Sequence record: NC_031934.1
Source of the DNA: Escherichia phage MX01
Reading direction: 5' to 3' (one strand)
DNA length: 64,000 nucleotides
The position numbers and the translations under genes are program-made. Shown piece after piece: positions 1 to 64,000 of the stretch. Within the stretch, counting starts at the first letter, position 1, and the number at the start of each line of letters is the position of its first letter. Under the pieces are notes generated by a model. That model made no database searches. It worked only from the letters and a program-made list of their open reading frames with translations, and was not told the DNA's origin.

Positions 1-619
1 GGCGCCCTGCTAATGCCACCGCTTCATGGATAGAGTCATGGTCTAGCGTATAAATGGTATCATTAAAGAATGATGATTTGTTTACATCCAATTTAGGATG
101 GGAATAGCTCAACGTTTCTTTTTGACGTTGCAGCATAATTTCCTGGAGCTCTTCGTTCAGGGTGATACCTTTATTACGAAGGTATTTGATGTGGGACATA
201 GTTTTCAGGAAGAAAGGATTATTCTTCAGGAAACGATGAGAGGTTTTGATAGCCAGACAGATATCAGGCGTAGCCCAATAGAAACCTGTAAGACGGTCCT
301 TTTTAATATGATTTTCAGCATATTTCAGGAGACGATAGCTTGAGGTGTAGTCTTCATCTTGGAGCTCACCGGTAATTTCTCGTACATTAGTCAGGGCACG
401 GACGATATAAGCTTCGAAATAGGTTTCTTTACCGTTATGCATACATTTGAAAGCCTGAACATCAGGATTGTCAACGTGTACATGAGCACCGAACATACGT
501 GCTTTAAAGTGGTTCCATGAGCCTTGGTCGGCAATGAAATCCCAATCAGAATTTTCGATATGCTTACTTTCAATCAGACCTGCGTGGTGCAGTGCACGAG
601 AACCAATAACTAACATCAT
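1..619 (-). CDS. hypothetical protein, 3' end beyond window edge; possible nucleotidyltransferase fold
   Basis: Minus-strand frame opens at ATG 617-619 and runs off position 1 without a stop; N-terminus MMLVIGSRAL...DWDFI resembles the GS...DxD pattern of Pol-beta-type nucleotidyltransferases. The track ORFs 98-343(+) and 391-573(-) are in other frames. Confidence 0.4.
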   Translation of the reverse strand, partial: MMLVIGSRALHHAGLIESKHIENSDWDFIADQGSWNHFKARMFGAHVHVDNPDVQAFKCMHNGKETYFEAYIVRALTNVREITGELQDEDYTSSYRLLKYAENHIKKDRLTGFYWATPDICLAIKTSHRFLKNNPFFLKTMSHIKYLRNKGITLNEELQEIMLQRQKETLSYSHPKLDVNKSSFFNDTIYTLDHDSIHEAVALAGR

Positions 620-638
620 AATATTTTCCTCAGTAAAC

Positions 639-878
639 TTAAATTTCAGCAACGTAATCGTTATGCAATTCCCACATATCATCAGAATTATTCTTAATGA
701 TAGGAATTATCTCATTAGAGATTTCTTCTGCATAAGGGTCGTTGATACAGTGGGCATCTTCAAAACGAACACCGTAATCAGACTTCTTATAAGCAAAGCC
801 ATAAATCTTTTTAAACTTGGCACGGGTAATGCGTACCGGTTCATTAGACTTATCGGACATCGGAGCGTAATACCACAT
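639..878 (-). CDS. hypothetical small protein
   Basis: 79-aa ORF; ATG 876-878 preceded by GAGGAGAAC RBS inside the conserved leader cassette. Confidence 0.55.
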   Translation of the reverse strand: MWYYAPMSDKSNEPVRITRAKFKKIYGFAYKKSDYGVRFEDAHCINDPYAEEISNEIIPIIKNNSDDMWELHNDYVAEI

Positions 879-905
879 ATGTTCTCCTCATGTTTGTGTA
901 GGGTA

Positions 906-935
906 ATAGTAACACGTATTTTTAGAGTTGTACAT
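906..935 (-). promoter_or_regulatory. early-type promoter (TGnTACTAT -10, degenerate -35) with conserved leader
   Basis: Minus-strand reading ATGTACAA-N-TGTTACTATTACCCTACACAAACATGAGGAGAAC-ATG; same cassette as at 56468-56497. Confidence 0.4.
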
Positions 936-1251
936 CACTTCTGCAATATTCTAAAAATAATTTATCGTTGTCTACCGTATCCCAACGACGCCAAGATGGA
1001 TTCCAGACCAGAGCGTTGTCACCACAATCATTGAGCTTAAAATGGTCGTAGTACATAGCTATACGTCTAGTTTCGTCACCAGAGAATCCCAGTATAGGCT
1101 CACCATGGGTGTGATACATATGATGGTGCATTGAGAGGTCGCATTTGTAAAACATCTCACGTTTACCGCGAACGAACAAGAAAGCTTGCCCATTCATATA
1201 GAATTCTTTATCTGTTTTCAAAAGATATTTGAATACTGAATCTTTATGCAT
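922..1251 (-). CDS. hypothetical protein with His-rich motif (MHHHMYHTHG)
   Basis: Track ORF 922-1272 uses a non-ATG first codon; internal ATG at 1249-1251 has a GGAGG RBS. Confidence 0.5.
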   Translation of the reverse strand: MHKDSVFKYLLKTDKEFYMNGQAFLFVRGKREMFYKCDLSMHHHMYHTHGEPILGFSGDETRRIAMYYDHFKLNDCGDNALVWNPSWRRWDTVDNDKLFLEYCRSDVQL

Positions 1252-1281
1252 AAGTCCTCCTACCACATCCATGTGGTTAAA

Positions 1282-1509
1282 TTATTTTCCTAACGAAATA
1301 CGAGTAGGTTTTTTACCGAAATAGTCTTCATAAGAACCATCTAAACGACCTGCTTTAGACCGACAATATGAATCGTACTTTTTGTAATAAGTCATCTCAG
1401 TATTATAACGCGGGTGTCTATCAGCCATAATAATACTTAACGGCCAACCTTTGGCATAATCGCGAAGACCATTTATTTTACGAATGTATCTTTTCTTTAA
1501 TTTTAGCAT
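1282..1509 (-). CDS. hypothetical basic small protein
   Basis: 75-aa ORF; ATG overlaps upstream stop (ATGCTAA), suggesting translational coupling. Confidence 0.5.
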   Translation of the reverse strand: MLKLKKRYIRKINGLRDYAKGWPLSIIMADRHPRYNTEMTYYKKYDSYCRSKAGRLDGSYEDYFGKKPTRISLGK

Positions 1510-1727
1510 GAGCTCGGATACCAGATTTTACCATCGGCCTGAGCAACGAAGGTGCGTCCAGCTTCTTCGCCATAACACGAGCTATTCAGCCAATCTTCGA
1601 GACGAACTTCACCGTCATAATCGTCGAGCTCAACACCAAAACTTTGAGCAGAAGCCATATCTTTTACTTTCTTATACAGTGCAGCCAGTTCAAGTGCAGC
1701 TTTTTCTAATTCATTAATATCAGACAT
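1503..1727 (-). CDS. small acidic protein, W-x-S-S-C C-terminal family member 1
   Basis: 74 aa; RBS AAGGTGA; C-terminus ...DGKIWYPSSC. Confidence 0.6.
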   Translation of the reverse strand: MSDINELEKAALELAALYKKVKDMASAQSFGVELDDYDGEVRLEDWLNSSCYGEEAGRTFVAQADGKIWYPSSC

Positions 1728-1738
1728 TTTTTATCACC

Positions 1739-1951
1739 TTAGCAAGACATAGAGGATGTAAACCAGAAACCTTCACCTTCCGGAATACCGTAGTCATCAC
1801 GGACCCATTCGTAATCATCATATTCCGGGTTCTTTGGAGAAATGTATTCTCCACGACCAGAAACACGGAACTCTTCACCCGTTTCGTCAGCCACGGCCTG
1901 GCCTTTACGTACTAATTCGCGGATTTGTTTTTCAATTTCATCAATAGTCAT
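1739..1951 (-). CDS. small acidic protein, W-x-S-S-x-x-C family member 2
   Basis: 70 aa; RBS AAGGAAA; C-terminus ...GEGFWFTSSMSC. Confidence 0.6.
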   Translation of the reverse strand: MTIDEIEKQIRELVRKGQAVADETGEEFRVSGRGEYISPKNPEYDDYEWVRDDYGIPEGEGFWFTSSMSC

Positions 1952-1960
1952 TTTATTTCC

Positions 1961-2242
1961 TTAACATTCAGAAGAAGAGGACACCCATCCACCATTTTCT
2001 AGGCTGGTAGTGTAATCATGTTGGTTTACAATAGCGTACTGAGCTTCACCGTATTCTTCCCAGTGGGCAAGGTCGGCTTTCAAGGCGCCAGGAGAATAAT
2101 AGTCACCGCCCATACCGCGAGCAGGGTATATATTAAAATGAGTCTCATATTTGTTTGCAATTTCCTCAGCACGACGAATAGCTTTATGGATATCATTTAC
2201 TGCTTCAGCCAGCTCTTTATTTTTACGGCAATCATTCATCAT
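1961..2242 (-). CDS. small acidic protein, W-x-S-S-x-x-C family member 3
   Basis: 93 aa; RBS AAGGAAA; C-terminus ...ENGGWVSSSSEC; shares IANKY..F and GDYYSPG motifs with member 4. Confidence 0.6.
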   Translation of the reverse strand: MMNDCRKNKELAEAVNDIHKAIRRAEEIANKYETHFNIYPARGMGGDYYSPGALKADLAHWEEYGEAQYAIVNQHDYTTSLENGGWVSSSSEC

Positions 2243-2251
2243 AGCGTTTCC

Positions 2252-2542
2252 TTAGCACATTGCTGAAGAGGAGACCCAAGCACCAACTGTAACGACGCCG
2301 TTTTCAACTTCACCGCCGTTGTTTTCAATTTCATCTTTAAACCACTGGGAGCATTCATAGCCGATAGGATAATATGTACGTCCTGAACCATAATCACCGG
2401 TACCGAATTGGATACCATACTTATCGGCAATAGCTTCACATTCATGTTCGATGGTATTCGCTTTATTCAGAAGAGCATAGATAGCCTTTTCTGCAGATTT
2501 CTCGTCATTGTGTTCCGGGATTTCGATTTCAATTTTATTCAT
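2252..2542 (-). CDS. small acidic protein, W-x-S-S-x-x-C family member 4
   Basis: 96 aa; C-terminus ...VGAWVSSSAMC; start overlaps upstream stop (ATGA). Confidence 0.6.
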   Translation of the reverse strand: MNKIEIEIPEHNDEKSAEKAIYALLNKANTIEHECEAIADKYGIQFGTGDYGSGRTYYPIGYECSQWFKDEIENNGGEVENGVVTVGAWVSSSAMC

Positions 2543-2892
2543 GATTTACATTCCTTAATAAAGGTTTCAAGGTCATTACGTTTAGTTTGTTTTACATACT
2601 CATTATAATTAGCCATAGCTAAAGCATATCTCTTTTTACGTGGCTTGTTTATTTTATTAGTTTGGGCAATATCAAAGACCCATGGGATAAAAAATCCTAT
2701 TAAAGCCGGAACCCAAATCCATGCAAGGCTCATATCTTCAAACGGATGGCGAGGCATACCATTAATAATCCCACCGACAAGAAATCCAATTATCCCTGCA
2801 GTCATACTAGTAGCAATGCCGAGGAATAAGGAAATAGCTATATCATAATCTGCTAATGCGTAACCAGGGTCGGTTTTACTAGGCTTATGCAT
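2539..2892 (-). CDS. small membrane protein (two predicted TM helices)
   Basis: Track ORF 2539-3066 overlaps the upstream gene; internal ATG 2890-2892 has an AGAGG RBS and sits just after the upstream stop; hydrophobic stretches LFLGIATSMTAGIIGFLVGGII and LAWIWVPALIGFFIPWVF. Confidence 0.5.
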   Translation of the reverse strand: MHKPSKTDPGYALADYDIAISLFLGIATSMTAGIIGFLVGGIINGMPRHPFEDMSLAWIWVPALIGFFIPWVFDIAQTNKINKPRKKRYALAMANYNEYVKQTKRNDLETFIKECKS

Positions 2893-3421
2893 TTTGAACC
2901 TCTTTAGCGTATTCGCGGCATTCAGCAATAAAACGATTAAGCTTCCGTTGTTGTTTTCGAATCTCTGATGTATACTCATTAGCCAAAATAATAAGCTCGT
3001 CTTTATCGTAATTTTTAATATCCGAATAACTCGGGCGGCGGTCGACCATACCAAAGTGGTCACCATTTTCTAACATCAAATAGCATACTAAATGGTAATC
3101 ATCGTCAGCATCAACAAGCTGTTTACAATCACTTGGTTCATTTAAAGCGTATACTGAATAGCATAATCCAGCGAATTCCACTCGTTGAATACCTAGATTT
3201 AAGTCAATAATTTCTAAAGCTTCTGCAAAAGAAAGGTCCTCAGCTAAAGCAAAGATAAAAGGTAATTTGGTAGTATCGCCACGGCTAGATGTTCTGCTTA
3301 AGAAATCGTTTGAATAGCCTAGGTCTTGGCGAATTCTATAAAGAACTGAATTGGTTTCATGGGAAAGACCACTATTTTTAAACCAATCAATATTTGATAT
3401 AAGGTTATCATATAAACTCAT
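2885..3421 (-). CDS. hypothetical protein
   Basis: 178-aa ORF; ATG 3419-3421 with GGAGGAGAGGAG RBS region. Confidence 0.55.
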   Translation of the reverse strand: MSLYDNLISNIDWFKNSGLSHETNSVLYRIRQDLGYSNDFLSRTSSRGDTTKLPFIFALAEDLSFAEALEIIDLNLGIQRVEFAGLCYSVYALNEPSDCKQLVDADDDYHLVCYLMLENGDHFGMVDRRPSYSDIKNYDKDELIILANEYTSEIRKQQRKLNRFIAECREYAKEVQNA

Positions 3422-3444
3422 AATATTCTCCTCTCCTCCAAATA

Positions 3445-3462
3445 GGGAGACCGAAGTCTCCC
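3445..3462 (-). terminator. intergenic stem-loop GGGAGAC-UUCG-GUCUCCC
   Basis: 18-nt hairpin identical (reverse orientation) to the gene 23 terminator hairpin at 41579-41596; lies between two minus-strand genes. Confidence 0.35.
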
Positions 3463-3469
3463 GGTAACA

Positions 3470-4063
3470 TTACTTAAGTGAATTAATGTAGTCTTCGATA
3501 TCAGCAGAAGTCGTATCCATTCCAACTTGTGGGCCTTTAAACGTTTCTACACGCAGTAGGGTGTCTTCAATATCAATCTTAGTCAGTGCAGCGATTTCAA
3601 CAACATCATCGGCAGTAGCAATACCAAGGGCAGCCATATTACGAGTTTCACGGATGTACTCGAGCTTAACAGCCAGTTCCTGACGAGAGTCATCAAGTTC
3701 CTTAACCTTCAGTTTAATTTCATTACGCATTTCGATATAATCATCGGCTTTCTTACGAAGCTGAGTAGCTGTACGACGATAAAGGAGACCGAGTTTAGCA
3801 TGTACCTGGACATCAGAGCCTTCGGCAATCAGTTTACGAATTTCACGTTCTTTAGAAGCAGCGAGCTGGTCTTTTTCATTAGCCAAAGCACGAATACGTT
3901 TTTCTTCATTCACAGACTTAACATGAGCCGTCTGGAGTTCAGTGATTTTATCAATCAGGGTAGAAGCAGCTTTGGTGTATTGGTCTTCGATTGACAGGTT
4001 CTGAGCCATCGCGGTACCCAGTTTAGAACGGATGAATTCAACGATTTTCTTTAAAGTGTTCAT
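3470..4063 (-). CDS. coiled-coil-rich hypothetical protein
   Basis: 197-aa ORF, heptad-like charged repeats throughout; RBS GAAGGAAA. Confidence 0.55.
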
Positions 4064-4105
4064 AGTATTTCCTTCAGTTGATTAAGATTTATAATCCATG
4101 AGGAC

Positions 4106-4135
4106 ATTATACCCTGTCCTCTGAGGTTTGTAAAC
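4106..4135 (-). promoter_or_regulatory. sigma70-type promoter GTTTACA-N18-TATAAT
   Basis: Minus-strand reading GTTTACAAACCTCAGAGGACAGGGTATAAT upstream of the 4063 start. Confidence 0.4.
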
Positions 4136-4138
4136 ATT

Positions 4139-4537
4139 TTATTTCATTTTTGCGAGGCAAATTTCATTGGCTTCCCATTGAGCTTGCTTAATAATAGCTT
4201 TGGATACAGGAGCCCTTTGGCCATAAGTTTTTGACGTTGAGAGAACAATACATTTGTTTGCCTCATTATGCCATCCCCATGATTTTTCGCCATGAGTACC
4301 TTTAACTACAGCAGACACCTCAACAGAGCAACCACCATCAGAAATCTTGGTTTCGACAACCCATTCATTTCTCTCAGCAGCTTCAATTTCTAATCTAGTT
4401 TTTTCTTCATACATCGCGGCCCAATCAGTTTTTGCCAAGTTGAAAGTAAGAGCTTTCTCTAGTTCTTTGGCATATTTTTGTTGTTCAGGTGTTAATGAAT
4501 TATACAACTCTTGCATTTCTTTATCTTCGATATTCAT
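4139..4537 (-). CDS. hypothetical protein
   Basis: 132-aa ORF; RBS GAGGAGAAC before ATG 4535-4537. Confidence 0.55.
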   Translation of the reverse strand: MNIEDKEMQELYNSLTPEQQKYAKELEKALTFNLAKTDWAAMYEEKTRLEIEAAERNEWVVETKISDGGCSVEVSAVVKGTHGEKSWGWHNEANKCIVLSTSKTYGQRAPVSKAIIKQAQWEANEICLAKMK

Positions 4538-4562
4538 TATGTTCTCCTCAAATTATGGGCTC

Positions 4563-4592
4563 ATAATATCTTAATCATGAGCCCATGTAAAC
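4563..4592 (-). promoter_or_regulatory. sigma70-type promoter GTTTACA-N-TATTAT embedded in a 10-bp inverted repeat
   Basis: Minus-strand reading GTTTACATGGGCTCATGATTAAGATATTAT; inverted repeat ATGGGCTCAT (4555-4564) / ATGAGCCCAT (4577-4586). Confidence 0.4.
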
Positions 4593-4595
4593 GTT

Positions 4596-4859
4596 TTATT
4601 TCATATTATTGAAATAATTTTCTGCATCAAAATCATTACCATGGTAAACTTTGGTAGACGATTTGGCGTAACCTTCAGCTGAGAACATATTAATCACAAC
4701 TTTAATTGTATACCACTGTCCATCTTCATTACCCATTACTGCATAGGTTTCATACACCGGGTGTTCAGGACCGATAACTTTAATATCGTTAACAGTAGCA
4801 CCAAATTCTTCAGGGACGCATTTCATAAAGAAATTAAACACTTCACCATAATTATCCAT
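4596..4859 (-). CDS. hypothetical protein
   Basis: Track ORF starts at GTG 4872-4874; ATG 4857-4859 with GAAGGAGAG RBS preferred. Confidence 0.5.
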   Translation of the reverse strand: MDNYGEVFNFFMKCVPEEFGATVNDIKVIGPEHPVYETYAVMGNEDGQWYTIKVVINMFSAEGYAKSSTKVYHGNDFDAENYFNNMK

Positions 4860-4894
4860 TTTACTCTCCTTCACACTGTTGTTTTGATAGGTCT

Positions 4895-4923
4895 ATAGTA
4901 TCATGTTCTACGAAAGAGTAAAC
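4895..4923 (-). promoter_or_regulatory. early-type promoter GTTTAC-N17-TGaTACTAT
   Basis: Minus-strand reading GTTTACTCTTTCGTAGAACATGATACTATAGACCTATCAAAAC. Confidence 0.45.
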
Positions 4924-4945
4924 ATCTTTTTTAAACTTTTTAGAA

Positions 4946-4976
4946 ACAAAAAAAGGCCCAACCTTTCGGAAGGGCC
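4946..4976 (-). terminator. intrinsic terminator (hairpin GGCCC...GGGCC followed by U-run on the minus strand), copy 1 of 3
   Basis: aaaaaaaaGGCCCAACCTTTCGGAAGGGCC; identical to copies at 5572-5599 and 48035-48063. Confidence 0.6.
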
Positions 4977-4981
4977 TAGAA

Positions 4982-5536
4982 TCAGTTCCTGTAGAACCGG
5001 AATGGGTTTATGTGGAAGGCTAACATAGCCTTAGGGATTTTACGAGACAAAAGACTCTTAAGTTTCCAACCACAGTATACACGAAGGTAAAAGGTAATCC
5101 CACCTACTTTAAGATACGGAACTGAAGCAAAGACTCCCCATGCTTCGTCATTCCACATCCATAACCATCCATGATGAGCTTTATCAGGAGAACCGGATTC
5201 AACGTCAGGATTACCACGATAATGGAATTCTGAGCTACAATCGCGTCCAAGTTTATGGTAAGCAAAGTTATAAGCTTTATTTCGCCACAGCCAAGCTACT
5301 CTCTGGAGATAAACACCGCCAGGCATTTTCCTGATTTTAGCCCAACGTTTAATATGGCCTTTGTCACCGTCAATTGGATTATCGTATGTCATCATCCAAT
5401 CAAAGCCATAAGGCAATTTACCGGTCTTTTTATTATGAAAAGGGACTACAAAAGGTGCAAGGATAACAGCCAGAACCATAGAGATAAAATCTAGAGGGAC
5501 CAACAGTACCCAACTCAAATATTTTAAAAGTTTCAT
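4982..5536 (-). CDS. hypothetical Trp-rich protein with N-terminal transmembrane segment
   Basis: 184-aa ORF; N-terminal hydrophobic stretch LSWVLLVPLDFISMVLAVILAPFVVPF; AGGAAA RBS; late promoter upstream. Confidence 0.55.
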   Translation of the reverse strand: MKLLKYLSWVLLVPLDFISMVLAVILAPFVVPFHNKKTGKLPYGFDWMMTYDNPIDGDKGHIKRWAKIRKMPGGVYLQRVAWLWRNKAYNFAYHKLGRDCSSEFHYRGNPDVESGSPDKAHHGWLWMWNDEAWGVFASVPYLKVGGITFYLRVYCGWKLKSLLSRKIPKAMLAFHINPFRFYRN

Positions 5537-5562
5537 ATTATTTCCTAAGTTAGTTTACTACA

Positions 5563-5570
5563 TATTTATA
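5563..5570 (-). promoter_or_regulatory. T4-type late promoter TATAAATA
   Basis: Plus-strand tatttata = TATAAATA on the minus strand, 26 nt upstream of ATG 5536. Confidence 0.5.
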
Positions 5571-5571
5571 C

Positions 5572-5599
5572 AAAAAAGGCCCAACCTTTCGGAAGGGCC
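5572..5599 (-). terminator. intrinsic terminator, copy 2 of 3
   Basis: aaaaaaGGCCCAACCTTTCGGAAGGGCC; ends the tRNA/stable-RNA transcription unit. Confidence 0.6.
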
Positions 5600-5835
5600 T
5601 TTAACCTAGGGTAACCTTGTCGGGGTTCCACCTGCTAGGCAAGTGTTCGGTGCGCCGTTTCTGCTGTGATATAAGGGGACATTAACGAATCGTAAAGATT
5701 TATTAATGCCGGTCCTTAAACAGGGAACATCAGTCCGACGACTTACCGGTAGCGACCCGGTTTCTTGTTTGTTGCGCCGGTGAATGCTGGTAATCAGTCT
5801 TCATACGACGGCTTGACTATATAATAGTCTTCATT
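5600..5835 (-). ncRNA. ORF-free structured region downstream of tRNA-Arg; candidate small stable RNA(s)
   Basis: About 235 nt with no ORF, GC-rich inverted repeats (e.g. CCGGTAGCGACCCGG), between tRNA-Arg and a terminator; T4 encodes stable RNAs beside its tRNA cluster. Confidence 0.25.
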
Positions 5836-5910
5836 TGGTATCCCGCCCTGGGATCGAACCAGGACCGCAAACTTAGAAGGATCGTATGCTATCCATTACA
5901 CCAGCGGGAC
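5836..5910 (-). tRNA. tRNA-Arg (anticodon TCT)
   Basis: Minus-strand reading GTCCCGCTGGTGTAATGGATAGCATACGATCCTTCTAAGTTTGCGGTCCTGGTTCGATCCCAGGGCGGGATACCA; cloverleaf with TTCGATC T-loop, anticodon loop CTTCTAA, encoded CCA. Confidence 0.85.
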
Positions 5911-5915
5911 ATAGT

Positions 5916-5992
5916 TGGTGACCCGGACCAGATTTGAACTGGTAACCTTTCCCTTATGAGGGGACTGCTGCTAACCATTGAGCTACGGGGCC
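5916..5992 (-). tRNA. tRNA with CAT anticodon (Met, or Ile via lysidine)
   Basis: Minus-strand reading GGCCCCGTAGCTCAATGGTTAGCAGCAGTCCCCTCATAAGGGAAAGGTTACCAGTTCAAATCTGGTCCGGGTCACCA; T-arm ACCAG-TTCAAAT-CTGGT, anticodon loop CTCATAA; one acceptor-stem mismatch. Confidence 0.7.
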
Positions 5993-5997
5993 TTAAT

Positions 5998-6264
5998 TTA
6001 AATTACAAATCCAGCGGGAGCATTATCATCTTTAGCCATGTGCTGAATTGTATGATAAGTCATTTCTTCAGGAGCAACCAGATAAGCCGCCGCGTTAACT
6101 AGTGGAATTATTTTCGGTTTAGCGAATGTGCTATCGGCAATTGCCATAAAGGGCTCGCCATCAGTCTCAACTTCGCCAAATTGGCATTCATATGAAATAG
6201 AACAACGTTTGGTAGTTGTTGTCTTGGTTTCCGGGTCATAAAAAGCTAATTTTAATACTAACAT
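5998..6264 (-). CDS. hypothetical protein
   Basis: ATG 6262-6264 with GAGGTG RBS; ends 6 nt upstream of the tRNA. Confidence 0.5.
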   Translation of the reverse strand: MLVLKLAFYDPETKTTTTKRCSISYECQFGEVETDGEPFMAIADSTFAKPKIIPLVNAAAYLVAPEEMTYHTIQHMAKDDNAPAGFVI

Positions 6265-6438
6265 AAACACCTCAAATAAAATTAAGTAAAGTAAGTTTGA
6301 TTAATAGACCTTGTCTATTATGAAAGGCTCTTTGAGGGAAGAACCTTTGGTAATAGAGGGTATTAATGATAGAGTAATAATAACACATTACTCTTAAAGC
6401 ATATTACTATTTTTAGGAATAGTCTGGCCAAATTTGAT

Positions 6439-6729
6439 TCATTGTGGCCACATATTAATGTAATCAAGTTTAATAGAAGCAATCTTCAAAGGATTTTTAA
6501 AGATGTCGTATTCGATCAATCCGTTTTCAGTTGCGGTGTAGAAAGTAAAGTTAACAGAATTATAACGGCGACCATTAACTTTTAGTTTAACGTCGCTTGA
6601 ACTACGACCAATATTAACCTGTTGGACATCAAGCACAGCACCTTTGCCAAAGTTGCGAATCAGTAGCTCTGCTGCAACCTGGTCCGAATTATAGCCATTC
6701 TCTGGATTAGTAACCTTAACGTATAGCAT
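6439..6729 (-). CDS. hypothetical protein
   Basis: 96-aa ORF; RBS GAGGG; start abuts upstream stop. Confidence 0.5.
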   Translation of the reverse strand: MLYVKVTNPENGYNSDQVAAELLIRNFGKGAVLDVQQVNIGRSSSDVKLKVNGRRYNSVNFTFYTATENGLIEYDIFKNPLKIASIKLDYINMWPQ

Positions 6730-7131
6730 TTAACCCTCGTCTACAATAGTATGGGTATTAGCATTAACAATCTGCCACCAGTCACAGTCAAAACGATTAG
6801 AACCGTAACGAGGCTTTTTCTCATTTTCGTTAATAATATCACGTAGTTCGTCTTCAGAAAATGCTTTAGCGATTAAATCGGTATAGCCGCCACGTGGATA
6901 ATAGTTATCACCTGCGAACAGAAGGAAATTTACTTTACCAGAAGGAACATATGCTTCCTTAGGATACTTGTTTCCTGCTTGGTCTACCACTTCAATATAA
7001 CGGTAAGGAATATCGGTACTTTCAACCCATTGCCAAGCTGCAGCAGGGGATTCAAAAGCATCTACACCTAAACGGTTATCTTCATCTTTAGACGGATTAT
7101 TTTCATAATCCGCATATACATAATATTTCAT
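6730..7131 (-). CDS. hypothetical protein
   Basis: Track start is TTG at 7149; ATG 7129-7131 with AAGGTGAG RBS preferred. Confidence 0.5.
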   Translation of the reverse strand: MKYYVYADYENNPSKDEDNRLGVDAFESPAAAWQWVESTDIPYRYIEVVDQAGNKYPKEAYVPSGKVNFLLFAGDNYYPRGGYTDLIAKAFSEDELRDIINENEKKPRYGSNRFDCDWWQIVNANTHTIVDEG

Positions 7132-7132
7132 T

Positions 7133-7318
7133 TTACTCACCTTTTGCAATTTTATCCATAACGATAGCGATTAAACCGATTAGAAATGCTACTACCAATG
7201 AGATAGAATTTTCTGTTGTTGTCAGTAGTCCACAAATGAATCCTACAAACATCGAAAAACTAAAAGCCATTGAAGCAATTACTACAGCAACATTACGAAT
7301 CAGTTCAGCGCGTTTCAT
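7133..7318 (-). CDS. small membrane protein
   Basis: 61 aa, two hydrophobic helices; RBS GAGGAGAAT. Confidence 0.5.
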   Translation of the reverse strand: MKRAELIRNVAVVIASMAFSFSMFVGFICGLLTTTENSISLVVAFLIGLIAIVMDKIAKGE

Positions 7319-7346
7319 TTTATTCTCCTCAGTAGTTGATAGGGTA

Positions 7347-7376
7347 ATAGTATCACTACCCTATCTAAAAGTAAAC
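7347..7376 (-). promoter_or_regulatory. early-type promoter GTTTAC-N18-TGaTACTAT
   Basis: Minus-strand reading GTTTACTTTTAGATAGGGTAGTGATACTAT; -10 sits in the loop of a 6-bp stem AGGGTA/TACCCT. Confidence 0.45.
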
Positions 7377-7387
7377 GGTTTTATAAA

Positions 7388-7696
7388 CTATTTTATTCCG
7401 CGTGATGCAATCGTATTCTGCCGTTTAACGCCAGTTTGTTTAAAGTTATGATTGTCGAGTTGATCGGTACGAGCAACTCCGAATGATGATTTAATCTTAG
7501 CTTTAGATCCTTTAGTTATAGAAATATACATCTCGGGAGCCCCTTTCTTAAAGTCCGAAGCAATTACTTCAACACCGTTCTTAGCAAGTGACTTCAGAAT
7601 TGCTTCCGCATACTCATCATCAAGACCCGCTTGAGTATGAATAATGAATGTCTTTGGTGCAGCCGCTTCATTGATAAATTCTTGATATGTTTTCAT
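7388..7696 (-). CDS. internal protein (ip) with capsid-targeting N-terminus MKTYQEFINEA
   Basis: Begins MKTYQEFI, the conserved leader of T4 internal proteins IPI/IPII/IPIII (from memory); ATG 7694-7696 preferred over the track start. Confidence 0.65.
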   Translation of the reverse strand: MKTYQEFINEAAAPKTFIIHTQAGLDDEYAEAILKSLAKNGVEVIASDFKKGAPEMYISITKGSKAKIKSSFGVARTDQLDNHNFKQTGVKRQNTIASRGIK

Positions 7697-7730
7697 TTTG
7701 ATTTCCATTTAGTTTTGTTTTGATAGGGCT

Positions 7731-7760
7731 ATAGTATCACCACTAAAGCCCGTTGTAAAC
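7731..7760 (-). promoter_or_regulatory. early-type promoter GTTTACA-N17-TGaTACTAT
   Basis: Minus-strand reading GTTTACAACGGGCTTTAGTGGTGATACTAT. Confidence 0.45.
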
Positions 7761-7762
7761 AA

Positions 7763-8035
7763 TTATTTTAAATAAATTGCATACTTTTTATAACCAGCTG
7801 TTTCGTGACGTAGCCCTTTTTCATTAGCAAAACGTTCAATATTGTTAATTTGATTCTGGTCAAGTTCTGAAGTATCAAATACAAAAAAGTTTCGCTTATT
7901 GCCTAAAGTTACGTGATTAGTCAAATCGATGTTATAGAGATGATTTATATCATCAATCATAGTCTTAACAGATTTGTTAATTTTTACTTCCTCATTAAGA
8001 ATAGATTCAGCGATAAATTCTTGATAAGTTTTCAT
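7763..8035 (-). CDS. internal protein, ipI-position homolog, with capsid-targeting N-terminus MKTYQEFIAES
   Basis: Same MKTYQEFI leader; sits immediately after 57B as ipI does in T4; about 35 bp of 5' coding sequence plus leader near-identical to the 7388-7696 gene. Confidence 0.65.
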   Translation of the reverse strand: MKTYQEFIAESILNEEVKINKSVKTMIDDINHLYNIDLTNHVTLGNKRNFFVFDTSELDQNQINNIERFANEKGLRHETAGYKKYAIYLK

Positions 8036-8058
8036 TTTGATTTCCGTGCGGTTAGTTT

Positions 8059-8100
8059 GTTTACAAGGTCTATAGTATCATGCCTATAGACCTTGTAAAC
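8059..8100 (-). promoter_or_regulatory. early promoter inside a perfect 17-bp inverted repeat (promoter/stem-loop cassette)
   Basis: GTTTACAAGGTCTATAG-tatcatgc-CTATAGACCTTGTAAAC; the minus strand carries GTTTAC-N17-TGaTACTAT. Confidence 0.5.
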
Positions 8101-8111
8101 ACCTTTTTAAA

Positions 8112-8789
<678 letters not shown>

Positions 8790-8797
<8 letters not shown>

Positions 8798-9551
8798 TTT
8801 TATTTCCTAATAATTTATCAATAGTGGTGTATAGTTCAGAAAGAGTGCCGTTATTTTCAACAACAACGTCACCAGGTAAAATTGGTAGACCCGCTTCAGT
8901 GATGTGCGAGTCTTGTACTTGACCGGTTTCAGCGCGAACTACATGAATAATCGTAGCACCCATCGCTCTGAGCGAATCAATTTCGTGTGTTTGACGAACA
9001 TCAGGTACGACATAGTATTTCGCATCAGAGTATATTTTATCAAAATAGTCTAAAGCGAACAACTTAACCCAATACATCTTATCAAATTGGTTAACAATAA
9101 TATCAGTCCCAAGGGTCTGCATGAGACGACGTACTGACCAATTGTTATTTTTATTTATTACTTCAAACAGTTGGTCTTTTGTTTCTTCAGACAGATACTG
9201 GACTGGGGTAAGACCATAATGATATGCGGTACGAACGTCCATTCCTGGAATAGGAAGGATATTATTCAGTTTGACAATAGCATTTTCAAAGATATCAATC
9301 ACATCATATGGTTTTAAAGGAAGGATTTCTTCACGGTCGTAACCGATACCTTCAAAACAGTTGAAATCCAGTTTAGGCATATAACTACGGTCGAATACAG
9401 GGTCATCAGAGATGTATTCATAGGCTTCAGCCAGATACTTTTTAATAGGACCTGCGAGCTGAAATTTTACCGAATCCATATTTTCGATTACATAGTTAGC
9501 AACGGTATCCTTACCGCTACGTTTGATTCCTACAATTGATATTAGTTTCAT
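8790..9551 (-). CDS. 1: dNMP kinase
   Basis: MKLISIVGIKRSGKDT P-loop start and C-terminal ...ARAMGATIIHVVR...THITEAGLPI closely match recalled T4 gp1. Confidence 0.9.
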
Positions 9552-10141
9552 TATTTTCTCATAGATGGATGCATAGACATACGAGCCACACGTTGTTCGG
9601 CATACGAATCAATTTGTGGACGACCTGTAACTATTGTACCATCTATTTCTACAGCAAACGATTTGAAGTTGAATGTTGCTGTGGCGATTATCGCTGGGTC
9701 AGAATCCTCTTTATAAGAGTACTGGATTTCCGAGAGGTCGGATGGCCAACCACCGTAGTAATGAATGCTCATTACGATTTTCTGTTTGTTGTTATCAAGG
9801 ATGTGGAGGGTGATAGCTTCAGGTTGACCTTTAGGATGCCAGGCTTCTGAATCATGTGTTACATAGTTGTTTAATGACAACATCCACTTATAAACATCAA
9901 GCCATGATTTCAATTCACGGTCCACAAGAAAGTTCACGATCAGTGGGTCGAATTCTACAGTAGAACCTGGCAGCTTAGCACGATGTATGCCCTGGGTCGA
10001 TCCTGGGACGTCTGAGACCGGAATATGGATACCTGGTAGTGTTACATCTTGTACGTTCAATTTGAATGCCTGCGTCATTCCTGCGTCACTAACCTCTAAG
10101 ATAAAGTTAGTAGTGTTAGTTTGGTTAAATAAGCCGTTCAT
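9551..10141 (-). CDS. 3: tail completion / sheath stabilizer protein gp3 (by position)
   Basis: 196 aa, between genes 1 and 2 as in T4; AGGAA RBS. Confidence 0.6.
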   Translation of the reverse strand: MNGLFNQTNTTNFILEVSDAGMTQAFKLNVQDVTLPGIHIPVSDVPGSTQGIHRAKLPGSTVEFDPLIVNFLVDRELKSWLDVYKWMLSLNNYVTHDSEAWHPKGQPEAITLHILDNNKQKIVMSIHYYGGWPSDLSEIQYSYKEDSDPAIIATATFNFKSFAVEIDGTIVTGRPQIDSYAEQRVARMSMHPSMRK

Positions 10142-10152
10142 AGGGTTCCTAT

Positions 10153-10180
10153 ATTGCTTAAGTCCCAGACAGTGTATAAT
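10153..10180 (+). promoter_or_regulatory. MotA-type middle promoter candidate, antisense to genes 2 and 4
   Basis: ATTGCTTAAG-N-AGTGTATAATGGTCCTA; the 17-nt AGTGTATAATGGTCCTA is identical to the uvsY promoter -10 region, with the same ATTGCT-N16-TATAAT spacing. Confidence 0.35.
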
Positions 10181-10223
10181 GGTCCTAGGTCTGTTCCATT
10201 CAATAACTGGCTGGGATAATAGA

Positions 10224-11060
10224 TTATGAATTCTTCCATACTTTCTGAGCTGAATAACGCTTGCCTTTAGACATGAACTGTTGGAGCGGCATCATTACGA
10301 CATTAGCCCAATCAGACGGTTTTATCTCTACTAAAGGTCCCTTAATATTTCCAGGGATATAAGCCTTAATCATCACGTCGGCGCCAGCGAATCCTTTTAC
10401 CTTACTCCAATCGATTTTTAATTTAGTCGAGTTCGTAATGGTAGGCGTACTCGCGTATTGCTTCAGCAATTCTTCCAGAAATTGCTGACGTGCTTTAGGT
10501 GGAATATAGTGTAAGTTCAGTCCGTACATTAAATTATGCTTACCTAACCCAAGATAAATTATTAAAGGATATTTGTCCCAGTATGGTAGGGTATCCTTAT
10601 GTTTAGCATCATAGATATAAGCATAAAGCTTACCAGGAGACGGTTTAGATACCTGGTGTCCACGAATTCCTTTCTTTAATGTTTCTGTAAACCATTTAGC
10701 TGATTTATTGTTTACGGCAGCGCCTTCGTTAGCAATCTTATCGCGAATACTCTTTCTAAAACTATTCACCAAAATTAATTGACGTTCGGCTTTGGTTAAT
10801 TTATTGCCAGGTTTCTTCTGAAGTTTTTCAACCTGTACAGCAGTTTTAATTCGACTCGAGTATCGAGACATCGCAGATGTAAAGCTAGAATACTTGATGC
10901 CTTTATCTTCAGCGAATTTCTTAGCCGAGACACCTTTAGCCTTGGCATTGGCATATTCAACGCCTAAAGCTATCCATTGTTGTTCTGAACGAGTAGGCTT
11001 AGAACCTTTTGTAGTTTCAGTAGCCTCGTTTATGTAAGAAAATATACTCATCCTTTCCAT
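10224..11060 (-). CDS. 2: gp2 DNA end protector protein
   Basis: 278 aa; position between 4 and 3; overlaps gene 4 by 13 nt. Confidence 0.75.
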
Positions 11061-11497
11061 CCTAATTTTTTCAGTGAGTTTTCGGTAATCAATCTGAAAT
11101 TAATTCCCATTTTATCTGCTGTAGCTTTAGCAGCTTTCCATTTATCTTTATTTACACTCCATGTATAATGTTCGTTGATATATCTCTTTTTAGCAGCTGT
11201 AGTCATTTTAGCAGGTGCCGCTGGAGGATGTGTTTCTTTAAAAGGTTTGACTTCGAAAAAGAATTGTTGTCCATTATCGAACTTCACCCAGAAGTCCATA
11301 AAATACCGACGTTTCTTTCCATCAGCGTTACTAAAATATGGAATCACCACCTCTTCCGAGTTCCACTGGACAACATTAGGATGGTTATCAAGCCAACGCA
11401 TAAGCCATGCTTCCCAAGAGGAACGATATTGGATTTTCTTCCAATCACCTTTATATTTTTGTAAGTTTGTAGGTTTAAATTTCCCTGAGTAGGCCAT
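11048..11497 (-). CDS. 4: gp4 head completion protein
   Basis: MAYSGKF...YRSSWE...[22 protein letters not shown]...FFFEVKP matches recalled T4 gp4. Confidence 0.9.
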
Positions 11498-11507
11498 AGT
11501 GCCTCCT

Positions 11508-11515
11508 TATAAATA
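11508..11515 (+). promoter_or_regulatory. late promoter TATAAATA for gene 53
   Basis: Exact TATAAATA 28 nt upstream of ATG 11543; GGAGG RBS. Confidence 0.6.
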
Positions 11516-11522
11516 TTAATAT

Positions 11523-11530
11523 TATTTATA
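11523..11530 (-). promoter_or_regulatory. late promoter TATAAATA for gene 4 (divergent partner)
   Basis: Plus-strand tatttata; the two late promoters sit back-to-back between GGAGGCAC RBS regions. Confidence 0.6.
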
Positions 11531-11542
11531 CTCGGAGGCACT

Positions 11543-12145
11543 ATGCTCTTCTCATTTTTCGACCCTATCAATTATGAATCAAAAACAGTCAAGCCGGATT
11601 CAGGCTCATTAACCAACGCCGATGTACTGAGCGTGCCGATGACTGATATATTTAGAAATTATAAAGAATATTTTGATAAAGTGGCTAAAAATTATACACT
11701 AAAGACTTATTATATCAATGGGGCCCCTCGTCCAGAAGAATTGGCTAATCAACTTTATGGCAACGTCCAATTATATTGGGTTTTATTGATGTGTAATAAT
11801 GTATACGACCCTTATTACGACTGGATTACAGGTCAAGAAGTTGCATATCAAGCTGCAATCCAAAGATATTCTACTGCAGGCGGTAATCAAGTTCTTTATC
11901 ATGTTAATGAAAAGGGTGAGAAATTCTGGAATCTTGTTAATACTCCAGAAAACCCATATACTTGGTATGATAAAGGCGATACCGAAAAACGTTATCCTCA
12001 ATATGAAGGCCCTTTGGCTGCGGTGGATATTTACGAGGATGCCATTCGTAAAAATGAATATAAGCGTGAAATAAAGATTATAGACCCTAATGACATAGAG
12101 TCCTTTGTTTCTGCCCTTATTCGCGAAATGGAGAAAGCCCTCTAA
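11543..12145 (+). CDS. 53: gp53 baseplate wedge subunit
   Basis: 200 aa, immediately upstream of gene 5 as in T4. Confidence 0.8.
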   Translation: MLFSFFDPINYESKTVKPDSGSLTNADVLSVPMTDIFRNYKEYFDKVAKNYTLKTYYINGAPRPEELANQLYGNVQLYWVLLMCNNVYDPYYDWITGQEVAYQAAIQRYSTAGGNQVLYHVNEKGEKFWNLVNTPENPYTWYDKGDTEKRYPQYEGPLAAVDIYEDAIRKNEYKREIKIIDPNDIESFVSALIREMEKAL

Positions 12146-13887
12146 TGATTAACATGTCTGATAATGTAAGTTGGTTCGTCGGTGTAGTTGAAGACCGAAT
12201 GGACCCACTCCAACAAGGCCGAGTACGCGTGCGCGTATGGGGTATGCACCCCTATGAAAAGGTGCAAGGTCCTGTAAAAGGCCTTCGTACAGAAGATTTA
12301 CCATGGATGTCGGTATTAATGCCTACATCTTCAGCCTCCGTTTCTGGTATCCAAACAGCCATGACTGGTATGGTTCCAGGTACACAGGTTTACGGGCACT
12401 TTCTTGATAAGTGGAAATTAAACGGACTTGTTCTTGGTACATACGGTTCCGCTTCAAGACAGAAGGCTAATCCTAATGAAGGTTTTAGCGACCCGACAGG
12501 TCAATATCCGCTTTATTTAGGTAATGATGCTGCAGCACTAAACCGAGGTGGTGAAGTTGGATATGATGCCACTTCTAACGTAATACAAGATGCAAACACT
12601 GATGTAGGTATTAATCCTGACGGTTTAGATTTAAGTCAAGTCAAACCAGACGATAATCCTAATTTCACAATAGAAAACATGCTTCATCGTGATGAAGGGC
12701 TTCGACTGAAGGTATATTGGGACACCGAAGGTTATCCTACTATAGGTATAGGCCACCTTATTACACCACAACCTATTAGAGATATGAATCGAATAAACAA
12801 AATATTATCTAATCAGGTAGGACGAGAAGTTAAAGGTAACCCTGGTACAATATCAATGGACGAGGTTTCTAAATTATTCCAAGACGACCTTAAAAAAGTC
12901 CAAAATGATATAGGCCGGCATAGTGTTGTAGGTCCTGTTTATAATAAAGAAAACCGTTCGAGACAAATGGCTCTTGAAAACATGGCTTTCCAAATGGGAT
13001 TGGGCGGTTTGGCTAAATTCCGTGGAATGCTTAGTGCAATGTTAATAGGTGATTATAAGAAAGCATTTGAGGAAGCTCGTAATTCAGTATGGTTTAACCA
13101 AACTAAAGGCCGTGCATCAAGGGTATCAATGATTATCCTCACAGGTAACATGGAATCATATGGTATTATGGCCCCTAAAGAAAGAGAATTTAAAGGGCGT
13201 TCGTATAGAATGATTCAAACCTTTGCGGCCCCTACAAATTCAGACCCGGCCGATCCGTGGACTCCAGAAGACACAAGGATTCTTTTTAAAGAACCCGATT
13301 CTAGTTATAAAGGCGAATACCCATATGTCCAGACCATGCAAACTGAAGGTGGACACGTCCAAGAATTTGATAACACCCCAGGGCAAGAGCGTTATCGATT
13401 AATCCATCCTACCGGTAGTTATGAAGAAGTTGCTCCTGATGGTCGCAAAACTTCTAAAACAGTAGCCGATGGGTATTATATGACCCAAGGCGATTCTAAT
13501 ACTTATGTTGGTGGTAATAATAAAGTCAACATAGGCGGTGATGAAACATATTATAATATGGCAAACGTGCGCCGTCAAACTGACGGGTCTGAAAGCATCC
13601 ATATTCGTGGTAATGAAACCAAAACAGTAGAAGGTGATGGAACCCTTATTGTTAAAGGAAATGTCACAGTTCTTGTTGAGGGTAATGCTGATATAACTGT
13701 TAAAGGCGATGCCAAAACCTTAGTTGAAGGCAATCATGACTATACAGTAAATGGAAACGTTAAATGGTCTGTAAATGGAAACGTTGATATGACTGTTGCA
13801 GGTAATTGGTCCGAAACTATGTCGACCATGAGTTCAATTGCATCTGGTCAATATACTATTGATGGTTCGAGGATTGACATTGGCTAA
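12145..13887 (+). CDS. 5: gp5 baseplate hub subunit / tail lysozyme
   Basis: N-terminus ...NWFVGVVEDRMDPLQQGRVRVRVWG and T4-lysozyme-like domain EGLRLKVYWDTEGYPTIGIGHLI. Confidence 0.95.
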   Translation: MINMSDNVSWFVGVVEDRMDPLQQGRVRVRVWGMHPYEKVQGPVKGLRTEDLPWMSVLMPTSSASVSGIQTAMTGMVPGTQVYGHFLDKWKLNGLVLGTYGSASRQKANPNEGFSDPTGQYPLYLGNDAAALNRGGEVGYDATSNVIQDANTDVGINPDGLDLSQVKPDDNPNFTIENMLHRDEGLRLKVYWDTEGYPTIGIGHLITPQPIRDMNRINKILSNQVGREVKGNPGTISMDEVSKLFQDDLKKVQNDIGRHSVVGPVYNKENRSRQMALENMAFQMGLGGLAKFRGMLSAMLIGDYKKAFEEARNSVWFNQTKGRASRVSMIILTGNMESYGIMAPKEREFKGRSYRMIQTFAAPTNSDPADPWTPEDTRILFKEPDSSYKGEYPYVQTMQTEGGHVQEFDNTPGQERYRLIHPTGSYEEVAPDGRKTSKTVADGYYMTQGDSNTYVGGNNKVNIGGDETYYNMANVRRQTDGSESIHIRGNETKTVEGDGTLIVKGNVTVLVEGNADITVKGDAKTLVEGNHDYTVNGNVKWSVNGNVDMTVAGNWSETMSTMSSIASGQYTIDGSRIDIG

Positions 13888-13921
13888 TATCCTACCTATG
13901 AGCACAGATTTAGGAGACTCC

Positions 13922-14419
13922 ATGGAAGGAGCCTCAATCGATGTTACGTTTACCGCTCAATTAGAAACAAACGAAACATTAGTTGAAATAAATATAACAG
14001 AATATGAGCCTACAGAAGGCATTATTGTTGATGGAGCTCATTTATATGGAACCTACGAATCTGTATTTGGATTCTCTGAAGATGCCTTGAAATATCGATT
14101 AAACGATGAATTCGAAACTGCAGGTTCATGGAAAGACCTACCGGCCGACAGTAACACTCAATTATACCTCTGGAAAGCCCCTAGTAATCTCCAGAAGACG
14201 TTTTCTTACACAGTCACATTAACCTATGACTTTAAAGAAGAGTCATCAGGAGGTGATACAGGGAACTCAGGCGGTAGTAACTCTAGAGCTGGCGCAGAAA
14301 CCGATCCGCCTCCGGCTCCTGTAAGAAAAACTCTTACTAAGGTTTATACCAAGGTTATAGTGGGTAATTGGAGTCGCTGGGGAGACCAATTAAGAGAATA
14401 TGTATACGCGAGGTCATAA
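13922..14419 (+). CDS. 5.1: gp5.1-like protein
   Basis: Track ORF 13838-14419 overlaps gene 5; in-frame ATG 13922 has an AGGAGA RBS (ATG 13898 is an alternative). Confidence 0.5.
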
Positions 14420-14712
14420 TGTCGGGCTTAAGTTATAACCAATGTGTAACGGCAGGTCATGAAGCATGGCCTCCTACAGTAATAAATGCCACCCAAGGTA
14501 AAGTATTTACAGGTGGCATTCCTGTATTAGTAGATGGCGACCCTATTACAGAGCACACAGAAATTAAAAAACCATATGAAACCCACGGTGGGGTAACCCA
14601 ACCTAGAACATCAAAGGTATATGTTACAGGCAAAAAGGCCGTCCAGATGGCGGACCCTATTTCGTGCGGAGATACAGTCGCACAAGCCTCATCTAAAGTA
14701 TTCATAAAATAG
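14419..14712 (+). CDS. 5.4: gp5.4 PAAR-repeat spike tip protein
   Basis: 97 aa from ATG 14419 (TAATG overlap); matches T4 gp5.4 length. Confidence 0.8.
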
Positions 14713-14720
14713 GAATTAAA

Positions 14721-16679
14721 ATGGCTACTCCTACGAATTACCAATTAACAAGAACCGTTAACGCTATCCCAAAAGTATTTGTGGGAGCTACGTTTGAAGA
14801 GATTAAAAAGAATATTATCGATTGGCTTTCTAGCCAGGATGAATTTAAGGATTATGATTTCGTAGGTTCGCGAATGAATATCCTGATTGACATGTTAGCT
14901 TACAATACCCTTTATATTCAACAGTTCGCTAACACAGCAGTATATGAATCTTTTATCGGTACTGCTAACTTGCGTTCCTCCGTCGTCCAGGCTGCACAGG
15001 ATAACGGTTATTTGCCAAGTTCTAAATCAGCAGCAAAAACGAGTATTATGTTGACTTGTACTCAGGCCCTGAATGAAAAGAATATTCGTATCCCACGTGG
15101 TACTAAATTCTTGGCCTATGCCCGTGATACTTCAGCAGACCCGTATGCTTTTGTTACTACGGAAAACGTTATTGCCGTACGTGATGTCAATAACCAATAT
15201 CTTCCTATTGTATCTTTAGCACAAGGCCGTATTATTCGTACCGAACTTAAGTATGATCCTAAAACCCCTATTCTTATTCGTGACCCGGATATCGATAGAC
15301 AAGAAGTTAAACTTTATGTCGATGGCGCAGAATGGACTAACTGGACTAATAAATCCATGGTTCATGCTGGTAGTACATCAACAATTTACTATATGCGTGA
15401 AACCGTAGATGGTAATACTGAATTCTTCTTTGGTGAAGGTGTTGCTGAAAAATCAGTTGCAGGTGGGGTATTAGAAGCTAATTATATTGGTGGTTTAAAA
15501 CCTGTTAAAGATGCCACCATTGTTATAGAATACCTTCGTACAGACGGTGAAGTTGCTAACGGGGCGGTGGACTTTAGTTATGCGGATTCTTTGGCGTATA
15601 TTACAGTTGAAAAAATTACAGAAAACTATGATGAAAACCCGGATTATGTAGGTGCTGATGGTGGTGGTGACCCTGAAGATATTGAACGTATTCGTGAACT
15701 TGCCGTAGTTAAACGTGAAGCTCAGATGCGTGCTGTAACTGGTACAGATTATGATACATTCGTTTCAGAGCGATTTGGTTCTATTGTACAAGCAGTACAA
15801 ACCTTTACAGACCCAAATAAACCAGGTTACGCCTTTGTTACCATTAAACCTAAATCAGGATTGTATTTGACTGCGGTTCAACGCGAAGATATCCAAAATT
15901 ATCTTTCAGAATTTAACTTGGCACCTATTACCCCTTCGGTTATTTCTCCTGACTACTTGTTCTTGAAGCATAAAATTAAGGTTTCATATGCACTGAACAA
16001 ATTACAGGAATCCGAACAATGGTTAACGGCTCAAATCCTTTCCCAAATAGACCGTTATTATATTAACGAAGTTGAAATATTCAACCACGGATTTGCCAAG
16101 TCTAAAATGCTGACTTATATTGATAATGCAGACCACAGTATCCTTGGCTCTTCGGCTACGGTAACAATGGTTCGCGAGGTATTAAACTTCTTCAAAACAC
16201 CTGAAGCAGGTATTAAATACTATAATCAATACACCAACCGTTCTGTAACTTCTAGTGAATTTGAGTTCGTCCCAACAAACGTATCTGATGTTGTTAAATC
16301 TTACAACGTACGTATTGTTGCCACAGATAAAGACGAACGAGGCGATGGTAAAATGGTTATAGGTCCTTTCCGACCTGGCGATGTAATTGAAAACCAATAC
16401 ATCCAACCTTACACCGGAGATGACTTCGATAAAATGGCAGCGCCTGCAGACCAATCGGTCTACTATGTTATTGGCGAAATTGATTATTACTCGGACTTTA
16501 TTTTCTGGGATATCGCCGCAATAGGCCTTACTTCCGACCGTTTTGAAGTCCAGTCTATTGAACTTTATGCAGGGCCAGACCAAGACAACATCTTTACCAA
16601 AGACGGTTCTTTAATCGTATTTGAAGATGACCTTCGTCCTCAGTACACAACTATAGAGTTGGAACCAATTACAATATAA
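14721..16679 (+). CDS. 6: gp6 baseplate wedge subunit
   Basis: 652 aa; position and size as T4 gp6. Confidence 0.9.
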   Translation: MATPTNYQLTRTVNAIPKVFVGATFEEIKKNIIDWLSSQDEFKDYDFVGSRMNILIDMLAYNTLYIQQFANTAVYESFIGTANLRSSVVQAAQDNGYLPSSKSAAKTSIMLTCTQALNEKNIRIPRGTKFLAYARDTSADPYAFVTTENVIAVRDVNNQYLPIVSLAQGRIIRTELKYDPKTPILIRDPDIDRQEVKLYVDGAEWTNWTNKSMVHAGSTSTIYYMRETVDGNTEFFFGEGVAEKSVAGGVLEANYIGGLKPVKDATIVIEYLRTDGEVANGAVDFSYADSLAYITVEKITENYDENPDYVGADGGGDPEDIERIRELAVVKREAQMRAVTGTDYDTFVSERFGSIVQAVQTFTDPNKPGYAFVTIKPKSGLYLTAVQREDIQNYLSEFNLAPITPSVISPDYLFLKHKIKVSYALNKLQESEQWLTAQILSQIDRYYINEVEIFNHGFAKSKMLTYIDNADHSILGSSATVTMVREVLNFFKTPEAGIKYYNQYTNRSVTSSEFEFVPTNVSDVVKSYNVRIVATDKDERGDGKMVIGPFRPGDVIENQYIQPYTGDDFDKMAAPADQSVYYVIGEIDYYSDFIFWDIAAIGLTSDRFEVQSIELYAGPDQDNIFTKDGSLIVFEDDLRPQYTTIELEPITI

Positions 16680-16694
16680 ACCTCTTCGGAGGTT
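16679..16694 (+). promoter_or_regulatory. UUCG-tetraloop hairpin at the gene 6/7 junction
   Basis: AACCTC-TTCG-GAGGTT overlapping the gene 6 stop, followed by TAAGGAGATTTAATG. Confidence 0.3.
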
Positions 16695-16706
16695 TAAGGA
16701 GATTTA

Positions 16707-19700
16707 ATGTCTGTACAAGCGCCTTATGTTACTAGTCTGAGAATTGATAAACTCTCGGCTAACCATGTGAGCATTCTTTGGGATGACGTAGGCGCCAACT
16801 TCTATTATTTCGTAGAACTGGCCCAAACGAAGGATGCGGGTGTAGAAATTCCCGACGATAGATTATTTTGGAGAAATTTAGGTTACACCCCTAATAACGA
16901 ATGGTTTGAAGAGGCATTCATTTCTCCTAATTCATTTTATAAAATGCGAGTTGCGGTGGCCGCCCAGGGGTTTGAGCAGTCTGAATGGGTTTACACTGAA
17001 GAATTTGAAACTTTCTCTACCAACGCATATACATTTGAGCATATGCGTGAATTCACTTTGTCTAATAAATTTATTGAAGAAAAATTCACAAAAAATAATC
17101 AGAATTATGTGAACTTTAATACCGATGCCATTATGGCTTCCTTAATGACGGAAGATTTTAACTTTACGCCAGCGTATTCGCATTTGTCATCTATATCAAA
17201 TTATGTTTTAAAAGCAGACCGATTCCATGAAATCCAAGGAAGCATCCAAGCGGTTTGTAAAGACCCTAAACGTTCTATTTTAATGGAACTTGGTGGTGTA
17301 CTTTACCTTTTAGAAAGGTTCCAAAGTACTGCTAAGGTTTCTAATGATAAAGGGCAGAACTGGCATTATATCCGTTTGTTTAATGACCGAGTAGGTAACC
17401 CTGTTTCACGTACGGCACATTACCAAACCAACTCGACCACTTATGTTCTAGGTTATGACCAAATATTTTACGGGCGTAAATCAAGTGACATTCGTTGGTC
17501 TGCTGATGATGTTAGATTTAGTTCCCAGGATGTAACATTTGCTAAAATAGGTAGCGATATCGACCTTCCATTTGAAATTGAGATATTTGGTTCATACGCA
17601 AAGCTTCCTTTGCCTATTTCCACTATTGCCGAGGCCGTGTGCGCATCTGATGAATTCATTTATGTTGCCGGTAGAGACAGAGTTTATAAAGCAAAAACAT
17701 CCGAGGCCCCTATAGACACCGACCCTAGTTCTCCGACTTATGGAGAGAAGATATTTGAAAGCGGATATTCGACTATCACAGGGAACCCTAAAGCTGTTTG
17801 TTATAAATTAGATTCTATCCAAGGCCATACATTTGCTTTAATTACAGGTGAAGTTAAAGAAGAAAAAATGGACCCTACGGTTGAATCTAATGTGGTCGAT
17901 TCTGAATCCAAAGGTGTTTATTGGTTAGACACTTCAACCGATACATGGACCCGTGTGTTCGGAAACACTGAAGAAGAACGTCGTCGTATAGAGCATGGAT
18001 ATACCAGCATGTCTACCGACGGAGAGGAATTATTTTTCAGTTCAAGCAACTTTAGATATGAAGTAGAGGTTGATTCTGAACTTCCTTTGGAATATCCTGA
18101 AATTGTTACCTCAGCCGTTAAATATGTTAAAGACGAACAATGGATTCATGATAAGCATTATTTGATGATGAGTTTTAGGTCCAACTCTAAATCAGATTTT
18201 AAAGAATTTAAACCGGGGCGTATGGCTTATTATGCCGAACCGTTCTTTAGTTGGTCTCGACGTGATGGAACCCGTTCATGGATTACTACTAGCGACCACG
18301 CGATGGTTGTTTATAACGATGCTTTATACCAGAAAATTATCGACCTGAACAGTGGTTCTTCACCTGAACGTATTGTTCATGAGATTTGGAATAAAGGTTT
18401 TTGTAAAGTCACGTCTCCTAATATAGAATTTAACGGCTTTAAGAAATATTCTTCCGGAATGATGATTCACAAATCTACAGGTGAATTGGTTGGATATTTT
18501 GAATTTGACTATCGCGTGCGTGATGAAGTCCGTGTTATTTGGAAGCCTAAAGAAGTTATGTTTACGGCAGAATTACAAAACCAAGAACATGAAATACCGT
18601 GGAAGCCCAAAGAAGAAGTTGGTGAGCAAGACCCGGACCTCCAACCTTTACTGGTTAAAATGGTTCCAGATAGTTATTTGCTTCAAGATTCTAACTTTGA
18701 AAAATTCTGTGAATACTATCTCCAATTTATTAGTGATGGCTCAGGTACACACTATAATAATTTGTTGAATCTTATTCGTAACCAATACCCACGTGAAGAA
18801 GATTCATGGGAATATTTGTGGTCGGAAATCTATAAGCGTAATATCTATTTGTCGAAGGAAAAACGCGATGAAGTTGTTCGTTTTTTCCAGGCGCGCCAAA
18901 GCGATTTTTGGTCTACTAAAGGTACCGAAGCTTCTTATAAGTTCCTGTTTAAATTGCTTTACAACGAAGATGTCGAAATTGATATCGAGTCCAAGAACTC
19001 TATCGAATATGATATCATCGTAGAATCCGACAATATTAGTGAAGATATCGTAGGCCAAACGATTTATACTCCTACGGGTCGTAGTAATGTTACTTATATT
19101 GAACGTAACTATAAACAAGGTAAACTGCAATGGCGTTTAACCATTCATAACCTTTTAGGTCGTTTTATAGTCGGTCAGGAAATTAAATCTGAACGTACTT
19201 CGTTCAAGGGTATGATTGTACGTGGTGTACGTGGTAAAGAACTTTTAAGTAACAATATCGACTATATCAACCGTAACCGCTCTTATTACGTGATGACTAT
19301 TAAATCTAATCTCCCTACCTCTCGTTATCGCAACGATGTTTTGAGATTTGTCCATCCAGTAGGTTTCGGCTTTGTAGGTATAACTTTGCTTTCTATGTTT
19401 GTTAACGTAGGTTTAACGCTAAAACATACAGAAACTATTATTAATATCCTTAAGAACTACAAATGGGACTCAGGTTTGCCATCTGAATGGTATGATAGAG
19501 TTGCTGTAATAGGTTTTGATGGTAATATAGAACGAGACCCTCGTACAGGTGCTCCAACGTACAACGTAGGACCTAAAGCAGGAGAACCGTTTGATATTCC
19601 TGCTGATTATGATGCAGAAAATGATTTCTCTGTATTCCAAGGTCAATTACCACACGAACGTATTAAAAAGCATAGTCCATTGTTTGACCAAAGTGCTGTG

Positions 19701-19802
19701 ACCTTTGCCAATTGGCGTGCACTGGTTGATAAGCGTCTTAAAGACGATATTGGAAATCCTAGAGACCCTAAAGTTCCAACTCAGGTAAAAATTAATGATT
19801 AA
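16707..19802 (+). CDS. 7: gp7 baseplate wedge initiator
   Basis: 1031 aa; position and size as T4 gp7. Confidence 0.9.
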   Translation: MSVQAPYVTSLRIDKLSANHVSILWDDVGANFYYFVELAQTKDAGVEIPDDRLFWRNLGYTPNNEWFEEAFISPNSFYKMRVAVAAQGFEQSEWVYTEEFETFSTNAYTFEHMREFTLSNKFIEEKFTKNNQNYVNFNTDAIMASLMTEDFNFTPAYSHLSSISNYVLKADRFHEIQGSIQAVCKDPKRSILMELGGVLYLLERFQSTAKVSNDKGQNWHYIRLFNDRVGNPVSRTAHYQTNSTTYVLGYDQIFYGRKSSDIRWSADDVRFSSQDVTFAKIGSDIDLPFEIEIFGSYAKLPLPISTIAEAVCASDEFIYVAGRDRVYKAKTSEAPIDTDPSSPTYGEKIFESGYSTITGNPKAVCYKLDSIQGHTFALITGEVKEEKMDPTVESNVVDSESKGVYWLDTSTDTWTRVFGNTEEERRRIEHGYTSMSTDGEELFFSSSNFRYEVEVDSELPLEYPEIVTSAVKYVKDEQWIHDKHYLMMSFRSNSKSDFKEFKPGRMAYYAEPFFSWSRRDGTRSWITTSDHAMVVYNDALYQKIIDLNSGSSPERIVHEIWNKGFCKVTSPNIEFNGFKKYSSGMMIHKSTGELVGYFEFDYRVRDEVRVIWKPKEVMFTAELQNQEHEIPWKPKEEVGEQDPDLQPLLVKMVPDSYLLQDSNFEKFCEYYLQFISDGSGTHYNNLLNLIRNQYPREEDSWEYLWSEIYKRNIYLSKEKRDEVVRFFQARQSDFWSTKGTEASYKFLFKLLYNEDVEIDIESKNSIEYDIIVESDNISEDIVGQTIYTPTGRSNVTYIERNYKQGKLQWRLTIHNLLGRFIVGQEIKSERTSFKGMIVRGVRGKELLSNNIDYINRNRSYYVMTIKSNLPTSRYRNDVLRFVHPVGFGFVGITLLSMFVNVGLTLKHTETIINILKNYKWDSGLPSEWYDRVAVIGFDGNIERDPRTGAPTYNVGPKAGEPFDIPADYDAENDFSVFQGQLPHERIKKHSPLFDQSAVTFANWRALVDKRLKDDIGNPRDPKVPTQVKIND

Positions 19803-20799
19803 TTCTACAGTAGTTTATCGTTCTATTGTTACTTCAAAATTTAGAACGGAAAAAATGTACAACTTTTACAGAACAATAGGTGATGGTGAAGACCAGAACA
19901 CTATGTATGTATCTTTCGGAAGGGCCCGACCATGGGCCGATAACGAAAATGACCCGGGTTTTGCACCACCATATCCTGTAGATGATTCTGAAGGCGTAGA
20001 AGACGTCTGGACCAACATGATGGGTTGTGTTAAGGTTTATAAGAGTATGCTGGATTGTGTTGTCCCTCGCAAAGACTGGGGCGATACCTCTTATCCTAAT
20101 CCGTTTACTTTCCAGATTGGTGAAATTGTAGTAGCGAACAGCCAGCCGCAAAACCGTACTGATGTCGGTGCAGGCTGGATGGTTTATCGTTGTGTAGATA
20201 TTCCTGAATCAGGTACATGTTCTATTTTATCCCTTGATAATAAAACCGAGTGTATTAAACTTGGTGGTAAATGGACTTCAAACGTGCAATCGGTTAAAGC
20301 CCCTGCAGGACAAGGTGATACCGAAGGCATGGTTGATACAGGTGATGGATATCTCTGGGAATATTTGTATGAGATTCCACCTGATGTAAGTATCAACCGT
20401 TGCACTAATGAATATATTGTGGTTCCGTGGCCAGAAGAAATTGCCGAAGACCCGGAACGTTGGGGATACGAGAATAACCTTACTTGGCAGCAAGACGATT
20501 ATGGATTGATTTATCGTATTAAAGGCAATACCATTCGTTTTAAAGCATTCTTAGATTCAGTTTACTTCCCTGAATTTAGTCTTCCCGGTAACAAAGGATT
20601 TAGACAGCTTTCGATAATCTCTAATCCATTAGAAGCTAAAGCTCACCCATCCGATCCGATCATTAAAGCCGAAAAAGAGTACTATGATGTTATAGACCTC
20701 TCCCGCCATTCAGGTGAAATGATTTATATGGAAAACCGTCCTCCGGTTATTCGTTCTATGGACCAAACAGAAGAAATTAACATTATCTTCGAATTCTAA
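19795..20799 (+). CDS. 8: gp8 baseplate wedge subunit
   Basis: 334 aa, same length as T4 gp8. Confidence 0.85.
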   Translation: MINSTVVYRSIVTSKFRTEKMYNFYRTIGDGEDQNTMYVSFGRARPWADNENDPGFAPPYPVDDSEGVEDVWTNMMGCVKVYKSMLDCVVPRKDWGDTSYPNPFTFQIGEIVVANSQPQNRTDVGAGWMVYRCVDIPESGTCSILSLDNKTECIKLGGKWTSNVQSVKAPAGQGDTEGMVDTGDGYLWEYLYEIPPDVSINRCTNEYIVVPWPEEIAEDPERWGYENNLTWQQDDYGLIYRIKGNTIRFKAFLDSVYFPEFSLPGNKGFRQLSIISNPLEAKAHPSDPIIKAEKEYYDVIDLSRHSGEMIYMENRPPVIRSMDQTEEINIIFEF

Positions 20800-20802
20800 T
20801 AA

Positions 20803-20826
20803 GGGCCGCAAGGCCCTTTCGGGTTT
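20803..20826 (+). terminator. intrinsic terminator after gene 8
   Basis: GGGCC-GCAA-GGCCC followed by TTTCGGGTTT. Confidence 0.6.
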
Positions 20827-20860
20827 AATAAATACAGTATATCAATAATGAGGCATACCT

Positions 20861-21721
20861 ATGATTAAGCAAACTGGTAAAGAACTAATTGACGTCGGTG
20901 AAATTGGTAATGCCAGCACCGGCGACATTCTTTATGATGGCGGTGTTAAACTGAACACTGACTTAAACAACATCTATAACACTTTCGGCGACCAACGCAA
21001 AACTGCTTTAACTGGCGAATTAACCGGTCAGAAATTACATGCTACAGGCTACTATCAAAAATTTGGTGATACTGACCAAGCAAGTTCAGTTGATTTAGGC
21101 TCCTTGGTAGATATCGATGCTTCTACCGGTTCTATCGTATTAACCACTGTAAAAGGTGCAGTTGGTGAAGGAATCGAGATTATCAACTCTAACGGAAGTA
21201 TTTCAGCTACTAACTATCTTGAAATCCGTATATTGGATACTTTTGCAAGCCATTCAACTTCGACTTTGCGCATCGTAACACCTTATACACGAGTTCTTTT
21301 ATGGTGTGTATCGGATACAAACGGCGTTGCGGTATGGGATTATTCAATTGAAAGTATGTTTGGTGATAAACGAGTTCCATTAAATAAGACATATAATATA
21401 TCTTCTGTCGCTCGTGATATCCCAGTGGTTTATTCCGGCCAGTACTCATTGCTCAAACTTTTAGTTACGGCAGTGAATGCCAACGAAACCATTTACAAAG
21501 CTTCAGAATATCTTGTGTTTATCGACAACCAAGCTAAAAAGATTTATTCCACTGAATACGGTGTTATTAAACGTGGACAAACTTCAGATGATGACGAAAT
21601 TTATTCTCTAGATTTTAAATTCGATACATCAAACTATATTATCGCGACCGCTTCTTCTGTCAACCCTATGAAGCTTGCAATTAAGGTCGTAGAAACCCAA
21701 ACTATTGGAGTTCCAGTATAA
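20861..21721 (+). CDS. 9: gp9 baseplate wedge / long tail fiber socket
   Basis: KELIDVGEIGNASTGDILYDGG matches recalled T4 gp9 N-terminus. Confidence 0.9.
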   Translation: MIKQTGKELIDVGEIGNASTGDILYDGGVKLNTDLNNIYNTFGDQRKTALTGELTGQKLHATGYYQKFGDTDQASSVDLGSLVDIDASTGSIVLTTVKGAVGEGIEIINSNGSISATNYLEIRILDTFASHSTSTLRIVTPYTRVLLWCVSDTNGVAVWDYSIESMFGDKRVPLNKTYNISSVARDIPVVYSGQYSLLKLLVTAVNANETIYKASEYLVFIDNQAKKIYSTEYGVIKRGQTSDDDEIYSLDFKFDTSNYIIATASSVNPMKLAIKVVETQTIGVPV

Positions 21722-23532
21722 TGAAACAAGACTTAAAAGTAGGTTCCGCTGTTGATGACGGGTCCGGTGATTACCTGCGTGCAGGTGGTCTTAAAATTAA
21801 TAACAACTTCAATGAGCTTTATTACCAATTAGGTGATGGCAACAACCCGCATGCAGCAGGCGCTTGGAAACAGCATTCTACTGCAGATGGTGCTTTGTTG
21901 AACGCTGTAATGGGTCATAGCTATACCCTGAATACTCAAGGTGGGCGTATTAACGTTCAGCTTCCTAAAGGCTCTCCTGAAGAATATAACTTTGTTATCC
22001 GTGTACGTGACGTGTATTCCTCATGGCAAGCTAACCCTGTAACCCTAATCCCTGCCACAGGTGATACCATTAAGGGTTCAGCTACTCAAGTAGAAATTGC
22101 TCGCAACTTCTCTGACCTTGAATTAGTTTATTGTGCCCCGGGACGTTGGGAATATGTTGAAAATAAGCAAGTAAACCGTATTCCAAATAACGACCTTGCC
22201 ACTGTAGCAACCAAGCAGTTTATTGCCACCGAAGGCCAAACGGATTTTCTAGATGTTTTCCCGGGCCTTTCTTATAACGTAGCAAGTTTAAGCGTTTCAC
22301 AACGTGGTAACAATTTGTTCTACGGTATTGATGATATTTTTGATGCGGCTACCGCAGAATTCGGTTCTCCAGGTGCTCAACCAGGTGAATTGGTTGCCTT
22401 GAATGGTAAAGACATCCGTTTAAAATATCCTTGTGAAGCAGGTGATACTGTTATTATCAAATCGTATAATGATGGGCTTGCTCAATGGCGCAGTTCTTAT
22501 AACCGTCGTGATATAACAATCCAAAGTTCAGAATTGACTAAAAACGTTTCTGTTCCTGGTTCTTCTTTCGTCGGAGATTTGAATACTTCGCATGTTATAT
22601 CGGCCGCAGATTTGAATATTTCTGTTAACAGCCCTATCAACCCAAATGCTTGTCAAGTCATGCTTAATAGCACATTACTTCATCAAGCAGGTACAGCAGG
22701 ACTTCCTTCGTTTTATTGTGAAGGTGCTGATGGTCGTACTGCTACCGAGTGTTTTAATGCTGGTGGCCAATGGACCCAATCTAAATCAGACTATATTTTT
22801 AATTTGACTCCTGAAGACAAGATTGAATCCATCGAATTTGGACGTAACTTTGAACATGGCGATATTCTTACAGTAATTTGGTACAATAATGATATCGGTA
22901 CTACCATGGAAATTGATGAGATTTTGGATTATACCAACAACATCTATATTTCTAAAGGTCCATCTATTGATATAACAGGCCAGGTTCGTATTACTGATGT
23001 AGATAATCCTTTTGCACCTAACGTTGAGCCGGTTGCCTCGTCTAATATTACAATAGACACAGCAGCAACATTTTTTGATTTAATTTACCCTATAGGAACT
23101 ATCTATGAGAACACGGTGAACCCTAATAACCCTAAAACTTATATGGGCTTTGGTTCATGGAAGCGTTTATCTGATGTGTTCTTGGTAGGTTGGTCTCCTG
23201 ACGCGGCTTCTTTGTTTAATGCAAATAATAACGATCTGGATTCTGCTGGTATTCCACAGTCAACTGCAGGTGGTACTGGTGGTGCTCATGTGGCTAATTT
23301 GAAATATGAGAATATCCCTGAACTTAATACTGATGATAAAGTCCTTATTGCTGATAACGATGGCCCTATTTTTGTAGGTGGATGTTTAGTTGACCCTGAT
23401 TCACAAGGACCGGCTTATACAAAATATCGTGAAGATAAAGCCAGTATTAATAAGGCTCAAGGAACCACTCCTATCCCGGTTAATACTCTACCACCATACT
23501 TAACTGTTCATCGCTGGATGAGGATTGCATAA
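21721..23532 (+). CDS. 10: gp10 baseplate wedge subunit and tail pin
   Basis: 603 aa; ATGA overlap with gene 9. Confidence 0.9.
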   Translation: MKQDLKVGSAVDDGSGDYLRAGGLKINNNFNELYYQLGDGNNPHAAGAWKQHSTADGALLNAVMGHSYTLNTQGGRINVQLPKGSPEEYNFVIRVRDVYSSWQANPVTLIPATGDTIKGSATQVEIARNFSDLELVYCAPGRWEYVENKQVNRIPNNDLATVATKQFIATEGQTDFLDVFPGLSYNVASLSVSQRGNNLFYGIDDIFDAATAEFGSPGAQPGELVALNGKDIRLKYPCEAGDTVIIKSYNDGLAQWRSSYNRRDITIQSSELTKNVSVPGSSFVGDLNTSHVISAADLNISVNSPINPNACQVMLNSTLLHQAGTAGLPSFYCEGADGRTATECFNAGGQWTQSKSDYIFNLTPEDKIESIEFGRNFEHGDILTVIWYNNDIGTTMEIDEILDYTNNIYISKGPSIDITGQVRITDVDNPFAPNVEPVASSNITIDTAATFFDLIYPIGTIYENTVNPNNPKTYMGFGSWKRLSDVFLVGWSPDAASLFNANNNDLDSAGIPQSTAGGTGGAHVANLKYENIPELNTDDKVLIADNDGPIFVGGCLVDPDSQGPAYTKYREDKASINKAQGTTPIPVNTLPPYLTVHRWMRIA

Positions 23533-24197
23533 TGACTTTAACTGAAATGAAAAGCGGGTTAAAATCCCGCTTAGCTGATTATTTGGAATTATCTTATACC
23601 AGTGACAAGCCTACTGCTGTCGCTGACCAACGACCTATCGGTGGCCCTTCTGCAAACCAAACCCAGAAGGGTGTTTATTTTCCTACGGTCCAAAGTGCAA
23701 TAGATGATATTGCATTTAGAGCAGAGCTTCCTGTGAACTCTGTTATTGTTACTACGGAAAATAGAGCCCCCGGATTTATTCAGCAATCTGATAAAATTAC
23801 ATTTACTGGTTCTATTTCTTCGGGTGGTGAACTTGGCGACCCGGTTATTATTAAAGTGTTTGGACTTCCTGTAGAGGTCTTAGTTGGTGATTCATCCGTA
23901 TTGGTTGCATCTAAAGTAAATGATGTGTTTTTAGACGCTATTGCTAATAGCTATATTTTGGCCGAAACTGCTATTGATGCCTTAGACCAATCTACCTTGA
24001 ATATTAAATACAATGACTATCAGAATCATATTTTTTCACCATATAAACAATCGGGTTGTACAATTTCCCATACCATAGTCCAACAGCCGAGGGCTGGATA
24101 CGGTAAGTGGGAATACTTAGGTAACTCTACCCAATCGTTAGCAGGTGGTACAGTTAACGGCACGATTCCTTTATATTACTATAAGAGATTATATTAA
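23532..24197 (+). CDS. 11: gp11 baseplate wedge subunit and tail pin
   Basis: 221 aa; overlapping start with gene 10. Confidence 0.85.
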   Translation: MTLTEMKSGLKSRLADYLELSYTSDKPTAVADQRPIGGPSANQTQKGVYFPTVQSAIDDIAFRAELPVNSVIVTTENRAPGFIQQSDKITFTGSISSGGELGDPVIIKVFGLPVEVLVGDSSVLVASKVNDVFLDAIANSYILAETAIDALDQSTLNIKYNDYQNHIFSPYKQSGCTISHTIVQQPRAGYGKWEYLGNSTQSLAGGTVNGTIPLYYYKRLY

Positions 24198-25723
24198 TGT
24201 CAACAAACACACTAAAACACATTAGTGATAAATCGGAATTCAAATCATTCGACCCTACTGGGTCGAATTTCCCGCCTGATATTACTAATGTTCAAGAAGC
24301 ATTGGCCACTATTTCATTAATCGGCGTCACAGGTAATGTTCCTTCAGCCACAGAAACATCCCAAGGTATTATTCGTCTGGCCACAACACAAGAAGTAATG
24401 GATGGATTGGATGCTTATAGTGCAGTGACCCCAGCAACTTTAAAAGCCCGTTTAGATATTCCTACTCAGGCAACAGAAACTTATGTAGGTATCACCCGTT
24501 ACGCTACTAACGCTGAAGCCATTGCAGGCACAGAGCCCCAGGCTGCAATCGTAGCAACCTCTTTGAAAGCGGTAATGGATTATACATTTGAGAACCGTTT
24601 ATCAACAGAGAACGCCACAGGCGTTATCAAGATTTCAACTACACCTGCTGCATTAGCTGGTACCGATGATACCACAGCGATGACCCCACTTAAAGTATCG
24701 CAAGCAATTGGTGCAGCGACAGCGGCATTACCGGTTTATTCTACGGCAACGACTACAAATGAAGGTCTAGTTCGTTTAGCGACTAATGCCGAAGTTGGTA
24801 ATGGAAATCTTTCTGTAGGTATCGCTATTTCTCCAGCAGGATTGGCCACATTAACTTCCACCGAAGAACGAAGCGGTATTATTAAACTCGCCGGTTGGGA
24901 TATGGTATCTAATGGCACCGACCACACCGCCGCTGTTACACCTGCTTCTTTGTTAGCTCGTACAGGTAATACCGGACGTATTGGGTTGGTTCGATTATCT
25001 ACTACAGTAGGTCAAGGTGATGGTAATACGGCACTGGCTTATAATGCCAACGTTATTTCTACTTCAGGTGGTGAAATATGGGGTACTTTAAACGTTAATG
25101 GCGCATTACGTCGTAATGGTGTTGATGTTGTTACCCACGACCAATTATCAGATAGTGTTCCGGTCGGTACTATTTGTATGTGGGGCGGCAATGAAGGTAA
25201 TATCCCTGGCAAATGGCGTGCTTGTGTAGGTGGGACTTACACTGGTGGTGCATATTTAAATGCTGTTGGTGGACGTTGGGGATGGTGGGGTGCTATTCCA
25301 GATTTCCGTGGATTATATCCTCGTGGCGCTAATATGGTTGGTGGATATTCTGAAGGTGAAGTTAACCCACATATTGCTGGTAACCGAGGACAAGACGGTA
25401 AAGGTAAGGCCCGTTTAGGCAACGGTGTTGGTTCGTTCCCACAATCTTCTGTTCAAGCCCAAGCGTTACGTTACCATAAACACGCCGGCGGTTTTGGTGA
25501 ACATGATAACTATGGCGCTTTTGGCAACACAGCTAACTCCGGATATGTTGGCACTCGTAAAGGCCTTGACTGGGATAACCGTAGTTATTATACCAACGAA
25601 GGTTTTGAGACCACCGATCCTTGGAACCGTGATGGACATACCACATTGAATAGTGAAGGTCTTATTGCCAACGAAACACGTCCATGGACAATGTCCGTTC
25701 TTTTTATTATTAAAGTAGAATAA
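24197..25723 (+). CDS. 12: gp12 short tail fiber
   Basis: 508 aa with repetitive Gly/Thr/Ala-rich fibre sequence; position after gene 11. Confidence 0.85.
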   Translation: MSTNTLKHISDKSEFKSFDPTGSNFPPDITNVQEALATISLIGVTGNVPSATETSQGIIRLATTQEVMDGLDAYSAVTPATLKARLDIPTQATETYVGITRYATNAEAIAGTEPQAAIVATSLKAVMDYTFENRLSTENATGVIKISTTPAALAGTDDTTAMTPLKVSQAIGAATAALPVYSTATTTNEGLVRLATNAEVGNGNLSVGIAISPAGLATLTSTEERSGIIKLAGWDMVSNGTDHTAAVTPASLLARTGNTGRIGLVRLSTTVGQGDGNTALAYNANVISTSGGEIWGTLNVNGALRRNGVDVVTHDQLSDSVPVGTICMWGGNEGNIPGKWRACVGGTYTGGAYLNAVGGRWGWWGAIPDFRGLYPRGANMVGGYSEGEVNPHIAGNRGQDGKGKARLGNGVGSFPQSSVQAQALRYHKHAGGFGEHDNYGAFGNTANSGYVGTRKGLDWDNRSYYTNEGFETTDPWNRDGHTTLNSEGLIANETRPWTMSVLFIIKVE

Positions 25724-25732
25724 GGGTAAAAA

Positions 25733-27895
25733 ATGATTAACAAATTGGAACTTAGTGAGTTACCATTTGTTGACGGCGTACCTGATGCTCCTCAAAAGCG
25801 TATCCAATGGATACGCGAGGGTGATTGTATGTCTGCAGCAAAAACAAAATACGGCAATGAAGGTAATTTGAACGCTGCTGCTTTAGGAGTTCAGAAAAAC
25901 GTTGAAGCTCTTGATGCGAATGATTTGAAAACCGCAGATAAAGTTAACGAACTGGTAGAAAACGTTAATAATATCAATGATGCCTTAGAAATGGCTACGG
26001 ATATTTCCGTCATCCAACAAATTGAGAAAAACCGTGTTGATATCGTAGAGCTTAAGAGAGTAGAAGGCGAAACCACTACTGGGCTAAACAATTTAACCAT
26101 AAATTTAGACCACCTAAAAGAAGACGTTGGTTACCATGACCCTTTACAAGACGGCCCATATTTAACTTTACGTGAAAATATTGTTCTTCTTAAAACCGAA
26201 ATAGGTCATTATGAAAACCAGGATATAAATGGCAATCCATTGCCTCCTGGTGAAACCAGCGAAGCCACTGGTATGAAACGTCGCATCATTGATAATACCA
26301 CTCAATTGGTCGACCATCGTCTTCGCATTGATACCCTTGAAAGGAATTATGAAGATTCTGACGTCGGGCAACTAGGTATTAAATTAAATGAAATTCGTGC
26401 TGAATTAGGTCCTCATTCCGATACGGTAGGTAAACAACAGGCTTATACCCGAATTTCTGTATTAGAAACGGCTGCAATTAATTTTAATACATCTATCGAC
26501 GAAATTAAGGCTGATATTGATTTCTCCGGTATGCCTATAAAGGACCGAGTAACTACTTTAGAAAGCAAAACTCTTACCCTAGAAAATTCAGTCAACGTTG
26601 ATTTAAAACCTCGTGTAACATCAATTGAAACCCAAATAGGTTCTGAATCAACTCCTACTTCTATTAATGGACGTTTAAGCGGTCTTCGTACTGATGTAAA
26701 TGACCTTAAAACCATAGTAGGTGTTAGTTCAAGTGATGGCTTACGTTTCCAAGTTACTGATATCAACCGCCGTTTAGGTAGTGAAGTATCTCCGGCAGCC
26801 GGGACCATTAATAAGCGTTTAAATGACGTTATTATCCAAGCAAACCAATCTACTTCATCTATCCAGGATATTCAAGTAGAAATTGGAAATAACCAATCTG
26901 GTATTAAGGGTACTTTACTTAAACTCACCAATAAGGTTGATGGGACAAACCCTAACGGTGCTACTGTAGAAGAACGTGGTCTTATTAATGCGGTTACTTC
27001 TTTAGAAACCCAGATGTTAGGTAAGTTGAATGAGGCCCCTTCCGATGGTAAGCTTTATGCTCGTCGTAATGCTACATGGACCGAAGTTATTAATAACTCT
27101 ACTGAGATAGAATCTGTTAAAGCCGATTTGGTTGTTACCGACGGTAAAGTAACGGCCCTGACTTCTAGAGTTGACACTAACGATACCTCAATTTCTTCTC
27201 TTGATACACGTACCGGAGCTTTAAACACTTCGGTTGGTGAGATTAAAGCAGATATCGTTACTATAAAGGCTAAAGACCTTGAACAGGACGGTCGTTTAAC
27301 AGCACTTGAATCTAGTGATGTTACTGTTAATGGAAAAATATCGGCACTTGAATCTAAAACCGATACCACCGATTCTGATGTTACCGCTTTGGCCTTAGAT
27401 GTGAGTTCTATAGAATCACAATTAATTCCTATTAAAGCTGATATAACTAAGAACAAAGGCGATATAGTTACTTTAACCGGACGAGTAGCTGCTAATGAAG
27501 GTGAAATTGCCGATATTAAATTAGACACCGCTAAAATAGCTCCTTTGGCTACTCGAGTCACTACTGCTGAAGGTAAAATTACCACCTTAGAAACAGGTTT
27601 AGCTGCTGTTAAAGTTGAATCCGATAAAGTTGCAGGAATCAATACCCGTTTAGGTACGGTAGAAGGTAAAGTTGGTACTCTTGAAACAGGTTTAGCAGCG
27701 GTTAAAGTTGAATCTGATAAAGTTGCTGATTTAGGAACCCGTTTAACTGCGGCTGAAGGTAAAATCACTGCACTAGAAACTGAGTTGGCCAAACGCCCTC
27801 CTGTTGCTCCTGTAGCTGATGGGCTTCCGTATGTTCTTGTTGATAATGCATGGGTATTATTGTCCGATTTTGTGACTTTAAACTCAGCGCCATAA
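25733..27895 (+). CDS. wac: fibritin (whisker, wac), expanded coiled coil
   Basis: 720 aa of heptad coiled coil ending in a foldon-like ...GLPYVLVDNAWVLLSDFV; position between 12 and 13. Confidence 0.85.
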   Translation: MINKLELSELPFVDGVPDAPQKRIQWIREGDCMSAAKTKYGNEGNLNAAALGVQKNVEALDANDLKTADKVNELVENVNNINDALEMATDISVIQQIEKNRVDIVELKRVEGETTTGLNNLTINLDHLKEDVGYHDPLQDGPYLTLRENIVLLKTEIGHYENQDINGNPLPPGETSEATGMKRRIIDNTTQLVDHRLRIDTLERNYEDSDVGQLGIKLNEIRAELGPHSDTVGKQQAYTRISVLETAAINFNTSIDEIKADIDFSGMPIKDRVTTLESKTLTLENSVNVDLKPRVTSIETQIGSESTPTSINGRLSGLRTDVNDLKTIVGVSSSDGLRFQVTDINRRLGSEVSPAAGTINKRLNDVIIQANQSTSSIQDIQVEIGNNQSGIKGTLLKLTNKVDGTNPNGATVEERGLINAVTSLETQMLGKLNEAPSDGKLYARRNATWTEVINNSTEIESVKADLVVTDGKVTALTSRVDTNDTSISSLDTRTGALNTSVGEIKADIVTIKAKDLEQDGRLTALESSDVTVNGKISALESKTDTTDSDVTALALDVSSIESQLIPIKADITKNKGDIVTLTGRVAANEGEIADIKLDTAKIAPLATRVTTAEGKITTLETGLAAVKVESDKVAGINTRLGTVEGKVGTLETGLAAVKVESDKVADLGTRLTAAEGKITALETELAKRPPVAPVADGLPYVLVDNAWVLLSDFVTLNSAP
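27590..27726 (+). repeat. near-identical tandem DNA repeat inside wac
   Basis: 44-nt segments at 27590-27633 and 27683-27726 differ at about 4 positions; both encode TLETGLAAVKVESDKVA. Confidence 0.7.
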
Positions 27896-27896
27896 T

Positions 27897-27918
27897 AAAA
27901 GGGCTTCGGCCCTTTTTT
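27897..27918 (+). terminator. intrinsic terminator after wac
   Basis: GGGC-TTCG-GCCC followed by TTTTTT. Confidence 0.7.
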
Positions 27919-27920
27919 GC

Positions 27921-27928
27921 TATAAATA
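27921..27928 (+). promoter_or_regulatory. late promoter TATAAATA for gene 13
   Basis: Exact TATAAATA 22 nt upstream of ATG 27950. Confidence 0.6.
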
Positions 27929-27949
27929 CGGTTATTAGAGGAATAAACC

Positions 27950-28885
27950 ATGGCAAGTGAATCATATAACCCTAAGCAACTCAAGGACGCAATCCTGCGC
28001 CGCCTGGGTGCACCGATTACAAATATTGAAGTAACTACAGACCAAGTATACGATTGCATCCAGCGCGCCCTGGAGCTCTACGGTGAATATCATTATAACG
28101 GCTATAACAAAGGTTATCAGGCTTTTTATATAGGCCATGATGACGAAGAAAAATTCCGTAACGGCGTATTTGACCTTAAAGGCCGTAATATATTTGCGGT
28201 AACACAAATTTTGAGAACCAACGTAGGTTCTTTAACATCTATGGATGGCCAAGCGACTTATCCGTGGTTTACTGATTTTGTATTAGGCTTGGCCGGTATT
28301 AATGGTGGTCTTGGAACTTCTTGTAACAGCTTTGGGCCTAATGCCTTTGGTGCTGACCTTGGGTATTTTACACAATTAATGCAATATCGTTCTATGATGC
28401 AGGACCTTTTGGTTCCATTGCCTGATTATTGGTATAACGATGCTACTGAACAGTTGAAGGTAATGGGTAACTTTGTTAAAGGCGATTTTATTGTAATTGA
28501 AGTTTATACTCGCTCTTTTAATGGGGTCGATTCTATGGTAGGAAATACCGCAGGATATGGATACGCCTCTGGTGGGTGCGACGAAAATGAATGGAGCCCC
28601 GGAGCTATTTGGGATAACCCGGCTCGTCGTATTTCAGGTATGAGGGCAGGTGAAGACCTTGGTTTGCAAGATGGTTCATATAATAACCGTTGGGTCAAAG
28701 ATTATGCGACGGCATTGGTTAAAGAAGTCAATGGTAATATTTTGGCCAAACACCAAGGCATGCAACTTGCGGGTGGAACCACTGTAGATGGTATTCGATT
28801 GATTGAAGAAGCTCGTTTAGAAAAAGAACGCCTTCGCGAAGAATTAGATTTACTCGACCCACCAACACCTATTTTAATTGGATAA
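27950..28885 (+). CDS. 13: gp13 neck protein
   Basis: 311 aa; position after wac. Confidence 0.9.
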
Positions 28886-28887
28886 TT

Positions 28888-29514
28888 ATGTTTTATAGAT
28901 TATACGTGACTGAGTTTGAAACGTCGGACGGATTAAAAATTTATGGCGGTAAAAGACATTCGGATAAATCTAATCCAAAGCTGGATTCATACGTTGGCTC
29001 AGGAACGTATATTTCGAATGCTAAGAAAAAATATGGACGAAACTGTATAAAACAGGTATTATGGTCGAAAGATTTCGGTAATCCGGAATTATTAAAGGAA
29101 GCCGAAGAACTTTTAGTCGATATTCTTAAAGAAGATTTTGCTCAGTGTGTTAATTTGGTAAAAGGAGGACAAGGTGGTCCTTCTTATTACAATCCTAAAG
29201 ATAACCCTAATATAGGTAAAACCCGTTCTATAGAATCAAGAAAAAGAATGTCAGAGGCGGCAAAATCAAGAGAATGGACTGAAGAAGGGCTAAAGCGTAG
29301 AAAAGAATCTACCGCATTAATGTGGACGCGTGTGAAACACCCAGATTTTACCGGTAGTAAAAATCCTGCGGCCAGAGCAGTTAGAGTCGGAGAAATGGTA
29401 TTCTCGACAGGTAAAGAATGCGCCGAGTATTTTGGTATAGTCAAAAGCGCAGTTATTAATAGAATAAAGAATGATAAACCTAAATGGAAGGAGTGGAGTT
29501 ATGTCGACATTTGA
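28888..29514 (+). CDS. GIY-YIG family homing endonuclease (Seg-like), free-standing
   Basis: N-terminal ...[12 protein letters not shown]...YVGSG pattern as in T4 Seg proteins; NUMOD-like [11 protein letters not shown]; C-terminal helix-turn-helix-like [22 protein letters not shown]; weak RBS. Confidence 0.65.
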
Positions 29515-30274
29515 TTCTAGTCTTTTCGCCAAACTAGAAAATAATACAGGTTACGCTAATACGAACGAAGCCGAAATTCTCAATCCCTTTGTCAACTTCT
29601 ACAAGCATGAGAATACCCAAACATTGGCTGATGCTTTAGTTGCTGAGTCTATTCAAATGCGTGGTATTGAGCTTTATTATATACCACGTGAATACGTTAA
29701 TCCAGACCAGCTATTTGGCGAAGACCTTCAGAACAAATTTACTAAAGCCTGGAAATTTGCAGGTTATTTGGATTCCTTTGAAGGTTATTCCGGTGACAAT
29801 ACTTATTTCAGTAAGTTCGGTATGATGGTTAATGATGAAGTAACAATCACAATTAACCCTAACCTTTTTAAACATCAATGCAATGGCACTGAACCTGTTT
29901 CAGGTGATTTGATTTATTTCCCAATGGACAACAGCCTATTCGAAATTAACTGGGTACAACCTTACGACCCGTTCTATCAAGTGGGTGCTAACGTCCAGCG
30001 TCGAATCACTGCTACCAAGTTCATTTACAATGGTGAAGAACTTCGTCCTGAATTACAGAGAAATGAAGGTATTAATATTCCTGAGTTTAGTGAGCTTGAT
30101 TTAATGCCTGTTAAGAATATCGACGGATTGGCTGATATCTCCGACATTCAATACGAAGAGGTCAATGAGATTAACGCCGAAGCGGCTGAATTCGTACATC
30201 CTTATGTTGTAATTAATGGACGAGGAGAGGATGCTCCTCCTACAGCATTTGATGATGCTTTTTTAGATGATTAA
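29501..30274 (+). CDS. 14: gp14 neck protein
   Basis: Track ORF starts at 29471; ATG 29501 with GGAGG RBS preferred; overlaps the endonuclease 3' end by 14 nt. Confidence 0.85.
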
Positions 30275-30281
30275 ATAATAC

Positions 30282-30304
30282 ATGGCGCATGGTGCGCCAT
30301 TTTG
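30282..30304 (+). terminator. hairpin after gene 14 (weak U tract)
   Basis: ATGGCGCA-TGG-TGCGCCAT followed by TTTGAG. Confidence 0.45.
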
Positions 30305-30315
30305 AGAGGTGATTT

Positions 30316-31178
30316 ATTTTTGGCCACTGGTACAATTCATCGCTGCGTCGCTATATTGTTTTGATGGGTGATTTATTTTCCCATGTCCAAGTAGCGCGTC
30401 AAAGAGAAGATACAGGACTTAAATTTATTAAGGTCCCTATTACGTATGCTTCTAAAGAAAGATTTATGGCAAATTTGGGTAAATGGACGGCCGTTCAAAA
30501 TATTCCAAATCCTAATATGTCTCCTAAAGAACGAGCTGAACAAAAGGCTAAAGTGGAAACAGTTCTTCCACGTATGAACCTTCAAATGGTTGATATGCTT
30601 TATAACTCACAATACAAAACAGCTCTTCAGAACAGAACACAAATTCAATTTGAGAATGGTGACCCGAGAAAACGAGTCAGCCAATATTCTCCTACTCCGG
30701 TTAAAATGATTTTCGAACTGGGTATTTACACTAGAACCCAAGATGATATGTTCCAAATTGTGGAACAGATTATGCCTTATTTCCAACCTCACTTTAATAC
30801 AACAATCACCGAACTCTATACAAACGAGATTAAATTTGACCGTGATATTCGTATTGTGTTCCAGTCTATTGCAATGGACGAACAATTGGAAGGTGATACC
30901 ACTTCTCGTCGTCGCTTAGAATGGTCTATGATGTTTGAGGTTAACGGATGGTTATATCCTCCTGTGAAGGAAATGGAAGGCGAAATTAAAACCATTTATC
31001 TTGATTTCTTTGCTAATTCAAAGGAACTCGCTCCTGAAGGTAATTTCGAATCGGTTGATAGCGAAGTGGTTCCGAGAGGTGTAGAACAAACAGAATGGGA
31101 TGGAAGTTCCGTTCAAACATATTCACAAGATATTCCAGTGCCTGTCGAGCCAGCGCCTCCAGCACCAAGGAGAAACCC

Positions 31179-31182
<4 letters not shown>
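30316..31182 (+). CDS. 15: gp15 tail sheath stabilizer / completion protein, apparent ATT start
   Basis: Track ORF begins at TTG 30361, but 15 upstream in-frame codons ([15 protein letters not shown]) align with the recalled T4 gp15 N-terminus MFGYFYNSSFRRYAT; the only candidate initiator is ATT 30316, 6 nt after GAGAGG. Confidence 0.75.
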
Positions 31183-33492
<2,310 letters not shown>

Positions 33493-33521
33493 ACAATAAA
33501 GCATAACCAAGAGGATTCAAA

Positions 33522-35504
33522 ATGGCTTTATTATCACCGGGCATTGAGCTCAAAGAAACGTCCGTACAGAGTACTGTCGTTCGTAACGCAACGGGTCGTG
33601 CAGCGCTGGTTGGTAAATTCCAGTGGGGCCCTGCTTTCCAGGTAACTCAGATTACTAATGAAGTTGAACTGGTCGACTTATTTGGAGGTCCTAATAACGA
33701 AGTTGCCGATTACTTCATGTCGGGTATGAACTTCCTCCAGTATGGTAACGACCTTCGTACTGTTCGTGTTGTTAACCGTGAATTCGCTAAAAACGCATCT
33801 CCGGTAGCAGGTAACGTCCAAACCACTATTACTACTGCAGGTTCTAACTATGCGGTAGGCGATAAAATTAATATCAAATATAACCAGACTGTTGTTGAAT
33901 CTGAAGGTCGTGTAACTTCGGTTGATACCGACGGTAAAATTATGTCGGTGTTTATTCCTACCGGCAAGATTATTTCTTATGCTCGTTCTGTTAACCAATA
34001 TCCAGACCTTGGCGCTGCGTGGACTGCTGAAGTAACTTCTGCCTCTTCAGGTGTTTCTGGTACTATTACTGTCGGTAAAATCGTAACCGATTCCGGTATT
34101 CTGTTGACTGAAGCAGAGAACAGTGAAGAAGCTATTACTTCCCTAGAATTCCAAGCATCTCTTAAACAGTTTGGTATGCCTGGTGTAGTTGCTCTTTATC
34201 CTGGCGAAATTGGTAGTACTCTGGAAGTTGAAATTGTTTCTAAAGCGGCTTATGATGCAGGTTCTACTAAAATGTTGGATATTTATCCAAATGGCGGTAC
34301 TCGTGCTTCTGTAGCTAAAGCGGTATTCAACTACGGACCTCAGACCGATAACCAGTACGCTATTATTGTTCGTCGTGACGGTGCAATCGTAGAATCCGTC
34401 GTACTTTCTACCAAAGAAGGCGAAAAAGACGTTTACGGTAATAACATCTATCTGGATGATTATTTCGCTAAAGGTACTTCGAACTATATCTTCGCTACCT
34501 CGCTGAACTGGCCAGCCGGTTTTAGTGGTATCATTAATCTTATGGGTGGTGTATCTGCTAACGACCAGGTTACTGCAGGTGATTTGATGCAGGGTTGGGA
34601 TTTGTTCGCCGACCGTGAAGCACTCCATATTAACCTTTTGATTGCTGGTGCTGTTGCCGGTGAAGGTGATGAAGTTGCTTCTACCGTCCAGAAACACGTT
34701 GTTAGTATTGCTGATGAACGTCAGGATTGCTTAGCATTTATTTCTCCTCCTAAAGGACTGTTGGTTAACGTTCCATTGACTCGTGCAGTAGATAATCTTA
34801 TCGACTGGCGTACCGGTGCAGGTACTTTCGATGCCAACAACATGAACATTAGCACCACTTATGCTGCTATTGATGGTAACTATAAATATCAGTATGACAA
34901 ATATAATGACGTAAACCGTTGGGTGCCTCTGGCCGCTGATATGGCTGGTTTGTGTGCGCGTACAGATGATGTTTCTCAGCCTTGGATGTCTCCGGCCGGT
35001 TATAACCGTGGTCAGATTCTTAACGTTCTGAAATTGGCAATTGAACCACGTCAAGCTCAACGTGACCGCATGTACCAAGAAGCTATTAACCCGGTTGTCG
35101 GTTTTGCTGGTGGTGATGGATTCGTATTGTTTGGTGATAAGACTGCAACTAAAGTTCCATCTCCGATGGACCACATTAACGTTCGCCGTCTGTTCAACAT
35201 GCTTAAGAAAAATATCGGTGATGCCTCTAAATATAAGCTGTTTGAATTGAACGACAACTTCACTCGTTCAAGCTTCCGTATGGAAGTTTCTCAGTATTTA
35301 GATGGTATTAAGGCACTTGGTGGGATTTATGAAGGACGTGTGGTTTGTGATACTACGGTGAACACCCCTGCGGTTATCGACCGTAATGAGTTTATTGCTA
35401 ATATCTATGTTAAACCTTCTCGTTCTATTAACTACATCACGTTGAACTTCGTCGCAACGAGCACTGGTGCTGATTTTGATGAATTGATTGGACCTTTAGT
35501 ATAA
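33522..35504 (+). CDS. 18: gp18 tail sheath protein
   Basis: 660 aa; position and size as T4 gp18. Confidence 0.95.
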   Translation: MALLSPGIELKETSVQSTVVRNATGRAALVGKFQWGPAFQVTQITNEVELVDLFGGPNNEVADYFMSGMNFLQYGNDLRTVRVVNREFAKNASPVAGNVQTTITTAGSNYAVGDKINIKYNQTVVESEGRVTSVDTDGKIMSVFIPTGKIISYARSVNQYPDLGAAWTAEVTSASSGVSGTITVGKIVTDSGILLTEAENSEEAITSLEFQASLKQFGMPGVVALYPGEIGSTLEVEIVSKAAYDAGSTKMLDIYPNGGTRASVAKAVFNYGPQTDNQYAIIVRRDGAIVESVVLSTKEGEKDVYGNNIYLDDYFAKGTSNYIFATSLNWPAGFSGIINLMGGVSANDQVTAGDLMQGWDLFADREALHINLLIAGAVAGEGDEVASTVQKHVVSIADERQDCLAFISPPKGLLVNVPLTRAVDNLIDWRTGAGTFDANNMNISTTYAAIDGNYKYQYDKYNDVNRWVPLAADMAGLCARTDDVSQPWMSPAGYNRGQILNVLKLAIEPRQAQRDRMYQEAINPVVGFAGGDGFVLFGDKTATKVPSPMDHINVRRLFNMLKKNIGDASKYKLFELNDNFTRSSFRMEVSQYLDGIKALGGIYEGRVVCDTTVNTPAVIDRNEFIANIYVKPSRSINYITLNFVATSTGADFDELIGPLV

Positions 35505-35629
35505 TCTATTATCCCAGGCTGTAATATAAAGAACCTAAAACCATTATACCATGTGTTTGGTTACAGCGTACATCACGTAGAATTGCGCCTGGGATTGATT
35601 ATTCTTTAGGAATATGATTTATCAACTGT

Positions 35630-35637
35630 TATAAATA
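35630..35637 (+). promoter_or_regulatory. late promoter TATAAATA for gene 19
   Basis: Exact TATAAATA, followed by leader hairpin GTTCCTGG-tgtgt-CCAGGAAC (35651-35671). Confidence 0.55.
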
Positions 35638-35689
35638 AATTAATCAGAACGTTCCTGGTGTGTCCAGGAACTGACTTATGAGGCATCCC

Positions 35690-36181
35690 ATGGAGTTGAC
35701 AGATATCACTCGTGCATTTGAGTCAGGTGACTTTGCACGCCCTAACCTTTTCGAAGTGGAAATTCCATTTCTTGGTAAAAACTTTAGCTTTAAATGTAAA
35801 GCAGCACCTATGCCGGCAGGCATTGTAGAAAAAGTACCGGTTGGCTACATGAACCGTAAAATTAACGTAGCTGGTGACCGTACGTTTGATGATTGGACCA
35901 TTACCATTTATAACGATGATGCACATGACACTCGTCAAGCAATTGTTGATTGGCAGAATCTCTGTCATGGTATGACCAATGAAATCACCGGTGCAGCACC
36001 TGCAGAATATAAGAAACAAGCAGTAGTTCGCCAGTTCCATCGTGACGGCAAGACTGTGACCAAAGAAGTTACAATTTACGGCTTATGGCCTACTAACGTT
36101 GGTGAAGTCCAGATGGATTGGGACAGCAACAACGAGGTAGAAACTTTCGAATCTACGTTCGCTATCGATTGGTGGGAATGA
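35690..36181 (+). CDS. 19: gp19 tail tube protein
   Basis: From ATG 35690 (GAGG RBS): ...DITRAFESGDFARPNLFEVEI... matches recalled T4 gp19; the track start 35678 adds 4 residues. Confidence 0.9.
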   Translation: MELTDITRAFESGDFARPNLFEVEIPFLGKNFSFKCKAAPMPAGIVEKVPVGYMNRKINVAGDRTFDDWTITIYNDDAHDTRQAIVDWQNLCHGMTNEITGAAPAEYKKQAVVRQFHRDGKTVTKEVTIYGLWPTNVGEVQMDWDSNNEVETFESTFAIDWWE

Positions 36182-36182
36182 G

Positions 36183-36190
36183 TATAAATA
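36183..36190 (+). promoter_or_regulatory. late promoter TATAAATA for gene 20
   Basis: Exact TATAAATA, followed by leader hairpin GGAGC-TTCG-GCTCC (36201-36214). Confidence 0.55.
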
Positions 36191-36238
36191 GAATTATCAA
36201 GGAGCTTCGGCTCCTTATCCCATTCATCGGAGACTCTA

Positions 36239-37813
36239 ATGGCAAACTTTAATACAATATTAAGTTTTCTTAAGCCATGGGCTAATGAAGACGAAAAAGA
36301 ATATAAACAACAAATTAATAACAATTTAGAGTCTGTCACCGCACCTAAGCTTGATGATGGCGCTCGCGAAATTGAGACACAAGAGCAAAATATTCCTTAT
36401 AATGCTCTTATGCAACAGATGTTTGGTAGTAATGAGCCTGAAGTTAAAAATACCAGGGAACTTATTGATACCTACCGTAATTTAATGAACAACTATGAAG
36501 TCGACAACGCCGTACAGGAAATTGTGTCTGACGCTATTGTCTATGAGGATGATAAAGAAGTAGTTGCATTGAATTTAGACGGGACAGAATTTAGTCAAGC
36601 AATTAAAGATAAAATCTTGGCCGAATTCAGTGAAGTTTTAAACCTTTTAAATTTCCAACGTAAAGGCACTGACCATTTCCAGCGCTGGTATGTAGACTCA
36701 AGAATTTTCTTTCATAAAATTATAAACCCTAAAAAAATGAAAGATGGCGTACAAGAGCTTCGTCGCTTAGACCCACGCCAAGTCCAATATATTCGTGAAA
36801 TCGTTACACGTATGGAAGATGGTGTTAAAGTTGTAGACGGATATCGCGAGTTTTTCGTTTATGATACAGGCCATGAAAGTTATTGCGCTGATGGACGCAT
36901 TTATTCAGCCGGGACTAAAGTTAAAATTCCTCGTGCTGCTGTGGTTTATGCACATTCCGGATTATTAGATTGTTGTGGTAAAAACATCATCGGCTATTTG
37001 CAACGCGCTATTAAGCCTGCAAACCAGCTTAAATTGATGGAAGATGCAATGGTCATCTACCGTATTACCCGTGCTCCTGACCGTCGTGTATTCTATATCG
37101 ATACAGGTAATATGCCTTCACGTAAGGCTGCAGCACAAATGCAACATATCATGAACACGATGAAAAACCGTGTGGTGTATGATGCTTCGACAGGTAAAAT
37201 TAAAAACCAACAACACAATATGTCCATGACTGAAGACTATTGGTTGCAACGTCGTGATGGTAAAGCGGTAACAGAAGTTGATACAATGCCAGGTGCTACT
37301 GGTATGAGTGATATGGATGACGTTCTTTATTTCCGCACAGCACTTTACCGTGCGTTGCGTGTTCCTGAATCACGTATCCCTAGCGAGTCTAATTCTGGTG
37401 TTATGTTTGATGCCGGTACAGCAATCACTCGTGACGAATTAAAATTCTCTAAATGGATTCGTCAACTACAAAACAAATTTGAAGAAATTTTCCTAGACCC
37501 GTTAAAAACAAACCTCATTCTTAAAAAGATTATTACAGAAGATGAGTGGGAAAAGGAAATAAATAATATTAAAGTTACGTTTAACCGTGATAGCTATTTC
37601 AGTGAAATGAAAGATGCTGAAATCATGGAACGCAGAATCAATATGCTAACGATGGCTGAACCATTTATTGGTAAGTATATTTCACATCAAACGGCTATGA
37701 AAGATTTCCTCCAAATGACCGACGAAGAAATTAATCAAGAAGCTAAGCAAATTGAAGAAGAGTCTAAAGAGGCTCGTTTCCAAAACCCAGATGAAGAAGA
37801 AGAGGATTTCTAA
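36239..37813 (+). CDS. 20: gp20 portal vertex protein
   Basis: 524 aa, same length as T4 gp20; position before gene 67. Confidence 0.95.
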
Positions 37814-38058
37814 TGGAAGATTTAATCGAAGCTATTAAATCAAACGACCTCGTAGCAGTTCGTAAAGCAGCAGCCCCGCTTATCGAATCTCGAGTAACCG
37901 CTTTGATTGAAGCCCGTAAAGCAGAAATTGCTCGCTCCGTTATGATTGAAGGCGAAGAAGCTGACGAAGATGACGAAGACGACGAAAAATCCGATAAAGC
38001 AGATAAGAAAGACAAAAAAGAATCTGACGATGCGGATGATGACGAGGACGACGAATAA
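37813..38058 (+). CDS. 67: gp67 prohead core protein
   Basis: 81 aa with poly-acidic C-terminus; TAATG overlap with gene 20. Confidence 0.8.
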
Positions 38059-38486
38059 TGTTCCTTATCCCTGATGATTACGAATTAACTCTAGAAAGTG
38101 TAGAGGCCAAAATTCCAGAAGCACAGGGACGTTTTGCTGCTCTTTCTGAAGCGCTCGAGAAAAGCGATATAAATAATCTTGTAGAGAACATGATTGCTGA
38201 AGGCGATATCGAATGTGCTATCGCTCTTGGTTCTTTAAATGAATCAATGGCTCTTAACGAATTTATCGTTAAACACGTTTCCTCTAAAGGTGTGCTTACT
38301 CGTACTAAAGATATTAAAACCCGTCAACGTAACGCATTCCAAACGACAGGTTTATCTAAAGCAAAACGCCGTCAGATTGCTCGTAAAGCATCTAAAACCA
38401 AACGTGCTAACCCGTCTACTCAAGTACGTGCCGAACGTAAGCGTAAGAAAGCCCGTTCTAAACGTAAAGCTTTTGGACTTAACTAA
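38058..38486 (+). CDS. 68: gp68 prohead core protein
   Basis: 142 aa with basic C-terminus; position between 67 and 21. Confidence 0.8.
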
Positions 38487-39121
38487 TGAAACCTGAATTG
38501 CTCATCGAACATTGGGGACAACCAGGTGAAATTATCGATGGGGTTCCTATGTTGGAATCTCATGATGGAAAAAATTCTGGGCTTGCTCCCGGCCTTTATA
38601 TAGAAGGCATTTTCATGCAAGCAGAGGTAGTTAACCGTAATAAACGCCTTTACCCAAAACCTATTTTGGAAAAAGCCGTTTCTGATTATATGGCAGAACA
38701 GGTTGCTACTAAACAAGCTTTAGGAGAATTAAACCATCCACCTCGTGCTAACGTTGACCCCATGCAAGCTGCTATCATTATTGAAGATATGTGGTGGAAA
38801 GGTAATGATGTTTATGGACGTGCACGTATCATCGAAGGTGACCATGGCCCGGGTGACAAACTAGCTGCAAATATCCGAGCTGGCTGGGTTCCTGGTGTTA
38901 GTTCTCGCGGTCTTGGTTCTTTAACTGAAACCAATAAAGGATATAAGCGTGTAAACGAAGGTTATAAATTAACCGTCGGTGTTGATGCAGTATGGGGACC
39001 ATCTGCTCCTGATGCTTATGTAACTCCAAAGCAAATTACAGAATCACAAACGGTAGAAACCGATACCAGTGCCGATGACGCCTTTATGGCTCTCGCAGAG
39101 GCCATGAAAAAAGCGTTATAA
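38486..39121 (+). CDS. 21: gp21 prohead core scaffold protein and protease
   Basis: 211 aa; position between 68 and 22. Confidence 0.9.
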   Translation: MKPELLIEHWGQPGEIIDGVPMLESHDGKNSGLAPGLYIEGIFMQAEVVNRNKRLYPKPILEKAVSDYMAEQVATKQALGELNHPPRANVDPMQAAIIIEDMWWKGNDVYGRARIIEGDHGPGDKLAANIRAGWVPGVSSRGLGSLTETNKGYKRVNEGYKLTVGVDAVWGPSAPDAYVTPKQITESQTVETDTSADDAFMALAEAMKKAL

Positions 39122-39124
39122 ATA
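39117..39124 (+). promoter_or_regulatory. late promoter TATAAATA for gene 22
   Basis: Exact TATAAATA overlapping the gene 21 stop. Confidence 0.55.
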
Positions 39125-39151
39125 TTATTATCTAAACAACAGGACTACAAA

Positions 39152-39967
39152 ATGCTTAAAGAACAACTGATCGCCGAAGCACAGAATATTGATGCTTCCG
39201 TTGCTCTTGATAGTATTTTCGAATCAGTTAATATTTCTCCGGAAGCAAAAGAAACTTTCGGCACTGTATTCGAAGCTACCGTCAAGCAACACGCCGTGAA
39301 ACTGGCTGAATCTCACATCGCTAAAATCGCTGAAAAAGCGGAAGAAGAAGTCGAGAAAAATAAAGAAGAAGCTGAAGAAAAAGCCGATAAGAAAATCCAA
39401 GAAGCTGCCGGTCGTTTCCTTGACCACGTTGCTAAAGAATGGATGGCTGAAAACCAGCTGGCTGTTGATAAAGGTATTAAAGCCGAACTGTTCGAATCCA
39501 TGTTGATGGGTATGAAAGAACTGTTTGTTGAACACAATGTGGTTGTTCCAGAAGAAGCAGTAGATGTTGTTGCTGAAATGGAAGAAGAGCTCCAAGAGCA
39601 GAAAGATGAAACCGCTCGTCTGTTCGAAGAAGTTGGTATGCGCGATGCGTATATTAATTACGTACAGCGTGAAGTTGCTGTTACGGAAGCAACTAAAGAC
39701 CTGACCGAATCTCAAAAAGAAAAAGTCAGTTCTCTGGTAGAAGGCATGGATTATTCCGATGCATTCGGTAAAAAAATTGGCGCTATTGTTGAAATGGTTA
39801 AAGGTCAGTCTGACGTTGGAACCCCAATCACCGAAGCCGCTATAAATAAAAATGTAGACGATGCTGCGGCACTGAATTACATTTCAGAAGCAGTTGAAGA
39901 AAAAGGCGCTAAGCCTACCCTGTCCTTCGCGGACCTGTCTGCAATCGCAGCATCACGAATTTCTTAA
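39152..39967 (+). CDS. 22: gp22 prohead core scaffold protein
   Basis: 271 aa acidic coiled-coil protein upstream of gene 23. Confidence 0.85.
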   Translation: MLKEQLIAEAQNIDASVALDSIFESVNISPEAKETFGTVFEATVKQHAVKLAESHIAKIAEKAEEEVEKNKEEAEEKADKKIQEAAGRFLDHVAKEWMAENQLAVDKGIKAELFESMLMGMKELFVEHNVVVPEEAVDVVAEMEEELQEQKDETARLFEEVGMRDAYINYVQREVAVTEATKDLTESQKEKVSSLVEGMDYSDAFGKKIGAIVEMVKGQSDVGTPITEAAINKNVDDAAALNYISEAVEEKGAKPTLSFADLSAIAASRIS

Positions 39968-39988
39968 TTTAATAAGGTTATACAACAC

Positions 39989-41548
39989 ATGAAAAAGAAT
40001 GCATTAGTTCAAAAATGGTCCGCTCTGCTGGAAAACGAAGCCCTTCCTGAAATCGTGGGTGCTTCTAAACAAGCTATCATCGCTAAAATTTTCGAAAACC
40101 AGGAACAAGACATCCTGACTGCCCCGGAATACCGTGATGAAAAAATCTCTGAAGCATTTGGTTCTTTCCTGACCGAAGCTGAAATTGGTGGTGACCACGG
40201 TTATGATGCTACCAATATCGCAGCTGGCCAGACTTCTGGTGCTGTAACTCAGATTGGGCCGGCAGTAATGGGTATGGTTCGTCGTGCTATTCCTCATCTG
40301 ATTGCTTTTGATATTTGTGGTGTTCAGCCTCTGAATAACCCTACCGGCCAGGTATTTGCCCTTCGTGCAGTTTATGGTAAAGACCCTATCGCTGCTGGCG
40401 CTAAAGAAGCTTTCCATCCGATGTATTCTCCGGACTCTATGTTCTCTGGTCAGGGTGCTGCTGAATCTTTCGAAGCACTGGCTGCAAGCAAAGTTCTGGA
40501 AGTTGGTAAAATTTATTCTCACTTCTTCGAAGCTACCGGTGCTGCACACTTCCAGGCAGTTGAAGCCGTAACCGTTGATGCTGCTGCTACTGATGCCGCT
40601 AAACTGGATGTTGCTGTTACCGCTTTGATTGAAGCTGGTAAGTTGGCTGAAATCGCTGAAGGTATGGCTACTTCTATCGCTGAACTTCAGGAAGGCTTTA
40701 ACGGTTCCCAGGATAACCCGTGGAACGAAATGGGCTTCCGCATCGACAAACAAGTTATCGAAGCTAAATCCCGTCAGCTGAAAGCAAGCTATTCTATCGA
40801 ACTGGCACAGGACCTTCGTGCAGTACACGGTATGGATGCAGACGCTGAACTGTCCGGTATCCTTGCTACCGAAATTATGCTCGAAATCAACCGTGAAGTT
40901 ATCGATTGGATTAACTACTCTGCACAGGTTGGTAAATCTGGCCAGACTCAGACCGTTGGTTCTAAAGCTGGTGTGTTTGACTTCCAGGACCCGATTGATA
41001 TCCGTGGTGCTCGTTGGGCCGGTGAGAGCTTTAAAGCCCTTCTGTTCCAGATTGATAAAGAAGCAGCCGAAATCGCTCGTCAGACCGGTCGTGGTGCTGG
41101 TAACTTCATCATCGCTTCCCGTAACGTAGTTAACGTACTGGCTGCAGTTGATACTTCTGTAAGTTATGCAGCTCAAGGTCTGGGTCAAGGTTTCAACGTT
41201 GACACAACCAAAGCAGTATTTGCCGGTGTTCTTGGTGGTAAATATCGCGTTTACATCGACCAGTATGCACGTTCCGATTACTTCACCATCGGTTATAAAG
41301 GCGCTAACGAAATGGACGCAGGTATCTACTACGCTCCGTACGTTGCACTGACCCCGCTGCGTGGTTCCGATCCGAAGAACTTCCAACCGGTAATGGGCTT
41401 CAAAACTCGTTACGGTATCGGTATCAACCCGTTCGCTGACCCGTCTGCACAGGCTCCTACCAAACGTATTCAGAGCGGTATGCCTGACATCGTTAACAGC
41501 CTTGGTCTGAATGGTTACTTTAGACGCGTCTACGTTAAAGGAATTTAA
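39989..41548 (+). CDS. 23: gp23 major capsid protein
   Basis: 519 aa; size and position as T4 gp23. Confidence 0.97.
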   Translation: MKKNALVQKWSALLENEALPEIVGASKQAIIAKIFENQEQDILTAPEYRDEKISEAFGSFLTEAEIGGDHGYDATNIAAGQTSGAVTQIGPAVMGMVRRAIPHLIAFDICGVQPLNNPTGQVFALRAVYGKDPIAAGAKEAFHPMYSPDSMFSGQGAAESFEALAASKVLEVGKIYSHFFEATGAAHFQAVEAVTVDAAATDAAKLDVAVTALIEAGKLAEIAEGMATSIAELQEGFNGSQDNPWNEMGFRIDKQVIEAKSRQLKASYSIELAQDLRAVHGMDADAELSGILATEIMLEINREVIDWINYSAQVGKSGQTQTVGSKAGVFDFQDPIDIRGARWAGESFKALLFQIDKEAAEIARQTGRGAGNFIIASRNVVNVLAAVDTSVSYAAQGLGQGFNVDTTKAVFAGVLGGKYRVYIDQYARSDYFTIGYKGANEMDAGIYYAPYVALTPLRGSDPKNFQPVMGFKTRYGIGINPFADPSAQAPTKRIQSGMPDIVNSLGLNGYFRRVYVKGI

Positions 41549-41578
41549 TGCTTTAACGTTAAAAATACATAACCTTAT

Positions 41579-41610
41579 GGGAGACTTCGGTCTCCCATTC
41601 TTGTTTCTGT
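41579..41610 (+). terminator. intrinsic terminator after gene 23
   Basis: GGGAGAC-TTCG-GTCTCCC followed by ATTCTTGTTTCTG. Confidence 0.6.
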
Positions 41611-41611
41611 A

Positions 41612-41878
41612 CTATGCAATCTTAACTCGGCGGTTGATGATATCACGGAAGTCAATACGATTTTCTTGGATTTTCAGCCAGTTACCGGATTTGTCTTTGG
41701 TATGGGTAGAATATTCGCCGTTCCACCAGAAATCGGTTTCATAAGCCAGAGCTTCGTATTTCTTAACCAATGCATTAACTGCATTACCATTAGGATTGGT
41801 ACCGAATTTTTCTACCAGAGCTTTGATGTCTTTGTCAAGGTTAGAAAGCGTGGTACGGATAAAGTTTAATTTGTTCAT
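41612..41878 (-). CDS. hypothetical small protein, early gene antisense to the late cluster
   Basis: 88 aa from ATG 41876-41878 (GAGGAG RBS in conserved leader); own early promoter upstream. Confidence 0.55.
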   Translation of the reverse strand: MNKLNFIRTTLSNLDKDIKALVEKFGTNPNGNAVNALVKKYEALAYETDFWWNGEYSTHTKDKSGNWLKIQENRIDFRDIINRRVKIA

Positions 41879-41907
41879 TTTTAATCTCCTCATGTTTTGA
41901 TAGGTCT

Positions 41908-41937
41908 ATAGTAACACGACGCTTTTTGTGTGTAAAC
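41908..41937 (-). promoter_or_regulatory. early-type promoter GTTTACA-N17-TGtTACTAT
   Basis: Minus-strand reading GTTTACACACAAAAAGCGTCGTGTTACTATAGACCTATCAAAACATGAGGAG. Confidence 0.45.
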
Positions 41938-41943
41938 CACTTT

Positions 41944-41951
41944 TATAAATA
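41944..41951 (+). promoter_or_regulatory. late promoter TATAAATA for gene 24
   Basis: Exact TATAAATA 30 nt upstream of ATG 41981. Confidence 0.6.
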
Positions 41952-41980
41952 AAATTATATTCTCAATAAGGAAAATAGCA

Positions 41981-43261
41981 ATGGCTAAAATTAACGACCT
42001 TTTAAAAGAGTCGACCACTACTTCGAGTTCTTCGATTGGTCGTCCAAATTTAGTAGCTTTAACCAGAGCTACGACCAAACTGATTTATACCGACCTTGTA
42101 GCTCAGCAGCGTACTAACCAACCTTTGGCTGCTCTATATGGTATCAAATATCTTACAGAAAAAAACGAATTATCTTTCCAGACAGGTGCTACTTATTCTG
42201 GTGCAGTATCCGCTAAAGACCGTGCCACTATCCCAGTTTTCACAGCAGGTGCTGTTTACGCTAAAGATGATTTGTTCCAATTTGAAAACGTAGTTTATAA
42301 AGCTTTGGTAGCAACACCATTTGCCGGTGCTACTGGTGATGAATACGAACAACTTCAAGAAGCTATTGTTAAATTAACCATTCGTATTATGTCTGACGCC
42401 GCACTGACTGAGCGTTTTGAAGGTCCTCAAGAAGTAGATATCTCTGAAGCCAGATTCATCGTTAATAAATGGAACGCTCCGGTTAAATCCCGTAAGTTGA
42501 AGAGTACTGTTACCGTAGAACTGGCTCAAGACCTCGAAGCAAATGGTTTCGATGCCCCTAATTTCTTGGAAGACCTCCTGGCTACTGAAATGGCTGATGA
42601 AATCAACAAAGATATTCTTCAGTCCCTGGTTACGGTTTCCAAGCGTTATAAAGTTGAAGGTTTGTGTGATGATGGCTTAATTGACCTGAGTTATGCTAAC
42701 TCACCGGAAGCTTCTCGCAAGCTTTATGAAATAGTTTGTGAAATGGTTTCTCATATCCAGCGCGCAACCTCTTATACGGCAACTTATGTAGTAGCGAGTA
42801 CTCGCGTAGCCGCTGTTCTGGCTGGTTCCGGATGGTTAAGACACACCCCACAGAACGACAAATATCTTTCTGCAAATGCATACGGATTCCTGGAAAATGG
42901 TTTGCCTGTGTATTGTGATACCAACACGCCAATTGATTATGTTACTGTAGGTGTTAAAGAGGAATTTGGTGGGAAAGAAGCGGTAGGTTCTTTGTTCTAT
43001 GCGCCGTATACAGAAGGCCTTGATTTGGCTGACCCTGAACATGTGGGTACATTTAAAGTGGTCGTTGACCCTGAAAGCCTGCAACCATCTATTGCATTAA
43101 TGGTTCGTTATGCACTGGCTGCTAACCCTTATACGGTTACTGCTGATGATAAACAAGCCCGTATTATTGATGCGACTAATATGGATTTGATGGCGGGACG
43201 TTCTGATATGTCTGTATTGCTTGGTGTGAAACTTCCTAAAGTTTTGACTGAATTAAACTAA
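41981..43261 (+). CDS. 24: gp24 head vertex protein
   Basis: 426 aa; position after gene 23. Confidence 0.95.
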   Translation: MAKINDLLKESTTTSSSSIGRPNLVALTRATTKLIYTDLVAQQRTNQPLAALYGIKYLTEKNELSFQTGATYSGAVSAKDRATIPVFTAGAVYAKDDLFQFENVVYKALVATPFAGATGDEYEQLQEAIVKLTIRIMSDAALTERFEGPQEVDISEARFIVNKWNAPVKSRKLKSTVTVELAQDLEANGFDAPNFLEDLLATEMADEINKDILQSLVTVSKRYKVEGLCDDGLIDLSYANSPEASRKLYEIVCEMVSHIQRATSYTATYVVASTRVAAVLAGSGWLRHTPQNDKYLSANAYGFLENGLPVYCDTNTPIDYVTVGVKEEFGGKEAVGSLFYAPYTEGLDLADPEHVGTFKVVVDPESLQPSIALMVRYALAANPYTVTADDKQARIIDATNMDLMAGRSDMSVLLGVKLPKVLTELN

Positions 43262-43267
43262 CAAAAA

Positions 43268-43296
43268 GGGACCGTAAGGTCCCTTTGTCGTTTATT
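43268..43296. terminator. bidirectional intrinsic terminator between gene 24 and rnlB
   Basis: aaaaaGGGACC-GTAA-GGTCCC-TTTG; U-run on both strands. Confidence 0.7.
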
Positions 43297-44299
43297 TAGA
43301 TACTAGTTCAATCCATACGTGTCTTAAGGTATCTTTTACGCACTCAACGAGCTGCTTTTTAACTTCAACTGGATTTTCCGCATCAGTTAATTCCAATTCT
43401 TCACGGGTGGCTTCTTCAAGGATATCCTGGACAGTCAAGCCCATTACCTTTCCAAAATCCTTCGGCGATACTTCACCAATCTTACTGATAACGTTGTTAA
43501 TACGGTTAACAGTCACATAATCAGTGAATTGCCACATCAAGTCCATATCGTCTTGGGACAAAACTACAGCAGCCTTAATAGGCTTATCAGACTTTTTCTT
43601 CTCGCTGAATTTAGAGTTCTTACATTTAATCGCCACGCGATTTCCATTAGGAAGCCAGATAGGAGTATCAGGTTTAAGTACAAAGCCTTCAGCCGTGAAT
43701 ACTTTACCTTCTACCTTAGGAATAAAGTCTGTCGAGTTTGCAATAGTTAGGCCCGCGTTATCCACCGCAAAATTATAATCAGGAATAACTGAATCAAAGT
43801 CATTAGGTAATTTAATAAGGTCTTCAAAGCTGCCGGTGGCCAGACATGGAGCTACCTTAAACTTATGGATAATACAGAAGGCTTCCATCAATGTATCGGT
43901 TAGAACAGATTCTGAGCCATCTTCTTTAGTAACTCGGATATCGAACACATAAAAGTCTTTATCGCCGTAGTCCACATTCTTCTGGATACCTGTCCCAGCG
44001 AATTCGCCATAAATCTGGTATGACTGGTAATTAATCGATTCAATTAGATGTTGAACAGATTTAATAGAATCAGCATAGTTCTTAAGTACAATTTCATAGC
44101 CATAGAAATCTTCAGCAGGGAGGATAGGGCCAGTGCGCTTGGCGCATGTGACTGCGTCACGTTCTATGATTAAACTAAAGTTGGTTCCATGAATCTTCTC
44201 ACGTGCCACCCATTCACCACCGGTCAAACCATTAGTACGGAGTTTTTCGATAAACTTACTGTTGTAGTGGTTTTCGAGACTGCTATATTTCTTGAACAT
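43292..44299 (-). CDS. rnlB: RNA ligase 2
   Basis: [20 protein letters not shown]...[19 protein letters not shown] matches recalled T4 Rnl2, including the KxHG adenylation lysine motif. Confidence 0.95.
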
Positions 44300-44385
44300 A
44301 AATCACCATAATAAATATAATTAAATAGAAGAGCTAGTAGTCTTCTGTCACCAAGCCAAATGGTTTAACGGAAGGACCTAGACCC

Positions 44386-44413
44386 ATTATAACACACCTA
44401 AATTTAAAGCATA
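44386..44413 (-). promoter_or_regulatory. MotA-type middle promoter candidate for rnlB
   Basis: Minus-strand reading ATGCTTTA-N13-TATAAT. Confidence 0.4.
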
Positions 44414-44623
44414 TTACTTTGAACTAGAACGCGCTTTGCGCCGAACCTTGTTGTTCAATCTTTTACGATAAACAACCTTTTCTTTCGCTTTAAATTTGGC
44501 CTTGGCTTGTTCTACATCAACCCATGCTTTGGCCATATCCTTAGCGGTCCCACCCATTTTTTTAGCAATTTCTATAAAATTCAACCCAGATTCGTGTAAA
44601 AAATGTACTTTAACCTTATCCAT
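44414..44623 (-). CDS. hypothetical small basic protein
   Basis: 69-aa ORF with Lys/Arg-rich C-terminus; sigma70-like promoter upstream. Confidence 0.5.
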   Translation of the reverse strand: MDKVKVHFLHESGLNFIEIAKKMGGTAKDMAKAWVDVEQAKAKFKAKEKVVYRKRLNNKVRRKARSSSK

Positions 44624-44699
44624 AACAATTCTCTCGTTGAGTTGGTAAAACCCATCTTAACATAGAATTTTTAACTTGTAAACAGGAATTTTGTACTTT

Positions 44700-44723
44700 A
44701 ATGCAAAATGGGCCGAAAGGCCC
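44700..44723 (-). terminator. intrinsic terminator after hoc
   Basis: Minus-strand reading GGGCC-UUUC-GGCCC followed by AUUUUGCAUU. Confidence 0.6.
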
Positions 44724-44727
44724 ATAA

Positions 44728-45576
44728 TTAGTAAACGTAATCGTATATAACACCAGCTTCTAAAGCGGTGCGATGAATAATTCGACCATTACGAGATTCT
44801 TGTACATCAACCTCTGAATAGTCGGTAATCATTTTTTGAAGTGTATATCGGTGCAAATAATACGGGCTATCCGGGTCATCTGTTTTCCAGTCTTTGCCTT
44901 CAAGAGTCATTTTCTGGATTTCATCCATAACCCACCAACCAACCCAAATATATGCTGAATTACGAACAGGGAGTGGATGAACGTAAGGTAATTCGCCATC
45001 CGGAACCGGTGCGACTTTAGCCGTGACTGTTACATTACCGGTTTTTGTGACAGTCGCCGGGTTATAATCAGTCGCCGAAACCACAACAGAAACTTCAATA
45101 ACCTGTGAACCTTCAGTGCTTGTATCGATTGCTAGAGTATCCGTGGTGCCAACTACAGGAGAACCGTCTTTCTTCCAAGAATAGGCAAAAGTAGCACCAG
45201 CAGGCGCGCCGACCACATCCGCTTTAAAAGAAGCTGGAGTACCTTCCGGAACATTAATTGATTCTGGGGTTAATGTCACAGAAACACCAGACATAGTTTT
45301 ATTCTGGATAGTTAAAGTCGTCTCAGCTTCAGCAGTTTCCGGTTCGCCGTCCGCTGGTGTAGTTGTTGCAACAACTTTAATAGTCTTGCTGCCTGCTGGA
45401 CCAACAGCAACATAATCCATTGCAGCAGTCACAGAAGATTGAGGAACACCATCAACGGTCCAGACAAATGATTCGGTACCTTCAGCTGCAGCACCGGAAC
45501 CGGTCGCAGTGAAATTGGTTGTTGCTCCAATAACGGCCGTAGCCGCCAAAGGAGCAATATCTACGGTATAAGCCAT
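44728..45576 (-). CDS. hoc: Hoc outer capsid protein, shorter than T4 Hoc
   Basis: 282 aa; Ig-like region and C-terminal ...LPYVHPLPVRNSAYIWVGWWVMDEIQKMT...YYLHRYTLQKM match recalled T4 Hoc. Confidence 0.85.
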   Translation of the reverse strand: MAYTVDIAPLAATAVIGATTNFTATGSGAAAEGTESFVWTVDGVPQSSVTAAMDYVAVGPAGSKTIKVVATTTPADGEPETAEAETTLTIQNKTMSGVSVTLTPESINVPEGTPASFKADVVGAPAGATFAYSWKKDGSPVVGTTDTLAIDTSTEGSQVIEVSVVVSATDYNPATVTKTGNVTVTAKVAPVPDGELPYVHPLPVRNSAYIWVGWWVMDEIQKMTLEGKDWKTDDPDSPYYLHRYTLQKMITDYSEVDVQESRNGRIIHRTALEAGVIYDYVY

Positions 45577-45585
45577 AATAAACCC

Positions 45586-46257
45586 TTATTTTAAAGTGAC
45601 AAAAGATGAGTTACGAGTTTCTCGTACTAATACTGAACCATTACGATTAATGTAATAAATCAGACTAAATAATGTTTGGTGGGCAGAAGGATGTTGGAAA
45701 GCAGTTGGACGTTCTTTCCAATCTGGAGTCTCAGAAATCCATTGGTAAATCCACCAAGGAACGGTGCAATAACCTGGGTTCTTACCGATAAGCAAAAGAT
45801 TAGGACTGAAGTTTTCAGGTAAAGAGAATACAGGTTTTTCCGATTCAATAACCTTGGCTACGGCCTCTTTGAATTTCTCTTCGACAAATGGGACATCCTC
45901 TTCAATAATCTCTACCTTAGGAAGTTCGGCCACCTCAATGACTTCGACTACAGCCTCAGGAGCATCGAACAGCAGGGTTGCTTCTTCTTTAGCAGGTTCA
46001 GCACCATCAATAAATTCATTAGAACCTGTAAGTTCGTCAGCGGCATCAATCAAATCAGAAATAGACAACCCTTCGGTTTCTGGAAGTGGTTCGTCAGCCA
46101 AGGCTTTAAGACCTTCAGTGATATCGATAATCAAATTATCAAACGAACGGGTTTTCTTAAGTTTTAAACCGAACTGTTCGCCGTATTCGATTAACTTAGC
46201 TTTAGCTTCTTTTTTATCTTCGAGTGCACGAAGCTCTTCAATATATTGAGTATCCAT
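45586..46257 (-). CDS. inh: Inh-like protein (inhibitor of prohead protease), by position
   Basis: 223 aa; between hoc and uvsW as in T4; late promoter upstream. Confidence 0.5.
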   Translation of the reverse strand: MDTQYIEELRALEDKKEAKAKLIEYGEQFGLKLKKTRSFDNLIIDITEGLKALADEPLPETEGLSISDLIDAADELTGSNEFIDGAEPAKEEATLLFDAPEAVVEVIEVAELPKVEIIEEDVPFVEEKFKEAVAKVIESEKPVFSLPENFSPNLLLIGKNPGYCTVPWWIYQWISETPDWKERPTAFQHPSAHQTLFSLIYYINRNGSVLVRETRNSSFVTLK

Positions 46258-46276
46258 AATTAGTCTCTTGTTGGTG

Positions 46277-46284
46277 TATAAATA
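46277..46284 (+). promoter_or_regulatory. late promoter TATAAATA for uvsW
   Basis: Exact TATAAATA 29 nt upstream of ATG 46313. Confidence 0.55.
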
Positions 46285-46290
46285 TAACTA

Positions 46291-46298
46291 TATTTATA
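46291..46298 (-). promoter_or_regulatory. late promoter TATAAATA for inh-hoc (divergent partner)
   Basis: Plus-strand tatttata, 34 nt from the inh ATG. Confidence 0.55.
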
Positions 46299-46312
46299 AC
46301 TGAGAATTACTT

Positions 46313-47809
46313 ATGCAAATTCAAGTACATTTCGATAATTTTAGTCATGTTCGTATTGAGTGTGATGAATCCACATTCTACGAACTCAGAGACTATTTTA
46401 GCTTTGAAGCTGATGGATATAAATTCAACCCTAAATTTCGTTATGGTCAATGGGACGGACGTATTCGCCTTCTGGATTATAATCGTAAACTTCCTTATGG
46501 ATTGGTTCCGCAGATTAAAAAATTCGCTGAACAATTTGAATACTCTCTGTGGATTGACCCACGTATTCTTGAACAGGAAGATATTTCTCGTGAAGATTTT
46601 GACTCATGGGTGGCATCTCAAGAAATTTATTCAGGGTCTACCAAGATTGAGCCCCATTGGTATCAGAATGAAGCCGTATACAACGGCCTGACAAAACGTC
46701 GTGCAATTCTGAATTTACCTACATCCGCAGGTAAATCATTGATTCAGGCGCTCTTGAGTCGATATTACGTTGAGAACTATGAAGGTAAAATCCTTATTCT
46801 GGTTCCTACTACTGCACTCGTTGACCAGATGATTAATGACTTCATCGATTATCGTCTGTTCCCTAAAGCAGCAATGCTGGGTATTCGTTCAGGTACTGCT
46901 CGTGATTCTGATGCAATGATTTACGTTTCGACTTATCAAACTGCTATTAAGCAACCTAAAGAATGGTTTGCTCAGTTTGGTATGTTTATGAACGACGAAT
47001 GCCATTTGGCCACAGGTAAATCAATTTCTACTATCATCGAAGGCCTAACCAACTGTATGTTTAAATTCGGTTTGTCTGGTTCTTTAAAAGATGGTAAAGC
47101 TAATTTAATGCAATATATGGGTTTGTTTGGTGATGTGTTTAAGCCAGTATCCACCTCCCAGTTAATGGAAGAAGGACAGGTTACAGACCTTAAAATCAAC
47201 AGTATTTTCCTTCGATACCCAGACGAATTCACTGTTAAGATGAAAGGTAAAGATTACCAATCAGAAATTAAAGTCATTACTAAGGCTACTCGTCGTAATA
47301 AATGGGTTGCTAATTTAGCTGTTAAACTCGCTAAGAAAGAAGAGAACGTATTCCTGATGTTTAAAAACATCGAACACGGTAAAACTCTTTTTGAAATGGT
47401 TAAAGAGCAACATAAAGAAGTTTATTACGTATCAGGTGAAGTTAATACCGAAACGCGTAATGCTCTGAAAGTAATGGCGGAAAATGGTAAGGGTATTATT
47501 GTTGTGGCAAGTTATGGTGTGTTCTCTACTGGTATTTCCGTTAAGAACCTTCACCACGTTGTATTTGCCCATCCAGTAAAATCTAAAATCATTGTACTCC
47601 AGACAATTGGTCGTGTACTCCGTAAACATGCCTCTAAATCAACAGCACAGGTGTGGGATATCATTGACGACATGGGTGTTAAGCCTAAATCAGCTACGGC
47701 TAAAAAGAAATATGTTCATTTGAACTACGCCCTCAAACACGCTTTAGAACGTATTCAACGTTATGCTGATGAGAAATTTAATTACGTAATGAAACAGGTG
47801 GATTTATGA
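46313..47809 (+). CDS. uvsW: UvsW DNA/RNA helicase
   Basis: ...VHFDNFSHVRIECDESTF..., Walker A LPTSAGKS and MNDECHL box match recalled T4 UvsW. Confidence 0.95.
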   Translation: MQIQVHFDNFSHVRIECDESTFYELRDYFSFEADGYKFNPKFRYGQWDGRIRLLDYNRKLPYGLVPQIKKFAEQFEYSLWIDPRILEQEDISREDFDSWVASQEIYSGSTKIEPHWYQNEAVYNGLTKRRAILNLPTSAGKSLIQALLSRYYVENYEGKILILVPTTALVDQMINDFIDYRLFPKAAMLGIRSGTARDSDAMIYVSTYQTAIKQPKEWFAQFGMFMNDECHLATGKSISTIIEGLTNCMFKFGLSGSLKDGKANLMQYMGLFGDVFKPVSTSQLMEEGQVTDLKINSIFLRYPDEFTVKMKGKDYQSEIKVITKATRRNKWVANLAVKLAKKEENVFLMFKNIEHGKTLFEMVKEQHKEVYYVSGEVNTETRNALKVMAENGKGIIVVASYGVFSTGISVKNLHHVVFAHPVKSKIIVLQTIGRVLRKHASKSTAQVWDIIDDMGVKPKSATAKKKYVHLNYALKHALERIQRYADEKFNYVMKQVDL

Positions 47810-48033
47810 AAACCTTTAAAGAAGTTATTCAGGAAGCATCTATTGAAAGCTTCATGTCTAAAATTAGTTCTTGTCAGACCATGGACGGTCTGGAGGAATT
47901 GGAGAAGTATTACAAAACTCGTAGTAAGGAAGCCGAACTTCGTGATTCGGATGATATCAGCGTACGCGATGCATTGGCTGGTAAGAGAGCTGAATTGGAG
48001 TCGATGGACGACGAGGAAGAGGAAGATTTCTAA
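47806..48033 (+). CDS. uvsW.1: UvsW.1 small acidic protein
   Basis: 75 aa; ATGA overlap with uvsW. Confidence 0.75.
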   Translation: MKTFKEVIQEASIESFMSKISSCQTMDGLEELEKYYKTRSKEAELRDSDDISVRDALAGKRAELESMDDEEEEDF

Positions 48034-48034
48034 A

Positions 48035-48063
48035 CAAAAAAGGCCCAACCTTTCGGAAGGGCC
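48035..48063 (-). terminator. intrinsic terminator, copy 3 of 3
   Basis: Identical aaaaaaGGCCCAACCTTTCGGAAGGGCC; good U-run only in the minus direction. Confidence 0.55.
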
Positions 48064-48092
48064 AATAACCATAAATGGCTATACACACTAGA

Positions 48093-48260
48093 CTAAAGTA
48101 GTAATTGGGTTTCGTTCAGCTGTTCTTCAGTGTTTTCCGTAACCGGCAAGCTTTGAACGTAATTATAGCATGAGCCCGGATGAACCGGACCTTTTTCTGT
48201 TTCAACAACCAATGCAGCATCGATTGGAGTTTTACAGACAACGCAAATCTTATCTGACAT
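48093..48260 (-). CDS. hypothetical small Cys-containing protein
   Basis: 55 aa MSDKICVVCKTPID...HPGSC; AAGGAG RBS; below the ORF-track length cutoff. Confidence 0.45.
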   Translation of the reverse strand: MSDKICVVCKTPIDAALVVETEKGPVHPGSCYNYVQSLPVTENTEEQLNETQLLL

Positions 48261-48288
48261 GATTGTCTCCTTAGTTTAACTTACATAC

Positions 48289-48387
48289 CTATTTATTACT
48301 TGCTAAAGCAGCATTAATGAATTCTTGGAGAAGTTTCATCTTATCGGCATCTACTTTAATGGGTTTGGTATTTTTAGTACGTCTCAT
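48289..48387 (-). CDS. 32-aa basic micro-ORF coupled to uvsY
   Basis: MRRTKNTKPIKVDADKMKLLQEFINAALASNK; ATG overlaps the uvsY stop (TAATG). Confidence 0.3.
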   Translation of the reverse strand: MRRTKNTKPIKVDADKMKLLQEFINAALASNK

Positions 48388-48821
48388 TATTTACCCGCCT
48401 CAAATTGTCTCATCTCATGCATGGTCTTAAGGTTAAAACCACGCGCCTTAATAGCATCAAGTGCTGAACTACAAAAGTCTTGTAATAAAGCCCAATACTG
48501 AATTGATGTGTCGATTTTAATTACACTAGAATCCGCAGCCATAACGGTCTTTAATTCAGATTTCTCATATTGGTCCATACAAACCTCATCACCAGGCTCT
48601 CCACGTCCCGTGTAGAAATCTAATCGCTTCTTAAGTGAGGTCTTTTTCTGGATTTCTAATCTCATTATTTCTTTCTTACAATTCGTATACAGCCTTAGCC
48701 ATTTGCTGTGCAGCAAAACGTTGTTCTGTACTTCGTACTGTAAACGAGTCCCATCAATCTTTAAATCCTCGTCTAATGCGTCCTGGAATGATTCTAACTT
48801 ATATTCAATCTCTTTACTCAT
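48387..48821 (-). CDS. uvsY: UvsY recombination mediator
   Basis: From ATG 48819-48821 (AGGAAA RBS): ...LQYEVQNNVLLHSKW...LKTVMAADSSVIKIDTSIQYWALLQDFCSSALDAIKARGF...FEAGK matches recalled T4 UvsY; the track ORF extends 11 codons upstream. Confidence 0.9.
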   Translation of the reverse strand: MSKEIEYKLESFQDALDEDLKIDGTRLQYEVQNNVLLHSKWLRLYTNCKKEIMRLEIQKKTSLKKRLDFYTGRGEPGDEVCMDQYEKSELKTVMAADSSVIKIDTSIQYWALLQDFCSSALDAIKARGFNLKTMHEMRQFEAGK

Positions 48822-48852
48822 CGCATGTTTCCTGTGTAATAACCATAGGACC

Positions 48853-48880
48853 ATTATACACTATTCATTTGAACAGCAAT
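48853..48880 (-). promoter_or_regulatory. MotA-type middle promoter candidate for uvsY
   Basis: Minus-strand reading ATTGCTGTTCAAATGAATAGTGTATAATGGTCCTA; T4 uvsY is a classic middle-promoter gene. Confidence 0.45.
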
Positions 48881-49269
48881 TAACCACTCTGTGAGAGCTG
48901 GATTCTAATTTGCTCTAATGTATCTGGGTCATCAACAATACTAAACTGAACGGTCACGATAATCGAGTTATCATCGTACACAGGTGTCACACCTACAGCC
49001 AAGGCAGAAATTCTGGGTTCGAAGTTCCGCACAGCGGAAACTATATTACGCTTAATGGTGTCTGTGATTAATGGAGTAATATTCTCAAACAATTGGTTGC
49101 TGATGTCACAACCGAATTCAGGCATAAAAGGGCGTGAACCTTTGCGAGTAGTAATAATGCCTAACAAACTATTTTTTACTGCACGAGCACCTGTAGCTTT
49201 AGCAACGTCTCTATCCCAAGACGTTCTCATCTCAGGGTCTAAATCCGAATACATTTTATTGATATTCAT
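48880..49269 (-). CDS. 25: gp25 baseplate wedge subunit
   Basis: ...DLDPEM...NSLLGIITTRKGSRPFMPEFGCD...VRNFEPRI matches recalled T4 gp25. Confidence 0.9.
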   Translation of the reverse strand: MNINKMYSDLDPEMRTSWDRDVAKATGARAVKNSLLGIITTRKGSRPFMPEFGCDISNQLFENITPLITDTIKRNIVSAVRNFEPRISALAVGVTPVYDDNSIIVTVQFSIVDDPDTLEQIRIQLSQSG

Positions 49270-49892
49270 TACATCACCTTAAAGAACTCTTTAAGTCCCT
49301 CAATAACATGGACGGTATGTTCACCACATTCGCAGGAAATAGGTATGGCCAAAATAGGCTTAGGGGCGACTAGAGCATCATAAACTTCTTTTATGTCTTT
49401 TTCTGTTATCACAGAATAAAGGTCATCAAGTTCCGCATCGCTTAAATCGGAAAGAAAAAGCTTTTCGCCTGCAGAAGTTAAAATATAATCGATACACCCT
49501 GCGACCATCATAGCCCTATTTTTATCTTCAAAGAGTTTAGGATATCTGAAAACAATTTTAAAGTTGCCAAAGTCTTTAATAACATCAGGCTCTTTACCTA
49601 ATGTTGCGCGAGTTAGTGTCATAGGGACAACCTGTGAGCGACCGCAACTACAAACCCACTCACGTTCTATATTCACTTCAGCTAATGAATGGGCCCACAG
49701 GTTTATCACCAGGAGCTCAGATTCTTGCTTGTTTAAATCACGAGCATCTGTGCAATTGGAAATGAGTTCATTGATAAAGGACTCTATTCTGCCTTCTAAT
49801 TTAGCTTGGAGCAAGTCCTTATACTCTCTGAGGGTAAATGCTCTGCATTTTATGGTTTTGTTTTTAATTTTTACGTCAAAAGTATAATTCAT
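49269..49892 (-). CDS. 26: gp26 baseplate hub subunit
   Basis: 207 aa; between 25 and 51; AAGGAGAAG RBS. Confidence 0.85.
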   Translation of the reverse strand: MNYTFDVKIKNKTIKCRAFTLREYKDLLQAKLEGRIESFINELISNCTDARDLNKQESELLVINLWAHSLAEVNIEREWVCSCGRSQVVPMTLTRATLGKEPDVIKDFGNFKIVFRYPKLFEDKNRAMMVAGCIDYILTSAGEKLFLSDLSDAELDDLYSVITEKDIKEVYDALVAPKPILAIPISCECGEHTVHVIEGLKEFFKVM

Positions 49893-49910
49893 TGTCTTCT
49901 CCTTTAAGCT

Positions 49911-49918
49911 TATTTATA
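49911..49918 (-). promoter_or_regulatory. late promoter TATAAATA for genes 26-25
   Basis: Plus-strand tatttata 19 nt from the gene 26 ATG; overlaps the plus-strand late promoter. Confidence 0.5.
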
Positions 49919-49922
49919 AATA
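49915..49922 (+). promoter_or_regulatory. late promoter TATAAATA for gene 51 and downstream hub genes
   Basis: TATTTATAAATA contains both orientations; 22 nt before ATG 49944. Confidence 0.5.
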
Positions 49923-49943
49923 CATCAATAAGAGGATACCCTT

Positions 49944-50696
49944 ATGGCTAATATAGTACGTTGTGAAATGCCTGACGGAGTCCACCGATTTAAACCTTTT
50001 ACAGTAGCTGATTATCGTGATTTTATTTTGATTCGAAATGACATGAATAATAAATCGCCTGAAGAGCAAAAACAAATTTTAGATGAGTTACTGGAAGAAT
50101 ACTTCGGTGAATATCCTATGTCATGGCGCCCGTATATGTTCATTGAACTTTACACGTCATCACTCGGCAAGACCAAAATTCCTATCCGATACACTTGCAG
50201 TAAGTGTGAAAAGGATAGACAAGTTTTATTCAATTTGAAACAGACCAAGTTAGATAATCCCACAATTGAAGTGGCAGGCTTGAAGCTAACATTCAAATTT
50301 CCGGAAATAGAATATCAAGACAAATCTGAATTGATTTTGAACACCCTCCAAACCGTAGAAGATGAAAACGGAAAATATAATTGGACTGACCTTTCTGAAG
50401 AAGACCAATTAGCGGTAATAGATGCTATAGACTTATCCACTTTAGAGGATATAGTCAAACAAACCAGCCCTATTAATTTCGAACTCAAATATGGATGCTG
50501 CAATCGTAGAACAATTGCGTATACCGATATTTTAGAGGTGTTTAAGCTTATAGTCAATCCAGATGAGATATTTTTATTTTACCAAATAAACCATTTATTG
50601 GTAAAGAACAATTATTCATTAGAAAGCATTATGCAGATGATTCCAATCGAACGCGGTATTGCTTTGTCTTTGGTTGAAAAGGACCTTAAGAAATGA
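49944..50696 (+). CDS. 51: gp51 baseplate hub assembly catalyst
   Basis: 250 aa; position between 26 and 27. Confidence 0.85.
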
Positions 50697-51862
50697 GTTC
50701 AAAAACTATGCAGCGTGAAGGCTTTCCTAATATTAGTATACGCCTTTACGAAGATTATGACGCCTGGTTAGAGCATCGTTTTGTTGAACTAGGCGCGACA
50801 TTTACTACTCTAACAATGCGTGATGGACTTTATGGTAGTAATGAAGGATTGCTTCAGTTTTATGATGCAAAGAACCTTCATACTAAAATGGATGGCGAAC
50901 AGATTATTCAAATTTCTGTTAAGAACGCTAACTCCGAGCGTACCCAGTCAAGAATTTATGGAAGCAAACACTTTGCTGTAGGAGTGGATTCGAAGGGCGA
51001 CAATATCATAACAATACAACTCGCCCCAATCCACTTTTTAGAGAATCTTAAATTTAGTCGTATGTTCTTCCCCAGTGTTCAAGAAACATTAACTGAAATG
51101 ATTGGTGTTATTTATCAAGACCGTCCACTTCTTGCACCCCCATTGAACGGGATAAACGTTTATGTTCCTAATGTTCCTTGGTGTGATTCAATGGACCGTT
51201 ATATGGAATTTGTACGGGAAGTAGGTATGGCCGTTGAATCTGATAAATTTGTATTTGTATGGGAAGATATAGATGGTATTTCTATCATGGACTACGAATT
51301 TATGGTTAATCAAGAGCCAATTAATTTTGTGGTAGGTGAGCCTCGTTTAATAGGCCAATACGTCCAAGATATGGACACTCCTATCGCATTTGATTTTGAA
51401 TGGTTAACTAAAGCCAACCAACATTCCAGAAAACCATATGAAAACGCTACTGTATACGCCCACTCTTTCTTAGACAAAAACGCCACACGAATTACTTTTG
51501 GTGACGGGCAAAACAGTATATTGGTTTCTCGCTCCGGTGGATATTCTGATTATACCTACCGAAACGGTTTTGAAGAAGCCGATAGATTAGTTACTATGGC
51601 CCAATACGATGGATACGCTCATTGTAAGGTATATGGTAACTTTGAACTAACTCCAGGCGATAAGATTAATTTCTATGACCCTAAAAACCAATTCCAGTAC
51701 GATTTTTATGTAGACGAAGTTATTCATGAAGTGAGTAACAATACATCAATTACAAACCTTTATATGTTTACTAATGGTAAGCCTATTAAGATTGAAGAAC
51801 CGCCGAAGGTTAAAAATGAACTTAAAACTGATACTCCCGATCAAGAAAATAACGCTGGGTGA
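50693..51862 (+). CDS. 27: gp27 baseplate hub subunit
   Basis: 389 aa; position and size as T4 gp27. Confidence 0.9.
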
Positions 51863-52343
51863 CAAAGAGATTTCCATTCCTAAATTGGGTCTTAAACACC
51901 AGAAATTGGTTAAAGATGAAAAGGACCCTTACAAGGCCCTCTATATGACAATGGAATCCATTTGTAAAGGACTGTCTGCAGCAGAAACAGATTTTGCTGC
52001 TTTACACCTTTTAGAATTCAACGGACGATTAAAAGAAAAAGTAACTAAAGATGGATTCACATATAATTTAAATGACCTTTATATTTGCCAACGACTTGAA
52101 TTCCAGTTCCAAGGTAAGACATTTAAATTTAAATCACACGAACCATTTCAAACATTTGGTCCTGTTGATAGTGTACTACAATCTCTTTATCTTGGTGATG
52201 ATGTACCAGATTTTCTGGATATGCCTGCCTTTGTTGCTACATGGGCCGACGATATAACTTCTACTGTAGCTATCCCTGGTCCTAATGGTCCTATCAAAGG
52301 ATTGCTTAAAATCATGGATATCTTAAATGAAGAACGAATCTAA
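51816..52343 (+). CDS. 28: gp28 baseplate hub distal subunit
   Basis: Track ORF starts at 51774 (non-ATG); ATG 51816 gives 175 aa, close to T4 gp28. Confidence 0.8.
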
Positions 52344-54063
52344 TCAGAATAGTTTTCGTCGCAATAAACTGATTGAAGAAATGGCTCCTCAGCGTCGTGC
52401 CGAGGCGCTAGCCCAAACTCAGAACGACGAATTAGGAAATATATCAGATGTTTTATCCGATTCCCAGGCGGCGTCTGAATTGCTCTCTGAAGTTGTTGAG
52501 ACAAAGTCTAACCAGATTATTAATTCTGTAGACCGAGTAGACAAAAGCGTCCAAGATGTTGTCGCTGGAACAGAATTAACGGCCGAAGCCATATCAGAAC
52601 AAACCCAACAGTCTAAAGCTCTTTCGGATGCATTAAACGAAAAGATTAATAAGCTTTCTAATATGTTGGAGGCTAAATTTTCTGGTATTTCTATTCCACC
52701 GGAAGGGAGCTCATTAAAGGTTATTGAAGACTCTATTCCTGAAGAACCTAAGGCCGAAACTCCTAAAGTTCCAGCCGTTATTGAAGATGTTCTTCCACCT
52801 GAAGATAATAAACCTGACGCTGAATTTATGCCGGAGCCTCCTAAAAATTCAGATGAAGGTAAAGAAGGTGATAAGACTTCTCTTTCTGGTAAAATTGAAG
52901 CCCTTACTAAAATAACTGAAAAGGGATTTAAAGCTTCTATAGGCGTCGCTGATAGAATTTCAGGCATGCTTTTTAAGTATACCATTACCGCCGCCGCTGA
53001 AGCTGCTAAACTCGCTGCAGGTTTGGTCCTTTTAATATTTGGTATAGATGCCATTCGTGTATACTTCCAATATTTCATGGACCAATTTGAGTCAGGGTGG
53101 AAAGAATTTAACGATAAGTTTAAAGAGTGGGGACCATTACTTGAAGGGTTAATGACATGGGCCAAGAATGCTGAAGCCATGTTTAGTGAAGGGAACTGGT
53201 TAGGTCTGGCCGAAGCTATTATTCGTGGTATGGTCAATCTTACTAAAAATATGGCACAGCTTTTAATGCTTGGTATTTCTAAGTTAATTTCTGCTATTTT
53301 AAGTAAAATACCTGGTATGGGTGATTTGGCTGAAAACGTAGAGGCTTCCGCTTTAATGTCATATCAACAAAATACTGGAGCTACTTTAGATGACGAGGAC
53401 CAAACTAAGATAGCCAAGTACCATGATAGACGTTCTGCCGAGGCTTTAGAAACAGCCGAGAAAATGAATAAGAAGTATAAGGATAAACCTGAGCTTATAA
53501 ACCGGGCAGAGAAATACGGCAATCTTACTAAAGAGCAAGCCGACCAATTACGCGCAGGTGGAATTGACACAAGCTTCCGTGACCTCCCTGAAGAAGAACG
53601 TTTAGAGTATTTCAAGAAACGTGATAAGACCCAAGCTGATATTATTCGTTTGACTCAAACTGCTGATAATATAATGAAGCCTGATTCTAAAGATATCGAA
53701 AATGCTAAAGCATTTAAAGCTGATATCGAGAAACAATTAGCCGACCCTATTATGGCTAAAGGTGGAGCACCGAAGGACCTTAATATCCAACAATTACTTG
53801 ATAAGATGAATAAATCTTTAGAGAAATTTAACGAAGCTGAAAAGCCTAAACCTGCTTCTGTAGCGGAATCTCCTGAAAATACCCAGGTTAAAAAGGTTGA
53901 TGAGCAAATGAGAGCAAAGGAAAATGCTAAATATAGTCAGCAAGCTCCAACTCAAATAAATCAGCAAACGAATATCAAGAAAACGAGTAAGACTAGTTAT
54001 AATTTACCGCCACAGTCTTCTACTCCTGCTCCTGGTATGCGTCAAGCTACTAAAGTTAATTAG
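52327..54063 (+). CDS. 29: gp29 baseplate hub subunit / tail length determinator
   Basis: 578 aa; position between 28 and 48. Confidence 0.85.
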   Translation: MKNESNQNSFRRNKLIEEMAPQRRAEALAQTQNDELGNISDVLSDSQAASELLSEVVETKSNQIINSVDRVDKSVQDVVAGTELTAEAISEQTQQSKALSDALNEKINKLSNMLEAKFSGISIPPEGSSLKVIEDSIPEEPKAETPKVPAVIEDVLPPEDNKPDAEFMPEPPKNSDEGKEGDKTSLSGKIEALTKITEKGFKASIGVADRISGMLFKYTITAAAEAAKLAAGLVLLIFGIDAIRVYFQYFMDQFESGWKEFNDKFKEWGPLLEGLMTWAKNAEAMFSEGNWLGLAEAIIRGMVNLTKNMAQLLMLGISKLISAILSKIPGMGDLAENVEASALMSYQQNTGATLDDEDQTKIAKYHDRRSAEALETAEKMNKKYKDKPELINRAEKYGNLTKEQADQLRAGGIDTSFRDLPEEERLEYFKKRDKTQADIIRLTQTADNIMKPDSKDIENAKAFKADIEKQLADPIMAKGGAPKDLNIQQLLDKMNKSLEKFNEAEKPKPASVAESPENTQVKKVDEQMRAKENAKYSQQAPTQINQQTNIKKTSKTSYNLPPQSSTPAPGMRQATKVN

Positions 54064-54071
54064 GACTAATA

Positions 54072-55160
54072 ATGAAAGCAAAAGAAATTGACATTGATGT
54101 AGCCTCCTTGTTTAAAGGAGGTTCAAAAATCTCCGCGGGTCAATCTAAAACACAAGCAATACAAACCACGGTAACCGCTCAGTATCCTGCTGAGCGGGCA
54201 TCAGGTAATGACACGTCAACAGACATGGTATTAAACGACCTCTATAAAAACGGATTGCTTTTTACCGCATATAATTTTAGCTCTCGTGTATCTCCTGATT
54301 TGCGTAATGACCGATCAAGCCAAATGACTAAAAAGTTTTCAAAGGCCGCTAGTAAACTTACCGGTAATACCGGAGGATTCAGTGCAGTTAAAAACTTGTT
54401 TAGTAATAACTCTAAGGGAGTTAAATTTGACAGCCAAGCTTTGGCAAATATTTTACTCCCACGTTCTAAATCTGATGTGGATTCAGTGTCGCATAAATTT
54501 AACGATGTGGGCGAATCATTGATTACTAAAGGTGGTGGTACTGCTACAGGTATTTTGAGTAACGTGGCAAGTACTGCGGTATTTGGTGCATTGGAATCCG
54601 TGACTAATGGCGTTATGGCAGATTCAGGTGAACAAATATACACCACTGCCCGTAGTATGTACGCTGGCCCGGATAACCGTACTAAGGTATTTACCTGGGA
54701 AATGACCCCACGAAACGCTCAAGACCTTATCCAGATTATTAAAATATATGAAATCTTTAACTATTATTCTTATGGCGAAACAGGCAATTCGGCCTTCGCA
54801 GGCGAATTAAAAGAGAAGATTGATACCTGGTATCGTTCTACGTTTAAAAAAGAAGCTATTGACAAGTTTGACGGTAAGCTATTAGGGGAAAGTATTACAA
54901 GCTTCCTTTCTAATGTTATTGTGGTAAGTAACCCGACCATTTGGTATATCCGAAACTTTGGCGATAGCAGTTCATATGACGGCCGTGAAGATATTTTTGG
55001 CCCATGCCAAATCCAAAGTATACGATTTGATAAAACTCCGGATGGGCATTTTAACGGATTGGCTATTGCTCCTAACTTACCATCTACATTTAGTTTAGAA
55101 GTTACTTTCCGTGAAATTATTACTCTGAACCGTGGCTCACTTTATACGGAAGGATTCTAA
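54072..55160 (+). CDS. 48: gp48 baseplate tail tube cap
   Basis: 362 aa; position and size as T4 gp48. Confidence 0.9.
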   Translation: MKAKEIDIDVASLFKGGSKISAGQSKTQAIQTTVTAQYPAERASGNDTSTDMVLNDLYKNGLLFTAYNFSSRVSPDLRNDRSSQMTKKFSKAASKLTGNTGGFSAVKNLFSNNSKGVKFDSQALANILLPRSKSDVDSVSHKFNDVGESLITKGGGTATGILSNVASTAVFGALESVTNGVMADSGEQIYTTARSMYAGPDNRTKVFTWEMTPRNAQDLIQIIKIYEIFNYYSYGETGNSAFAGELKEKIDTWYRSTFKKEAIDKFDGKLLGESITSFLSNVIVVSNPTIWYIRNFGDSSSYDGREDIFGPCQIQSIRFDKTPDGHFNGLAIAPNLPSTFSLEVTFREIITLNRGSLYTEGF

Positions 55161-56113
55161 TGTATACTTTACAAGAATTTCAGAACCAGGCAATTAATAT
55201 TGACCTGCAGAGGAATAACCTGTTTAGTGTGGTATTTGCTACAGTTCCTTCTTCTAAATCTCAAGCGCTCCTCGACCAGTTCGGTGGAGCCTTATTTAAC
55301 AACATTCCATTGAATACCGATTTGTTTGGTATTACACAAGGAGAGTTGACCCAAGGTGTTACGACATTAGTGACAGCGGGCACTCAGAAGCTCATTCGTA
55401 AGTCAGGCATAAGTAAATATCTGATTGGAGCTATGTCATCCAGGGTTGTGCAGAGCTTACTAGGAGAGTTTGAAGTAGGCACCTATCTAATGGACTTTTT
55501 CAATATGGCTTATCCTACTGCTGGCCTTTTAGTCCATGCTGTTAAAATCCCGGATAATACTTTGAATTATGAAATGGATTTGAACCACAACTCGCCTAAT
55601 ATCAAAATTACCGGAAGAGAATATTCTCCGTTGGTATTAAGCTTCCGTATGGATTCTGAAGCTGCTAACTACCGTGCTTTTAATGATTGGGTCAATAGTG
55701 TCCAAGACCCAATCACACAGTTAAGAGCCTTACCTGAGGATGTTGAAGCCGACATTCAAGTCAACCTTCATTCTCGTAATGGATTACCACATACTGTAGT
55801 AATGCTTAACGGGTGTGTTCCTGTTAGTGTTTCATCGCCTGAATTATCTTATGACGGTGATAACCAAATTGCTTCGTTTGATGTTACATTTGCCTATAGA
55901 AGTGTGCAGACGGGTGCAGTGGGTAAACAGGCCGCTTATGAGTGGTTAGAAGATAAGATTATTAAAGGTATGGCTGGGATAAGTGAGAGTAATTCACTGA
56001 GTTCTTCAGTAGCTAAATTAAGCCGACTTTCAGGAGCTTCTAGTGGATTGACTGGATTGGTTAATACATTTGGTGGGCGTGCTATTAATAACGGAATATC
56101 GAGGTTGTTATAA
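55160..56113 (+). CDS. 54: gp54 baseplate tail tube initiator
   Basis: 317 aa; position and size as T4 gp54. Confidence 0.9.
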   Translation: MYTLQEFQNQAINIDLQRNNLFSVVFATVPSSKSQALLDQFGGALFNNIPLNTDLFGITQGELTQGVTTLVTAGTQKLIRKSGISKYLIGAMSSRVVQSLLGEFEVGTYLMDFFNMAYPTAGLLVHAVKIPDNTLNYEMDLNHNSPNIKITGREYSPLVLSFRMDSEAANYRAFNDWVNSVQDPITQLRALPEDVEADIQVNLHSRNGLPHTVVMLNGCVPVSVSSPELSYDGDNQIASFDVTFAYRSVQTGAVGKQAAYEWLEDKIIKGMAGISESNSLSSSVAKLSRLSGASSGLTGLVNTFGGRAINNGISRLL

Positions 56114-56120
56114 CAAAAAA

Positions 56121-56146
56121 GGAGAGCATATGCTCTCCTTTAGGGG
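56121..56146. terminator. bidirectional intrinsic terminator after gene 54
   Basis: aaaaaaGGAGAGCA-TA-TGCTCTCC-TTTAGGGGGTTT. Confidence 0.65.
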
Positions 56147-56148
56147 GT

Positions 56149-56439
56149 TTATTTACGGAACGAAATGAAACCTGCTGCAGTCATTAATGGTTGCTTTTTA
56201 ACAAACACTGTGACTGAAATAGGAGCTTCAGATTCAAGCTGACCAGTCACTACACCATTAAAGATATTTTCAGTTTGTTCTGGATGAGAAAAATTCTCAA
56301 CAGGTCGGATATCAAACTGTTTGTCTTCACCGAAAACTCGACGTAATTCATTACCTACGGCACTGTCAAACACTTCAGAAGCAGGGATAACGTTTTCAAC
56401 TACCAGTTCTTGACCATTAAAACGGAATGCAGATTTCAT
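56149..56439 (-). CDS. hypothetical protein
   Basis: 96 aa; ATG 56437-56439 with GAGGAGAAC RBS in the conserved leader. Confidence 0.5.
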   Translation of the reverse strand: MKSAFRFNGQELVVENVIPASEVFDSAVGNELRRVFGEDKQFDIRPVENFSHPEQTENIFNGVVTGQLESEAPISVTVFVKKQPLMTAAGFISFRK

Positions 56440-56467
56440 AATGTTCTCCTCATGTTTGTGTAAGGTA

Positions 56468-56497
56468 ATAGTACCACATCCTTGTGGTGTTGTAAAC
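56468..56497 (-). promoter_or_regulatory. early-type promoter GTTTACA-N18-TGgTACTAT with conserved leader
   Basis: Minus-strand reading GTTTACAACACCACAAGGATGTGGTACTATTACCTTACACAAACATGAGGAGAAC; -35 overlaps the stop of the upstream alt paralog. Confidence 0.45.
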
Positions 56498-58620
56498 TAC
56501 ATTTTGAATTTATTTGATAAAGAAGAGATGTCCAAAGATGCAGCAAGGATTTCCATAGCTTCGTTGCTTTCAGAAACGGATTCATTAACCAAGAATTGAC
56601 TGAATCCATCCATCAGGCGAACTTCACCAGTTTCCATCAAATGGTCACCATCGTAAACAGATTCGCTGAGCTCTGAAGGAGGTGTTACGGTAGCTTCCAT
56701 AAGGTATTTGTGAGATACTCTATCATTCATGGCAAAAGCTGCTACTTTATCAACCTTCAACAATAATCCACGCGGAAGGATAATTTCTGCTTCTTCGGCA
56801 TATTCTGTAAGGTCACCAGGAGCGATAACTTTAACTGCTTCAGCACCTCGAATAACCATACCAATTTCAGCAATTCTATCTGCAGGACCTTCAGGTGCAA
56901 TTGGATTACCAAACTCGTCTTCTTCCCATTCTACCTCTTCATCATCGACTTCACCCACATCAGATGAACTACCGCTAGCCAATTTAAACAACTCATCAGC
57001 GGAGGATAAAGAACCTTCACCACCAACAAAAACGGCTTGGTTGTCGAGGGCCATATAATTTTTACCAAATTCGCCAAAGATGTTAGGCTTTAATGAGGCT
57101 GACACAAAGTTCTTAAAGTAAAATGTTTTGTTATCGATATTATGACGCAGAATTTTGTATGGCAAATCCTGACCACGATACAAAATAGTACCCTTAGGAA
57201 GTTTAATACCCTTAGTAAATGCTGAGTCTAAATCCTTAATCAATTTAATAGCCGTTGTATTGTTTTCGGATTCAGGTTTACCTAAAAGGAACAAGTTCAT
57301 AGGAGCATATTCAGCTGCGCAATATTCAATAATAGCATTGCTTTCGTCTTTGGTTAGGCCCTTAGGTTTAATGAGCTCACCTGAATAAGCATATGCATCA
57401 CTAATAGAATCGTTAATTAGTTTATAAACGGCTTCCATAGCGAAAGCAATTCGGGATGCTTTCTCTGAAGGGGAGCCTTTAAAACGGGTACTCAGGTTAT
57501 TAACAATTTTCTTAATAATATCCAGACTATTGGTTGTATTGATTTGCGAAAGGCCACTTAAAAGTCTATCGACTTCTGTATTAAAAAATGCCATATTATT
57601 AGAGTAAATTTCAAACCCTTGTTTATCTCTATTAGCATAATTTAGTTTAAATTTACTATCAGTCATTAAAGCGTGTGTGAGAGCAATAGTGTATCTAAAG
57701 TTGGCAAGGTCCTCGCTCTTAGATTTAAACTGAGAAGCCTGGCGCATTTTGGTAATAGCACCTTTTTTAAAGTTCTGACTAATCTGTTCAATACCTTCGT
57801 TCTCAGGGCCTTCAGCCGTGTGAACCGGTACAGAAGCTTCAAACTCGTTATAAACCTGCAATTCTTTAGGGGACAAAGTTTCAGGCTCAGCAGTAGAATA
57901 CTGCGCCGCCGCTGCCATACGACGCGAAATCTTAGTACGAGTAATGACAGCCTTATCAGTACGTTTCTCTTCAACTTGTGCAATAGATGCCGCTACGGCT
58001 TCGACCTTACTTACGGCCTGGCCGGTTTTCTTAGAAACATACACTTCGCCAACTTTAGACTCAACTTTAGTATAAAGATCGGCATTAATTTCAGGCATAC
58101 CCTTGATATCTTCAATATTAGCACCACGACGTACTAAAAGAACGTAGGTATGTTTTCCGCTGAATTGGAACATGTCGTCAACAACTTTAAACTTACCACC
58201 GGTACGAGCCATAGCCAAGCGAGCTAATACGCGCTGAACGGTAGGACCTTTACCTTTCATTTTCTTAGTAGGGAAACGGAACAAAACCGCGTCCATTTTA
58301 AGTTTGTTTATTTGTTCATATATGGTATCGAAAATGGTGTTCAGTGTACCGAGTGGATCGGTACCCAAACCACCCTTGAGTTCTGCCGGAGCGCCTTTAG
58401 CAGATAAACTCATTAAGATAACATGGACGTACTTATCACCCGGCTTAACCATTTTAATAGCATCGCCTTCAGACGCGTATGAAACCATACGCGCTACTAA
58501 ATTGTCATTACCAGGAGCATGGACCGCAAAAATCTGCGGTACGCCCGAGCCAGGTTTAAGATTTGTTACTGGGTAATTTTTTTTATCGCTTTTATCAAAA
58601 ACTTCGTTTAAATTTTCCAT
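56497..58620 (-). CDS. alt: Alt-like ADP-ribosyltransferase paralog 3
   Basis: 707 aa; conserved N-terminal 230 aa; C-terminal R-S-ExE pattern (ILYRGQ, FYFKNFVSASL, EAEIILPRG). Confidence 0.8.
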   Translation of the reverse strand: MENLNEVFDKSDKKNYPVTNLKPGSGVPQIFAVHAPGNDNLVARMVSYASEGDAIKMVKPGDKYVHVILMSLSAKGAPAELKGGLGTDPLGTLNTIFDTIYEQINKLKMDAVLFRFPTKKMKGKGPTVQRVLARLAMARTGGKFKVVDDMFQFSGKHTYVLLVRRGANIEDIKGMPEINADLYTKVESKVGEVYVSKKTGQAVSKVEAVAASIAQVEEKRTDKAVITRTKISRRMAAAAQYSTAEPETLSPKELQVYNEFEASVPVHTAEGPENEGIEQISQNFKKGAITKMRQASQFKSKSEDLANFRYTIALTHALMTDSKFKLNYANRDKQGFEIYSNNMAFFNTEVDRLLSGLSQINTTNSLDIIKKIVNNLSTRFKGSPSEKASRIAFAMEAVYKLINDSISDAYAYSGELIKPKGLTKDESNAIIEYCAAEYAPMNLFLLGKPESENNTTAIKLIKDLDSAFTKGIKLPKGTILYRGQDLPYKILRHNIDNKTFYFKNFVSASLKPNIFGEFGKNYMALDNQAVFVGGEGSLSSADELFKLASGSSSDVGEVDDEEVEWEEDEFGNPIAPEGPADRIAEIGMVIRGAEAVKVIAPGDLTEYAEEAEIILPRGLLLKVDKVAAFAMNDRVSHKYLMEATVTPPSELSESVYDGDHLMETGEVRLMDGFSQFLVNESVSESNEAMEILAASLDISSLSNKFKM

Positions 58621-58623
58621 TAT

Positions 58624-60669
58624 TTACCCTTGGATGAATTTTTCTGGGATTTCGTCAAAATTAATACATGAAGCTAAAATAGGCATTATATCCACCTTGG
58701 TCGATTTGACAAATGAATCAAAAGACACAGGGTTGTCGGTCTCTGTTTCTACACCTTGGTAAACAACCAATTCGCCTGTTTCCATCAATGCATCGCCATC
58801 ATAGATAACCGCATTTTCTGCTAGTTGGTCTGTGGTCTGGATATCTGCTTCCAATAATTTGGTGTTGTAGTTTCCTTTATATGAGGCATCAGTAATTTTA
58901 GTAATCTTAACTGTAGTTCCACGTGGAAGAATAACCTCTTGTTCTGTTGGAGAACCTGACAATTCACCAGGCATAATTACGTTAATAGAGTCTGCACCAG
59001 AAATTTTCCAGCCGATGTTCATCATTGTATTTTCGGAACTCGTCAGCATACTTGGAAGAACAATTTCATTATCGCCTTGGAAAGATGTCCCAGCGCGATA
59101 GTCTTGATGTACTGCTGCCATTGCGACGTTTGATACCCAGCCGCCAAAGATAATTGGCTTAAGGGACGTTGATACATAGTTCCTGAAATAAAACAATTTT
59201 GAGTGTTTGATTTTATCAAAAGTGTTAACATTTAAATATTGCCCACGCCAAAGTGTAATATCAGGTGGCAATTTATGGCCAATTTCAAATGCCGCATCCA
59301 TATCGTTAATTACTTCAATTACACGCTGGCTATCAATGAATTCTGCATCCTCTTCATAATAATTACCCAACAAATAATTATTAACATCGGTATAATATTG
59401 GCCACAATAAGAAGAAATAGCCTCACGCTGCTCATACTCAAATCGATTATCGCTATAACCGGCTGTAAAATGCATAAGACTTTCTGATGCTTCATTAGCA
59501 AAGTCGGTAACAGCAGCACTTATACGTTGAGCATACTCTTGTTCCCAAAGCTCTGCTGCATATTCTGACGCATCCATATTAGGAGGGGCCTCATTCACTT
59601 TTCTTTCGATAAATGCAGCTTTGCGAAGGTTAAGAATCTCTGCACATGATTCGGCAAAAATCTGCATCTGCTTCATACTGCCAACAGGAGCACGTTTAAG
59701 TTCACGATGCATACGGTTAAAAATTGGGTCAGAGTCTTCGACTCGAATTTCTTCTTTCCAAACACCATTTGCTCGCATAGCCGTATCTGCCGCGCGCATA
59801 CGGTCCATAGTATTCGTTTCAGAAGGTCGAACAAAAATTTCTAGTTCTTCATAATCATCGATAAGTTCTGCCGTAGCCGGTCGACTAAACTTAGCAGCTT
59901 CTGCATCAATTTCGTCCCAACCTTCCGGAACTTCATCTCGAGGAGAATACTGGGCTGCGGCCACAGCACGCCTAGAAATCTTGGTAGTAGTAATAACAGC
60001 CTTATCCGTACGTTTTTCTTCGACTGCCGCTATACTAGCAGATAGTGCTTCTATTTTGGTTACTGATTGGCCGGTTTTCTTAGAAACATAAACCTCACCA
60101 ACTTTAGACTCAACCTTAGTGTAAAGGTCTGCATCAATTTCAGGCATACCTTTTATGTCCTCAATATTAGCTTGTTTACGAACCAGTAAAACGTATGTAT
60201 GTTTGCCTGTAAATTGATACATATCATCGACAACTTTAAACTTGCCGCCAGTACGAGCCATCGCCAAACGTGCCAATACACGTTGAACAGTAGGACCCTT
60301 ACCTTTCATTTTCTTGGTAGGGAAGCGGAAAAGAACTGCATCCATTTTAAGTTTATTTACCTGTTCATATACCGTATCGAAAATGGTATTCAATGTACCA
60401 AATGGGTCAGAACCTAACCCACCTTTCAACTCGGCTGGGGTACCCTTAGCAGACAAACTCATTAGAATAACGTGGACATATTTGTCGCCTGGCTTAACCA
60501 TTTTAATAGCGTCTCCTTGAGACGCATAAGATACCATACGAGCAACCAAGTTATCATTACCTGGTGCTTGGATAGAGAAAATCTGTGGAATACCGGAACC
60601 TGGTTTAAGATTTATTACTGGATAGTTTTTAGCGGAATCACTATCAAAAACTTCGTTTAAATTTTCCAT
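58624..60669 (-). CDS. alt: Alt-like ADP-ribosyltransferase paralog 2
   Basis: 681 aa; same N-terminal module; ITLWRGQ, FYFRNYVSTSL, EQEVILPRG. Confidence 0.8.
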   Translation of the reverse strand: MENLNEVFDSDSAKNYPVINLKPGSGIPQIFSIQAPGNDNLVARMVSYASQGDAIKMVKPGDKYVHVILMSLSAKGTPAELKGGLGSDPFGTLNTIFDTVYEQVNKLKMDAVLFRFPTKKMKGKGPTVQRVLARLAMARTGGKFKVVDDMYQFTGKHTYVLLVRKQANIEDIKGMPEIDADLYTKVESKVGEVYVSKKTGQSVTKIEALSASIAAVEEKRTDKAVITTTKISRRAVAAAQYSPRDEVPEGWDEIDAEAAKFSRPATAELIDDYEELEIFVRPSETNTMDRMRAADTAMRANGVWKEEIRVEDSDPIFNRMHRELKRAPVGSMKQMQIFAESCAEILNLRKAAFIERKVNEAPPNMDASEYAAELWEQEYAQRISAAVTDFANEASESLMHFTAGYSDNRFEYEQREAISSYCGQYYTDVNNYLLGNYYEEDAEFIDSQRVIEVINDMDAAFEIGHKLPPDITLWRGQYLNVNTFDKIKHSKLFYFRNYVSTSLKPIIFGGWVSNVAMAAVHQDYRAGTSFQGDNEIVLPSMLTSSENTMMNIGWKISGADSINVIMPGELSGSPTEQEVILPRGTTVKITKITDASYKGNYNTKLLEADIQTTDQLAENAVIYDGDALMETGELVVYQGVETETDNPVSFDSFVKSTKVDIMPILASCINFDEIPEKFIQG

Positions 60670-60672
60670 TAT

Positions 60673-62757
60673 TTACCCTTGGATGAATTTTTCTGGGATG
60701 TCATAGAGGTCTATGCATGAAGCCAAAAGAGACAGCACATCAACCCGTGTAGATTTAACAAATGAATCAAAAGATACAGGGCTTTCGGAAGTATCGAAAT
60801 CATCTTGATATACGACCAACTCGCCGGTTTCCATTAGTACGTCACCATCATACACCACAGATTCTTGAAGCTCATCTGTTGTCATAACTTCGGCTTGGAT
60901 GAGTTTTGTATTATTAGATGTTGTTCCATCATTATTAGAAGCATCTGTTATTTTATTAACTTTGACCATTAATCCACGTGGTAGAATAACTTCAGCTTCA
61001 GTTGCTATTCCGAGATTTCCTGGATATACAACATTAACTTTATGAGCCCCATCAATCGCCCATCCTATTTGAACTTTAACGTATTCAGGATTTTCTTTAT
61101 ATGCTCTTATTTCATTAGGATTGATAGTTATTCCTTCTTCATTTTTATCGACTGTCAATTCATTGCGAACTTCAGGTTCTAAAAGACCAATACCTGCGTG
61201 GGTAACACCAAAACGTCCGAAAATGATAGGAGTTAATGAAGTAGATACAAAATTTCTAAAATAAAACACTTTATTTTTAACTAGTGCTTCGTATATAGGA
61301 GCAGTCATACTCTGTGCACGATAAACTGTGATGCCTTCTGGTATACGGTCGCCATTTTCAAAAGCAGAATCCAAATTATTAACTGCAGATTCGATATCTT
61401 TTTCACTCATAATCTCATAGTTATGAGGATTGTAACGACCTAAAAGAAGGTTATTTATATCGCCGTATCCAGAGCCACAATATTCTCTGATGCCACGCTT
61501 TTGCGATGGGGTATATTTAGAACCCTCACGAGCAATAGTAATATCAACCATTGAACCACCACCCACACCAGCAAAACTATATACGCGTTTTTTAATGAAT
61601 TTGGTCTTGGCTGCTTTCCACTTGGACTCGGTCAATTCATTCCAGAGGTCATCAGGTTGTCCTTTACGAGTTTTGTTATGCGTAGCCAACCACTCGCCTT
61701 TGTATTCTTCGAAAACGGTATTAATAGCAGAGGCATATTTTTCTAGAGCTTTAACAGATGTCAAAGGTTCGTTTTTGATGGCTGATAGGATTTTCTCTTT
61801 AATTTTCTCTTTGATTTCACCTATACCGTGAAGAGGAAACATTTTATAATCGTAATGCAATTCTTCAGCAGTACCTTCAGCTACTATATTAGCAACCTTA
61901 TTTTTAGCCGCAGGAGAATTGTTATTAGTAACCATTTCCTGGGCCTCAGGGATTAATGGAACTGTTGCCGGTTTATTAAAATCCGCTGCAGTAGCTTCAT
62001 ATTTCTTAAACAATTCACTTTCATTACGATAAGATTCCAATGATTGGCTTGCTGCAATGGCGCGCCTAGAAATCTTAGTCTTGGTTATAACCATTTTATC
62101 AGTGCGACGTTCTTCAACCTTAGCAATACTGCCGGCAATAGCAGTTTCTTTAGTAACCTGCACACCTTCTTTTTTGGAAATATAAACTTCACCGACATCA
62201 GAATCTACCTTAGTATACAATTCAGCATTAATTCCAGGCATACCTTTGATATCTTCGATATCAGCTTGTTTACGGACTACCAGGATGTAAGTATGTTTAC
62301 CGGTAAATTGGTACATAGCCGGAACCACTTTAAAACGTCCACCGGTTTTCTGTGTTACCAAACGTTGGATAATACGTTGAACGATAGGGCCTTGACCTTT
62401 CATTTTCTTGGTAGGAAAACGGAACATCACGGCATCCATACGAAGCTTTTTAACTTGGTCATAAACCACATCAAAAATAGTATTAATCGCATCTACAGGA
62501 GTAGGGCCAAGGCCACCTTTAAGTTCGGCTGGAGTACCTTTAGCTGAAAGGCTCATAAGGATAACGTGGGCATATTTATCACCCATTTTAACTTGTTTAA
62601 TAGCATCACCTTCAGAAGCGTAGGATACCATACGAGCAACTAATTGGGACTCTGCATCGCCAATCTTCCAAATCTGGGGTACTTTAAGTTTTGGGTTCAA
62701 GTTTACTGTAGGCAGAGTGCCTTCGGACTCAAACACTTCATTTAATTGTTCGGTCAT
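60673..62757 (-). CDS. alt: Alt-like ADP-ribosyltransferase paralog 1
   Basis: 694 aa; same N-terminal module (more diverged); ITVYRAQ, FYFRNFVSTSL, EAEVILPRG; AGAGGAA RBS. Confidence 0.8.
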   Translation of the reverse strand: MTEQLNEVFESEGTLPTVNLNPKLKVPQIWKIGDAESQLVARMVSYASEGDAIKQVKMGDKYAHVILMSLSAKGTPAELKGGLGPTPVDAINTIFDVVYDQVKKLRMDAVMFRFPTKKMKGQGPIVQRIIQRLVTQKTGGRFKVVPAMYQFTGKHTYILVVRKQADIEDIKGMPGINAELYTKVDSDVGEVYISKKEGVQVTKETAIAGSIAKVEERRTDKMVITKTKISRRAIAASQSLESYRNESELFKKYEATAADFNKPATVPLIPEAQEMVTNNNSPAAKNKVANIVAEGTAEELHYDYKMFPLHGIGEIKEKIKEKILSAIKNEPLTSVKALEKYASAINTVFEEYKGEWLATHNKTRKGQPDDLWNELTESKWKAAKTKFIKKRVYSFAGVGGGSMVDITIAREGSKYTPSQKRGIREYCGSGYGDINNLLLGRYNPHNYEIMSEKDIESAVNNLDSAFENGDRIPEGITVYRAQSMTAPIYEALVKNKVFYFRNFVSTSLTPIIFGRFGVTHAGIGLLEPEVRNELTVDKNEEGITINPNEIRAYKENPEYVKVQIGWAIDGAHKVNVVYPGNLGIATEAEVILPRGLMVKVNKITDASNNDGTTSNNTKLIQAEVMTTDELQESVVYDGDVLMETGELVVYQDDFDTSESPVSFDSFVKSTRVDVLSLLASCIDLYDIPEKFIQG

Positions 62758-62779
62758 AATAATTCCTCTTTAATAACCT

Positions 62780-62787
62780 TATTTATG
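62780..62787 (-). promoter_or_regulatory. late-promoter-like CATAAATA upstream of the alt array
   Basis: Plus-strand tatttatg = CATAAATA on minus (7 of 8 vs TATAAATA), 23 nt before ATG 62757. Confidence 0.35.
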
Positions 62788-62790
62788 CCA

Positions 62791-62810
62791 GAAAAGGCCC
62801 GAAGGCCTTA
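62791..62810 (-). terminator. intrinsic terminator after the gene 30 operon
   Basis: Minus-strand reading GGCC-UUCG-GGCC followed by UUUUC. Confidence 0.5.
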
Positions 62811-62990
62811 AAGTGGTAGCAACGTACGGTATACTTCAAATTTAGGACCCTTTTCATAGCGGTCGAAATTATCTTTAAAATCAGCGAATGCGATTTCATT
62901 TTCAAATTCAAGGACAATTTGGGACACTGCAGTGGAGACATCCCCACCTTCTTTATATCCAATAACCACGGTTTCTAAATAAGCTTTCAT
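62808..62990 (-). CDS. hypothetical small protein downstream of ligase
   Basis: Track ORF 62808-63032 overlaps the ligase 3' end; ATG 62988-62990 lies 1 nt after the ligase stop; no clear RBS. Confidence 0.35.
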   Translation of the reverse strand: MKAYLETVVIGYKEGGDVSTAVSQIVLEFENEIAFADFKDNFDRYEKGPKFEVYRTLLPL

Positions 62991-62991
62991 A

Positions 62992-64000
62992 TTATAGTCC
63001 AGTTTGAGACCAATCACCAAATACATCTTCAAATGTATCAGCTTCTGTTTTATCGAAACGCCAACCTTTAATGATTGGAAGGAAAATACCTACAGTATCG
63101 GTACGTCCTTTAGAATGAACCCAACCATTACATTCACAGTCAGCAATACGTCCAATCAACTTACCTTCACGAGCTTGTTTCATAAGAAGTTCACGGTCTA
63201 AATCAGGACGGTCTTCCAATGGAATCAATACTTTTTTACCTGATTTATCTTTCTTATGGGTGGTATCTTTAAAGCCTGAACCACAGTCGCTTGTAATTCG
63301 ACGACAACGTGATACCAACTCGACACCACCTAGCTTGTTAGGGTCCTTCGAGTGTTCATAATAACCCACCACTTCTAAAGCAATATCGATTACTTCTTTG
63401 AACTTGATAAGATTCTTAGAACGACGGTTTTCCCAGTAGGAGTCCATGTTCTTAAGGATAATGCCTTCCAGACCCTGGTCGACATATTTCTTATAAACGA
63501 CTTTAGCTTCTTCAAGATTATTAACCCACCGGTTTTCGATAGCTTCAACACGCGTTGTACCATGCAATACGACATTATGAGCAACCATAAGTTCTAAGGC
63601 TGTAAAGCGTACATCATACTTATCGCCTTTAATTTTACCTTCGGAATATACGACATCCAATGGGACATAATCCCATGCCTGTAATACCATACCAGCGGCT
63701 TCAGTAGCCGAAATAGTTCCTTGAAGAGCTTTGTTAGCCAAGCCATTTGACGTAGAACGATTGGCGACAGTTTGGAATTCCTTAGCCTTACTTAATTCAG
63801 GAAGTTCCTCGTCAAACATACTAAACAAATCATTAGATGCTTTAGGTTCTACCTTAGGAGTATGGTAAACTAATTCGCCATCAATCATAACGCCATTAGG
63901 ATGGCGTTGTCGAGCTTCTTCGGTCATGGCCATTAATTCAGCCGCCAAAAGATTAAGCCCTTGATATTCGTTACCACCACGAGTAAGGAATGTCACACCA
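62992..64000 (-). CDS. 30: DNA ligase, C-terminal part (5' end beyond window)
   Basis: ...RGGNEYQGLNLLAAELMAMTEEARQ...GVMIDGELVYH...DQGLEGIILKN...CECNGW...TFEDVFGDW matches recalled T4 DNA ligase C-terminal half. Confidence 0.9.
   Translation of the reverse strand, partial: GVTFLTRGGNEYQGLNLLAAELMAMTEEARQRHPNGVMIDGELVYHTPKVEPKASNDLFSMFDEELPELSKAKEFQTVANRSTSNGLANKALQGTISATEAAGMVLQAWDYVPLDVVYSEGKIKGDKYDVRFTALELMVAHNVVLHGTTRVEAIENRWVNNLEEAKVVYKKYVDQGLEGIILKNMDSYWENRRSKNLIKFKEVIDIALEVVGYYEHSKDPNKLGGVELVSRCRRITSDCGSGFKDTTHKKDKSGKKVLIPLEDRPDLDRELLMKQAREGKLIGRIADCECNGWVHSKGRTDTVGIFLPIIKGWRFDKTEADTFEDVFGDWSQTGL

Follow-up and report, generated by a model that had tools for sequence, protein, structure and literature searches.

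Among characterised proteins, the nearest relative of the nuclease domain considered here is T4 SegF, a free-standing GIY-YIG homing endonuclease whose gene lies between soc and gene 56 and for which 'intronless homing' has been described (Belle et al. 2002, as cited in PMC2988022). The T4 genes segC, segF and segG are promoter-less cassettes that are expressed by re-initiation after the upstream gene and have the signals of the downstream gene embedded within them; segF itself belongs to a polycistronic message and shares an overlap with the gene next to it, and for those free-standing Seg enzymes that have been characterised, the cut usually lies hundreds to thousands of bp away from the gene (PMC2988022). 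A further point of comparison is I-TevI, the endonuclease of the T4 td intron, in which an N-terminal GIY-YIG domain is joined through a linker to a C-terminal helix-turn-helix (HTH). Endonucleases with this I-TevI-type combination of HTH and linker act about 25 bp or less from their insertion site.

The locus described here lies in a stretch of 64,000 nucleotides from Escherichia phage MX01 (sequence record NC_031934.1; hereafter the window), and we consider it highly probable that it holds a free-standing, Seg-family GIY-YIG homing endonuclease gene which entered the Dhakavirus junction between genes 13 and 14 (the 13/14 junction) by double-strand-break repair during co-infection. The features on which the following discussion draws are these:

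27921 to 27928, + strand: T4-type late promoter motif TATAAATA, 22 nt 5' of the gene 13 ATG, assigned from the T4 late promoter consensus, function putative
27950 to 28885, + strand: gene 13, neck protein (head-tail adaptor), 311 aa; PHROG 211 'head-tail adaptor Ad2', aligning with the annotated gp13 of relatives
28888 to 29514, + strand: endonuclease ORF, ATG start, 208 aa, from the six-frame ORF list
28888 to 29178, + strand: SegF-like GIY-YIG catalytic domain, aa 1-97, with conserved Y6, Y19-G-G, E73 and N89
29197 to 29253, + strand: NUMOD3 motif, aa 104-122, inside a basic, helical, low-confidence linker (aa 98-160)
29353 to 29502, + strand: I-TevI-type HTH DNA-binding domain, aa 156-205, from Pfam, profile and structure matches
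29488 to 29493, + strand: AAGGAG Shine-Dalgarno sequence of gene 14, with a 7-nt spacer; a second GGAG follows
29501 to 29514, + strand: 14-nt overlap of the endonuclease 3' end (Y-V-D-I-stop) with the gene 14 start (M-S-T-F-D)
29501 to 30274, + strand: gene 14, neck protein (head closure), 257 aa, intact; Pfam T4_neck-protein, E 8e-107
29504 to 29524, + strand: endonuclease-linked substitution patch, gene 14 nt 4-24, with 7 of the 9 window-private positions
29533 to 29590, + strand: second stretch divergent from LHE83 and Bp7, common to the endonuclease-free phage PSD2002; a mosaic segment, not strictly endonuclease-linked

The ORF list confirms, in position and in description, the 208-aa ORF that an initial annotation of this sequence had placed between genes 13 and 14, and with it the overlap of the last 14 nt with the start of gene 14, which follows from a gene 14 ATG at 29501 and an ORF end at 29514. 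At its other end, the endonuclease ATG lies 2 nt past the gene 13 TAA. The corresponding junction in T4 is indeed tight, as that annotation had stated, the two genes being separated by a 1-nt gap (TAA-T-ATG). Overlap with a neighbouring gene is a feature shared with segF, although segF overlaps its upstream gene by 11 bp, whereas the window gene starts beyond the upstream stop codon and overlaps the gene downstream; the two also differ in insertion site and target, which is gene 56 for SegF and the late structural genes 13 and 14 here. No Rfam family was matched between positions 27800 and 30500, and consequently there is no group I intron here and the endonuclease gene is free-standing. Composition gives no sign of a foreign origin, with a GC content of 0.373 in the insert versus 0.399 in the window.

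Comparison with related phages defines the insertion precisely. The window belongs to a Dhakavirus (JS98-like), and its genes 13-14 are 98% identical to those of LHE83 and 97% identical to those of Bp7 (megablast). Essentially all of the approximately 50 close Dhakavirus records are empty at this position, with a span of 1709-1712 bp versus 2325 bp in the window; the 1712-bp empty site was seen in about 48 Dhakavirus records. Alignment of both junctions shows that the insert, which is missing in the endonuclease-free relatives, comprises 613 bp (28888-29500) and runs from ATG to ATG, with an ATG common to both of its ends: empty-site relatives read ...TTGGATAATT-ATG(gene 14), that is TAA-TT-ATG, and the window has its 613 extra bases between the TT and the ATG. 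The empty junction, TTGGATAATT|ATGGCTACTTTCGATTCGAGTTTATT, is conserved among endonuclease-free phages, and relatives that are 91-98% identical to the window in the flanks have the empty site, so that the gene represents a presence/absence polymorphism. An identical gene was found in vB_EcoM_005 only, where it is annotated as hypothetical; the sequence of that record is scrambled in this region, and hence allows no clean comparison.

More divergent homologues (55-62% identity) occupy the same 13/14 junction in members of Mosigvirus (mogra, F2 and others), Gaprivervirus (SP18, VR26) and Krischvirus (G5211, G37-3), as well as in many Klebsiella T4-like phages, while the closest non-identical homologue, at 70%, comes from a 175-kb metagenomic contig, where it is flanked by gp13 and gp14. 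Within Mosigvirus, the homologue is present in 13 of about 150 close records. Far from being universal at the site, the gene is thus sporadic in Mosigvirus and nearly absent from Dhakaviruses; a mobile endonuclease gene would be expected to behave in this way, and SegF shows a sporadic distribution as well. Moreover, the homologues resemble the window gene in overlapping gene 14 by 8 or 14 nt and in a C-terminal K-W-x-x-W-x-Y motif that encodes the gene 14 ribosome binding site. The window allele differs from them in its divergence and in residing at a Dhakavirus site that is otherwise nearly always empty. The family is consequently one that is already annotated at this junction in related phages, and the window gene is a divergent allele of it in a mostly empty genus.

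The names under which these homologues are filed are inconsistent: 'segC homing endonuclease' in SP18, 'putative endonuclease' in mogra and F2, 'GIY-YIG endonuclease' in RPN187, 'putative group I intron endonuclease' in G5211 and 'homing endonuclease' in Klebsiella phage Earwig, while the 'SegC' of phage Phi1 is a more distant occupant of the junction (32% identity). Judged by identity and genomic position, the 'segC' label is a misnomer, and misleading for the family at this junction, because T4 SegC, which shares only about 33% identity, is located between 5.1 and 5.3. A full-text search of the literature returned no cleavage or homing experiment, and no paper, on any endonuclease of the 13/14 junction, nor is this site mentioned in a paper on nucleases at recombination boundaries.

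On the evidence of its sequence and predicted structure, the protein is composed of a Seg-subfamily GIY-YIG nuclease domain, a NUMOD3 linker and an I-TevI-type HTH. The Seg-like N-terminus recognised in the initial annotation is borne out by comparison with the T4 seg genes, the sequences of which were taken from the T4 record: SegF is 40% identical over aa 2-97 (blastp, E 2e-16), followed by SegD (9e-10), SegC (3e-8), SegB (9e-8), SegA (1e-6) and SegE (6e-6), while SegG gave no blastp match to the 208-aa protein. The protein also matches PHROG 314 'homing endonuclease' (E 9e-33) and, under that model's own cut-off, NCBIfam TIGR01453 'group I intron endonuclease' (E 1e-8). Profile searching of 1.84 billion representative sequences recovered 7370 relatives at E<=1e-3. 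In an alignment with 49 distant homologues, down to about 25% identity, Y6, Y19, G21, Y35, G37, G39, E73, N89 and G94 are invariant, and Y6, Y19 and G21 are likewise invariant in 14 close homologues; the GIY-YIG motifs read F-Y-R-L-Y(6) and K-I-Y(19)-G-G. Alignment with hhalign places Y19, E73 and N89 onto I-TevI Y17, E75 and N90, in a match that is weak overall (E 0.014, probability 3%) and in which the helix bearing I-TevI R27 falls opposite a gap; candidates for the counterpart of this Arg are R23, H24 and K48, all of which the Seg group conserves.

In a Pfam domain search with the 208-aa protein, neither GIY-YIG model (PF01541, or PF19835 SegE_GIY-YIG) gave a direct match at E<=1. PF19835 is matched at E<=0.01 by 6 of the 49 homologues and PF01541 by 1 of the 49, and the Phi1 homologue at the same site scores 29.5 bits with PF19835 against a 25-bit cut-off; consequently, the Pfam link of the window protein to GIY-YIG is transitive only. 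An AlphaFold2 model built from the 14 homologues is well defined over aa 1-90 (pLDDT ~80-90) and confident in the C-terminal HTH, with a poorly defined linker between. The N-terminal part of this model has the alpha/beta fold of a GIY-YIG catalytic domain, with 1ln0 as the best fold match, although Foldseek returned nothing significant for this domain and supported the DNA-binding domain alone. The GIY-YIG assignment is therefore supported through homology to the T4 Seg proteins, the conserved residues and the predicted structural match, while NUMOD3 is matched directly. The latter had been described as NUMOD-like repeats, which overstates the case: Pfam detects one marginal copy at aa 104-122 (20.8 bits against a 20.4-bit cut-off) and no second copy in the 208-aa protein.

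The C-terminal half, which here consists of NUMOD3 and the HTH, is unrelated to that of SegF, and it is in this part of the protein that the likeness to I-TevI resides. The C-terminal DNA-binding helix of the initial annotation proves to be an I-TevI-type HTH, since Pfam I-TevI_DNA-bd (PF20987) matches aa 156-205 (E 3e-5), the blastp match to I-TevI is confined to this HTH, and a profile of the close homologues run against PDB sequences (hmmsearch) finds the I-TevI DNA-binding domain 1i3j as its sole match (E 8e-6), a signal that is gone with the broader 49-sequence profile. The order of N-terminal GIY-YIG domain, linker and C-terminal HTH is thus common to I-TevI and the window protein. However, the catalytic domains of the two are only about 15% identical, the window gene is not encoded by an intron, and the protein lacks a zinc finger, with cysteines only at C53, C87 and C178 and no Cys cluster in its sequence.

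It is notionally conceivable that such a protein is no nuclease at all, and instead acts as a site-specific DNA-binding or regulatory protein through its I-TevI-type HTH, for example in tuning the expression of the late neck genes. The strongest direct database matches are indeed to DNA-binding modules, and the DNA-binding domain of I-TevI doubles as an operator-binding repressor, according to the title of PDB entry 1t2t. Yet the homology to the proven nucleases SegF, SegB and SegC, the conservation of the GIY-YIG residues, the best fold match to 1ln0, and a sporadic distribution typical of a selfish element rather than of a regulator of essential genes all make this explanation very improbable.

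The gene has no late promoter of its own. From 11515 to 32983, where the next one is found, the TATAAATA motif 5' of gene 13 is alone of its kind on the + strand; none lies within or just 5' of the endonuclease gene, and a scan of positions 25500-31500 for sigma-70 promoters and terminators returned background level only. Late transcription would start at this motif and carry the endonuclease on a message spanning gene 13, the endonuclease and genes 14 and 15. As the initial annotation had noted, the endonuclease has no obvious ribosome binding site, with only a GGA 5 nt upstream; the region in question, comprising this GGA and a stop-TT-ATG, is nonetheless the native initiation region of gene 14 in endonuclease-free relatives. 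Given that the insert lies between TAA-TT and the gene 14 ATG, the endonuclease ATG takes the native start position of gene 14, and the gene presumably inherits from gene 14 its coupling to gene 13. Translation would then occur at a low level, by re-initiation or coupling after gene 13.

In turn, the ribosome binding site of gene 14 is found inside the endonuclease gene, as had been proposed, although it reads AAGGAG and not GGAGG. It is encoded by the Lys-Glu codons of a conserved C-terminal K-W-K-E-W-x-Y (here K-W-K-E-W-S-Y), and in all homologues, including an HNH gene at the same junction discussed below, a purine-rich Shine-Dalgarno sequence and the gene 14 ATG are likewise contained in K-W-x-x-W-x-Y codons. 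The suggestion that the insertion spares late-gene expression is supported by a precise ATG-to-ATG insert that brings the gene 14 ribosome binding site with it. One possibility concerning RNA structure was rejected as unsupported, namely a hairpin created by window-private substitutions that would hide the start of gene 14: the fold reaches -15.5 kcal/mol but a z score of only -1.64, equalled by 15 of 200 shuffles, and the corresponding regions of five homologous loci gave z scores of -1.1 to +0.9 and shared only a short stem around the AUG. Folding of the endonuclease start revealed no structure (z +1.77).

The embedding of the gene 14 signals also lends itself to a different explanation, namely that the gene is a decaying or domesticated remnant with neither a working nuclease nor mobility, retained for the ribosome binding site and start context in its 3' end; simple deletions would be lethal, since this end holds the start signals of an essential gene. 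Defunct homing endonucleases do exist in T4, I-TevIII being an example mentioned in PMC2790892, and PSD2002 may stem from a lineage in which the gene was lost or evaded and some of its flank retained. Against this, the ORF is of full length and has an identical copy in a second phage, and the residues Y6, Y19, G21, E73 and N89, invariant in homologues down to about 25% identity, are intact. Furthermore, it is the entire protein, beyond the 3' end, that is 55-70% identical across genera, which indicates purifying selection on the nuclease domain. We therefore regard decay or domestication as unlikely, and favour a functional homing endonuclease.

The flanks of the insert bear on how such an endonuclease might have arrived. 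Relative to LHE83, only 2 of the 936 nt of gene 13 are mismatched, whereas gene 14 has 21 mismatches in its first 90 nt and 0 in the following 380 nt; SNPs in gene 13 lie at 28444 and 28813, and other clusters of LHE83 mismatches lie at 26899-27067, 29971-30004, 30133-30187 and 30304-30345. When the window was aligned with six endonuclease-free Dhakaviruses (91-98% identical overall), 9 of the 1711 positions in genes 13 and 14 were private to the window with respect to all six. Seven of these, at 29504, 29506, 29509, 29512, 29518, 29522 and 29524, fall in the patch at the start of gene 14, a clustering as tight as which was seen in 0 of 200,000 random placements (simulation), and the two remaining lie at 28444 and 30175. 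Phages with an empty site are near-invariant over the patch (1.1 pairwise differences per 32 nt). The changes in the patch are synonymous with the exception of Ala2Ser. Four of the seven substitutions (29504-29512) fall within the 14 nt that gene 14 shares with the endonuclease 3' end, and may simply be part of the endonuclease cassette. A part of the divergence is moreover ordinary mosaicism, given that the stretch from 29533 to 29590 also occurs in PSD2002, which has empty-type sequence up to nt ~32 of gene 14 and window-type sequence beyond. A parallel exists in Mosigvirus, where mogra differs from the empty F27 and NRG-P0074 by 16 mismatches in gene 14 nt 4-51 and by about 1-2% elsewhere. 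The patch just 3' of the insertion is consequently a candidate for a donor-derived conversion tract, an immunised target, or both, and flank co-conversion would be a further likeness to SegF. Since genes 13 and 14 are otherwise near-identical between occupied and empty genomes, a target that discriminates between them would be found only in the junction and patch, or outside both genes.

Under the homing mechanism that we propose, the donor would be an endonuclease-carrying phage in the same co-infected cell. In such a mixed infection, the HTH would bind the empty junction (TTGGATAATT|ATGGCTACTTTCGATTCGAGTTTATT) of endonuclease-free phages, and the tethered GIY-YIG domain is predicted to cut close to the bound junction, with the break placed near TTGGATAATT|ATGGCTACTTTCGATTCGAG. 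Repair off the endonuclease-carrying genome would then copy the gene together with the adjoining gene 14 codons, amounting to intronless homing with marker exclusion. The endonuclease's own genome would be immune, because the insert splits the site and seven positions are altered. Given that distant cutting is usual for Seg enzymes (PMC2988022), a target adjoining the insert is a prediction and not the norm.

An active homing endonuclease may alternatively cut hundreds of bp from its insertion (cf. SegF, SegG and SegE), in which case the divergence between 29504 and 29590 would reflect a conversion tract or mosaicism, and not an immunised target. Besides the precedent of free-standing enzymes that cut hundreds to thousands of bp away (PMC2988022), this explanation can draw on the occurrence of the 29533-29590 stretch in endonuclease-free PSD2002, and on the further clusters of LHE83 mismatches listed above. 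However, the private positions at 28444 and 30175 are the only others in genes 13 and 14, and consequently a target inside either gene would persist in the endonuclease-carrying genome. In addition, divergence is likewise confined to gene 14 nt 4-51 in the independent occupied/empty pair from Mosigvirus, and the I-TevI-type HTH-and-linker architecture points to action near the site. We thus view distant cutting as possible but doubtful.

Two other phages, vB_EcoM_FB and ESCO10, carry at the identical 13/14 insertion point a gene of a different kind, encoding a 214-aa, MobE-like HNH protein.

In Pfam, the protein from these two phages matches HNH and NUMOD3. It differs from the window protein in its nuclease module, with aa 1-177 being 39% identical to MobE, yet it resembles it in having NUMOD3 and an HTH tail (30% identity over 106 aa, E 2e-11). 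At the nucleotide level, the last ~60 nt are 70-77% identical to the window gene, versus about 35-45% elsewhere, and it is these last ~60 nt that include the K-W-x-x-W-x-Y motif and the gene 14 ribosome binding site. A tentative explanation, to which we would give rather less than an even chance, is that the 13/14 junction serves as a common landing site at which nuclease modules have been swapped in place on a site-specifying HTH tail, and that the endonuclease cuts beside its own insertion, much as an intron endonuclease would, but with no intron around it. The DNA-binding tail would in that case set the target, and either catalytic head would be exchangeable by recombination between competing endonuclease genes. 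Cutting near the insertion would also be unlike the characterised T4 Seg enzymes.

Taken as a whole, the analysis supports the interpretation of the initial annotation as essentially right, its overstatements being limited to the NUMOD repeats and the literal GGAGG. The gene is an ordinary member of a known family, and the present understanding of homing endonucleases is unchanged by it. For annotation, the 'hypothetical protein' of vB_EcoM_005 can be renamed a Seg-like GIY-YIG homing endonuclease. For the biology of these phages, the locus offers a clean natural case of a selfish endonuclease gene situated harmlessly between two essential, translationally linked structural genes, where it borrows the start position of gene 14 and repays it with a ribosome binding site that forms part of its conserved C-terminal coding sequence. 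From the close spacing of the endonuclease-linked substitutions, a short target of some 30-40 bp is predicted, and the presence of the window gene and the HNH gene at one and the same site would provide a simple system in which to study module swapping and competition among homing endonucleases.

The insertion point between neck genes 13 and 14 does not always hold a gene of the Seg type. In phage vB_EcoM_FB (MT682711) this point is identical to that in the window, yet it is occupied by an HNH-type (MobE-like) gene in place of the GIY-YIG gene. Both genes share a NUMOD3/HTH tail, and their 3'-terminal ~60 nt, in which the gene 14 ribosome-binding site is encoded, are 70-77% identical. The difference between these occupants of the junction looks like a nuclease module swapped in place. 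The features of related phages that are relevant to the junction are as follows:

vB_EcoM_FB, L003 2439-3083: HNH-type (MobE-like) endonuclease gene, counterpart of window 28888-29514
Phage Phi1, L006 1453-2037: junction endonuclease named 'segC' in databases
Phage SP18, L005 1492-2127: junction endonuclease named 'segC' in databases
Phage mogra, L004 1492-1503 and 2114-2125: apparent duplication of the gene 14 start codons
PSD2002 (OK335775), an endonuclease-free Dhakavirus, L009 2501-2600: mosaic gene 14, counterpart of window 29501-29600
vB_EcoM_005 (MK295203), L002 1-5936: locus whose record is scrambled in the 13/14 region

Judged by sequence and gene position, the database label 'segC' is misleading for endonucleases of this junction. 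T4 segC is located between genes 5.1 and 5.3, its product is 140 aa long and identity is only about 33%, while the closest T4 match of the nuclease domain in the window protein is SegF.

In mogra and the SP18/VR26-type homologues (P0004, P0005, P0010), the endonuclease begins with M-A-T-Y, which is also the N-terminus of gp14 in Mosigviruses with an empty site, and the displaced gene 14 of these phages starts with M-S-T-Y. Gene 14 codons 1-4 thus seem to be present twice, with one copy at each end of the insert. In the window, by contrast, the ATG alone is common to both sides. Here the gene 14 ribosome-binding site is predicted to pair with gene 14 codons 5-9 (29486-29527, a hairpin of -15.5 kcal/mol), and some of the paired positions in these codons differ from all six endonuclease-free Dhakaviruses compared. 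This hairpin was not significant against shuffled sequences (z -1.64), and was not conserved among the homologous loci compared.

Gene 14 of PSD2002 is of the empty-site type over nt 1-32 and matches the endonuclease-carrying window allele at 100% over nt 33-90; this phage would be either a recombinant that escaped the endonuclease gene, or a member of a lineage that lost the gene precisely. The only genome besides the window with an identical endonuclease gene is vB_EcoM_005. In its record a gene 13 block of 230 bp is misplaced, the endonuclease gene is preceded by a second copy of the gene 13 3' end, which itself comes after a 97-nt empty-type 5' end of gene 14, and gene 14 is short of ~100 nt. 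Such scrambling suggests a misassembly, possibly from a mixed population with and without the endonuclease.

Further features lie on either side of the junction:

Window 25733-27895: fibritin (wac) homologue, 720 aa, upstream of the 13/14 locus
Window 30282-30300: almost perfect palindrome of 19 nt, ATGGCGCA-C/T-...TGCGCCAT, gene 14/15 spacer
vB_EcoM_005, L002 3946-4533: additional ORF of 195 aa in the gene 14/15 interval, in which HNH and NUMOD3 are weakly indicated (E about 0.03)

The wac homologue contains internal repeats, with recurring 'GKITALE/LETGLAAVKVESDKVA' stretches, and its mismatches to the endonuclease-free Dhakavirus LHE83 are clustered at 26899-27067. On the minus strand the palindrome was detected as a terminator-like hairpin, which a plus-strand transcript would form as well. 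The window lacks the 195-aa ORF, the corresponding empty site being a spacer of 89 nt (30275-30363), in which mismatches and indels relative to LHE83 are clustered at 30304-30345. The gene 14/15 spacer is possibly a second endonuclease landing site.

Follow-up and report, generated by a model that had tools for sequence, protein, structure and literature searches.

The classical AUU-initiated genes of bacteria are infC and pcnB of E. coli, which encode IF3 and poly(A) polymerase I, respectively, and to our knowledge very few genes in bacteria have a documented AUU start. In prfB (RF2), which relies on a +1 frameshift, 3 nt separate the SD-like element from the shift codon. As a rule AUU initiates poorly in E. 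coli, and according to one study, mRNAs that start with it are less active and compete poorly, above all at low temperature or under nutrient limitation (PMC5499595). Gene 15 of Escherichia phage MX01 (NC_031934.1) is probably translated from an AUU codon as well, at 30316-30318 of the 64,000-nt stretch of DNA analysed here (the window), a reading to which sequence comparison lends a probability of about 0.8. Like infC and pcnB, the gene carries AUU in place of AUG, has a Shine-Dalgarno (SD) element ahead of it, keeps this arrangement in relatives and encodes a protein needed in low amount, and sensitivity to IF3 would be expected. Unlike them, it encodes a structural protein of a lytic phage's virion and is without evidence of autoregulation. 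Its AUU also differs from theirs in being polymorphic within the genus, in lying on a short recombination patch behind a stronger SD, and in often standing beside a homing endonuclease.

The window comes from a Dhakavirus, a T4-type phage that is JS98/IME08/Bp7-like. A 1-kb query around the gene 15 start matched 62 phage records, none of them identical, with Salmonella phage vB_SalD_ABTNLS3 at the top (97.8%). The neck genes 13 and 14 lie upstream of gene 15 and the terminase genes 16 and 17 downstream, in the conserved order 13-14-15-16-17. Locally, gene 13 is followed by a Seg/I-TevI-like homing-endonuclease ORF, gene 14, a hairpin, GAGAGG and gene 15 (Table 1). The longest ORF of gene 14 opens at 29471, the ATG at 29501 being the likely true start, and its stop is the TAA at 30272-30274. 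In many relatives the junction of genes 14 and 15 is exactly where a Mob-type HNH homing-endonuclease gene is inserted. These genes share 40-79% identity with one another, and within the same genus KIT01, vB_EcoM_005 and ABTNLsp5 carry one at this junction. Gene 15 of the window shares its synteny with that of T4, JS98, IME08 and WG01, has the Dhakavirus length of 288 aa, and encodes an N-terminus equal to that of IME08 and near that of T4. It differs from the ATG-type genes in its ATT start, in the ribosome binding site (RBS) GAGAGGTGATTT that replaces AGGAGGTTTG, and in 11 synonymous changes in codons 3-28.

The junction between the two genes offers no canonical start for the full-length protein. 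A single TTT codon (30313-15) separates the closing TGA from the ATT, and from that TGA to Leu16 the gene 15 frame is without ATG, GTG or TTG. The stretch from the closing stop to the conserved N-terminus, TGA-TTT-ATT in the window, reads TAG-AAA-ATT in the RB43 type. A mechanical ORF call for gene 15 opens at TTG 30361 and gives 273 aa. The first-pass annotation had given TTG 30361 / ATG 30364 as the start in its ORF track, had the frame closed by TGA 30310-30312, placed ATT 30316 where T4 has ATG and set GAGAGG (30304-30309) 6 nt before it. These coordinates, like all others it gave, are correct, and sequence and alignments agree on the stop and on the position of the ATT. The same annotation had described the hairpin upstream as terminator-like. 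ATG-type Dhakaviruses also have this hairpin, and other genera have hairpins of unlike sequence at the same position between genes 14 and 15. The hairpin itself is confirmed, but the terminator is not, as only four T follow it 3' on the + strand and a terminator scan of that strand did not call it, the only call being on the - strand; it is a weak terminator candidate.

Table 1. Features around the gene 15 start (coordinates are positions in the window)
Feature	Position	Strand	Description
Gene 14 (neck protein)	29501..30274	+	Pfam T4_neck-protein, E=4e-107; relatives annotate 774 nt
GC-rich hairpin between genes 14 and 15	30282..30300	+	Perfect 8-bp stem, 3-nt loop: ATGGCGCA-TGG-TGCGCCAT
21-nt direct repeat, copy 1	30300..30320	+	TTTTGAGAGGTGATTTATTTT; covers SD and ATT
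Divergent patch with ATT allele	30304..30399	+	96 nt; rebuilt RBS and start; synonymous-only changes in codons 3-28
Shine-Dalgarno element GAGAGGTGAT	30304..30313	+	GAGGTGAT (30306-30313) complementary to 16S rRNA 3' end
In-frame TGA	30310..30312	+	Frame-closing stop of gene 15, two codons before ATT
ATT (AUU), proposed initiation codon of gene 15	30316..30318	+	Position of ATG in relatives and T4
Gene 15 (tail terminator / sheath stabiliser)	30316..31182	+	288 codons plus stop from ATT
Codons 2-16, conserved N-terminal segment	30319..30363	+	Omitted by annotations starting at Met17
21-nt direct repeat, copy 2	30359..30379	+	TTTTGATGGGTGATTTATTTT; covers Met17-Phe21
TTG 30361 / ATG 30364 (Leu16/Met17)	30361..30366	+	Start in ORF finders and in the Bp7 and ABTNLS3 GenBank records

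Read from the ATT, the ORF has the length at which gene 15 is annotated in ATG-type relatives (867 nt), and its residues 4-271 match the Pfam family T4-gp15_tss (PF16724; E=2e-100). T4 gp15 (PDB 3J2M_A; E=5e-100) aligns residue 1 to residue 1, over residues 1-285 against 1-271. The PDB sequence (3J2M/4HUD) begins MFGYFYNSSFRRYATLMGDLF, which bears out the earlier claim that the 15 codons upstream of Met17 correspond to the T4 N-terminus; the possibility raised with it, that T4 gp15 itself starts at the downstream Met, does not hold given the alignment from residue 1. In an alignment against gp15 of T4-like phages, a check that the first-pass annotation had proposed, the ATT falls at the ATG position and the N-terminus is conserved. 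All 15 residues upstream of Met17 are identical between the window and the ATG-type Dhakaviruses, and the N-terminal match to gp15 is therefore not due to chance. In the T4 virion, R11 of gp15 forms a salt bridge with E227 of gp14 (PMC12929629). This contact, together with a Pfam model that begins at residue 4, suggests that the N-terminus is functionally important.

The way in which codons 2-16 vary argues that they are translated. Among 10 ATT alleles these codons have a pS of 0.5-1.2, which is near saturation, and a pN of 0-0.28, and between the window and F48 there are eight nucleotide differences in seven codons with zero amino-acid changes. In the other two frames of the same stretch and the same alleles the differences are mostly non-synonymous. 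As the ATT alleles differ here almost only synonymously, the codons are evidently translated, and purifying selection acts strongly on them in ATT lineages. Upstream of the ATT the pattern is non-coding: GGGGG is invariant at its would-be 'synonymous' position, and the 'codon' directly before the ATT varies non-synonymously (TTT, GTT, GGT). Taken together, the two patterns place the beginning of coding constraint at the ATT and not before it.

The upstream pattern also bears on the idea that ribosomes start at the ATG/GTG at 30289-30294, in the hairpin, and read through TGA 30310, or through the mobE stop in the RB43 and phiR1-RT types. An in-frame ATG-GTG does lie upstream of the TGA, and both of those types have a mob ORF that shares the gene 15 frame. 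However, a stable hairpin encloses this ATG, which also lacks an SD, and the upstream 'codons' evolve unlike coding sequence. Readthrough would moreover produce Mob-gp15 fusions in some lineages, while in KIT01 and Acj9 the upstream ORF is out of frame and AbTZA1 is without an upstream start. Such an origin of gp15 is scarcely credible. Translational bypass between the two copies of the 21-nt repeat was considered as well and rejected, since ribosomes would then pass over the conserved codons 2-16.

The ATT is preceded by a strong and well-placed SD. Its GAGG core ends 6 nt before the ATT, which is a functional spacing, and the Mob-containing Dhakavirus KIT01 has equal geometry in front of an ATG (GAGG-N6-ATG). 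The predicted SD duplex energy over the 20 nt before the ATT is -13.4 kcal/mol, a value reached by 0/2000 random 20-mers from the window (random mean -3.2), compared with -1.5 kcal/mol before TTG 30361 / ATG 30364 and -5.2 before GTG 30309. Every one of the 23 ATT/ATC alleles has an SD of <=-9.2 kcal/mol about 6 nt upstream. The median is -13.2 kcal/mol for ATT/ATC vs -7.3 for ATG (Mann-Whitney p=7e-7, on alleles that are phylogenetically non-independent), and TTG starts have a strong SD too, with a median of -12 kcal/mol. Figures for SD strength, like those for Mob association given below, come from kin alleles in a sample enriched for ATT, and the stronger SD of ATT/ATC starts is best taken as a consistent trend among the sequences compared and not as a formal test.

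These energies, with the constraint on codons 2-16, weigh on whether translation begins instead at the internal AUG 30364 (or UUG 30361), giving a gp15 without residues 1-16 and leaving the upstream codons as a recently orphaned remnant. No canonical start codon precedes this site in the gene 15 frame, and every public ATT-type record inspected is annotated from Met17 or from a position that makes the protein shorter still. Against this, the site has no SD, its energy being weaker than the random mean, and its sequence is the same as in ATG-type relatives. A start there would leave the strong SD before the ATT purposeless and would not account for purifying selection on codons 2-16 in ATT lineages whose synonymous sites are saturated. 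The segment that would be lost lies within the Pfam domain and includes R11, the gp14 contact in T4. Initiation at Met17 is thus improbable.

ATT, or in one case ATC, is found at the gene 15 start in at least five unrelated upstream contexts and at least eight genera. Besides the GAGAGGTGATTT-ATT of the window, a GGGGGTGGKTT-ATT context (TRATGGGGGTGGKTT-ATT) occurs in Yersinia phiR1-RT, Serratia LC53, Klebsiella F48 and Proteus phiP4-3 and in Logan contigs L261 and L265-L267. The Acinetobacter phages Acj9, AbTZA1 and Maestro share AAGGAGAATYAAA-ATT with one IMG/VR genome. RB43, Miller, Taquito, HMGUkp1, Dev_CS701 and KLB25 have GGGGGATTAGAAA-ATT with an in-frame TAG one codon upstream, contig L262 has TGGAGGTGTCTT-ATT, and the sole ATC variant is the GGGGGTGGTTT-ATC of L263. 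A point against the AUU reading is that an in-frame GTG lies four codons upstream of the ATT in L259, and an in-frame ATG 18 codons upstream in Acj9. When JGI metagenomes were scanned for ATT followed by FG[HY]WYN, 80 loci came up and a single one, RB43-like, proved to be a genuine gp15; an IMG/VR scan with the pattern GGTGRTTTATTTTYGGNNAYTGGTAYAA, which is too specific, gave no hits.

Within Dhakavirus itself most members are of the ATG type at this position, reading ...CCATTT(T)AGGAGGTTTG ATG TTT GGA CAT TGG... in IME08, WG01, JS98, C6, dhabil and IMG/VR copies. The window's allele, GAGAGGTGATTT ATT TTT GGC CAC, is present in the independently sequenced Bp7 and Salmonella phage ABTNLS3. Both are 98.9% identical to an 87-nt query, every other record reaching 85.1% at most, and two synonymous differences separate the alleles of these three independently obtained genomes. 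ATG, TTG and ATT alleles of the gene 15 start coexist within one genus. Among distinct FG[HY]WYN-type alleles, drawn from IMG/VR and a few GenBank loci, 18 have ATG, five ATT and four TTG.

This recurrence addresses the other option that the first-pass annotation had left beside AUU initiation, namely that the start codon is mutated or misread. A single G-to-T change beside a T run is a plausible type of sequencing or assembly error, and AUU is a weak initiator, which would fit a recent deleterious mutation in a defective or hypomorphic genome. Yet the presence of the same allele in Bp7 and ABTNLS3, with ATT recurring in many genera, excludes a sequencing error. The three genomes that carry the allele were obtained independently and already differ at two synonymous sites, ATT has been kept through large divergence across the eight or more genera of plaque-forming isolates, and the change is not one substitution but an RBS rebuilt along with the start codon. 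An error or a fresh defect is accordingly extremely unlikely, and the AUU option is the one that gained support, from selection on codons 2-16, from SD placement and from the recurrence of ATT.

The variety of contexts also decides much of the case for a programmed +1 frameshift. Here translation would begin at the out-of-frame GTG 30309, read GTG ATT TAT TTT and slip by +1 on TTT-T, with the SD-like element acting as stimulator in the manner of prfB. The locus does resemble prfB in its G-rich SD-like element, its UAU and its slippery pyrimidine-rich codon, with an out-of-frame start in some alleles. GTG-NNN-TAT-TTT-YGG is found in the window, GGGGGTGG-type and L262 contexts, all of which have an out-of-frame GTG, ATG or TTG inside the SD (ATG or TTG in the GGGGGTGG-type), and on these sequences alone a frameshift would be conceivable. 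Mob+ alleles have an ATG that overlaps the mob stop codon (TAATG), and L263 reads TAT CTT TGG, resembling the prfB shift site. However, TAT-TTT-YGG is imposed by the ATT-TTY-GGN coding sequence, and GTG 30309 is part of the SD and has no usable SD of its own (-5.2 kcal/mol). Unlike prfB, the window has an ordinary UGG as its A-site codon, neither a stop nor a hungry codon, and the distance from SD to shift codon is 8 nt from the GAGG core or 4 nt from the extended pairing, vs 3 nt in prfB. Several lineages lack a zero-frame ORF: the RB43-type and Acj9/AbTZA1-type genomes, including Maestro, have no start codon in that frame, and in Acj9 the frame is that of the extended mob ORF, where a shift would fuse Mob to gp15. 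Spacing, A site and missing zero-frame starts rule against a prfB-type frameshift as the general mechanism, and in the window it is very unlikely.

Initiation at AUU (or AUC) is favoured as the sole mechanism compatible with all lineages and contexts. Under this reading the 30S subunit would be held by the extended SD pairing GAGGUGAU, with its core ending 6 nt upstream, and initiator fMet-tRNA would pair with AUU despite a mismatch at the third position. The resulting gp15 would have the normal length, 288 aa, and begin Met-Phe-Gly-His-Trp. As IF3 discriminates against AUU, a low output per mRNA would be expected, and the strong SD may partly offset the weak codon, for a protein in demand at six copies per virion. 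That AUU suffices for an essential gene is assumed. The searchable full-text literature, whose coverage is incomplete and which includes the Petrov 2010 review of T4-related genomes (PMC2993671), yielded no description of gene 15 as AUU-initiated and no N-terminal peptide, toeprint or ribosome-profiling data on the gp15 start.

The ATT allele appears to have entered Dhakavirus on a mosaic patch. Bp7 and WG01 differ at 25 sites over 1.5 kb, and 17/25 of these fall within 30304-30399. ABTNLS3 equals Bp7 over 30046-30520, while the flanks of the two differ at dozens of sites. Identity across such differing flanks indicates that the ATT allele is a short patch that moved between Dhakavirus backgrounds, and its presence on two of them suggests that it was transferred and retained. 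The patch is evidently an import from a diverged donor, judging by its clustered differences, and among the alleles compared none is closer to it than the native ATG allele is. A 21-nt direct repeat within this region has copies 19/21 identical at a spacing of 59 nt, and Serratia phage LC53 has a 14-nt version at the same 59-nt spacing. The repeat could be a scar of templated repair.

The patch recalls the co-conversion and marker-exclusion tracts of T4-type free-standing homing endonucleases (MobE, SegF, SegG): it is short, clustered and synonymous-only, begins at the Mob insertion point and is shared across backgrounds, which fits gene conversion near a homing site. The substitutions in 30304-30399 are clustered beside the site that bears an endonuclease gene in relatives and are common to differing backgrounds. 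Unlike those systems, the window has no Mob gene at the site, ATG persists in some Mob+ phages, and certain ATT alleles occur without Mob. In the ATT-enriched sample, 13 Mob+ junctions have ATT vs two with ATG, and the Mob- junctions comprise 10 ATT/ATC, 27 ATG and five TTG. The enrichment of ATT alleles next to Mob seen in these sequences is an association and not a rule. The stronger proposal that every Mob-less ATT is the footprint of a lost Mob is weakened by L261, L262, L263 and L266, in which the ATT or ATC follows a hairpin or intergenic sequence without a Mob remnant.

It is possible, although doubtful, that the AUU start arose as a side effect of conflict with Mob, in which rebuilt alleles escape cleavage or arrive with the cassette and spread by gene conversion. 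On this view Mob, which inserts at the gene 14/15 junction, would probably also recognise it, the start of gene 15 included. Alleles rebuilt there would acquire a new SD, a change from ATG to ATT and synonymous recoding of the first ~28 codons, and could spread even into Mob-less phages such as that of the window. The weak codon would be tolerated through the stronger SD and the need for six gp15 copies per virion, and the 21-nt repeat would be a scar of templated repair.

Translation from AUU has direct consequences for annotation. In all ATT-type public records inspected gp15 is annotated from Met17 or later, including those of Bp7, ABTNLS3, RB43, Acj9, phiR1-RT, F48, the AbTZA1/Maestro group, Miller and others, and in RB43 the annotation begins at a GTG at codon 45. 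The best reading is that ATT-type gp15 is systematically mis-annotated and at least 16 residues too short. Annotation from Met17 does not serve as a proxy for a non-canonical start, as Erwinia phage Cronus, L264 and CC31 have ATG and are nonetheless annotated short. The segment that these annotations cut holds the residue that contacts gp14 in T4.

If true, an essential virion gene with a conserved AUU start that recurs among relatives would provide a natural, experimentally accessible example in well-studied phages. That a weak codon goes together with a strong SD gives a testable hypothesis on how phages tune low-copy structural proteins. The link to an endonuclease site gives another, that selfish nucleases may reshape the translation signals of neighbouring essential genes.

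Weak start codons recur in gene 15, which encodes the tail terminator gp15, among relatives of MX01. A TTG start is found in Kosakonia phage 305, related Enterobacter-phage-like genomes, Cronobacter phage leE, and one Acinetobacter phage genome (gene 14/15 junction loci L013, L021, L022, L027, L106, and L152). TTG, ATT, and ATC are therefore common as gene 15 starts; none of the relatives' loci compared has GTG at the homologous position. The ATC allele, from Logan contig SRR14654594 (L263), is preceded by the GGGGGTGGTTT element, as in related ATT alleles. Read in an alternative frame, this locus contains TAT CTT TGG, a string similar to the prfB shift site, the +1 frameshift signal of the RF2 gene.

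Several public records are further mis-annotations of the gene 15 start. The annotation of RB43 (L103) begins at GTG, codon 45. Those of Erwinia phage Cronus (L260) and CC31 (L032) begin at an internal Met, despite the presence in both phages of an ATG start with a Shine-Dalgarno (SD) sequence. In IME08 (L002) the annotation is 8 codons too long, beginning at an ATG within the hairpin that precedes the gene.

The region of the window containing the SD and the ATT is a near-copy of that around Met17, the annotated start, through a 21-nt direct repeat. In ATG-type relatives the two regions show only a weaker resemblance. The Serratia phage LC53 carries a 14-nt version of the repeat with a spacing equal to that of the window.

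Features of the window and related loci
Feature	Location	Strand	Remarks
T4 late-promoter-like TATAAATA	window 27921-27928	+	directly upstream of gene 13
Seg/I-TevI-like homing-endonuclease ORF, 208 aa	window 28888-29514	+	between genes 13 and 14; Pfam matches
GC-rich hairpin	window 30282-30300		just upstream of gene 15 SD
21-nt direct repeat	window 30300-30320 and 30359-30379		19/21 identical, spacing 59
ATC in place of ATT at gene 15 start	L263, about 850-855		one allele
Mob-like ORF running into gene 15	L095 (Acj9) 1199-1254		CAA vs stop TAA in relative L100

The Pfam matches of the endonuclease ORF are to the I-TevI DNA-binding domain and NUMOD3, each weak. Of 50,697 phage records, vB_EcoM_005 alone carries this ORF at the site; that phage also has a gene for Mob, an HNH homing endonuclease, between genes 14 and 15. 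The longest ORF of gene 14 starts at 29471, but the real start is probably ATG 29501, as relatives annotate a gene of 774 nt. With this start, the first 14 nt of gene 14 (29501-29514) are also the last 14 of the endonuclease ORF. The Mob-like ORF of Acj9 extends 19 codons into gene 15 in a different frame because its stop is replaced; an ATG inside mob lies in frame with gene 15, 18 codons upstream of the ATT.

TATAAATA does not recur between its copy upstream of gene 13 and gene 15, suggesting co-transcription of genes 13 to 15. In most T4-like genera a GC-rich hairpin closely precedes the SD of gene 15 (the window, L023, L024, L025, L026, L030-L036, L098, and L259-L264). Its stems and loops differ widely in sequence between genera, as in GGGGCTTCGGCCCC, CCCGGGAAACCGGG, and GGCCGCAAGGCC, yet its position is kept, suggesting that the stretch between genes 14 and 15 contains a conserved structural element.

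Follow-up and report, generated by a model that had tools for sequence, protein, structure and literature searches.

A small antisense gene cassette with an early-type promoter between capsid genes 23 and 24 of a JS98-like Dhakavirus

Early promoters of phage T4 follow a consensus of GTTTAC at -35, a TGn motif, a -10 element, and an A/T-rich upstream region (PMC1524935, PMC2988021), and early transcription stops minutes before late transcripts build up (PMC2988021). In T4-type genomes, ORFans are flanked by so-called PeSL cassettes (promoter-early plus stem-loop), and the presence/absence shuffling of early-promoter ORFan cassettes among these phages is established (Arbiol 2010; Comeau 2014). 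The PST/T4 PeSL promoter consensus has been given as TTTACW-N17-TAYWAT (PMC4122927). One intergenic position at which T4-like phages differ is the gap between capsid genes 23 and 24, where T4 carries segD. A 2010 review considered no segD-specific promoter to be identifiable (PMC2988022), while T4 omics data of 2022 class segD RNA as early and detect the SegD protein. For the orthologous position of RB69, the predictions of Nolan et al. 2006 comprise a minus-strand early promoter (Pe:109605) and a plus-strand late promoter (Pl:109573).

We analyzed this gap in a 64,000-nt stretch of phage DNA (hereafter the window) that, judging from its sequence, belongs to a JS98-like Dhakavirus; over the interval, the best DNA match among deposited phages reaches 96% identity at most. 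The original prediction had placed an 88-aa ORF on the minus strand of the gap, pointing against the late genes and bounded by a hairpin behind gene 23 on one side and by the gene 24 late promoter on the other. ORF, orientation, and both flanks were borne out, and the parts of the locus are the following (window positions):

39989–41548, plus strand: gene 23, major capsid protein, the left flank; a 519-aa ORF whose syntenic CDS is gp23 in JS98 and many relatives
41577–41598, both strands: stem-loop ATGGGAGAC-TTCG-GTCTCCCAT, found by terminator scan and folding
41612–41878 including the stop codon, minus strand: 88-aa gene (JS98 orf173 family, phrog_6003), supported by ORF, profile match, dN/dS, and model
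41886–41891, minus strand: Shine-Dalgarno sequence GAGGAG, 7 nt ahead of the ATG at 41878
41908–41916, minus strand: putative extended -10 element TGT-TACTAT, read from the sequence (TGn at 41916–41914, TACTAT at 41913–41908)
41931–41937, minus strand: putative -35 element GTTTACA (TTTACA at 41936–41931), with a 17-nt spacer to the -10 element
41944–41951, plus strand: gene 24 late promoter TATAAATA, 29 nt ahead of the gene 24 ATG
41981–43261, plus strand: gene 24, capsid vertex protein, the right flank, in single copy; a 426-aa ORF, gp24 in relatives

The whole gap spans 41549–41980. Read along the minus strand, the reverse complement of TATAAATA is followed by GTTTACA, the 17-nt spacer, TGT-TACTAT, a 16-nt leader, GAGGAG, 7 nt, and the ATG; after 88 codons, the TAG at 41614–41612 is separated by 13 nt from the stem-loop, which on this strand reads ATGGGAGAC-CGAA-GTCTCCCAT (41598–41577). 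Only 6 nt lie between the early -35 element and the divergent late TATAAATA of gene 24. The list of open reading frames also offered a 93-aa version starting at an in-frame ATG at 41893, within the Shine-Dalgarno region, but none of the annotated homologues uses that start. All of them begin with M(N/T/K)K, and the CDS annotated in JS98 measures 267 nt, which makes 88 aa the right length.

The promoter had been described as GTTTACA-N17-TGtTACTAT. All of its elements are present, though the count was slightly off because the 17 nt actually separate TTTACA from TACTAT. Its assignment to the early type holds up on sequence grounds: GTTTAC at -35, a 17-nt spacer, TGT as the TGn motif, and TACTAT as the -10 element are preceded by the A/T-rich TTATTTATAAAAG, as in the T4 early consensus, and the PeSL consensus fits as well. 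Mere resemblance to a sigma-70 promoter carries no information here since a scan with the bare consensus returned 6 sites compared with 8.6 expected in shuffles. The composite of GTTTAC, N17-19, TAnnAT, leader, and GAGGAG occurs three times in the window versus 0 expected, always on the minus strand ahead of small ORFs; GAGGAG itself, predicted as a conserved leader and found at 41891–41886, thus recurs at two further early-type promoters. An alignment of six phages from four genera shows TTTACA and the late TATAAATA to be invariant and most of the -10 element to be kept (TACTAT in JS98, EcoM005, and TU01, CATAAT in VR7, and TATTAT at T4 segD), while spacer and leader drift. Another sigma-70-like site slightly upstream (TTGCTA-16-TATAAT, 41981–41954) was set aside as a chance match because JS98 does not conserve it.

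The two other modules of the type GTTTAC...TACTAT...GAGGAG are located at 7325–7376 and 56446–56497, both on the minus strand. The former precedes a 61-aa hydrophobic, membrane-like ORF (7133–7318); the latter precedes a 96-aa ORF (56149–56439) and lies directly against the 3' terminus of a 707-aa ORF (56497–58620) that we take to encode the Alt ADP-ribosyltransferase. The -35, -10, and GAGGAG elements are common to the three modules, and the 38-nt promoter-leader of the 88-aa gene has no second copy within 3 mismatches in the 64-kb window, which is part of the genome.

At the other end of the gene, the stem-loop has folding energies of -18.2 (plus strand) and -18.8 kcal/mol (minus strand), with z at about -5.4, and is kept in JS98, VR7, TU01, and T4. 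Its sequence suggests a double role as terminator of gene 23 on the plus strand, where a T-rich tail follows, and as 3' hairpin of the small-gene mRNA on the minus strand. There, no U-run stands directly behind the stem, so that termination may be incomplete and the shielding of gene 23 is uncertain; in VR7, a proper T-run follows the hairpin. In Rfam, the hairpin drew a sub-threshold match only, to PhrS, which scored 17.6 bits where the gathering score is 37. Beyond the right flank, the lone gene 24 is followed directly by rnlB on the opposite strand (43292–44299), with a second, perfectly symmetric stem-loop (AAAGGGACC-GTAA-GGTCCCTTT, 43265–43286) between these convergent genes that scores as terminator-like on both strands. 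In contrast to the window, gene 24 is duplicated in tandem (24a/24b) in JS98, VR7, and two metagenomic relatives.

The homology search and synteny comparison that had been suggested as checks were carried out. The ORF is JS98 orf173 and belongs to phrog_6003, a family of unknown function (E 2.2e-49 over residues 1–88 of the 90-position profile) that all 19 aligned members match; the product is 100% identical to hypothetical proteins of phages AnYang, KIT01, and C6. By tblastn, the window protein retrieved 129 phage records and the Mosigvirus version 238, of which about half are of the Mosigvirus type and the rest of the Dhakavirus/Gaprivervirus type plus one phage classified among the Vequintavirinae, ABPH49. 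All T4-like genomes examined (JS98, EcoM005, VR7, TU01, and two long metagenome contigs) have the gene antisense in the 23–24 gap, and this fixed location and orientation is common to Dhakavirus, Gaprivervirus, and Mosigvirus. The homologue of ABPH49 and that of a related metagenome contig are instead found in an array of small ORFs that share one strand and are set apart by stem-loops; by analogy, this looks like a typical early accessory context. In both, GC-rich stem-loops bracket the homologue (L011 3915–3960; L004 2425–2450 and 2770–2795), and L011 additionally shows a promoter-like TTTACT-16-TATTAT whose -35 element lies inside the loop of the upstream hairpin, i.e., a PeSL-like arrangement.

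Protein searches on a very large scale contributed only some 20 further clusters, all of them phage-like. Among 1.84 billion representatives, phmmer found family members and just three matches that we treat as spurious: an Ig-like repeat protein (P0024) and a YadA-like adhesin (P0025), giant repeat proteins whose scores add up 5–9 repeats that each match weakly, and P0023, a fragment of 160 aa that is chimeric. An apparent replacement of the C-terminus in endonuclease-carrying phages (82% coverage in tblastn) is an alignment artefact, as collinearity of the proteins extends through the final residue. The gene as such is already known since about 240 phage records annotate it as a hypothetical protein and its RB69 promoter was predicted in 2006; a literature search for the ORF names found them in no paper.

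Comparison of genomes revealed that the 23–24 gap comes in four natural states:

Empty gap: RB14 and Klebsiella phage Mexia, both T4-like, and by span length most of the Tequatroviruses listed; hairpin, about 13 nt, and TATAAATA, the early promoter being absent
ORF only: the window and the majority of the carriers listed
ORF plus endonuclease gene: among others EcoM005 and IME08; product 57% identical to T4 SegD, starting 3 nt past the ORF stop
segD only: T4, behind TTTACA-17-TATTAT with TGn, in column-for-column alignment with the ORF promoter

The 326 bases from 41612 to 41937 are the difference between the occupied gap and the empty gap of RB14 and Mexia, and it is therefore fair to call the gene inserted between genes 23 and 24, as had been proposed. 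With a GC content of 0.393 for the ORF and 0.399 for the window on average, the insertion is old rather than a recent arrival.

In T4 (NC_000866), the aligned promoter with its TGn-extended -10 lies at 107,253–107,281 on the minus strand (L006 5254–5282), upstream of segD. From its sequence, we suggest that T4 segD has a good sigma-70-type promoter homologous to that of the 88-aa ORF, which is the only point of this study that goes slightly beyond the literature consulted. The early class of segD RNA is no proof that this promoter fires because read-through is possible from rnlB, 24.2, and 24.3, which lie upstream on the same strand and are early as well. In vB_EcoM_005 (L002 2771–3430), the SegD ortholog ends just ahead of the shared hairpin and has neither a promoter of its own nor a clear ribosome site, and is thus probably co-transcribed with the ORF. 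Going by these arrangements, the promoter slot would double as the place from which homing endonucleases of the SegD type are expressed, both in T4 and in segD-carrying Dhakaviruses.

That the ORF is a real gene is evident from its codons: within Dhakavirus, where synonymous sites are unsaturated, dN/dS is 0.04–0.09, which shows a protein under strong purifying selection. Absence or disruption in close relatives with no replacement had been named as an observation that would speak against the original prediction, and in part this is what is seen. RB69 ORF189c and ORF188c are one gene that, compared with TU01, is split by a +1 and a -1 frameshift, with promoter, ribosome site, and hairpin intact beside the broken gene (109,291–109,531, minus strand; L012 8292–8532); a few isolates have shortened versions of 51–64 aa, and most Tequatroviruses lack the gene. 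Given the selection on its codons, this partial loss marks the gene as dispensable, not as unreal: the frameshifted copy of RB69 shows that phages can do without it, and together with the shortened versions it argues that its benefit is conditional.

The protein has a mass of 10.3 kDa, a pI of 9.5, and a GRAVY of -0.71, i.e., it is small, basic, and hydrophilic. Neither a signal peptide nor a membrane segment is seen in its 88 residues, and from its sequence the product is expected to be cytoplasmic and has no enzyme-like features. AlphaFold2 with an alignment of 19 sequences predicts an α-α-β-hairpin-α fold with high confidence (pLDDT 93.3) that comprises helices 3–25 and 31–48, a β-hairpin of strands 52–61 and 67–71, and helix 77–87; a BFVD model made independently for the ABPH49 homologue can be superposed on it at TM 0.90. 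Residues M1, K3, F6, N30-G31-N32, N35, A45, and Q71 are invariant. The structure and family libraries searched gave no meaningful neighbor: the best Pfam match, DUF5380 (E 0.075–0.12, in 5 of the 19 members), is not usable, and NCBIfam and PADLOC gave nothing usable for the protein.

Taken together, we consider it somewhat better than an even bet that the locus is a self-contained 326-bp cassette of promoter, leader, and ORF for an early accessory gene, pointing against the late genes, whose small basic product binds a macromolecule of host or phage. The gene would be expressed early, as suggested by its promoter and by analogy to T4 segD and RB69: unmodified host sigma-70 RNA polymerase would initiate at around 41901 in the first minutes of infection, as at T4-type early promoters, and an mRNA of about 300 nt would end at, or be stabilized by, the shared hairpin, which in turn would shield gene 23 from most antisense read-through. 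The ribosome site GAGGAG contains GGAG, the motif recognized and cleaved by RegB, and close relatives in which the ORF is present, e.g., LF82-3 and VR5, have genes for RegB orthologues. Shut-off of the message by RegB is therefore plausible from the sequence, and the GGAG of the leader would leave it open to cleavage at early shut-off. The product might then act stoichiometrically by binding its host or phage partner in the service of host takeover or counter-defense, in analogy to most small early ORFs of T4; given its positive charge, a nucleic acid or an acidic protein would be the likelier partner. More tentatively, with the odds rather against it, the orf173 family may represent an early effector of counter-defense or takeover whose fold is without a solved relative and which three genera of coliphages retain in antisense at a single, constant site inside the capsid operon; its conserved promoter would then also drive early segD in T4.

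Other readings assign the product to the phage itself. It could be a nucleic-acid-binding regulator of the phage program, e.g., acting on DNA or mRNA of the head region, instead of a host-directed effector. Such a role would suit the net positive charge of all subfamilies (+4 to +6, counted from the sequences), the invariance of polar residues (K3, N30-G31-N32, N35, and Q71), and the fixed position inside the head-gene cluster of three genera. Yet the searches returned no match to a family or fold that binds DNA or RNA, be it helix-turn-helix, ribbon-helix-helix, or another, the homologues of ABPH49 and the related contig are encoded far from head genes, and RB69 manages with a broken copy, so that we regard a regulator as doubtful. 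Far less probable still is a polymorphic internal head protein that would be packaged and injected. A small, basic protein encoded among head genes could be one, and Mosigvirus-type members weakly match phrog_8765 "internal virion protein" (E 0.0015–0.05), but these matches are confined to one closely related subgroup. T4 internal head proteins start with a capsid-targeting sequence, MKTYQEF..., that is cleaved by the gp21 protease, while the 88-aa protein begins MNKLNFIRTT; the minus strand carries no late promoter, and hhalign against T4 IPI and IPII gave probabilities of 0.1–2%. On these grounds, we rejected this identity. The window does encode a homologue of an internal head protein elsewhere (phrog_2667, 106 aa, 7388–7708 on the minus strand), with MKTYQEFINE behind a short N-terminal extension, and the true start of this ORF is probably the second Met.

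It is also conceivable that the protein is beside the point. Expression of the capsid genes might be delayed by early minus-strand transcripts that run through the hairpin and act antisense to gene 23, or by promoter occupancy that blocks the gene 24 late promoter, considering that the early -35 element lies 6 nt from TATAAATA, that the minus-strand hairpin lacks an adjacent U-run, and that the promoter is kept both in RB69 with its broken ORF and in T4, which has segD instead. We think this unlikely because the codons are under strong purifying selection, which means that it is the protein that is selected, and further because VR7 has a proper T-run behind its hairpin, an empty gap with no cassette does not keep phages from expressing genes 23 and 24, and early transcription is over minutes before late transcripts accumulate (PMC2988021). 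An antisense-RNA role may exist as a side effect but is not the reason for codon conservation. No more credence is due to the view that the slot is chiefly a landing site for homing endonucleases, with promoter and ORF persisting because genes of the SegD type ride on them, and that the ORF is a passenger on a mobile cassette or what is left of one, moved by shuffling of the PeSL kind. The four states of the gap, the promoterless segD ortholog 3 nt behind the ORF stop, the stem-loop-flanked family members in unrelated phages, and the documented PeSL-mediated shuffling would all agree with it. However, most of the carriers listed have the ORF without an endonuclease gene, the ORF is under purifying selection and has the GC content of its genome rather than that of a recent arrival, and no stem-loop directly precedes the promoter, as PeSL requires.

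We thus retain the early accessory-gene cassette as our reading, and as such it is ordinary for T4-like genomes. What the 326 bp offer is a tidy, well-delimited example: in the T4 capsid operon, one intergenic slot can be seen in four natural states. The gains are modest, i.e., a confidently modeled candidate small early protein for screens of anti-defense or host-takeover functions and the testable idea of a sigma-70 promoter belonging to T4 segD itself, and neither alters the understanding of T4-like genomes.

Among described systems, the PeSL cassettes share with this locus a strong sigma-70-like early promoter, a stem-loop terminator, and a small, non-essential ORFan that is polymorphic in presence or absence between relatives. 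They differ in that their stem-loop is located upstream of the promoter, a place taken here by the late promoter and start codon of gene 24, while the stem-loop of the 88-aa cassette lies downstream of the ORF and is common to gene 23; moreover, PeSL cassettes populate hyperplastic regions, whereas this cassette sits in the conserved core. The small early T4 ORFs for host takeover or counter-defense resemble the gene in size, early-type promoter, dispensability, patchy distribution, and lack of an enzymatic signature, which is a likeness by class only, as no relation in sequence or fold between the 88-aa protein and characterized examples was found. Closer in place is the segD locus of T4 with the same gap, antisense orientation, aligned promoter, hairpin, and adjoining gene 24 late promoter, but a different cargo: T4 lacks the small ORF and carries a free-standing GIY-YIG homing endonuclease unrelated to the 88-aa protein, which has no GIY-YIG nuclease domain according to Pfam and is less than half as long as SegD. 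The closest counterparts are JS98 orf173, VR7 ORF190c, and RB69 ORF188c plus ORF189c, which agree with the window ORF in full-length homology, gap, antisense orientation, promoter, and hairpin and show no difference of substance from it.

Follow-up and report, generated by a model that had tools for sequence, protein, structure and literature searches.

Three tandem Alt-type ADP-ribosyltransferase genes of apparently mosaic origin in Escherichia phage MX01

Introduction

The Alt protein of phage T4 is packed in the virus head, injected, and then ADP-ribosylates host proteins. The enzyme is an NAD+--arginine ADP-ribosyltransferase (UniProt P12726, cited in PMC8120803), and the targets of the Alt family, RNA polymerase alpha Arg265 among them, are known for T4 Alt only (PMC8120803). 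In Escherichia phage MX01, three Alt-type genes, here called alt1, alt2, and alt3, stand where T4 has one, which raises the questions of whether all three are genuine, what they encode, and how such an array arises. The window analysed, a stretch of 64,000 nucleotides (NC_031934.1), is from a T4-like phage of the genus Dhakavirus and is ~96% identical at the nucleotide level to QL01, C6, and AnYang. The GenBank records of these relatives already annotate three Alt genes, an arrangement that has never been studied. New here is the evidence that each gene combines end modules closest within the genus with a cassette that crosses genera.

Layout and integrity of the array

The three Alt-type open reading frames (ORFs) are intact and lie side by side on the minus strand between alt.1/ligase and alt.-3/gene 54 (Table 1). 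A preliminary description, made from the DNA letters, had reported three adjacent paralogs of 694, 681, and 707 aa with 3-nt spacers, and both statements are confirmed, the distance from stop to next ATG being exactly 3 nt at each junction. It had also equated the site with the T4 alt locus between gene 54 and ligase gene 30; the flanking genes agree: as in T4, gp29, gp48, and gp54 lie on one side and alt.1 and DNA ligase on the other, and all three genes occupy the conserved Alt position from gene 30/alt.1 to alt.-3/gene 54. The same-strand block closes with the alt.-3 homologue, beyond which a hairpin terminator lies at 56118-56141. The alt.1 homologue matches Pfam PF24647 ('Phage blade'; E = 3e-29, residues 15-74 of the listed ORF) and is annotated as alt.1 in JS98 and T2.

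An assembly artefact, in which a duplicated or mis-joined repeat made the extra copies, had been named as a possible refutation, and direct repeats of 286-300 nt are indeed present within the array region; however, these are merely 64-84% identical, every ORF is intact and under selection, and at least seven separately sequenced phages carry the identical layout. The same array with equal gene lengths is found in the independently sequenced QL01, C6, AnYang, fDHCT2, KIT01, and UGJNEcP3/4. Given this recurrence, and given that the copies are too diverged for a duplicated or collapsed repeat, the array is neither a product of chance nor of assembly, and the artefact explanation retains practically no probability. 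Relative to the QL01 orthologues, dN/dS is 0.07 for alt1, 0.09 for alt2, and 0.08 for alt3; all three genes evolve under purifying selection.

Nor is the array peculiar to MX01, as T-even phages commonly have two or three Alt copies: there are two each in JS98 and T2 and one in VR7, and ABTNLS3 has a different trio, consisting of a 631-aa gene of the SP18-alta type together with genes of the alt1 and alt3 types. In T4, alt.-1 and alt.-2 match the first 116 aa of a T2b-type gene at 96-97% but for a frameshift; they are the decayed remnant of a second Alt copy.

Table 1. Features of the alt array and its surroundings in the MX01 window (positions counted from the first letter of the window)
Feature	Position	Strand	Description
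alt.-3 homologue	56149..56439	-	96 aa, DUF5498; Pfam PF17602 E = 2e-34; annotated alt.-3 in JS98, VR7
alt3	58620..56497	-	707 aa ORF; Alt-family ART, altb / T2-second-Alt lineage
alt3 C-terminal tail	56497..56661	-	aa 654-707 + stop; predicted propeptide after LSE653; ..KFKM type
alt3 effector cassette	56662..57900	-	aa 241-653
alt3 N module	57901..58620	-	aa 1-240; Dhakavirus 'b' type, first ~75 codons divergent
alt2/alt3 junction	58593..58650	-	second copy of 58-nt block
alt2	60669..58624	-	681 aa ORF; Alt-family ART
alt2 C-terminal tail	58624..58815	-	aa 619-681 + stop; predicted propeptide after LAE618
alt2 effector cassette	58816..59949	-	aa 241-618; rare type in common with Gaprivervirus
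alt2 N module	59950..60669	-	aa 1-240; Dhakavirus 'b' type
alt1/alt2 junction	60642..60699	-	58-nt block identical to alt2/alt3 junction
alt1	62757..60673	-	694 aa ORF; Alt-family Arg-type ADP-ribosyltransferase
alt1 C-terminal tail	60673..60861	-	aa 633-694 + stop; predicted propeptide after LQE632
alt1 effector cassette	60862..62043	-	aa 239-632; helical centre + ART domain
alt1 N module	62044..62757	-	aa 1-238; predicted propeptide MTEQLNE, then basic N domain; Dhakavirus 'a' type
Shine-Dalgarno AAGAGGA	62764-62770	-	after CATAAATA, before alt1
Late-promoter-like box CATAAATA	62780..62787	-	upstream of alt1
Hairpin GGCCTTCGGGCC	62796-62807	-	precedes CATAAATA
alt.1 homologue	62808..62990	-	60 aa from ATG at 62990; between ligase and alt array

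Family membership and catalytic domain

All three proteins match PHROG 802 (Alt) from residue 1 to the end (E = 1e-249 to 1e-263, the latter for alt1), and Pfam PF03496, the ADP-ribosyltransferase (ART) family, is found in each (E = 9e-36 in alt1, 2e-21 in alt2, and 4e-17 in alt3, there in two stretches). Precomputed Pfam assignments give Alt homologues both PF03496 and PF26846, an Alt-specific N-terminal domain, and among 1.84 billion proteins, the 72 cluster representatives with this domain all carry it at the N-terminus. The C-terminal catalytic region with R / S-T-S / E-x-E hallmarks that had been read from the translations is borne out in every copy: R480 (VYRAQ), S505-T-S507, and E587-A-E589 in alt1; R475 (LWRGQ), S500-T-S502, and E576-Q-E578 in alt2; and R482 (LYRGQ), S507-A-S509 (SAS instead of STS), and E610-A-E612 in alt3. 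Across 123 homologues, S500, E576, and E578 of alt2 are invariant, and arginine-specific R-S-E ADP-ribosyltransferases typically have ExE (PMC8120803). In the AlphaFold (AF2) model of alt2 (pLDDT 81), the ART domain matches Vis, C3bot, Certhrax, iota, CDTa, and VIP2; the fold is shared with C3, Vis, VIP2, and iota at a Foldseek probability of 1.0 (E = 9e-8 to 8e-6, TM-score to target <=0.64).

Taken as a whole, the array probably represents, with a probability of about 0.75, three functional Alt-family arginine-type mono-ADP-ribosyltransferases in an operon-like arrangement, the enzymatic activity being attributed by analogy. One or two copies might instead be mainly structural components of the prohead core, or inactive pseudo-enzymes, kept for a role in head assembly. 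Descriptions of T4 place Alt among the core proteins in addition to its enzymatic role (PMC11404850), and alt3 has, apart from SAS for STS, a large acidic insertion GEVDDEEVEWEEDEFG between the STS and ExE motifs. Yet the Arg, the first Ser, and both Glu residues are intact in all three proteins, the segment of alt3 that comprises ART and tail (aa 411-end) shows a dN/dS of 0.02, and T4 assembles without Alt (PMC9026906, PMC5694885), which makes a mainly structural role or inactivity very unlikely.

Four-part architecture and predicted processing

Each protein is composed of an N module (~240 aa), a centre, the ART region, and a C-terminal tail of 54-63 aa. The N modules (aa 1 to ~238-240) of alt2 and alt3 are 88% identical in amino acids, and that of alt1 is 67-70% identical to either; the preliminary description was thus right about a conserved N-terminal region of ~230 aa with a more diverged first copy, but slightly generous in calling the downstream pair near-identical, as the nucleotide identity among N modules is 72-86%. 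The centres (about aa 240-410) share only 9-19%, and the ART regions 34-41%. This divergence is real, although the central regions are not all unique, as had been thought: those of alt1 and alt2 are remote homologues (hhalign probability 98.5%), whereas hhalign detects no relation of the alt3 centre to the other two (probability ~1%). The tail, a propeptide-like fourth module that had been overlooked, is 67% identical between alt1 and alt2 and different in alt3 (25-30% to the others).

In T4, the prohead protease gp21 cuts Alt at ITE-6 and LTE-619, removing the C-terminal 63 aa (PMC5694885). ITE-6 aligns with LNE of the MX01 proteins, and LTE-619 aligns with LQE632 (alt1), LAE618 (alt2), and LSE653 (alt3), such that the tail boundary coincides with the gp21 cut site. 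From these motifs, gp21 processing is predicted at both termini of all three proteins. The calculation of mature masses reproduces the published 68.2 kDa of mature T4 Alt, and the predicted pI of the mature proteins is 8.9 for alt1, 5.2 for alt2, and 6.5 for alt3.

The two ends may therefore be viewed as a delivery frame, in which a propeptide ME(N/Q)LNE at the N-terminus precedes a basic N domain of ~230 aa (the alt1 N module has a pI of 9.6) and an acidic 54-63-aa tail comes after L-x-E, and the interior as a payload of an interchangeable helical centre and a C3/VIP2-like ART domain. The N domain, modelled for alt2 with a pLDDT of 86, could conversely be an enzyme itself, with a GNAT-like acyltransferase fold, and the proteins would then be bifunctional effectors instead of frame plus payload; this is considered quite unlikely.

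Mosaic histories of frame and cassette

By sequence comparison, each gene reads as a mosaic in which the end modules are closest to paralogs of the same genus and the cassette of centre plus ART groups across genera: alt1 with the first Alt of T2 (T2a), alt2 with the only Alt of VR7, and alt3 with the second Alt of T2. The recombination boundaries, which pairwise comparison had been expected to reveal, are located near codons ~225-255 and ~614-630.

For alt1, amino acid identity to JS98 alta is 97% in the N module, 35% in the centre, 62% in the ART, and 94% in the tail, with nucleotide identity falling to 39-78% over codons 241-600; the corresponding values against T2a are 46%, 65%, 94%, and 46%, with nucleotide identity rising to 80-97% over codons ~390-613. 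The N module is 45-46% identical to T2/T4, the ART is 65% identical to that of T4 Alt, and gp48, gp54, alt.-3, and ligase, taken as background, share 54-66% of amino acids and 60-66% of nucleotides with T2. The alt1 cassette, a type present in 778 phage records, is accordingly assigned by similarity to the T2-first-Alt/T4-Alt lineage.

The pattern recurs in alt2, whose identity to the single Alt of the Gaprivervirus VR7 is 39% in the N module, 86% in the centre, 77% in the ART, and 52% in the tail, with 82-94% at the nucleotide level over codons 239-345. Its N module is 91% identical to JS98 altb and 88% to alt3, versus 13% between the centres of alt2 and alt3, and its tail resembles that of alt1 (67%) more than that of alt3 (30%). 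Only 45 phage records have this centre type. Over codons 1-75, alt2 is 93-96% identical in nucleotides to JS98 altb and alt3 only 73-81%, the order being reversed over codons 150-240; alt2 thus appears to have entered the array by unequal crossover inside the N module.

Consistent with this, alt3 is 88-96% identical to JS98 altb from codon 90 on. The centre and ART are 98-99% identical to those of altb in amino acids and the tail is 86% identical, with 47%, 61%, and 59%, respectively, to the second Alt of T2; the centre type occurs in 444 phage records. Among 179 sequences, at least 57 centre clusters are distinguished at 30% identity.

The histories of frame and cassette are therefore discordant in three independent comparisons. 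The genes that flank Alt in VR7 are 79-85% identical to those of the window in amino acids, but the N domain of its Alt is merely 39-43% identical. Since the relatedness of genomes does not by itself predict the similarity of their N modules, co-adaptation of the frame to the capsid is only one possible reason for the discordance.

Expression signals and a working model

The box CATAAATA upstream of alt1 agrees with the late promoter TATAAATA at 7 of 8 positions, having C instead of T at position 1, and in T4 an identical hairpin and then a perfect TATAAATA stand at the corresponding site ahead of alt. The block common to both junctions covers the end of the preceding gene (..IPEKFIQG), its TAA, the ATA spacer, and then ATG GAA AAT TTA AAC GAA.., with AAGGG within the last codons, 6 nt before the ATG. 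Its 58 nt are the longest identical run, the flanks being ~80% identical, and the Q-G-stop-3nt-ATG design is also seen in T2 and JS98.

A single promoter upstream of alt1 would thus serve late transcription of the whole array, and translation may be coupled across the junctions, where ..CAA GGG TAA gives the following gene an AAGGG that resembles a Shine-Dalgarno sequence. If they behave like T4 Alt, all three proteins would become part of the prohead core, be trimmed to a mass of about 68-71 kDa, and be ejected with the DNA, and they would then ADP-ribosylate arginines of host proteins in an NAD+-dependent manner. The array presumably grows, shrinks, and changes as its conserved frame undergoes homologous recombination: the alt1 cassette was probably exchanged recently with Tequatrovirus phages, the alt2 cassette, common to Gaprivervirus, was probably inserted by the crossover proposed above, and T4 has lost its second copy.

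Judging by their sequence divergence, the different cassettes may confer different target sets, and it is reasonable to regard the three proteins, as the preliminary description did, as candidate injected effectors with different host targets. They could alternatively be functionally equivalent copies that merely raise Alt activity per virion, given that the frame and catalytic motifs are common to all three and that the promiscuous T4 Alt has 27 or more targets (PMC8120803). Such redundancy is unlikely, however, because the cassettes, with so little in common in centre (9-19%) and ART (34-41%), are each conserved across genera and under purifying selection, the alt3 centre has no detectable homology to the other two, and the mature pI values differ.

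Comparison with known systems

The C3/Vis/VIP2/iota clade of R-S-E toxins shares the ART fold of the alt2 model at an identity of ~15-18%. Those toxins rely on secretion or a binary toxin pore, in contrast to the ejection from the phage head presumed for Alt-type proteins, which in addition possess an N domain and a centre. Another comparison, in terms of working only, is with those T4 internal proteins that bear a capsid-targeting sequence (CTS) and lose an N-terminal propeptide to gp21 (PMC9026906, PMC5694885); their CTS has 10 aa, whereas the conserved part in the Alt array is a folded ~230-aa domain plus a C-terminal tail. Equally limited to working is the likeness to polymorphic toxin loci; in both comparisons, a conserved targeting or delivery part is combined with highly variable payloads swapped by recombination. 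Bacterial loci of this kind are expected to have immunity genes; no cognate immunity gene stands beside each payload between the alt genes, as 3-nt spacers leave no room, and the Alt payload has so far nearly always been an ART.

Among phages, the three genes recur in QL01, C6, and AnYang at ~96% nucleotide identity. JS98, JS10, and IME08 carry alta and altb; these JS98-type phages are without alt2, JS98 altb corresponds to alt3, and JS98 alta has the alt1 frame but another cassette. T4 Alt is like the MX01 proteins in locus, four-part architecture, R-S-ExE residues, two gp21 sites that align with the L-x-E motifs, and a hairpin with a late-promoter-like box upstream, with identities of 42-45% in the N module, 10-34% in the centre, and 40-65% in the ART; it differs in being one gene instead of three, its second copy surviving as the fragments alt.-1 and alt.-2.

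Identity and setting of the alt array

The preliminary description placed three adjacent Alt-like paralogs with 3-nt spacers at the position of T4 alt, and the ORFs, here termed alt1, alt2 and alt3, are exactly as claimed, with 3 nt from each stop codon to the next ATG at the alt1/alt2 and alt2/alt3 junctions. One flank of the array carries gp29, gp48, gp54 and an alt.-3 homologue (96 aa, DUF5498), and the other an alt.1 homologue (60 aa, 'Phage blade') and DNA ligase; comparison with T4 recovers both the gp54 side and the ligase side, the alt neighbourhood of T4 having the same flanking genes. In a domain search, each paralog matches Pfam ADPrib_exo_Tox (E = 9e-36, 2e-21 and 4e-17 for alt1, alt2 and alt3) and, end to end, PHROG 802 (Alt; E = 1e-263 to 1e-249). 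No match was returned by an NCBIfam search for any of the three proteins, or by a PDB sequence search with alt1. The R / S-T-S / E-x-E hallmarks of the catalytic region are intact in all three, alt3 having SAS: R480, STS and EAE in alt1, R475, STS and EQE in alt2, and R482, SAS and EAE in alt3. No variation is seen at the Ser or at either Glu in an alignment of 123 sequences, and purifying selection acts on each of the genes (dN/dS 0.07–0.09 against QL01). On every feature that sequence can address, alt1, alt2 and alt3 would qualify as members of the Alt family; the original observation is real, and its interpretation correct.

An assembly artefact is excluded because the three-gene layout recurs in many independent genomes and the internal repeats are just 64–84% identical. 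The window belongs to a Dhakavirus, and its 6.3-kb alt region aligns along its entire length (100%) with C6, fDHCT2, QL01 and AnYang at 95.6–96.1% identity; three Alt genes are already annotated in the records of these phages, and alta and altb are annotated in the GenBank record of JS98 (EF469154). The three-gene array itself is therefore already known from the annotation of close relatives. A literature search found no paper on multiple alt genes, Dhakavirus Alt, the exchange of Alt cassettes or what T4 alt.-1 and alt.-2 represent.

Coordinates of the alt genes, of sites within them and of comparison features (L002, L004 and L006 are comparison loci)
Feature	Record	Coordinates	Strand	Description
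alt1	window	62757..60673	-	ORF, 694 aa
alt2	window	60669..58624	-	ORF, 681 aa
alt3	window	58620..56497	-	ORF, 707 aa
N domain, modelled separately	window	59947-60669	-	
Late-promoter box TATAAATA	window	61452-61459	-	within alt1, ~codon 433, ~780 nt upstream of alt2
Sigma70-like site	window	58685-58712	-	alt2 3' end, ~65 nt upstream of alt3 start
T4 Alt	L002	3004-5052		
T4 alt.-1 and alt.-2	L002, OL964735	5056-5441		downstream of alt
VR7 Alt	L004	4281-6332		single copy
ABTNLS3 alt trio	L006	601-6713		

Mosaic structure of the Alt proteins

Pairwise windows set four parts in each protein, namely the N module, the centre, the ADP-ribosyltransferase (ART) domain and the C-terminal tail. They bear out both the conserved N-terminal region that was described as more diverged in the first copy (88% between alt2 and alt3, 67–70% for alt1) and the divergent central regions (9–19% among the three centres). 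In charge, the N module (basic, pI ~9.6) contrasts with the tails (acidic, pI ~4.1). In the AlphaFold model of alt2 (pLDDT 81), the N domain is alpha/beta, the centre is entirely helical, and the ART domain resembles Vis, C3, Certhrax, iota, CDTa and VIP2 (probability 1.0). Profile–profile comparison shows remote homology between the alt1- and alt2-type centres (probability 98.5%, E = 2e-15) and no relation of the alt3 centre to either.

Identity (%) of the four protein parts within the array and to Alt proteins of JS98 (Dhakavirus), T2 and VR7 (Gaprivervirus)
Part	Extent	alt2-alt3	alt1-alt2	alt1-alt3	alt1-JS98 alta	alt1-T2 first Alt	alt2-VR7 only Alt	alt3-T2 second Alt
N module	~aa 1-240	88	70	67	97	46	39	44
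Centre	~aa 240-410	13	19	9	35	65	86	47
ART	~aa 406-630	34	41	38	62	94	77	61
C-terminal tail	last 54-63 aa	30	67	25	94	46	52	59

The pairwise alignment proposed for locating recombination boundaries finds, at the nucleotide level, that alt1 switches partner near codons ~225–255 and ~614–630, and the latter switch practically coincides with the predicted C-terminal cleavage site. Along codons ~464–613, alt1 and the first Alt of T2 share 90–97% nucleotide identity. Since the flanking genes of the window and T2 are just 54–66% identical in amino acids and 60–66% in nucleotides, the ART cassette of alt1 points to a recent exchange between genera. T4 Alt and the first Alt of T2 are 99% identical in the N module, but only 31% in the centre and 67% in the ART domain.

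N modules are more alike within a genome than between genera, with 65–70% identity between the a and b copies in Dhakavirus and 67% in Tequatrovirus, against 37–47% across genera, a pattern consistent with gene conversion or with co-adaptation to partners specific to each genome. In VR7, the flanking genes are 79–85% identical to those of the window in amino acids, whereas its one Alt has an N domain no more than 39–43% identical to any from Dhakavirus. Because the VR7 N module is so much more divergent than its neighbours, the 'conserved' frame (N module plus tail) has its own history too, with deeply divergent frame types in existence. What is new here is a frame/cassette model with defined breakpoints. 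In a more tentative reading, a head-delivery frame, consisting of the N domain and the C-terminal propeptide, would take interchangeable cassettes of centre plus ART. Such cassettes would move from one phage genus to another through two fixed breakpoints, the prohead-protease cleavage site being one of them.

Copy number and origin of the third copy

The N module is present at 1,819 places, spread over 1,200 of 50,697 phage records. An exhaustive representative search among 1.84 billion proteins, which replaced a word-indexed search with the N domain alone (3 matches), yields 72 cluster representatives at 50% identity, in which the module is always N-terminal and nearly always accompanied by an ART domain. 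The alt1-type centre is found in 778 phage records, the alt3-type in 444, and the alt2-type in 45, the last being limited to three-copy Dhakavirus phages and Gaprivervirus. The centres are highly diverse, a biased sample of 179 sequences falling into 57 or more clusters at 30% identity.

VR7 has one Alt copy, JS98 and T2 two each, and the window's clade three. Another trio, unlike that of the window, is carried by Salmonella phage vB_SalD_ABTNLS3 (Dhakavirus): its first gene, which adjoins the ligase gene, encodes 631 aa of the SP18-alta type without an aligned C-terminal tail, and is joined by an alt1-type second gene and an alt3-type third. In T4, alt.-1 and alt.-2 are 96–97% identical in amino acids to residues 1–116 of the second Alt of T2, and are frameshifted. 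Because they constitute a frameshifted remnant of a second alt gene, T4 is a decayed two-copy phage, and its single-alt state is derived.

With respect to JS98 altb, the similarities of alt2 and alt3 reverse along the N module: over codons 1–75, alt2 is 93–96% identical in nucleotides and alt3 just 73–81%, whereas over codons 150–240 the values are 70–83% for alt2 and 88–96% for alt3. On the simplest reading, a unit was inserted into a resident altb through crossovers within the N module. Such a unit would begin in the middle of an N module, span the alt2 cassette, a tail like that of alt1 and the junction, and take in the first ~80–140 codons of a further N module. The array would then have grown by unequal homologous recombination.

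Processing and expression signals

T4 Alt is a prohead-core protein present in about 40 copies, which leaves the head with the DNA (PMC9026906). The prohead protease gp21 cuts it after ITE-6 and LTE-619, so that 63 residues are lost from the C terminus and 68.2 kDa remains (PMC5694885). For the T4 sequence compared here, in which residue 619 is the last of the LTE motif, a mature mass of 68.2 kDa was computed. The positions aligned with these sites are LNE7 and LQE632 in alt1, LNE6 and LAE618 in alt2, and LNE6 and LSE653 in alt3, and cleavage at these putative gp21 sites would give mature masses of 69.4, 68.4 and 71.2 kDa, respectively. As to numbering, the ExE motif of T4 Alt in the record compared is E574-M-E576, which disagrees with the name of the inactivating mutation E577A (PMC11404850), whereas LTE-619 (PMC5694885) fits the T4 sequence exactly.

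Upstream of alt1 lie a hairpin, GGCCTTCGGGCC, then CATAAATA, and then a Shine–Dalgarno sequence; in T4, the same hairpin precedes the late-promoter consensus TATAAATA. By analogy, the cleavage, hairpin and promoter-like signals would tie alt1, alt2 and alt3 to the life cycle of T4 Alt. A 58-nt block is identical between the two junctions, and T2 and JS98 share their design ('..Q-G-stop, 3 nt, ATG'). The last codons supply AAGG(G/A) 6 nt ahead of the ATG, which suggests translational coupling of the alt genes.

The coding sequence of alt1 also contains a perfect T4 late-promoter box, TATAAATA, a motif enriched in the whole window (18 occurrences against 7.7 expected). At the 3' end of alt2 is a sigma70-like site (TTGTCA, 16 nt, TATAAT; 11/12). 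Such sites are not enriched in the region (18 against 20 expected from shuffles), so that the one in alt2 may be due to chance, and both internal promoter candidates are set aside.

The N domain as a possible delivery adaptor

The N domain modelled separately has a pLDDT of 86 and a pTM of 0.85. In a Foldseek comparison with viral models (BFVD), Alt homologues rank first, followed by large uncharacterised proteins of unrelated phages (probability 1.0, E = 1e-8 to 1e-4). These phages are Dickeya RC-2014, Erwinia phiEa2809 and Shigella MK-13, which are Ackermannviridae-like, Vibrio VP-1 and Kuja, Aeromonas phiA8-29, and the jumbo phage Agrobacterium Atu_ph07. In a few of the matched proteins, the annotation names zeta-toxin, (cytidine) deaminase or ParB/Srx domains in place of ART. 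As a lead from these models, the Alt N-domain fold may be a generic delivery adaptor. That it is instead a GNAT fold has a low probability; Pfam on isolated N domains (E <= 10) returned noise only (TseB, DUF601, YpM, GlxA), the copy used evidently predating PF26846.

Among atypical representatives bearing the N domain, P0179, P0180, P0169 and P0170 have an ART domain. Four metagenomic ones with an Alt N domain by sequence, P0175 (1142 aa), P0178 (541 aa), P0174 (485 aa) and P0177 (347 aa), have no Pfam ART match; degenerate ART-like motifs are visible by eye in P0174, P0177 and P0175, leaving P0178 as the only one with a C-terminal part (370 aa) lacking a domain assignment. Because the others have ART or ART-like motifs, the sequence evidence for non-ART payloads is weak, and such payloads are suggested solely by the fold-level matches. 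The joint reading, that the T-even alt locus is a polymorphic injected-effector locus and the Alt N-domain fold a general virion-delivery adaptor, is tentative, with a probability of roughly 0.3.

Comparison with T4 Alt

Alt is a textbook case of an enzyme injected by a phage along with its DNA, and the T4 protein neutralises MazF. To our knowledge, Alt has been studied only in its T4 version. No major concept is changed by the alt array. If the targets of the three proteins differ, a tailored cocktail of host-modifying enzymes would be delivered by this phage group at the moment of infection, which could affect host takeover, neutralise toxin–antitoxin systems or other defences, and matter when Dhakavirus phages are selected for therapy. 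With boundaries this clean, frame and cassette may also offer a natural design rule for packing foreign enzymes into T4-type heads. T4 itself has just a reduced version, with one gene, of a locus in which two or three different enzymes are common.
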